From a virus: a stretch of 5,804 nucleotides of DNA. This document shows positions 1-5,804 of this stretch, one piece after another; position 1 is the first letter of the stretch, and every line of letters starts with the position of its first letter. The translations under genes were made by a program, and so were the position numbers. Under the pieces are notes generated by a model, which was not told where the DNA came from, searched no databases, and worked only from the letters and a program-made list of their open reading frames with translations. Location: the IMG/VR virus record IMGVR_UViG_3300023699_000001, positions 1-5,804 of that record. The stretch is one strand, 5' to 3'.

Positions 1-38
1 ACGTATAAACGTGCAATCAGAAATGTTTGCGGACGGAA
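1..38. repeat. Terminal overlap, copy 1 (identical to 5767..5804)
   Basis: acgtataaacgtgcaatcagaaatgtttgcggacggaa occurs at both window ends, 38/38 identical by direct reading. It lies inside the VP1 reading frame, so it is a circular-contig overlap and not a biological terminal repeat. Confidence 0.95.
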
Positions 39-1513
39 TGCCAATGAACGGCATAGCAGTAAATGTATATGCACACGCAGTATCACAAGCATGCTATGAA
101 CGTTTTGGCGGTAGCATTGATGAGGTAAACAAATCATATGCAAAAGAAAATGGTGCCGCAGGAAGTGTAATACCATTTTTTGAATCAAATAAATATTACA
201 TACCATCAACAAATTCAGTTGGAGCATCAGGATTTCCACAAAATGTAGATACAAATTCAATAGCTGGTGGTGATACTGCTACTGATATATTTTATCAAAC
301 ACTGGGTATACATTATCAATCATCAACACATATTAATTCAACAATAGTTGAAGCATACAATGCAATAGTTAATCATAGACGCAAAGCACGTTCAAAATCG
401 TTACCACTTAGAAATCCATACGATCATAGATTAGCAGAAGCATTTTGGTTAAATACTGGATATAATGATATTGTTGCAGATTTTGACGCTAAGTTATTAG
501 ATGGCGAAGTTTCATTGCAAGGATTAACATTTCAAGCGCCAATTAAATCATTAAAAGCATCAAGTAATAAAACTGCTGCAAATAATGATACATTTACTGG
601 ATCATATGGATACTCACCCGAACAATTGGGGTCATCAATTGTTGATGAAGGCGATTATTATTTATTTGATGAAATTTTTGCAGAATTGCAAGCTGGCGGT
701 AATGCAACAATGTCATTAGCTGATTTAGATCAGGCACGCAAAACAGTAGCATATGCAAAAATGCGTAGTAAGTATGATTGGATAACAGACGAGTATGTAA
801 TCAATTTACTTATGCAGGGGATCACGATTCCATCATTATTGCAAACACAACCAATATTAATTGGTAAAAAATCAACAATGTTGAATTTTAATGAACGTTT
901 TGCAACAGATGGCGCAAACTTAGATACTAAAGTTGCGAACGGATCTGCTACAATTGATATGAATATATCAACACCACGTATGCCATACGGCGCTGTAATT
1001 ATGTATACAATGGAAGTTGTGCCAGAACAGTTATGGGAACGGTCAAAAGATCCGTTTTTATACACAACAGACACAGATACATTGCCAAACAGTTTACGAG
1101 ATACATTGGATCCGCAGAAGGTGCAAACTGTCAAGGCAGATACACTCGATGTAAATCACAGTACGCCTAATTCTACATTTGGCTATCAACCATTAAATAA
1201 TCAATGGAAAATGGATTGCGTCCGTGTAGGTGGTAAATTTTACCGTCCTGCAAACGATGCATTCACAGAGGATAGGCAAAAGCTGTGGGGTTGTGAAACT
1301 TTGAATCCGACTCTCTCGGAAAGCCACTATTTGGTCAAAGATCTCCATAAAAAGATCTTTGCAGATCAAGTGGCGGATAGTTTCACAGCTACAGTAATGT
1401 CGGATTTAAAAGTTTCCGGCAACACAGTCTTCGGAACATCGTTGCTCGAAGCTGACGCATCAAGTGACTATGACACAATAACTGCGCAAGTGGATTCCTC
1501 CCGTATCGCGTAG
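1..1513 (+). CDS. VP1: Major capsid protein VP1 (Microviridae F/VP1 family), 3' portion. The 5' portion is at 5609..5804 because the circular genome was linearised inside this gene.
   Basis: The frame is open to the window edge (first full codon starts at 2; the ATG at 11 is internal). 5609..5804 translates MRMTELLTTTPIAQRRSVRGLKKRILTSFDAGKIIPLSYEWLHREDAVQSGRVRINVQSEMFADG. Its last 38 nt equal 1..38, so the pieces join in frame: 158 + 1513 = 1671 nt, 556 aa, stop TAG 1511-1513. Size, N-terminal pattern (SFDAGKIIPL) and neighbours (VP4 Rep, VP2-like) fit microvirus VP1. The family call is by recollection, not by search. Confidence 0.9.
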   Translation, partial: RINVQSEMFADGMPMNGIAVNVYAHAVSQACYERFGGSIDEVNKSYAKENGAAGSVIPFFESNKYYIPSTNSVGASGFPQNVDTNSIAGGDTATDIFYQTLGIHYQSSTHINSTIVEAYNAIVNHRRKARSKSLPLRNPYDHRLAEAFWLNTGYNDIVADFDAKLLDGEVSLQGLTFQAPIKSLKASSNKTAANNDTFTGSYGYSPEQLGSSIVDEGDYYLFDEIFAELQAGGNATMSLADLDQARKTVAYAKMRSKYDWITDEYVINLLMQGITIPSLLQTQPILIGKKSTMLNFNERFATDGANLDTKVANGSATIDMNISTPRMPYGAVIMYTMEVVPEQLWERSKDPFLYTTDTDTLPNSLRDTLDPQKVQTVKADTLDVNHSTPNSTFGYQPLNNQWKMDCVRVGGKFYRPANDAFTEDRQKLWGCETLNPTLSESHYLVKDLHKKIFADQVADSFTATVMSDLKVSGNTVFGTSLLEADASSDYDTITAQVDSSRIA

Positions 1514-1521
1514 TTATGTAT

Positions 1522-1558
1522 AGCGGGGTAGCCCTCCCCTACCCCGCTTATTTTTATT
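1522..1558 (+). terminator. Rho-independent terminator-like hairpin downstream of VP1
   Basis: Perfect 10-bp stem agcggggtag (1522-1531) / ctaccccgct (1539-1548) with 7-nt loop ccctccc, followed by ttatttttatt. It begins 9 nt after the VP1 stop. Confidence 0.75.
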
Positions 1559-1573
1559 AAAAAGGAAAAAAAT

Positions 1574-2092
1574 ATGAATAGAATAAAACACGGACAAATT
1601 AATAAATGGTTTCCTGCACAGGCAGGAGAAGTACTAGAATTTGTCGCAAACAAACCGCGTCACGTAAAATTTGAAGTAACAACAAATTCAAATATAGAAA
1701 TTTGGGTTGCAACAAACAAAAAAATGCAAGATGCAATTTTAGTTGGAACAAGTGACGCAAAAACAGAAGTTCAATACACGGCAAATGAAACAACATATTG
1801 CCAAATAAAGGCTCAAAAAGGTTCAGCAGTATTTGTAAATCTTCCAGATTTAGATCAAACACGTGTGCAACCTGATGAAGCTGTATATACTAATATTGAG
1901 CCTCGAATAAATCAAAGCACTGAATTTGATCGTATGATGCAATATATGAAGCATAACGAGGCAATACGTAATCAAGAACTTGAGGCAGAACGTGCACAGC
2001 TACGTGAAGCAATACGCAATTTAGAAACAGCACCAACGCCAGAACCAATAGTAGAGGCAGAAACAGAAGATGCAGGAGAAACCACCACATAA
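1574..2092 (+). CDS. Hypothetical protein, 172 aa: beta-rich N-terminal ~100 aa, then a helical, acidic C-terminal tail. Possibly a scaffolding or decoration protein; function unknown.
   Basis: ATG 1574 is preceded by aaagga (1561-1566) at 7-nt spacing. It lies on the same strand as all core genes and fills the space between the VP1 terminator and the peptidase gene. The C-terminus reads ...EAERAQLREAIRNLETAPTPEPIVEAETEDAGETTT. I recognise no family motif. Confidence 0.65.
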   Translation: MNRIKHGQINKWFPAQAGEVLEFVANKPRHVKFEVTTNSNIEIWVATNKKMQDAILVGTSDAKTEVQYTANETTYCQIKAQKGSAVFVNLPDLDQTRVQPDEAVYTNIEPRINQSTEFDRMMQYMKHNEAIRNQELEAERAQLREAIRNLETAPTPEPIVEAETEDAGETTT

Positions 2093-2678
2093 ATTCTTTA
2101 GGTGGGTTTGGTTTTTAGACCGCATCCAGTTCTGGCATAAAGACGATCTAGTCCATCGGCGTTACGCTGATGCGGCTAGGTCGTTGGCAGTACCAAAAGA
2201 CCATTCAATATGGAAAAAAGTGCGCACAGAAGAAGCAGACTATAAAGGAGCACATTCCGATATAGTTGAATTCTTTAAAGCATTTCAAAAAGCTTGTCAT
2301 AAGAGGAATATACCTCTTAGAGCTTTTGAATTTGTACGTACTGCAGAACGCCAACAAGAATTATACGAAAAAGGCTTTACTAAAGCTCAAGCCGGTTTTG
2401 GCGCGCATCAATACGGGATGGCTTGCGATTGTATCGTAGGACATCTCGGTTGGAGCCTGTCAAAAAAGCAGTGGGCATGTCTTATCGCAATCGGAAAAGA
2501 GGTTGCAAGACGTAGGAATATAAAAATCGACAGTGGTTACGACTGGGATTTTTGGGATCCTGCCCATTGGGAATTGGAAGGTTGGAAAGAAATGATTGCT
2601 CCAAAGCAACCAGACAAACCTTACAAAAAAAACAAATTTTACGATATCAAAACAGGAAAATTACATGAAATTGAATAA
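2070..2678 (+). CDS. Peptidase M15 family zinc cell-wall hydrolase (VanY / L-alanyl-D-glutamate or D-Ala-D-Ala peptidase-like), putative lysin
   Basis: The translation carries the M15/LAS zinc-ligand pattern H-x6-D ... H. AHQYGMACD has H113 (cat 2406-2408) and D120 (gat 2427-2429); DPAHWE has H166 (cat 2565-2567). The upstream conserved R-x-x-E-x-Q-x-x-L-Y element is present as RTAERQQELY. The start is ambiguous. ATG 2070 overlaps the previous ORF by 23 nt and has a poor SD. An in-frame GTG at 2220 would give a 152-aa catalytic-domain-only protein. Confidence 0.8.
   Translation: MQEKPPHKFFRWVWFLDRIQFWHKDDLVHRRYADAARSLAVPKDHSIWKKVRTEEADYKGAHSDIVEFFKAFQKACHKRNIPLRAFEFVRTAERQQELYEKGFTKAQAGFGAHQYGMACDCIVGHLGWSLSKKQWACLIAIGKEVARRRNIKIDSGYDWDFWDPAHWELEGWKEMIAPKQPDKPYKKNKFYDIKTGKLHEIE
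2215..2223 (+). repeat. Copy 1 of recurrent word AAAAAGTGC
   Basis: Exact 9-mer, read directly. Its GTG (2220-2222) is in frame with the peptidase ORF. TATAAA follows at 2241-2246. Confidence 0.6.
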
Positions 2679-2820
2679 TTTCACTAGGAACGCACGGCAC
2701 GGAAACTCCATATATTGGAGTGACGTGCGTTCCGCAATTACACTCCTCTTGTTAGGTAATGCCTCTGATGACACCTTTTTGACTTTAGGCAAAAAGTGCA
2801 TCGAGGTAAAAAAGCTATAA
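2665..2820 (+). CDS. Doubtful small ORF, 51 aa (MKLNNFTRNARHGNSIYWSDVRSAITLLLLGNASDDTFLTLGKKCIEVKKL)
   Basis: This is the internal ATG of the 2596..2820 track ORF. A weak SD agga (2654-2657) sits at 7-nt spacing, and the ORF would fill the peptidase-rep gap. However, it runs straight through the 2687-2733 hairpin, and I recognise no motif. Confidence 0.2.
   Translation: MKLNNFTRNARHGNSIYWSDVRSAITLLLLGNASDDTFLTLGKKCIEVKKL
2687..2733 (+). promoter_or_regulatory. Compound stem-loop in the peptidase-rep intergenic region
   Basis: Perfect 10-bp outer stem ggaacgcacg (2687-2696) / cgtgcgttcc (2724-2733). Inner 6-bp stem actcca (2705-2710) / tggagt (2716-2721) with loop tatat. Tandem gcacg-gcacg (2692-2701) allows register slippage of the outer stem. 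Confidence 0.5.
2791..2799 (+). repeat. Copy 2 of recurrent word AAAAAGTGC
   Basis: Exact 9-mer, 32 nt upstream of the rep ATG. TATAAA follows at 2816-2821. The word also forms the 3' arm of a weak hairpin (ctttttg 2775-2781 / caaaaag 2790-2796). Confidence 0.6.
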
Positions 2821-2830
2821 AGTTCTAGAT

Positions 2831-3871
2831 ATGTGTTTAACTCCCATAACATTAGACAACGGATCACAAGTTGCTTGTAAAGATTGTTGGCAGTGTAAAA
2901 GGCGGAAAGTTCAAGACTATGTAGGACGCGCAATAGCTGAAAGCAAATCGTCCACGAAGACATTTGCTGTAACATTAACCTACGGAGACGACAGTTTAAA
3001 AGAGCATGAAAAGGCTCATGCTGTCGTATTATGTTACAAAGACGTTCAGGATTTTTTGAAAAGATTGAGAAAAAACTATAACGTAAGATACATCGTGACT
3101 GGCGAATATGGAACAGCCAAGTCAAGAAGCCACTGGCACATAATACTCTTCTTTCAAGGAGATTATCCACACGTGCCAATGGAAAGGAGAACAAATTGGA
3201 CATATTGGAAAAAAGGATTTTCCTATTTCCAACAAGGTATCGACATAAAAGGATTTGAGTATTGTCTCAAATACGTCCTAAAGGACACAAACTCAGAAAC
3301 AAGCGAAAGTCATTTCGCAATGAGTACAAGGCCACCTTTAGGGCACGAATTTTTTCAAAAACTCGCAACACAACACGCAATTCAAGGATTAGCACCACAA
3401 AGTTATTTTTATAAGTTTGGAGATGTAAGGGATTACAAAAATCGGGACAAAGGTTTTATGATGAATGGGAAAACAAGAGAAAATTTTATGAGTAAATTTA
3501 TTGATGAATGGTACGCAAGATACCAACATCCACCCATTTCAGACATAGTAGACGAATTTATCGATAAAAATACAGATTTGTATTACACAGATGAAGAATT
3601 AGAAAAACGTCTACATTATAAACCAGTAAGATATATCGAGCCATGGCAACAGCCTGAGGGGCGAGGTTTATTAGATAAGACACAACTTGTTGAGGCAACA
3701 TATGACGGAATACCAATTTATTATTGGGAACACGAAGAACATAATGAACTTAAAATATATACGGAAACACAAGAATGGGTAGAAAAACGAGACGAAGTCG
3801 TAAAAACAATAAAAGATGGTTCGGTAATAATAAAAAAACAAAAACTAACAGAGTTCTGGAACGGATCCTAG
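2831..3871 (+). CDS. VP4: Rolling-circle replication initiation protein VP4 (HUH endonuclease, phiX gpA-like)
   Basis: The N-terminus MCLTPITL...CKDCWQCKRRK is typical of microvirus VP4. RCR motif 1 is FAVTLTY (aa 45-51). HUH motif 2 is HWHIILF (cac tgg cac at 3131-3139). Motif 3 is YCLKYVLK with two tyrosines four residues apart (tat 3260-3262, tac 3272-3274), as in the phiX174 A protein. Stop TAG 3869-3871. Confidence 0.93.
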   Translation: MCLTPITLDNGSQVACKDCWQCKRRKVQDYVGRAIAESKSSTKTFAVTLTYGDDSLKEHEKAHAVVLCYKDVQDFLKRLRKNYNVRYIVTGEYGTAKSRSHWHIILFFQGDYPHVPMERRTNWTYWKKGFSYFQQGIDIKGFEYCLKYVLKDTNSETSESHFAMSTRPPLGHEFFQKLATQHAIQGLAPQSYFYKFGDVRDYKNRDKGFMMNGKTRENFMSKFIDEWYARYQHPPISDIVDEFIDKNTDLYYTDEELEKRLHYKPVRYIEPWQQPEGRGLLDKTQLVEATYDGIPIYYWEHEEHNELKIYTETQEWVEKRDEVVKTIKDGSVIIKKQKLTEFWNGS

Positions 3872-4179
3872 GTCGCAGACGGACTGGCGGATCGAGGCCA
3901 CGGATATCTTTGATATCCCCCAAACCCCCCACTTTGGGGGGTTTGGGGGGATTTCTTAAATCCCCCCATCAAAACAAAAATGCGCGCTCGCGCGCTCAAT
4001 TTCGCCGCACAACACGTGACCACGTCTCAGAAGCCCTATCAAAAACAAATAGGTCGGATAAAAAGCCGCGCTTCGGTTGTAAGGATAAACCACGTCAAAG
4101 AGACCGCACTACGGGTTCTGGTGGTGGAAATAACGAAATAAACAAACAATTACCGAAAAAATACATTCCTTGGTGTTAA
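3775..4179 (+). CDS. Doubtful overprinted ORF, 134 aa, extremely Arg/Lys-rich
   Basis: It is open for 134 codons in the frame -1 relative to rep, overlaps the rep 3' end by 97 nt, then crosses the G/C hairpin cluster and the GC-rich island. It has only one ATG and a weak SD. The C-terminal third uses genome-typical codons (ggt, aaa, caa, tta). It could be a chance ORF. Confidence 0.25.
   Translation: MGRKTRRSRKNNKRWFGNNKKTKTNRVLERILGRRRTGGSRPRISLISPKPPTLGGLGGFLKSPHQNKNARSRAQFRRTTRDHVSEALSKTNRSDKKPRFGCKDKPRQRDRTTGSGGGNNEINKQLPKKYIPWC
3902..3967 (+). promoter_or_regulatory. Cluster of three adjacent or overlapping stem-loops built on C5-6/G6 runs. Candidate ssDNA origin element or rep terminator.
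   Basis: H1: ggatatc (3902-3908) / gatatcc (3912-3918), loop ttt. H2: cccccaaacccccc (3917-3930) / ggggggtttggggg (3936-3949), 14 bp, loop acttt. H3: ggggggattt (3945-3954) / aaatcccccc (3958-3967), 10 bp, loop ctt. Full-length H2 competes with H1 and H3. A trimmed H2 (3922-3930 / 3936-3944, 9 bp) lets all three coexist. Confidence 0.6.
3982..3997 (+). repeat. Tandem direct repeat GCGCGCTC x2 (alternating CG)
   Basis: gcgcgctc at 3982-3989 and 3990-3997. It can also fold as gcgcg (3982-3986) / cgcgc (3991-3995) with loop ctcg. The CACGTG palindrome lies nearby at 4013-4018. Confidence 0.7.
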
Positions 4180-4246
4180 AAAGATACAAAAAAATAAAAA
4201 AAAGACTTTACAAATCAAATTTTATAAGTCTACAAATACATATGGG

Positions 4247-4276
4247 GTGACACAAGAGTTTCAAATTGATCATAAT
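4247..4276 (+). promoter_or_regulatory. Candidate sigma70-type promoter for the small-ORF/VP2/VP1 block
   Basis: gtgaca (4247-4252; 5/6 to TTGACA), an 18-nt spacer, then cataat (4271-4276; 5/6 to TATAAT). It sits in the most AT-rich part of the window. My hand counts are 13/60 G+C for 4141-4200 and 17/60 for 4201-4260. The host is unknown, so the consensus may not apply. Confidence 0.3.
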
Positions 4277-4285
4277 ATATATTAT
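4272..4285. repeat. Perfect 14-nt palindrome ATAATATATATTAT
   Basis: Self-complementary on direct reading. It overlaps the candidate -10 box and resembles the inner arms plus spacer of XerCD dif sites. Confidence 0.7.
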
Positions 4286-4305
4286 CGGCCATTTGGACAC
4301 TTCAC

Positions 4306-4324
4306 CCTTCTTATAAAGAAGGAG
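4306..4324 (+). promoter_or_regulatory. Shine-Dalgarno of the 59-aa ORF, partly sequestered in a small hairpin
   Basis: ccttctt (4306-4312) / aagaagg (4316-4322), 7 bp, loop ata. The 3' arm overlaps the SD gaaggag (4318-4324), which lies 6 nt upstream of GTG 4331. Confidence 0.35.
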
Positions 4325-4336
4325 TAAAAAGTGCAA
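4324..4336 (+). repeat. Copy 3 of recurrent word, extended 13-mer GTAAAAAGTGCAA
   Basis: Identical 13-mer to 5548-5560. It contains the proposed GTG start at 4331. Confidence 0.6.
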
Positions 4337-4510
4337 TTACTACTAATACAACAAATCCTAAAACCAGTAATCACAAGATGTGGTACAATTCTCGGTTCGT
4401 CGCTTGCCGGCGCCGGAATAGCCGTCGGTGATACGGAAAGTATCGTTTTAGGATTCACTGCACTAGCAGGAGTCGCGATCGATCTTATTACTAGGAGATG
4501 GATCAAATGA
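4331..4510 (+). CDS. Small membrane protein, 59 aa, two predicted TM segments plus a basic C-terminus. Holin/pinholin-like candidate.
   Basis: Not in the ORF track (GTG start, under 60 aa). An in-frame TAA at 4325-4327 means GTG 4331 is the first possible start. SD gaaggag lies 6 nt upstream. Translation: (M)QLLLIQQILKPVITRCGTILGSSLAGAGIAVGDTESIVLGFTALAGVAIDLITRRWIK. The stop TGA 4508-4510 overlaps the next ATG (ATGA). The track ORF 4282..4506(-) is its antisense shadow. Confidence 0.6.
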   Translation: MQLLLIQQILKPVITRCGTILGSSLAGAGIAVGDTESIVLGFTALAGVAIDLITRRWIK

Positions 4511-4602
4511 AATTAAAAGACATTATAATAGCAACAGTTGCCGGAATAATAATGGGTATAGCCCTATTTTCTGATGTCTTAATGAATACGGGAGCATTAT
4601 AA
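4507..4602 (+). CDS. Small single-pass membrane peptide, 31 aa
   Basis: ATG 4507 overlaps the upstream stop (ATGA). SD aggag (4493-4497) lies 9 nt upstream. Translation: MKLKDIIIATVAGIIMGIALFSDVLMNTGAL, with a hydrophobic core at residues 6-21. The stop TAA 4600-4602 directly abuts the VP2-like ATG 4603. Confidence 0.5.
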   Translation: MKLKDIIIATVAGIIMGIALFSDVLMNTGAL

Positions 4603-5544
4603 ATGGGAAATGAAACTTGGCGCGATGAAATAGAGTTTGGAGTTGGGTATGCAACTGGTAACCCTCTTGCGGCAAAAGTAGCAGGATGGGCATGGGATGC
4701 TTACACAAAAAACAAACCAAAAAAAAATACTGGTCACCCATCTGGCGGAACAGCCGATGGCAAACCAAATTACAATTACGGCGATTTAGCTAGCATAACA
4801 ATGCAAGCCGCCGCCGCGAGAAAATCACGTAAACAACAAGCGCAAGCAACGCAAAACGCAGGCAAGCTTGATCTAGGATACCTACGTCAAGAAGCTGAAA
4901 ACAATGGATTTAATCCATTAACAGTTTTGCAATCAACAGGCGGTGCCGGAAGCACAAAATCACCAAATGCAGGCTTATTAGCCTCGTCACAATTTTGGGC
5001 AACATATGCTGACGGTTTAGGCGAACTAAACAACAGGCAATATGAGCAAGGATTAATAGACGCAAACAAAAAACCTGAAAAAACAGAACGAGAAAAGTTT
5101 ATTGATCAATATAGAGTTCCATTATTAGTACCAGTTACAACTGGTGGAATGGACGGTGAAACAAACGTTAGTTATATGACAATAAACCCTGAATTAATGG
5201 AAACTCGTATGAGTGAATTAATGGGTTCAATGTTTGTTCAAGGTATTCAATACACATATCAAAATGGCGTTAATTTTAAAGGATTTTTAGACGCAGTTAA
5301 GGGTTTACCACCTGCTTTTACAAAATCATTAGAAAATTTATATGAACTTTTTGATGGAGAAGTGCCAACAGAAAAAGAATTAAAAGCCGCTGTTGCAAAA
5401 GAATTGGGTAAACAAGGCGCAGATATGCTTGGTGAGTATTTGCAAAGCAAATTACCAAAGAAAAATACAAGCATTAAAGAAAGCACTCTTCCACCACATG
5501 AATACGAATACAATATGTATGACGACACATATAAGAAAAAATAA
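4603..5544 (+). CDS. VP2: VP2-like minor capsid / DNA pilot protein, 313 aa
   Basis: SD ggag (4591-4594) lies 8 nt before the ATG. The size fits, with a Gly/Ala-rich N-terminus, a Gln/Ala-rich stretch (KSRKQQAQATQNAG) and EAENNGFNPLTVL, which resembles the AGLNP-type motif I recall from microvirus VP2/pilot proteins. It lies directly upstream of VP1. Coding status is near certain; the family call is moderate. Confidence 0.7.
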   Translation: MGNETWRDEIEFGVGYATGNPLAAKVAGWAWDAYTKNKPKKNTGHPSGGTADGKPNYNYGDLASITMQAAAARKSRKQQAQATQNAGKLDLGYLRQEAENNGFNPLTVLQSTGGAGSTKSPNAGLLASSQFWATYADGLGELNNRQYEQGLIDANKKPEKTEREKFIDQYRVPLLVPVTTGGMDGETNVSYMTINPELMETRMSELMGSMFVQGIQYTYQNGVNFKGFLDAVKGLPPAFTKSLENLYELFDGEVPTEKELKAAVAKELGKQGADMLGEYLQSKLPKKNTSIKESTLPPHEYEYNMYDDTYKKK

Positions 5545-5547
5545 TGT

Positions 5548-5560
5548 GTAAAAAGTGCAA
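5548..5560 (+). repeat. Copy 4 of recurrent word, extended 13-mer GTAAAAAGTGCAA
   Basis: Identical to 4324-4336. It lies in the VP2-VP1 spacer, 49 nt before the VP1 ATG. TATTAA follows at 5576-5581. Confidence 0.6.
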
Positions 5561-5608
5561 AAAAATAAGAAAAATTATTAAGCAAATCATTTTAAGGAGA
5601 AACAAAAA

Positions 5609-5804
5609 ATGAGAATGACTGAATTATTAACAACCACGCCAATAGCACAAAGGCGAAGTGTAAGAGGCCTTAAAAAAAGGATTCTTACAAGCTTTGATGC
5701 AGGCAAGATAATACCTTTATCTTATGAGTGGTTACACAGAGAGGACGCAGTACAATCTGGACGTGTACGTATAAACGTGCAATCAGAAATGTTTGCGGAC
5801 GGAA
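5609..5804 (+). CDS. VP1: Major capsid protein VP1, 5' portion (continues in frame at position 39 of the window / position 1 of the circle)
   Basis: ATG 5609 (a second ATG lies at 5615), with SD aaggag (5594-5599) 9 nt upstream. The frame is open to the window end and continuous with 1..1513 through the 38-nt overlap (5777 - 5609 = 168, a multiple of 3). Confidence 0.9.
   Translation, partial: MRMTELLTTTPIAQRRSVRGLKKRILTSFDAGKIIPLSYEWLHREDAVQSGRVRINVQSEMFADG
5767..5804. repeat. Terminal overlap, copy 2 (identical to 1..38)
   Basis: See copy 1. It defines a unit length of 5,766 nt. Confidence 0.95.

Follow-up and report, generated by a model that had tools for sequence, protein, structure and literature searches.

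A predicted M15C-type endolysin and a candidate holin in the genome of a marine Occultatumvirinae microvirus

Microvirus lysis genes and the genome in context

Protein E of phiX174, an overprinted membrane protein that is not an enzyme, inhibits murein synthesis (MraY); it serves host lysis for a microvirus, the same role that is predicted for the gene described here (ORF202). Peptidases were first recognized in microviruses in 2012, when Roux et al. reported M15_3 (PF08291) proteins in human-gut gokushoviruses and alpaviruses and proposed that they are horizontally acquired endolysins (PMC3394797); the original prediction of a peptidase in the present genome rightly made no claim to be the first. 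The M15_3 peptidases share the Peptidase_MD clan with ORF202 but belong to another Pfam family, and they are sporadic in their subfamilies, whereas ORF202 is inherited vertically in its clade and keeps to a fixed slot. Among ssDNA phages, the first peptidoglycan hydrolase to be verified by experiment, and the only verified microvirus lysin, is Gp7 of phage Ebor (Tainavirinae; PMC11980548), while no assay of any M15-type microvirus lysin was found in the literature searched. Ebor Gp7 resembles ORF202 in its slot between capsid and Rep and in its presumed role, and Ebor also encodes a small transmembrane (TM) protein, Gp1, upstream of VP2, as does the genome examined here. However, Gp7 is an amidase-type lysin (phrog_822, 9e-29) unrelated to ORF202, and it was rejected as validation of ORF202 (hhalign probability of 0.07% against the ORF202 family).

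The closest described systems belong to the Occultatumvirinae, or "Family 7", most of whose genomes carry a peptidase at a fixed place between capsid and Rep (PMC9239249, PMC11499846); subgroups 6 and 7 are reported to lack it (PMC11499846). The published Family 7 order is VP1 - peptidase/amidase - VP4 - VP2 (PMC9239249). The M15 metallopeptidases of CRPss-151, CRPss-152, CRPss-153, CRPss-155 and CRPss-251 (Occultatumvirinae; PMC11499846) are orthologous to ORF202 (45-49% identity over 78-88% of ORF202), occupy the same slot, preceded by the capsid gene and an ORF172-like gene, and share its type of N-terminal helix, and their genomes share small TM ORFs upstream of VP2. The same synteny (capsid-ORF-peptidase-Rep) occurs in alphaproteobacterial prophages and in Rhizobium microviruses (RHEph17 and the RHph_TM series; PMC9512667), whose "endolysin protein" matches phrog_465 and is 37% identical to ORF202 over the catalytic domain, and which encode a 67-aa protein with two TM domains upstream of VP2, as in the present genome. 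Unlike the latter, the Rhizobium microviruses are a high-GC soil lineage, and their endolysin has neither the aromatic/basic N-terminal segment of ORF202 nor any Pfam match.

The window, meaning the whole stretch of 5,804 nucleotides that was analysed, is a complete circular microvirus genome of 5,766 nt (38-nt terminal overlap). Its GC content of 38.1% lies within the range of the published low-GC Occultatumvirinae subgroups 9 and 11 (PMC11499846). The genes of the window, in genome order, are as follows.

5609 to 5804, continuing 39 to 1513 across the circular junction, + strand: major capsid protein VP1, 556 aa in total
1574 to 2092, + strand: ORF172, a syntenic gene upstream of ORF202 with a 23-nt overlap with the ORF202 start, present in 81 of 82 loci
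2070 to 2678, + strand: ORF202, LAS/M15C-type zinc peptidase, predicted endolysin (ATG start, 202 aa, 24.1 kDa, pI 9.3)
2831 to 3871, + strand: Rep / VP4, context gene (PF23343, 5e-16; phrog_942, 4e-33)
4331 to 4510, + strand: TM59, 59 aa with two Gly/Ala-rich TM segments, candidate holin (Kyte-Doolittle 1.66)
4507 to 4602, + strand: TM31, a 31-aa single-TM peptide (Kyte-Doolittle 2.29)
4603 to 5544, + strand: VP2-like pilot protein, context gene (GFNPLT motif)

This gene order was also found in 80 IMG/VR loci and 33 prophages, and its VP1-peptidase-VP4-VP2 arrangement agrees with that published for Family 7. Profile searches with the capsid-sized ORF gave no Pfam or PHROG match, including no match to Phage_F, and an NCBIfam search gave no match for any window protein. 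The reading that the window is not a microvirus was ruled out by tblastn to annotated microvirus capsids: the full 556-aa VP1 aligns over 100% of its length, at 58% identity, with the major capsid protein of the Roseobacter microvirus CRPss-151, bearing out the original assignment to a microvirus, and is 36-41% identical to the capsids of Rhizobium, tortoise and bat microviruses. The Rep protein is 53% identical to that of CRPss-151. Judged by these sequences, the phage belongs to the marine Occultatumvirinae / "Family 7". It represents a species-level lineage distinct from CRPss-151, because the capsids are 58% identical and the nucleotide identity is 66% over at most 31% of the genome.

Homologs of ORF202 were found in 27 database clusters and 197 IMG/VR loci, and all copies in bacterial genomes (33 of 33) belong to microvirus prophages of Alphaproteobacteria that show the same gene order. 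Homologs in cultured relatives are already annotated as "M15 family metallopeptidase" or "endolysin protein", and the gene has been assigned to lysis in the literature (PMC11499846, PMC9512667). ORF202, which takes up 10.6% of the genome, is thus the standard, already described lysis gene of its clade and not a rarity. The earlier view that a muralytic enzyme would be unusual in a microvirus, and costly to it, is out of date, given the fixed slot in most genomes of the clade (PMC9239249, PMC11499846) and the M15-related peptidase carried even by the 4.2-kb vB_RpoMi-Mini (PMC9865509). The genome therefore adds one more uncultivated marine member of the Occultatumvirinae carrying the standard M15 lysin, the commonest microvirus lysin type in clades infecting Alphaproteobacteria, and corrects the impression, derived from phiX174, that microviruses lyse their hosts solely through single-gene inhibitors of murein synthesis.

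Sequence, fold and predicted activity of ORF202

ORF202 can be divided into three parts, which differ in conservation and in the confidence of the AlphaFold model.

2070 to 2147, + strand: residues 1-26, conserved aromatic/basic N-terminal segment KFFRWVWFLDRIQFW, helical with low confidence in the model
2220 to 2597, + strand: residues 51-176, catalytic domain with R90, Q95, H113-x6-D120 and D163-x2-H166 (invariant columns; pLDDT 88-96; Foldseek)
2598 to 2675, + strand: residues 177-202, non-conserved C-terminal tail (amino acid identity 0.19; pLDDT below 50)

The original prediction had read a VanY/M15 cell-wall peptidase of the phage-endolysin type from the ORF at 2070-2678, its H113-x6-D120...H166 triad and the element RTAERQQELY. 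These positions are exact (RTAERQQELY at residues 90-99; H-x6-D found once in the protein, at 113-120; D163-P-A-H166), and in an alignment of 24 homologs the triad is invariant, as are R90, Q95 and D163. Evidence from a family profile, from profile matches to the PDB and from AlphaFold and Foldseek agrees with this reading, and ORF202 is accordingly classed, on sequence and model, as a predicted LAS/M15 zinc peptidase of the M15C (L-Ala-D-Glu endopeptidase) type.

Support from Pfam came from the family and not from the window protein alone. By itself, ORF202 reached 21 bits against VanY, under the 25-bit gathering score (E 2.9e-4), and matched neither PF13539 (M15_4) nor PF08291 (M15_3) at E-values up to 0.1, whereas the CRPss-151 peptidase passes PF13539. 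Among the orthologs, PF13539 (Peptidase_M15_4) was found in 20 of 24 (best 2.5e-9) and PF02557 (VanY) in 18 of 24. The low scores of the window protein appear to reflect sequence divergence, an example being the S of the S-x-H motif, which is G in ORF202. The match to phrog_465 "endolysin" had an E-value of 2e-12. Similarly, a PDB search with the single protein gave a chance match only (9uen, E 0.05), and the family profile was needed to retrieve LysECD7 (8q2g), RB49 (23ri), LysB4 (6akv), ChiX (5opz) and Ply500 (2vo9) at 8e-14 to 5e-12. In this profile, the H/D/H and other catalytic motifs align to those of 8q2g, 23ri and 6akv, with D163-P-A-H166 and R90/Q95 falling on KDGVH and VRSLETQ of LysECD7.

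The structural comparison that had been proposed as a check gave the same answer. The core of the AlphaFold model has a pLDDT of 88-96, and Foldseek returned a probability of 1.0 to the M15C enzymes ChiX, Ply500, LysECD7, LysB4 and RB49 (TM 0.57-0.77 normalised to target). These five L-Ala-D-Glu endopeptidases are the top PDB matches, followed by LdcB, VanXY and VanY, T5 endolysin and Hedgehog N-domains. The M15C enzymes, comprising the five named above (ChiX being from Serratia, and Ply500 and LysB4 being represented by their catalytic domains) and T5 endolysin (2mxz), have the LAS fold and the active-site layout of ORF202 (R...Q, H-x6-D, D-x2-H) at 20-22% identity. Their Gram-negative members are mostly single-domain proteins of about 130 aa, to which ORF202 adds about 50 N-terminal residues and the 26-residue tail. 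The T5-like designation made earlier stands for the T5/Ply500-like M15C class, but T5 endolysin itself matches only distantly (rank 29, E 0.024).

Following the nearest characterised relatives, ORF202 would depend on zinc and cleave peptidoglycan stem peptides at the L-Ala-D-Glu bond, with H113, D120 and H166 as predicted zinc ligands, D163 as the predicted general base and R90/Q95 lining the substrate pocket. Small single-domain M15C enzymes active on Gram-negative bacteria are of some interest as enzybiotics (cf. LysECD7). It has to be considered whether ORF202 could instead be a wall-remodelling carboxypeptidase of the VanY/LdcB kind (acting, for example, in superinfection exclusion, or in a prophage or carrier state) while another gene lyses the cell. 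Pfam names both matching families "D-alanyl-D-alanine carboxypeptidase", LdcB, VanY and VanXY are second-tier structural matches, clade members occur as prophages, and the cultured CRPss-154 of the same clade has no peptidase gene (PMC11499846). However, L-Ala-D-Glu endopeptidase endolysins supply all of the best matches in both sequence and structure, with Foldseek E-values 3 to 4 orders of magnitude better than those of the carboxypeptidases; ORF202 lacks the export signal that a periplasmic housekeeping enzyme would need; and the different 191-aa gene that CRPss-154 carries in the same slot could be a replacement lysin. Non-lytic trimming of the wall is therefore very improbable.

The conservation of the N-terminus bears on both the start codon and the role of the protein. 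Codon-position identity across 73 homologs follows the coding pattern (position 2 > 1 > 3) in the N-terminal extension as well as in the core, and ORF202 is under purifying selection. Residues 1-26 (amino acid identity 0.62; codon-position identity 0.73/0.81/0.52; pLDDT 44-53) are conserved at least as strongly as the catalytic core in the homolog alignment. Of the two starts put forward originally, both in frame, ATG-2070 gives the conserved form, GTG-2220 being codon 51.

Such conservation would also suit an enzyme packaged in the virion, perhaps tethered to the ssDNA or the capsid interior by its basic N-terminus, that opens murein locally at genome delivery. In copies from Rhodobacterales prophages the N-terminal segment is strongly basic and amphipathic (e.g. 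IRRIIQRFIRRG; net charge of +4 to +7) and resembles the DNA-contacting arms of ssDNA-virus proteins. In the window, though, this N-terminus is weakly amphipathic with a net charge of +1, and RHEph17 lacks the segment. The T=1 capsid of microviruses has scant room for a 24-kDa passenger, and the characterised close relatives of ORF202 are all endolysins or the holin-exported ChiX. The Ebor lysin is detectable in virions, but as a trace component, the significant ones being only VP1, VP2 and the basic Gp10 (PMC11980548). Taken together, these observations make a virion-associated entry enzyme unlikely.

Export of the peptidase and the candidate holin

No signal peptide or SAR segment was found in ORF202, its Kyte-Doolittle 19-residue maximum being -0.2 for residues 1-55 and 0.67 for the whole protein. 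This confirms the earlier reading of the N-terminal extension, and the missing signal peptide supports the accompanying statement that export needs a partner. Several M15C enzymes likewise lack signal peptides; the comparison enzymes are from dsDNA phages, in which holin genes lie alongside, and the export of ChiX relies on a holin-like protein. ORF202 is probably the endolysin of this marine Occultatumvirinae / Family 7 microvirus, a soluble cytoplasmic LAS-fold enzyme of the M15C type that would gain access to murein late in infection. Since it has no secretion signal, passage through a lesion in the inner membrane would be needed, and the best candidate for making this lesion is TM59, perhaps together with TM31.

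TM59 and TM31 are protein-coding and under strong purifying selection. TM59 (codon-position identity 0.85/0.97/0.58; median amino acid identity 90%) has an invariant Asp in its second TM domain and a basic C-terminus, RRWIK, and TM31 (0.83/0.95/0.70; median identity 81%) starts within an overlap with the TM59 stop and lies directly upstream of VP2. Their conservation of 81-90% compares with about 57% for every other gene. Of 49 near-complete loci that have the peptidase, 47 encode both, and the design of TM59 with two TM domains is common to CRPss-151, CRPss-251 and RHEph17, thus spanning marine to Rhizobium members. The co-occurrence of peptidase and TM59 was surveyed in 51 near-complete loci, retrieved with a capsid alignment as query (a single-sequence capsid query retrieved nothing), and only one genuine peptidase-less genome, CRPss-154, was identified. 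TM31 was also considered as a read-through N-terminal domain of VP2, which was rejected as a general feature, the two being in frame only in the closest kin of the window.

TM59 has traits expected of a holin, namely small size, one or more TM segments and a charged C-terminus, yet of all the assignments made here the holin is the most tentative. TM59 matched no holin family in Pfam or PHROG, its relatives (5 clusters) are all microviral with none outside the clade, and its counterparts are labelled hypothetical in phage records. Typical holins evolve fast, unlike TM59 with its 90% conservation. TM59 is also not adjacent to the endolysin gene, lying 1.65 kb downstream of ORF202 with Rep in between; because of this distance and its position adjoining VP2, it could act in DNA piloting or entry instead.

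It is possible, although we consider it somewhat doubtful, that the M15 lysin and TM59 (perhaps with TM31) form a minimal, physically split holin-endolysin system, in which the N-terminal helix of the lysin docks at the membrane or takes the part of spanins in helping to open the outer membrane. If so, the conservation of the TM proteins would point to an interaction under constraint, such as one with a host membrane target that is itself conserved, rather than to unspecific hole formation. No spanin-like gene for the outer membrane was identified in the genome.

A further potential explanation dispenses with TM59 and TM31 altogether, the aromatic/basic N-terminal helix of ORF202 itself binding or perturbing membranes and thereby giving access to murein, or helping to open the outer membrane as a substitute for spanins. 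This would account for a segment that is conserved and translated in a genome in which neither Pfam nor PHROG detected a spanin or known holin family, and the marine consensus of the segment, FLRWIRFIDRI, shows a hydrophobic moment of 0.97 over 11 residues, a value that only 7 of 1000 shuffles reached. In the window itself, however, the amphipathicity of the segment is not significant (0.71, reached by 147 of 1000 shuffles), the segment is modelled with low confidence, and selection acts very strongly on the two dedicated small TM proteins that these genomes encode. An endolysin independent of a holin is accordingly improbable. For an endolysin that leaves the cytoplasm through a membrane lesion, the preferred reading, the two highly conserved small membrane proteins offer a concrete hypothesis of how a signal-less lysin could do so in a 5.8-kb phage.

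Non-coding elements and the gene upstream of ORF202

Three non-coding elements were recorded, two of which flank the ORF172-ORF202 pair.

1522 to 1548, + strand: terminator-like hairpin with a T-run, between the capsid gene and the pair (dG -11.1 kcal/mol, z -4.9)
2687 to 2733, + strand: strong hairpin beginning 9 nt past the ORF202 stop codon, with no T-run after it (dG -18 kcal/mol, z -6.25)
4244 to 4295, + strand: near-invariant non-coding block, candidate promoter and/or replication origin, containing the genome's best sigma-70-like site (4247-4276)

The block at 4244-4295 was rejected as a structured element, its folding being no better than that of shuffles (z 0.37), and its likeness to the phiX174 origin, though striking in position, is not statistically significant. 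ORF172, immediately upstream of the peptidase, combines a beta-sandwich with a long helix and an acidic tail. A function as a lysis accessory is unsupported, its structure matching only generic beta-sandwiches (E at least 3e-3), and ORF172 is probably an assembly protein.

The ORF202 peptidase

As originally predicted, ORF202 occupies positions 2070-2678 on the + strand, starts with ATG and encodes 202 aa; H113, D120 and H166 fall where they had been reported, H-x6-D is found once in the protein, and RTAERQQELY begins at residue 90. In Pfam searches, the M15/VanY assignment held for the family but not for ORF202 alone, which reached 21 bits for VanY, below the 25-bit cut-off, and matched neither M15_4 nor M15_3; members of the 24-sequence family did match, 20 of them PF13539 (Peptidase_M15_4) and 18 PF02557 (VanY). 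ORF202 itself matched phrog_465 'endolysin' at 2e-12, and its homologs fell into 27 clusters, many of them from 5.6-6.1-kb contigs. R90, Q95, H113, D120, D163 and H166 are invariant in the 24-sequence alignment, and the family profile matched the solved structures of LysECD7, RB49 endolysin, LysB4, ChiX and Ply500 at 8e-14 to 5e-12, with the R...Q, H-x6-D and D-x2-H motifs aligned. The AlphaFold2 model, confident at residues about 30-175 (pLDDT 88-96), had the same five proteins as its top Foldseek PDB matches (probability 1.0, target-normalised TM 0.57-0.77), followed by VanY/LdcB/VanXY, the T5 endolysin (rank 29) and then Hedgehog N-domains. These peptidase groups and the Hedgehog N-domains form the LAS superfamily. 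Since profile, motif-alignment and fold evidence agree, the M15/LAS assignment is sound and ORF202 is confirmed as an M15/LAS peptidase. The characterised enzymes closest to it are without exception L-Ala-D-Glu endopeptidases of the M15C type; we therefore infer cleavage of the same bond as the best prediction of its specificity.

Of the two starts considered for the protein, ATG-2070 and the in-frame GTG-2220 (codon 51), conservation favours the first. A Met aligned to ATG-2070 opens all 73 IMG/VR homologs, in which residues 1-26 show a coding pattern of identity at codon positions 1/2/3 (0.73/0.81/0.52) and an amino-acid identity (62%) slightly above that of the catalytic core (58%); the full-length form is therefore the one under selection, and an additional internal start may be used besides it. 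The C-terminal 26 residues are 19% identical and of low confidence in the model.

Lineage and inheritance of the peptidase

An exact 38-nt direct repeat at the window's termini (1-38 = 5767-5804) indicates that the genome is circular and complete, 5,766 nt long, and was assembled with an overlap. All sizeable genes lie on the + strand, in the order VP1, ORF172, ORF202, Rep, ORF134, two small TM ORFs and VP2 (VP2-like pilot protein):

5609-5804 + 39-1513, + strand: VP1 (major capsid protein), 556 aa, spanning the circular junction
1574-2092, + strand: ORF172, syntenic across the clade, with a 23-nt overlap with the ORF202 start
3775-4179, + strand: ORF134, basic (pI 12.0), overlapping the Rep 3' end
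4331-4510, + strand: TM59, small hydrophobic ORF of 59 aa just upstream of VP2
4507-4602, + strand: TM31, small hydrophobic ORF of 31 aa just upstream of VP2

Because the capsid gene crosses the junction, the ORF list gives a shortened 500-aa version from a spurious GTG at position 11. The microvirus label was put to the test because the 556-aa protein had no Pfam (Phage_F included) or PHROG match, even at E = 1. In tblastn searches of annotated phage records, VP1 shares 58% identity from end to end with the major capsid protein of Roseobacter phages CRPss-151/153/155, and 36-41% with those of Rhizobium, tortoise, bat and rat microviruses; the full-length match upholds the assignment to a microvirus. 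Rep matches PF23343 and phrog_942, and the gene order agrees with the VP1-peptidase/amidase-VP4-VP2 order of Families 7 and 14 (Kirchberger et al., PMC9239249), Family 7 and Occultatumvirinae being one group (PMC11499846). The GC content of 38.1% falls within the values published for subgroups 9 and 11, which are marine and low in GC. As the capsid of this clade is invisible to profiles, profile-based annotation would overlook such phages. Compared with the window, the closest IMG/VR relatives L004-L008 are 89-100% identical in Rep, peptidase, ORF172 and TM59, 83-86% in the capsid and 65-81% in VP2, a pattern for which either faster divergence or exchange of the structural module could account.

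The original prediction had regarded a muralytic enzyme in so small a genome as a costly and unusual investment. Although ORF202 takes up 10.6% of the genome, published and annotated microvirus lysins make this view outdated. M15_3 peptidases were first reported in gokusho- and alpaviruses by Roux et al. (2012), with an endolysin role proposed (PMC3394797); Families 2, 7 and 14 carry lysis-associated genes at a constant position between VP1 and VP4 (Kirchberger et al. 2022, PMC9239249); mcp, rep and lys are described in Rhizobium microviruses (PMC9512667); a peptidase/endolysin-like protein is present in most Occultatumvirinae genomes, missing only from subgroups 6 and 7 (Zhang et al. 2024, PMC11499846); and the 4.2-kb vB_RpoMi-Mini also encodes an M15-related peptidase (PMC9865509). 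GenBank already labels ORF202 orthologs 'M15 family metallopeptidase' or 'endolysin protein', and ORF202 adds to a gene kind that is well described. The sole experimentally verified ssDNA-phage peptidoglycan hydrolase found in the searched literature is Gp7 of the related microvirus Ebor, a trace virion component that broke down Rhodobacter sacculi (PMC11980548). Gp7 is an amidase-type lysin (phrog_822 at 9e-29); compared by hhalign, it and the ORF202 family show no sign of relatedness (probability 0.07%), so the searchable literature holds no assay of the M15 type.

Relatives of ORF202 are encoded at 197 IMG/VR loci, 80 of which were retained; nearly all of these are 5-6-kb microviral contigs, and several copies (L003-L008) are 95-100% identical to ORF202. 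In bacteria, sampled at one genome per species, all 33 relatives occur in Alphaproteobacteria (Rhodobacterales and Hyphomicrobiales), each inside an integrated microvirus whose genes run VP2-capsid-ORF172-like-peptidase-Rep, and their peptidase identity declines in parallel with capsid identity. Judged from these sequences, the peptidase has long been a fixed part of genomes in this clade, passed on by vertical inheritance and not acquired sporadically.

Proposed release of the enzyme, and the small membrane proteins

The N-terminal segment of ORF202 has neither a signal peptide, as had been predicted, nor a SAR domain (Kyte-Doolittle maximum -0.2). In the marine consensus (FLRWIRFIDRI) and in Rhodobacterales prophage copies (e.g. 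IRRIIQRFIRRG) it is a basic amphipathic helix with a hydrophobic moment of about 1.0, which for most of them no more than 7 of 1000 shuffles attained; the window's own helix is less amphipathic than the consensus, and Rhizobium phage RHEph17 does not have the basic segment. ORF202 probably acts as a canonical cytoplasmic endolysin that would be freed through a membrane lesion, while confidence in any specific partner for that lesion is much lower.

TM59 and TM31, both of TM-grade hydrophobicity, surpass all other genes of the genome by a wide margin in conservation among relatives. Over 74 divergent loci their median amino-acid identities are 90% and 81%, whereas capsid, ORF172, peptidase and Rep reach 57-58% and VP2 44%. 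Their codon-position pattern (identity at positions 1/2/3 of 0.85/0.97/0.58 for TM59 and 0.83/0.95/0.70 for TM31) indicates purifying selection at the protein level, beyond a mere DNA element, and phage records leave both genes without annotation or as 'hypothetical'. TM59 begins with a short helix, continues through a TMD1 rich in Gly/Ala, a polar loop and a TMD2 in which one Asp is invariant, and ends in a short basic tail, a design shared by cultured CRPss-151, CRPss-251 and Rhizobium phage RHEph17. This layout resembles that of a class-II holin and makes TM59 a candidate holin; however, it is not adjacent to the lysin gene, and conservation this strong is atypical of holins. TM59 had no homology to any holin family in Pfam or PHROG and no relative was found beyond the clade; a term search of three clade papers (PMC11499846, PMC9753089, PMC11980548) found no mention of a holin. 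It is equally possible that TM59 serves DNA piloting together with VP2. A minimal split holin-endolysin system, in which these conserved TM proteins would act together with the N-terminal helix of the lysin, is a rather doubtful extension of the endolysin reading. In a single case, the cultured Roseobacter phage CRPss-154, both the M15 peptidase and a TM59-like ORF are missing; an HNH endonuclease occupies the TM59 position, and the peptidase slot holds:

5145-5720 of CRPss-154: replacement ORF of 191 aa, unrelated to the M15 peptidase

This protein, for which Pfam, PHROG and the A1 profile all gave no match, could be a replacement lysin that has escaped recognition.

TM59 starts with GTG at 4331, and a strong AAGGAG Shine-Dalgarno ends 6 nt upstream. 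The first base of this codon differs in 19 of 19 aligned relatives, with the next bases conserved; our guess is that the relatives use a more usual start such as ATG. TM31 and VP2 share a frame, parted by a single TAA (…NTGAL*MGNETW…; 4507-4605). The frame is shared in 9 of 43 loci, the window's closest relatives only, and is thus more probably a coincidence than a sign of programmed read-through.

Neighbouring genes and nucleic-acid elements

ORF172 is kept in 81 of 82 loci and also in prophages. In its model, residues 1-90 form a beta-sandwich and residues 115-152 a long helix, and the tail is acidic and disordered; structural matches are generic, the best, a weak one, being to nucleoplasmin-like pentameric chaperone domains (E 3e-3), and the modelled protein may serve in scaffolding or assembly. 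The overlap of ORF134 with the Rep 3' end parallels that of Gp10, a virion protein of Ebor. The following elements were found:

1522-1548: terminator-like hairpin (z -4.9), one flank of the ORF172-ORF202 pair
2687-2733: strong hairpin (dG -18 kcal/mol, z -6.25), the other flank of the pair
3912-3968: two tandem G/C-tract hairpins, CCCCCAAACCCCCC / GGGGGGTTTGGGGG (15-bp perfect stem, dG -21 kcal/mol, z -4.1), just past the Rep stop and within ORF134
4244-4295: near-invariant non-coding block upstream of TM59

The 4244-4295 block has no stable fold (z 0.37) and may be a promoter, a Rep nick site or both. The best match in the window to the phiX174 origin 30-mer lies at 4262-4291 (22 of 29 identical, a score equalled in 68 of 200 shuffles), and the block contains the genome's best sigma-70-like site (4247-4276, + strand, 10/12).

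Follow-up and report, generated by a model that had tools for sequence, protein, structure and literature searches.

Here, we report that two very small genes located immediately upstream of the DNA pilot protein gene VP2 in a marine microvirus are real, strongly conserved genes, and that the larger of the two products, p59 (59 amino acids), is most likely the missing holin which releases the cell-wall peptidase of this virus from the cytoplasm. This candidate-holin reading is the best supported one because p59 is modelled as a helical hairpin, has family ties to a Pfam holin family, and co-occurs with an M15 peptidase that carries no signal segment. On the computational evidence we lean, with modest confidence, to p59 being the two-helix holin of the M15 endolysin in a two-component lysis system. 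The original prediction had treated both small proteins as a candidate holin module completing a holin/endolysin system; for p59 this is still the best reading, and for the second protein, p31 (31 amino acids), only the role of a candidate partner is retained.

Genome organization and the coupled p59–p31–VP2 chain

The stretch of DNA analyzed here (the window; 5,804 nt) comprises the whole of a circular microvirus genome (5,766 nt) and a terminal redundancy of 38 nt. It belongs to a marine ssDNA phage, and its genes are all on the + strand (Table 1). The nearest cultured relatives are the Roseobacter phages CRPss-151 to -155, with ~66% nucleotide identity over part of the genome. These phages have been assigned to the proposed subfamily Occultatumvirinae (PMC11499846), of which the microvirus of the window is a member. 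In jackhmmer, the VP2 of the window falls into one family with the proteins annotated as pilot proteins in CRPss-154 and Tortoise microvirus 46. p59 is the first gene to follow two sites, one dif-like and conserved, the other promoter-like. The promoter-like match upstream of p59 and the terminator-like hairpin downstream of VP1 are presumed, from their sequences, to be the start and the end of a p59–p31–VP2–VP1 transcript.

Table 1. Positions of genes and signals in the window.
Feature	Position	Strand	Remark
VP1	5609 across circular junction to 1513	+	
Intrinsic-terminator-like hairpin, then T tract	1522-1558	+	3' of VP1
172-aa protein	1574-2092	+	position expected for scaffolding protein
M15-family metallopeptidase, 202 aa	2070-2678	+	presumed endolysin
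Rep/VP4	2831-3871	+	
Basic protein	3775-4179	+	overlaps Rep end
Best sigma-70-like promoter match in the window	4247-4276	+	upstream of p59; GTGACA, 18-nt spacer, CATAAT; 10/12; consensus match only
Shine-Dalgarno AAGGAG of p59	4319-4324	+	6 nt 5' of GTG 4331
p59, 59 aa, GTG start, candidate holin	4331-4510	+	ORF, homologues, dN/dS, model
Shine-Dalgarno AGGAG of p31	4493-4497	+	inside p59 coding sequence; 9 nt 5' of ATG 4507
p31, 31 aa, single-pass membrane peptide, candidate holin partner/regulator	4507-4602	+	ORF, hydropathy, positional homologues
Shine-Dalgarno GGAG of VP2	4591-4594	+	inside p31 coding sequence; 8 nt 5' of ATG 4603
VP2/H-type DNA pilot protein, 313 aa	4603-5544	+	last of coupled chain p59–p31–VP2; jackhmmer family

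Three Shine-Dalgarno sequences 6–9 nt upstream of GTG 4331, ATG 4507, and ATG 4603, chained by an ATGA and a TAA-ATG junction, had been described for this region, and exactly these are present in the sequence. The p59 stop TGA (4508-4510) overlaps the p31 start to give ATGA (4507-4510), and the p31 stop TAA (4600-4602) adjoins the VP2 start to give TAA-ATG (4600-4605). The further claim that such a chain is unlikely to arise by chance is supported by the relatives, in which the synteny of p59 and p31, their coupling, and purifying selection on both are kept. p59 has a single GTG start in the window, and the dual-start motif (holin plus antiholin) is absent; the start codon is TTG in the related loci L003, L011, L016, and L023, and the CRPss homologues have a GTG-x-ATG start, read as MSM. 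For p31, a 34-aa form starting at ATG 4498 is unlikely because this codon touches the Shine-Dalgarno sequence and several relatives have the downstream start only, i.e., the codon equivalent to 4507; 31 amino acids is the conserved form.

p59 and p31 are conserved under purifying selection

Homologues of p59 were found by jackhmmer (IMG/VR and GenBank) in all related loci that span this region, and their place is invariably between the basic-protein gene and VP2. In four marine sub-lineages (the window group, CRPss-15x, CRPss-251, and the L027-L044 group), the p59 stop is overlapped by an ORF for a single-pass protein of 29–32 amino acids, the other end of which abuts or overlaps the start of VP2. 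The four p31 subtypes align nearly gap-free. The two ORFs had been called unannotated, which does not hold entirely for their homologues: CRPss155_02 and CRPss251_02/_03 are deposited as “hypothetical protein”.

Pairwise dN/dS values against relatives were obtained by the Nei-Gojobori method. In distant pairs dN/dS is 0.02–0.16 for p59 and 0.07–0.17 for p31; where synonymous divergence is saturated (dS ~1), the values are 0.02–0.07 for p59 and 0.07–0.17 for p31. The comparison of p59 with L011, for example, has 27 synonymous and 3 non-synonymous differences (dN/dS 0.021, dS 1.10), and values of 0.065 and 0.040 were obtained against L016 and L021, respectively. At the protein level, p59 is 81–95% identical where VP1 is 60–62% identical; in the saturated pairs the identity is 88–95% for p59, 61–62% for VP1, 58–66% for the peptidase, and 31–48% for VP2. 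p59 is the best-conserved protein of the genome. The dS of p59 resembles that of other genes, and therefore its conservation reflects protein-level selection, not recent recombination or DNA-level constraint. Both p59 and p31 are real genes under strong purifying selection; the synteny and selective constraint for which the original prediction had suggested searching in related contigs were both found.

Predicted topology of p59

The AlphaFold2 model of p59, of moderate confidence (pLDDT 67.6), consists of two helices, residues 2–27 and 32–58, with a turn at G29. The first segment is weak and Gly/Ala/Ser-rich (Kyte-Doolittle 1.44 over 17 residues; 0.84 in the CRPss homologue), the C-terminal segment reaches 2.11 and includes an Asp, and the uncharged stretches are short, ~14–17 residues each. 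The two-segment architecture with a basic tail proposed earlier is recovered in the model as a predicted helical hairpin, and the first hydrophobic segment is as weak as had been claimed.

In the family profile, P12, R16, G18, L25, G29, and D51 are nearly invariant. Lys and Arg are nearly absent from positions 17–54 among 146 family representatives, with 13% at position 28. Just before this stretch, Lys or Arg occupies position 16 in 97% and position 15 in 55% of the family (the window protein has K11 and R16). The loop at positions 31–36 is acidic, with 67% acidic residues at position 33, and the C-terminal tail after about position 55 is basic. Model and charges together fit a hairpin with both ends in the cytoplasm, in which the uncharged stretches are short and helix 1 is weakly hydrophobic. 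When the p59 model was compared with BFVD by Foldseek, nothing matched at E ≤ 0.001; a helical hairpin is uninformative in such a search.

The p59 family is linked to the Pfam family PF23987

The p59 of the window itself has no match in Pfam (E ≤ 0.1), PHROG, or NCBIfam scans. A profile built from 14 diverse p59 homologues retrieved 48 proteins, among them “hypothetical proteins” encoded directly 5' of VP2 in Rhizobium, tortoise, and flying-fox microviruses. Among the relatives of p59, those of chicovirus type match PF23987, “Phage_holin_10” (bacteriophage holin Pam3 gp28 family), with 25.6–32.2 bits at a curated gathering threshold of 27 bits, and one chicovirus-type member is named “Pam3-gp28 family putative phage holin” in UniRef. 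When the p59 core family was compared with the PF23987-positive members by hhalign, the two aligned end to end over 70 columns with 95% probability (E = 3.4e-8). The link is not due to profile seeding because the core alignment was built without the chicovirus-type (PF23987-positive) members.

The p59 family comprises at least 558 clusters at E ≤ 1e-3 and 98 at E ≤ 1e-10 (HMMER, 1.84 billion representatives), and nearly all of the 150 matches listed of these 558 clusters are 58–110 amino acids long. PF23987 is matched at E ≤ 0.01 by 25 of the 146 family representatives, and no other family recurs; the marine CRPss-type member P0098 matches it at E = 0.0019 with 18.6 bits, below the 27-bit threshold. 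Through its relatives and the profile–profile match, p59 appears homologous to PF23987 members, with the window protein lying below the threshold of the model. The holin label of PF23987 is an annotation resting on gp28 of cyanophage Pam3; the Pam3 papers searched for “holin” gave no experimental support for gp28 as a holin, the word itself being absent from the Pam3/Pan papers checked for it, and no gp28 paper came to light. The candidate holin role of the p59 family is partly anticipated by this automated annotation.

All p59-family contexts inspected are microviruses or integrated microvirus prophages. Searching 50,697 phage records by tblastn with two family members returned microviruses only, and a related-locus search with the family alignment for tailed-phage members returned nothing. 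Five members on long contigs all lie in integrated microvirus prophages, none in a tailed phage, and among the contexts inspected there is no p59-family member beside an endolysin in a tailed-phage lysis cassette. The prophage gene order is p59-like, VP2, VP1, a ~215-aa protein, a ~180-aa protein, and Rep, with the p59-like gene at one end.

p59 co-occurs with an M15 peptidase that lacks an export signal

The M15 peptidase of the window is matched by Pfam VanY (E = 2.9e-4) and PHROG endolysin (E = 2.2e-12), it contains the HxxxxxxD and H-W-E motifs, and its homologues are annotated as M15 family metallopeptidase. M15 peptidases have been reported in Microviridae since 2012 (PMC3394797), the microvirus peptidase has been proposed as a lysis enzyme (PMC3394797, PMC11499846, PMC9512667, PMC9753089, PMC11980548), and the lysin Gp7 of the microvirus Ebor has been shown biochemically to degrade peptidoglycan (PMC11980548). 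In the microvirus papers covered here and in full-text searches, the peptidase is proposed for lysis, and no holin proposal for microviruses was found. On this basis, p59 counts as a new and distant addition to a holin-annotated family, in a virus family for which the papers covered describe no holin half of the system. The original prediction had spoken of a lysis system not normally associated with Microviridae, which no longer holds for the endolysin half (PMC3394797, PMC11499846, PMC11980548) and does hold, in the papers covered, for the holin half.

The N-terminus of the enzyme, MQEKPPHKFFRWVWFLDRIQ..., has no signal or SAR segment (highest Kyte-Doolittle 0.78), and none of the 10 M15 peptidases examined has one (highest Kyte-Doolittle ≤1.35). 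The enzyme therefore needs a route across the inner membrane.

Of 26 complete GenBank genomes, 18 carry both M15 and p59, two carry M15 without p59, six carry neither, and none carries p59 alone (Fisher p = 1.2e-4, a value that ignores shared ancestry). Another 23 relatives of the M15-negative clade, from IMG/VR, likewise lack both genes. In a neighbour-joining tree of VP1, the joint absence of M15 and p59 arises at least twice, in CRPss-154, which is nested in the marine clade carrying M15, p59, and p31, and in a Ciona-associated clade. The independent joint losses that support the phyletic link number only two; a scan of IMG/VR with CRPss-154 VP1 for its relatives gave no confirmed locus. 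The proteins at the M15 position in M15-negative genomes have no match in PHROG or Pfam scans.

The two genomes with M15 and without p59 are Tortoise microvirus 70 and a rat microvirus, and both have a different membrane protein of 62–77 amino acids in the p59 slot. This protein shares the pattern VLPxLxxxGx7PxxxxAFCA (by eye) with Ebor Gp1 and with an unannotated 41-aa ORF of ICBM5. The Ebor Gp1-type protein in the p59 slot looks like a non-orthologous replacement, of a kind that is common among holin genes; thus, in microviruses that encode a lysin, the slot just 5' of VP2 is occupied by small membrane proteins that are not homologous to one another. p59 and M15 are not neighbours: ~1.65 kb separates the two genes, with Rep and the overlapping basic-protein gene in between.

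p31 is a clade-restricted single-pass peptide

The hydrophobic core of p31, IIIATVAGIIMGIALFS, has a Kyte-Doolittle value of 2.52 over 17 residues and a summed Hessa-scale value of -1.7, i.e., one strong hydrophobic segment, in agreement with the earlier description of the 31-aa product as a single transmembrane helix. p31 was found only in marine clades; the Rhizobium, tortoise, and flying-fox genomes examined contain no second small ORF, and there p59 overlaps VP2 or just precedes it. Pfam, PHROG, and NCBIfam scans of p31 gave chance-level matches only, e.g., PHROG holin at E = 0.094. The suggestion that p31 might be spanin-like had to be dropped: with 31 residues, ~20 of them in the membrane segment, and with no Cys, no lipobox, and no periplasmic domain, it cannot be a spanin because of its size and the absence of the latter two. 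Nor is p31 a detached N-terminus of VP2, because the VP2 of CRPss-155 keeps its Gly-rich N-terminal segment; the same origin was rejected for p59, VP2 keeping its Gly-rich N-terminus regardless. The most economical view is that p31 is a clade-restricted single-pass candidate partner or regulator of p59.

Proposed mechanism and alternative readings

In the mechanism that we propose, a late transcript running from 4247-4276 to the terminator 3' of VP1 would carry p59, p31, VP2, and VP1, as the consensus matches at both ends suggest. p59 would be translated from a weak GTG or TTG start behind a strong Shine-Dalgarno sequence, and p31 and VP2 would follow by translational coupling, to which the junctions in the sequence point. 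p59 would then enter the inner membrane and form a helical hairpin whose two ends stay in the cytoplasm, a topology suggested by its charge pattern. At a critical level it may oligomerise and open the membrane; packing or triggering is the probable role of Asp51 and of the nearly invariant Gly residues. By analogy with canonical holin–endolysin systems, the cytoplasmic M15 peptidase would now reach and cut the peptidoglycan, and the cell would lyse. It is possible, though speculative and somewhat doubtful, that p31 modulates p59 or co-assembles with it, as an antiholin-like timer or as a second holin subunit.

Two features of p59 do not sit easily with a holin. Its gene is coupled to the structural gene VP2 and lies away from M15, which counts against the assignment; p59 is also better conserved than the capsid protein, an unusual trait in a holin that might reflect binding to one specific protein.

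The original prediction had itself offered an alternative, in which p59 and p31 are membrane-inserting partners of VP2 in DNA delivery. As accessories of VP2, they would help its insertion or assembly at the membrane or form part of a DNA-delivery conduit, and their co-translation with VP2 and strong conservation would be explained. Every lineage does retain the coupling to VP2, whether as an ATGA overlap, a TAA-ATG abutment, or a TAATG overlap; the conservation of p59 and p31 is extreme, and their glycine-zipper-like segments resemble the Gly-rich N-terminus of VP2/H proteins. However, p59 is absent exactly where M15 is absent, and VP2 is always present; moreover, VP2 keeps its Gly-rich hydrophobic N-terminus with or without p59, and also in the p31-positive CRPss-155. 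In Ebor, which belongs to a sister subfamily, LC-MS/MS of virions found significant amounts of VP1, VP2, and the basic protein Gp10 only and did not detect the membrane protein Gp1 or the protein Gp2, both encoded 5' of VP2 (PMC11980548), which favours the holin reading and also speaks against virion accessories. This Ebor result is to be read with the facts that tryptic MS easily misses small hydrophobic peptides and that Ebor has no p59 homologue. Weakened by the loss of p59 together with M15 in genomes that keep VP2, an accessory role is in our judgment unlikely.

A wider version of this idea, beyond a holin and its helper, is that p59 and p31 form a conserved membrane complex working with VP2, in which virion assembly or DNA passage would be coupled to controlled membrane opening, or that p59 binds a specific, conserved host envelope protein. 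It is suggested by the conservation of p59 above the capsid protein, the invariant Arg, Gly, and Asp residues, and the constant coupling to VP2, and we give it a small chance.

It is very unlikely that p59, alone or with p31, acts as an amurin-like inhibitor of a conserved envelope-synthesis protein, with the peptidase as an auxiliary. Single-gene lysis is established in phiX174-type microviruses (PMC3394797), and high conservation with invariant R16, G18, G29, and D51 would fit recognition of a host membrane protein. But a p59 that sufficed by itself would not be expected to co-occur so tightly with M15, the family is linked to a holin-annotated Pfam family, and the p59 gene is free-standing, not embedded in another frame.

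The chances are slighter still for a membrane function outside lysis, e.g., superinfection exclusion or a function expressed from the prophage at the edge of the integrated genome. Exclusion is often mediated by small membrane proteins, and p59 is well placed for such a role, being the first gene after the dif-like and promoter-like sites and lying at one end of integrated prophages. Exclusion genes, however, are usually variable accessory genes, whereas p59 is the best-conserved gene and is coupled to late structural genes, and its co-loss with M15 would be left without a reason.

The reading of p59 and p31 as chance open frames in an intergenic leader, for which only their small size speaks, is already refuted by the retention of frame, length, and position despite saturated synonymous divergence, by a strong synonymous excess (e.g., 27 vs 3), and by 558 family clusters in a library of 1.84 billion proteins.

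Implications

In textbook microviruses, a single small protein lyses the host, and no enzyme is involved. Among the microviruses that infect Alphaproteobacteria, a large group carries a cell-wall peptidase, and how it crosses the inner membrane is not addressed in the microvirus literature that we found. Its many clusters, its link to the peptidase, and its fixed slot make the p59 family a concrete and testable candidate for the holin that is missing. If the holin assignment of p59 is true, a complete holin–endolysin system fits into a genome of less than 6 kb, and a gene now deposited as “hypothetical” or left uncalled in microvirus genomes gains a name. Very small and very conserved, the p59 family could serve as a convenient model holin, and cultured relatives exist, i.e., the CRPss roseophages and the Rhizobium chaparroviruses and chicoviruses.

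Comparison with known systems

PF23987 members resemble p59 in size (52–90 amino acids), in having two helices, and in the pattern P...R.G...L...G ... D/N-L. p59 differs from this family in that the window protein is not matched by the model and in that its contexts are microviruses and microvirus prophages, not tailed-phage lysis cassettes.

With the pinholin S21 68 of phage 21, p59 shares a weak, Gly/Ala/Ser-rich first segment, a stronger second segment, and a basic tail, and the original prediction had drawn this analogy. We rejected a pinholin model for p59. The M15 enzyme has no SAR domain or signal segment, and a pinhole would not release a folded cytoplasmic enzyme such as M15; the near-invariant basic residues before helix 1 (97% Lys or Arg at position 16) argue against helix 1 leaving the membrane.

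Like the lysis protein E of phiX174, p59 is a small membrane protein of a microvirus, expressed with late genes. The gene of E lies within gene D in another reading frame, and the protein has a single membrane segment, at its N-terminus, inhibits MraY, and works with no phage muralytic enzyme, in contrast to p59, which is free-standing and present only in genomes with M15.

The closest parallel in gene order is Rhodobacter microvirus Ebor (Tainavirinae), with a dif site, a small membrane protein, VP2, VP1, further genes, the lysin, and Rep. Unlike p59, Ebor Gp1 belongs to another sequence family, p59 profiles find no match in Ebor, and no holin was proposed by the authors (PMC11980548).

Canonical class II holins of dsDNA phages, to which p59 had also been likened, have two membrane segments and both ends in the cytoplasm and work with a cytoplasmic endolysin. 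p59 is similarly small, its predicted hairpin with basic residues on both presumed cytoplasmic sides and a charged C-terminal tail would fit this class, and its partner enzyme has no export signal. The likeness does not extend to a dual start or to a place beside the endolysin gene: p59 has a single start, lies away from the endolysin gene, and has short uncharged segments with a weak first one. Compared with typical class II holins, p59 is also far more conserved, and its carrier is a 5.8-kb ssDNA phage.

A dif-like site upstream of p59

A dif-like quasi-palindrome with the core CATAATATATATTATC precedes the gene of p59, the candidate holin. It occurs once in the genome, against a chance expectation of 0.03 matches, and is kept at the same intergenic position in three marine subgroups, with flanks that differ between them; the version in the related locus L035 reads GGGCTCGCATAGTATATATTATGTTAACA, and E. 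coli dif, for comparison, is GGTGCGCATAATGTATATTATGTTAAAT. According to PMC11499846, no dif motifs had been identified in Occultatumvirinae prophages. The prophages that we inspected have a p59-like gene at the beginning and Rep at the end, which is the gene order expected if XerCD integrates the genome at the dif-like site.

Several lineages start p59 (window 4331) with GTG or TTG, preceded by a strong SD; the non-ATG codon lies at the same position in L003, L011, L016, L023, and the L03x group of related loci. This arrangement suggests that p59 is deliberately translated at a low level relative to the downstream genes.

Other features around Rep

Coordinates of the features are collected in the table.

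Positions of the features in the window and in related microvirus loci (L-numbers)
Feature	Locus	Coordinates	Remark
Nested inverted repeat	window	2687-2733	read directly from sequence
Basic protein, 134 aa	window	3775-4179	overlaps Rep 3' end
G/C hairpin, 16-pair stem	window	3916-3950	followed by T-rich run
Palindrome GCGCGC-GA-GCGCGC	window	3982-3995	close to G/C hairpin
dif-like quasi-palindrome	window	4265-4292	core 4271-4286; 45-90 nt 5' of p59
VLPxLxxxGx7PxxxxAFCA family	L075	67-204	Ebor Gp1
VLPxLxxxGx7PxxxxAFCA family	L074	359-484	ICBM5, ORF unannotated
VLPxLxxxGx7PxxxxAFCA family	L052	4858-5091	
VLPxLxxxGx7PxxxxAFCA family	L053	4646-4834	
HNH endonuclease gene and 191-aa protein	L050	1130-1669 and 5145-5720	CRPss-154
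Lipobox ORF 5' of VP2	L060	4676-4882	
Lipobox ORF 5' of VP2	L061	4573-4803	
Lipobox ORF 5' of VP2	L062	4102-4473	Ciona genome
Lipobox ORF 5' of VP2	L102	952-1092	
Lipobox ORF 5' of VP2	L103	2401-2520	

The basic protein probably corresponds to Gp10, a protein of the Ebor virion, and to the DNA-binding proteins J/VP8. Its C-terminus is the motif (F/Y)(V/I)PWC in nearly all lineages examined, ICBM5 included (RRGFIPWC), with the exception of the Ciona genome, where FRKWC takes its place. Within this ORF, directly 3' of the Rep stop, lies a very strong G/C hairpin (CCCCCAAACCCCCC...GGGGGGTTTGGGGG), which together with the neighboring palindrome could be a terminator or a signal for replication or packaging. 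A nested inverted repeat, GGAACGCACG ... CGTGCGTTCC around ACTCCA-TATAT-TGGAGT, is located between the genes of Rep and M15 (the presumed endolysin) and overlaps an ORF of 51-74 aa that is kept in close relatives only.

Genomes without p59

Immediately 5' of VP2, the pilot protein gene, Tainavirinae carry another family of small membrane proteins, and so do two Occultatumvirinae-like genomes with M15 and without p59; the motif of this family, VLPxLxxxGx7PxxxxAFCA, was spotted by eye. CRPss-154 is the sole marine isolate without M15, p59, and p31 (the single-pass peptide); an HNH endonuclease gene sits between its Rep and VP2, and the peptidase position is taken by an unrelated 191-aa protein that has no family match.

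A few genomes from the clade devoid of M15 and p59 alike have a small ORF immediately 5' of VP2. It encodes a lipoprotein signal with a lipobox (LTGC, LAGC, or VSAC), and the mature peptide, about 20-33 aa long, is rich in Cys; among the IMG/VR relatives of this clade, the ORF is present in only three of 22. By its features, this putative lipoprotein is reminiscent of the small lipoprotein lysis proteins.
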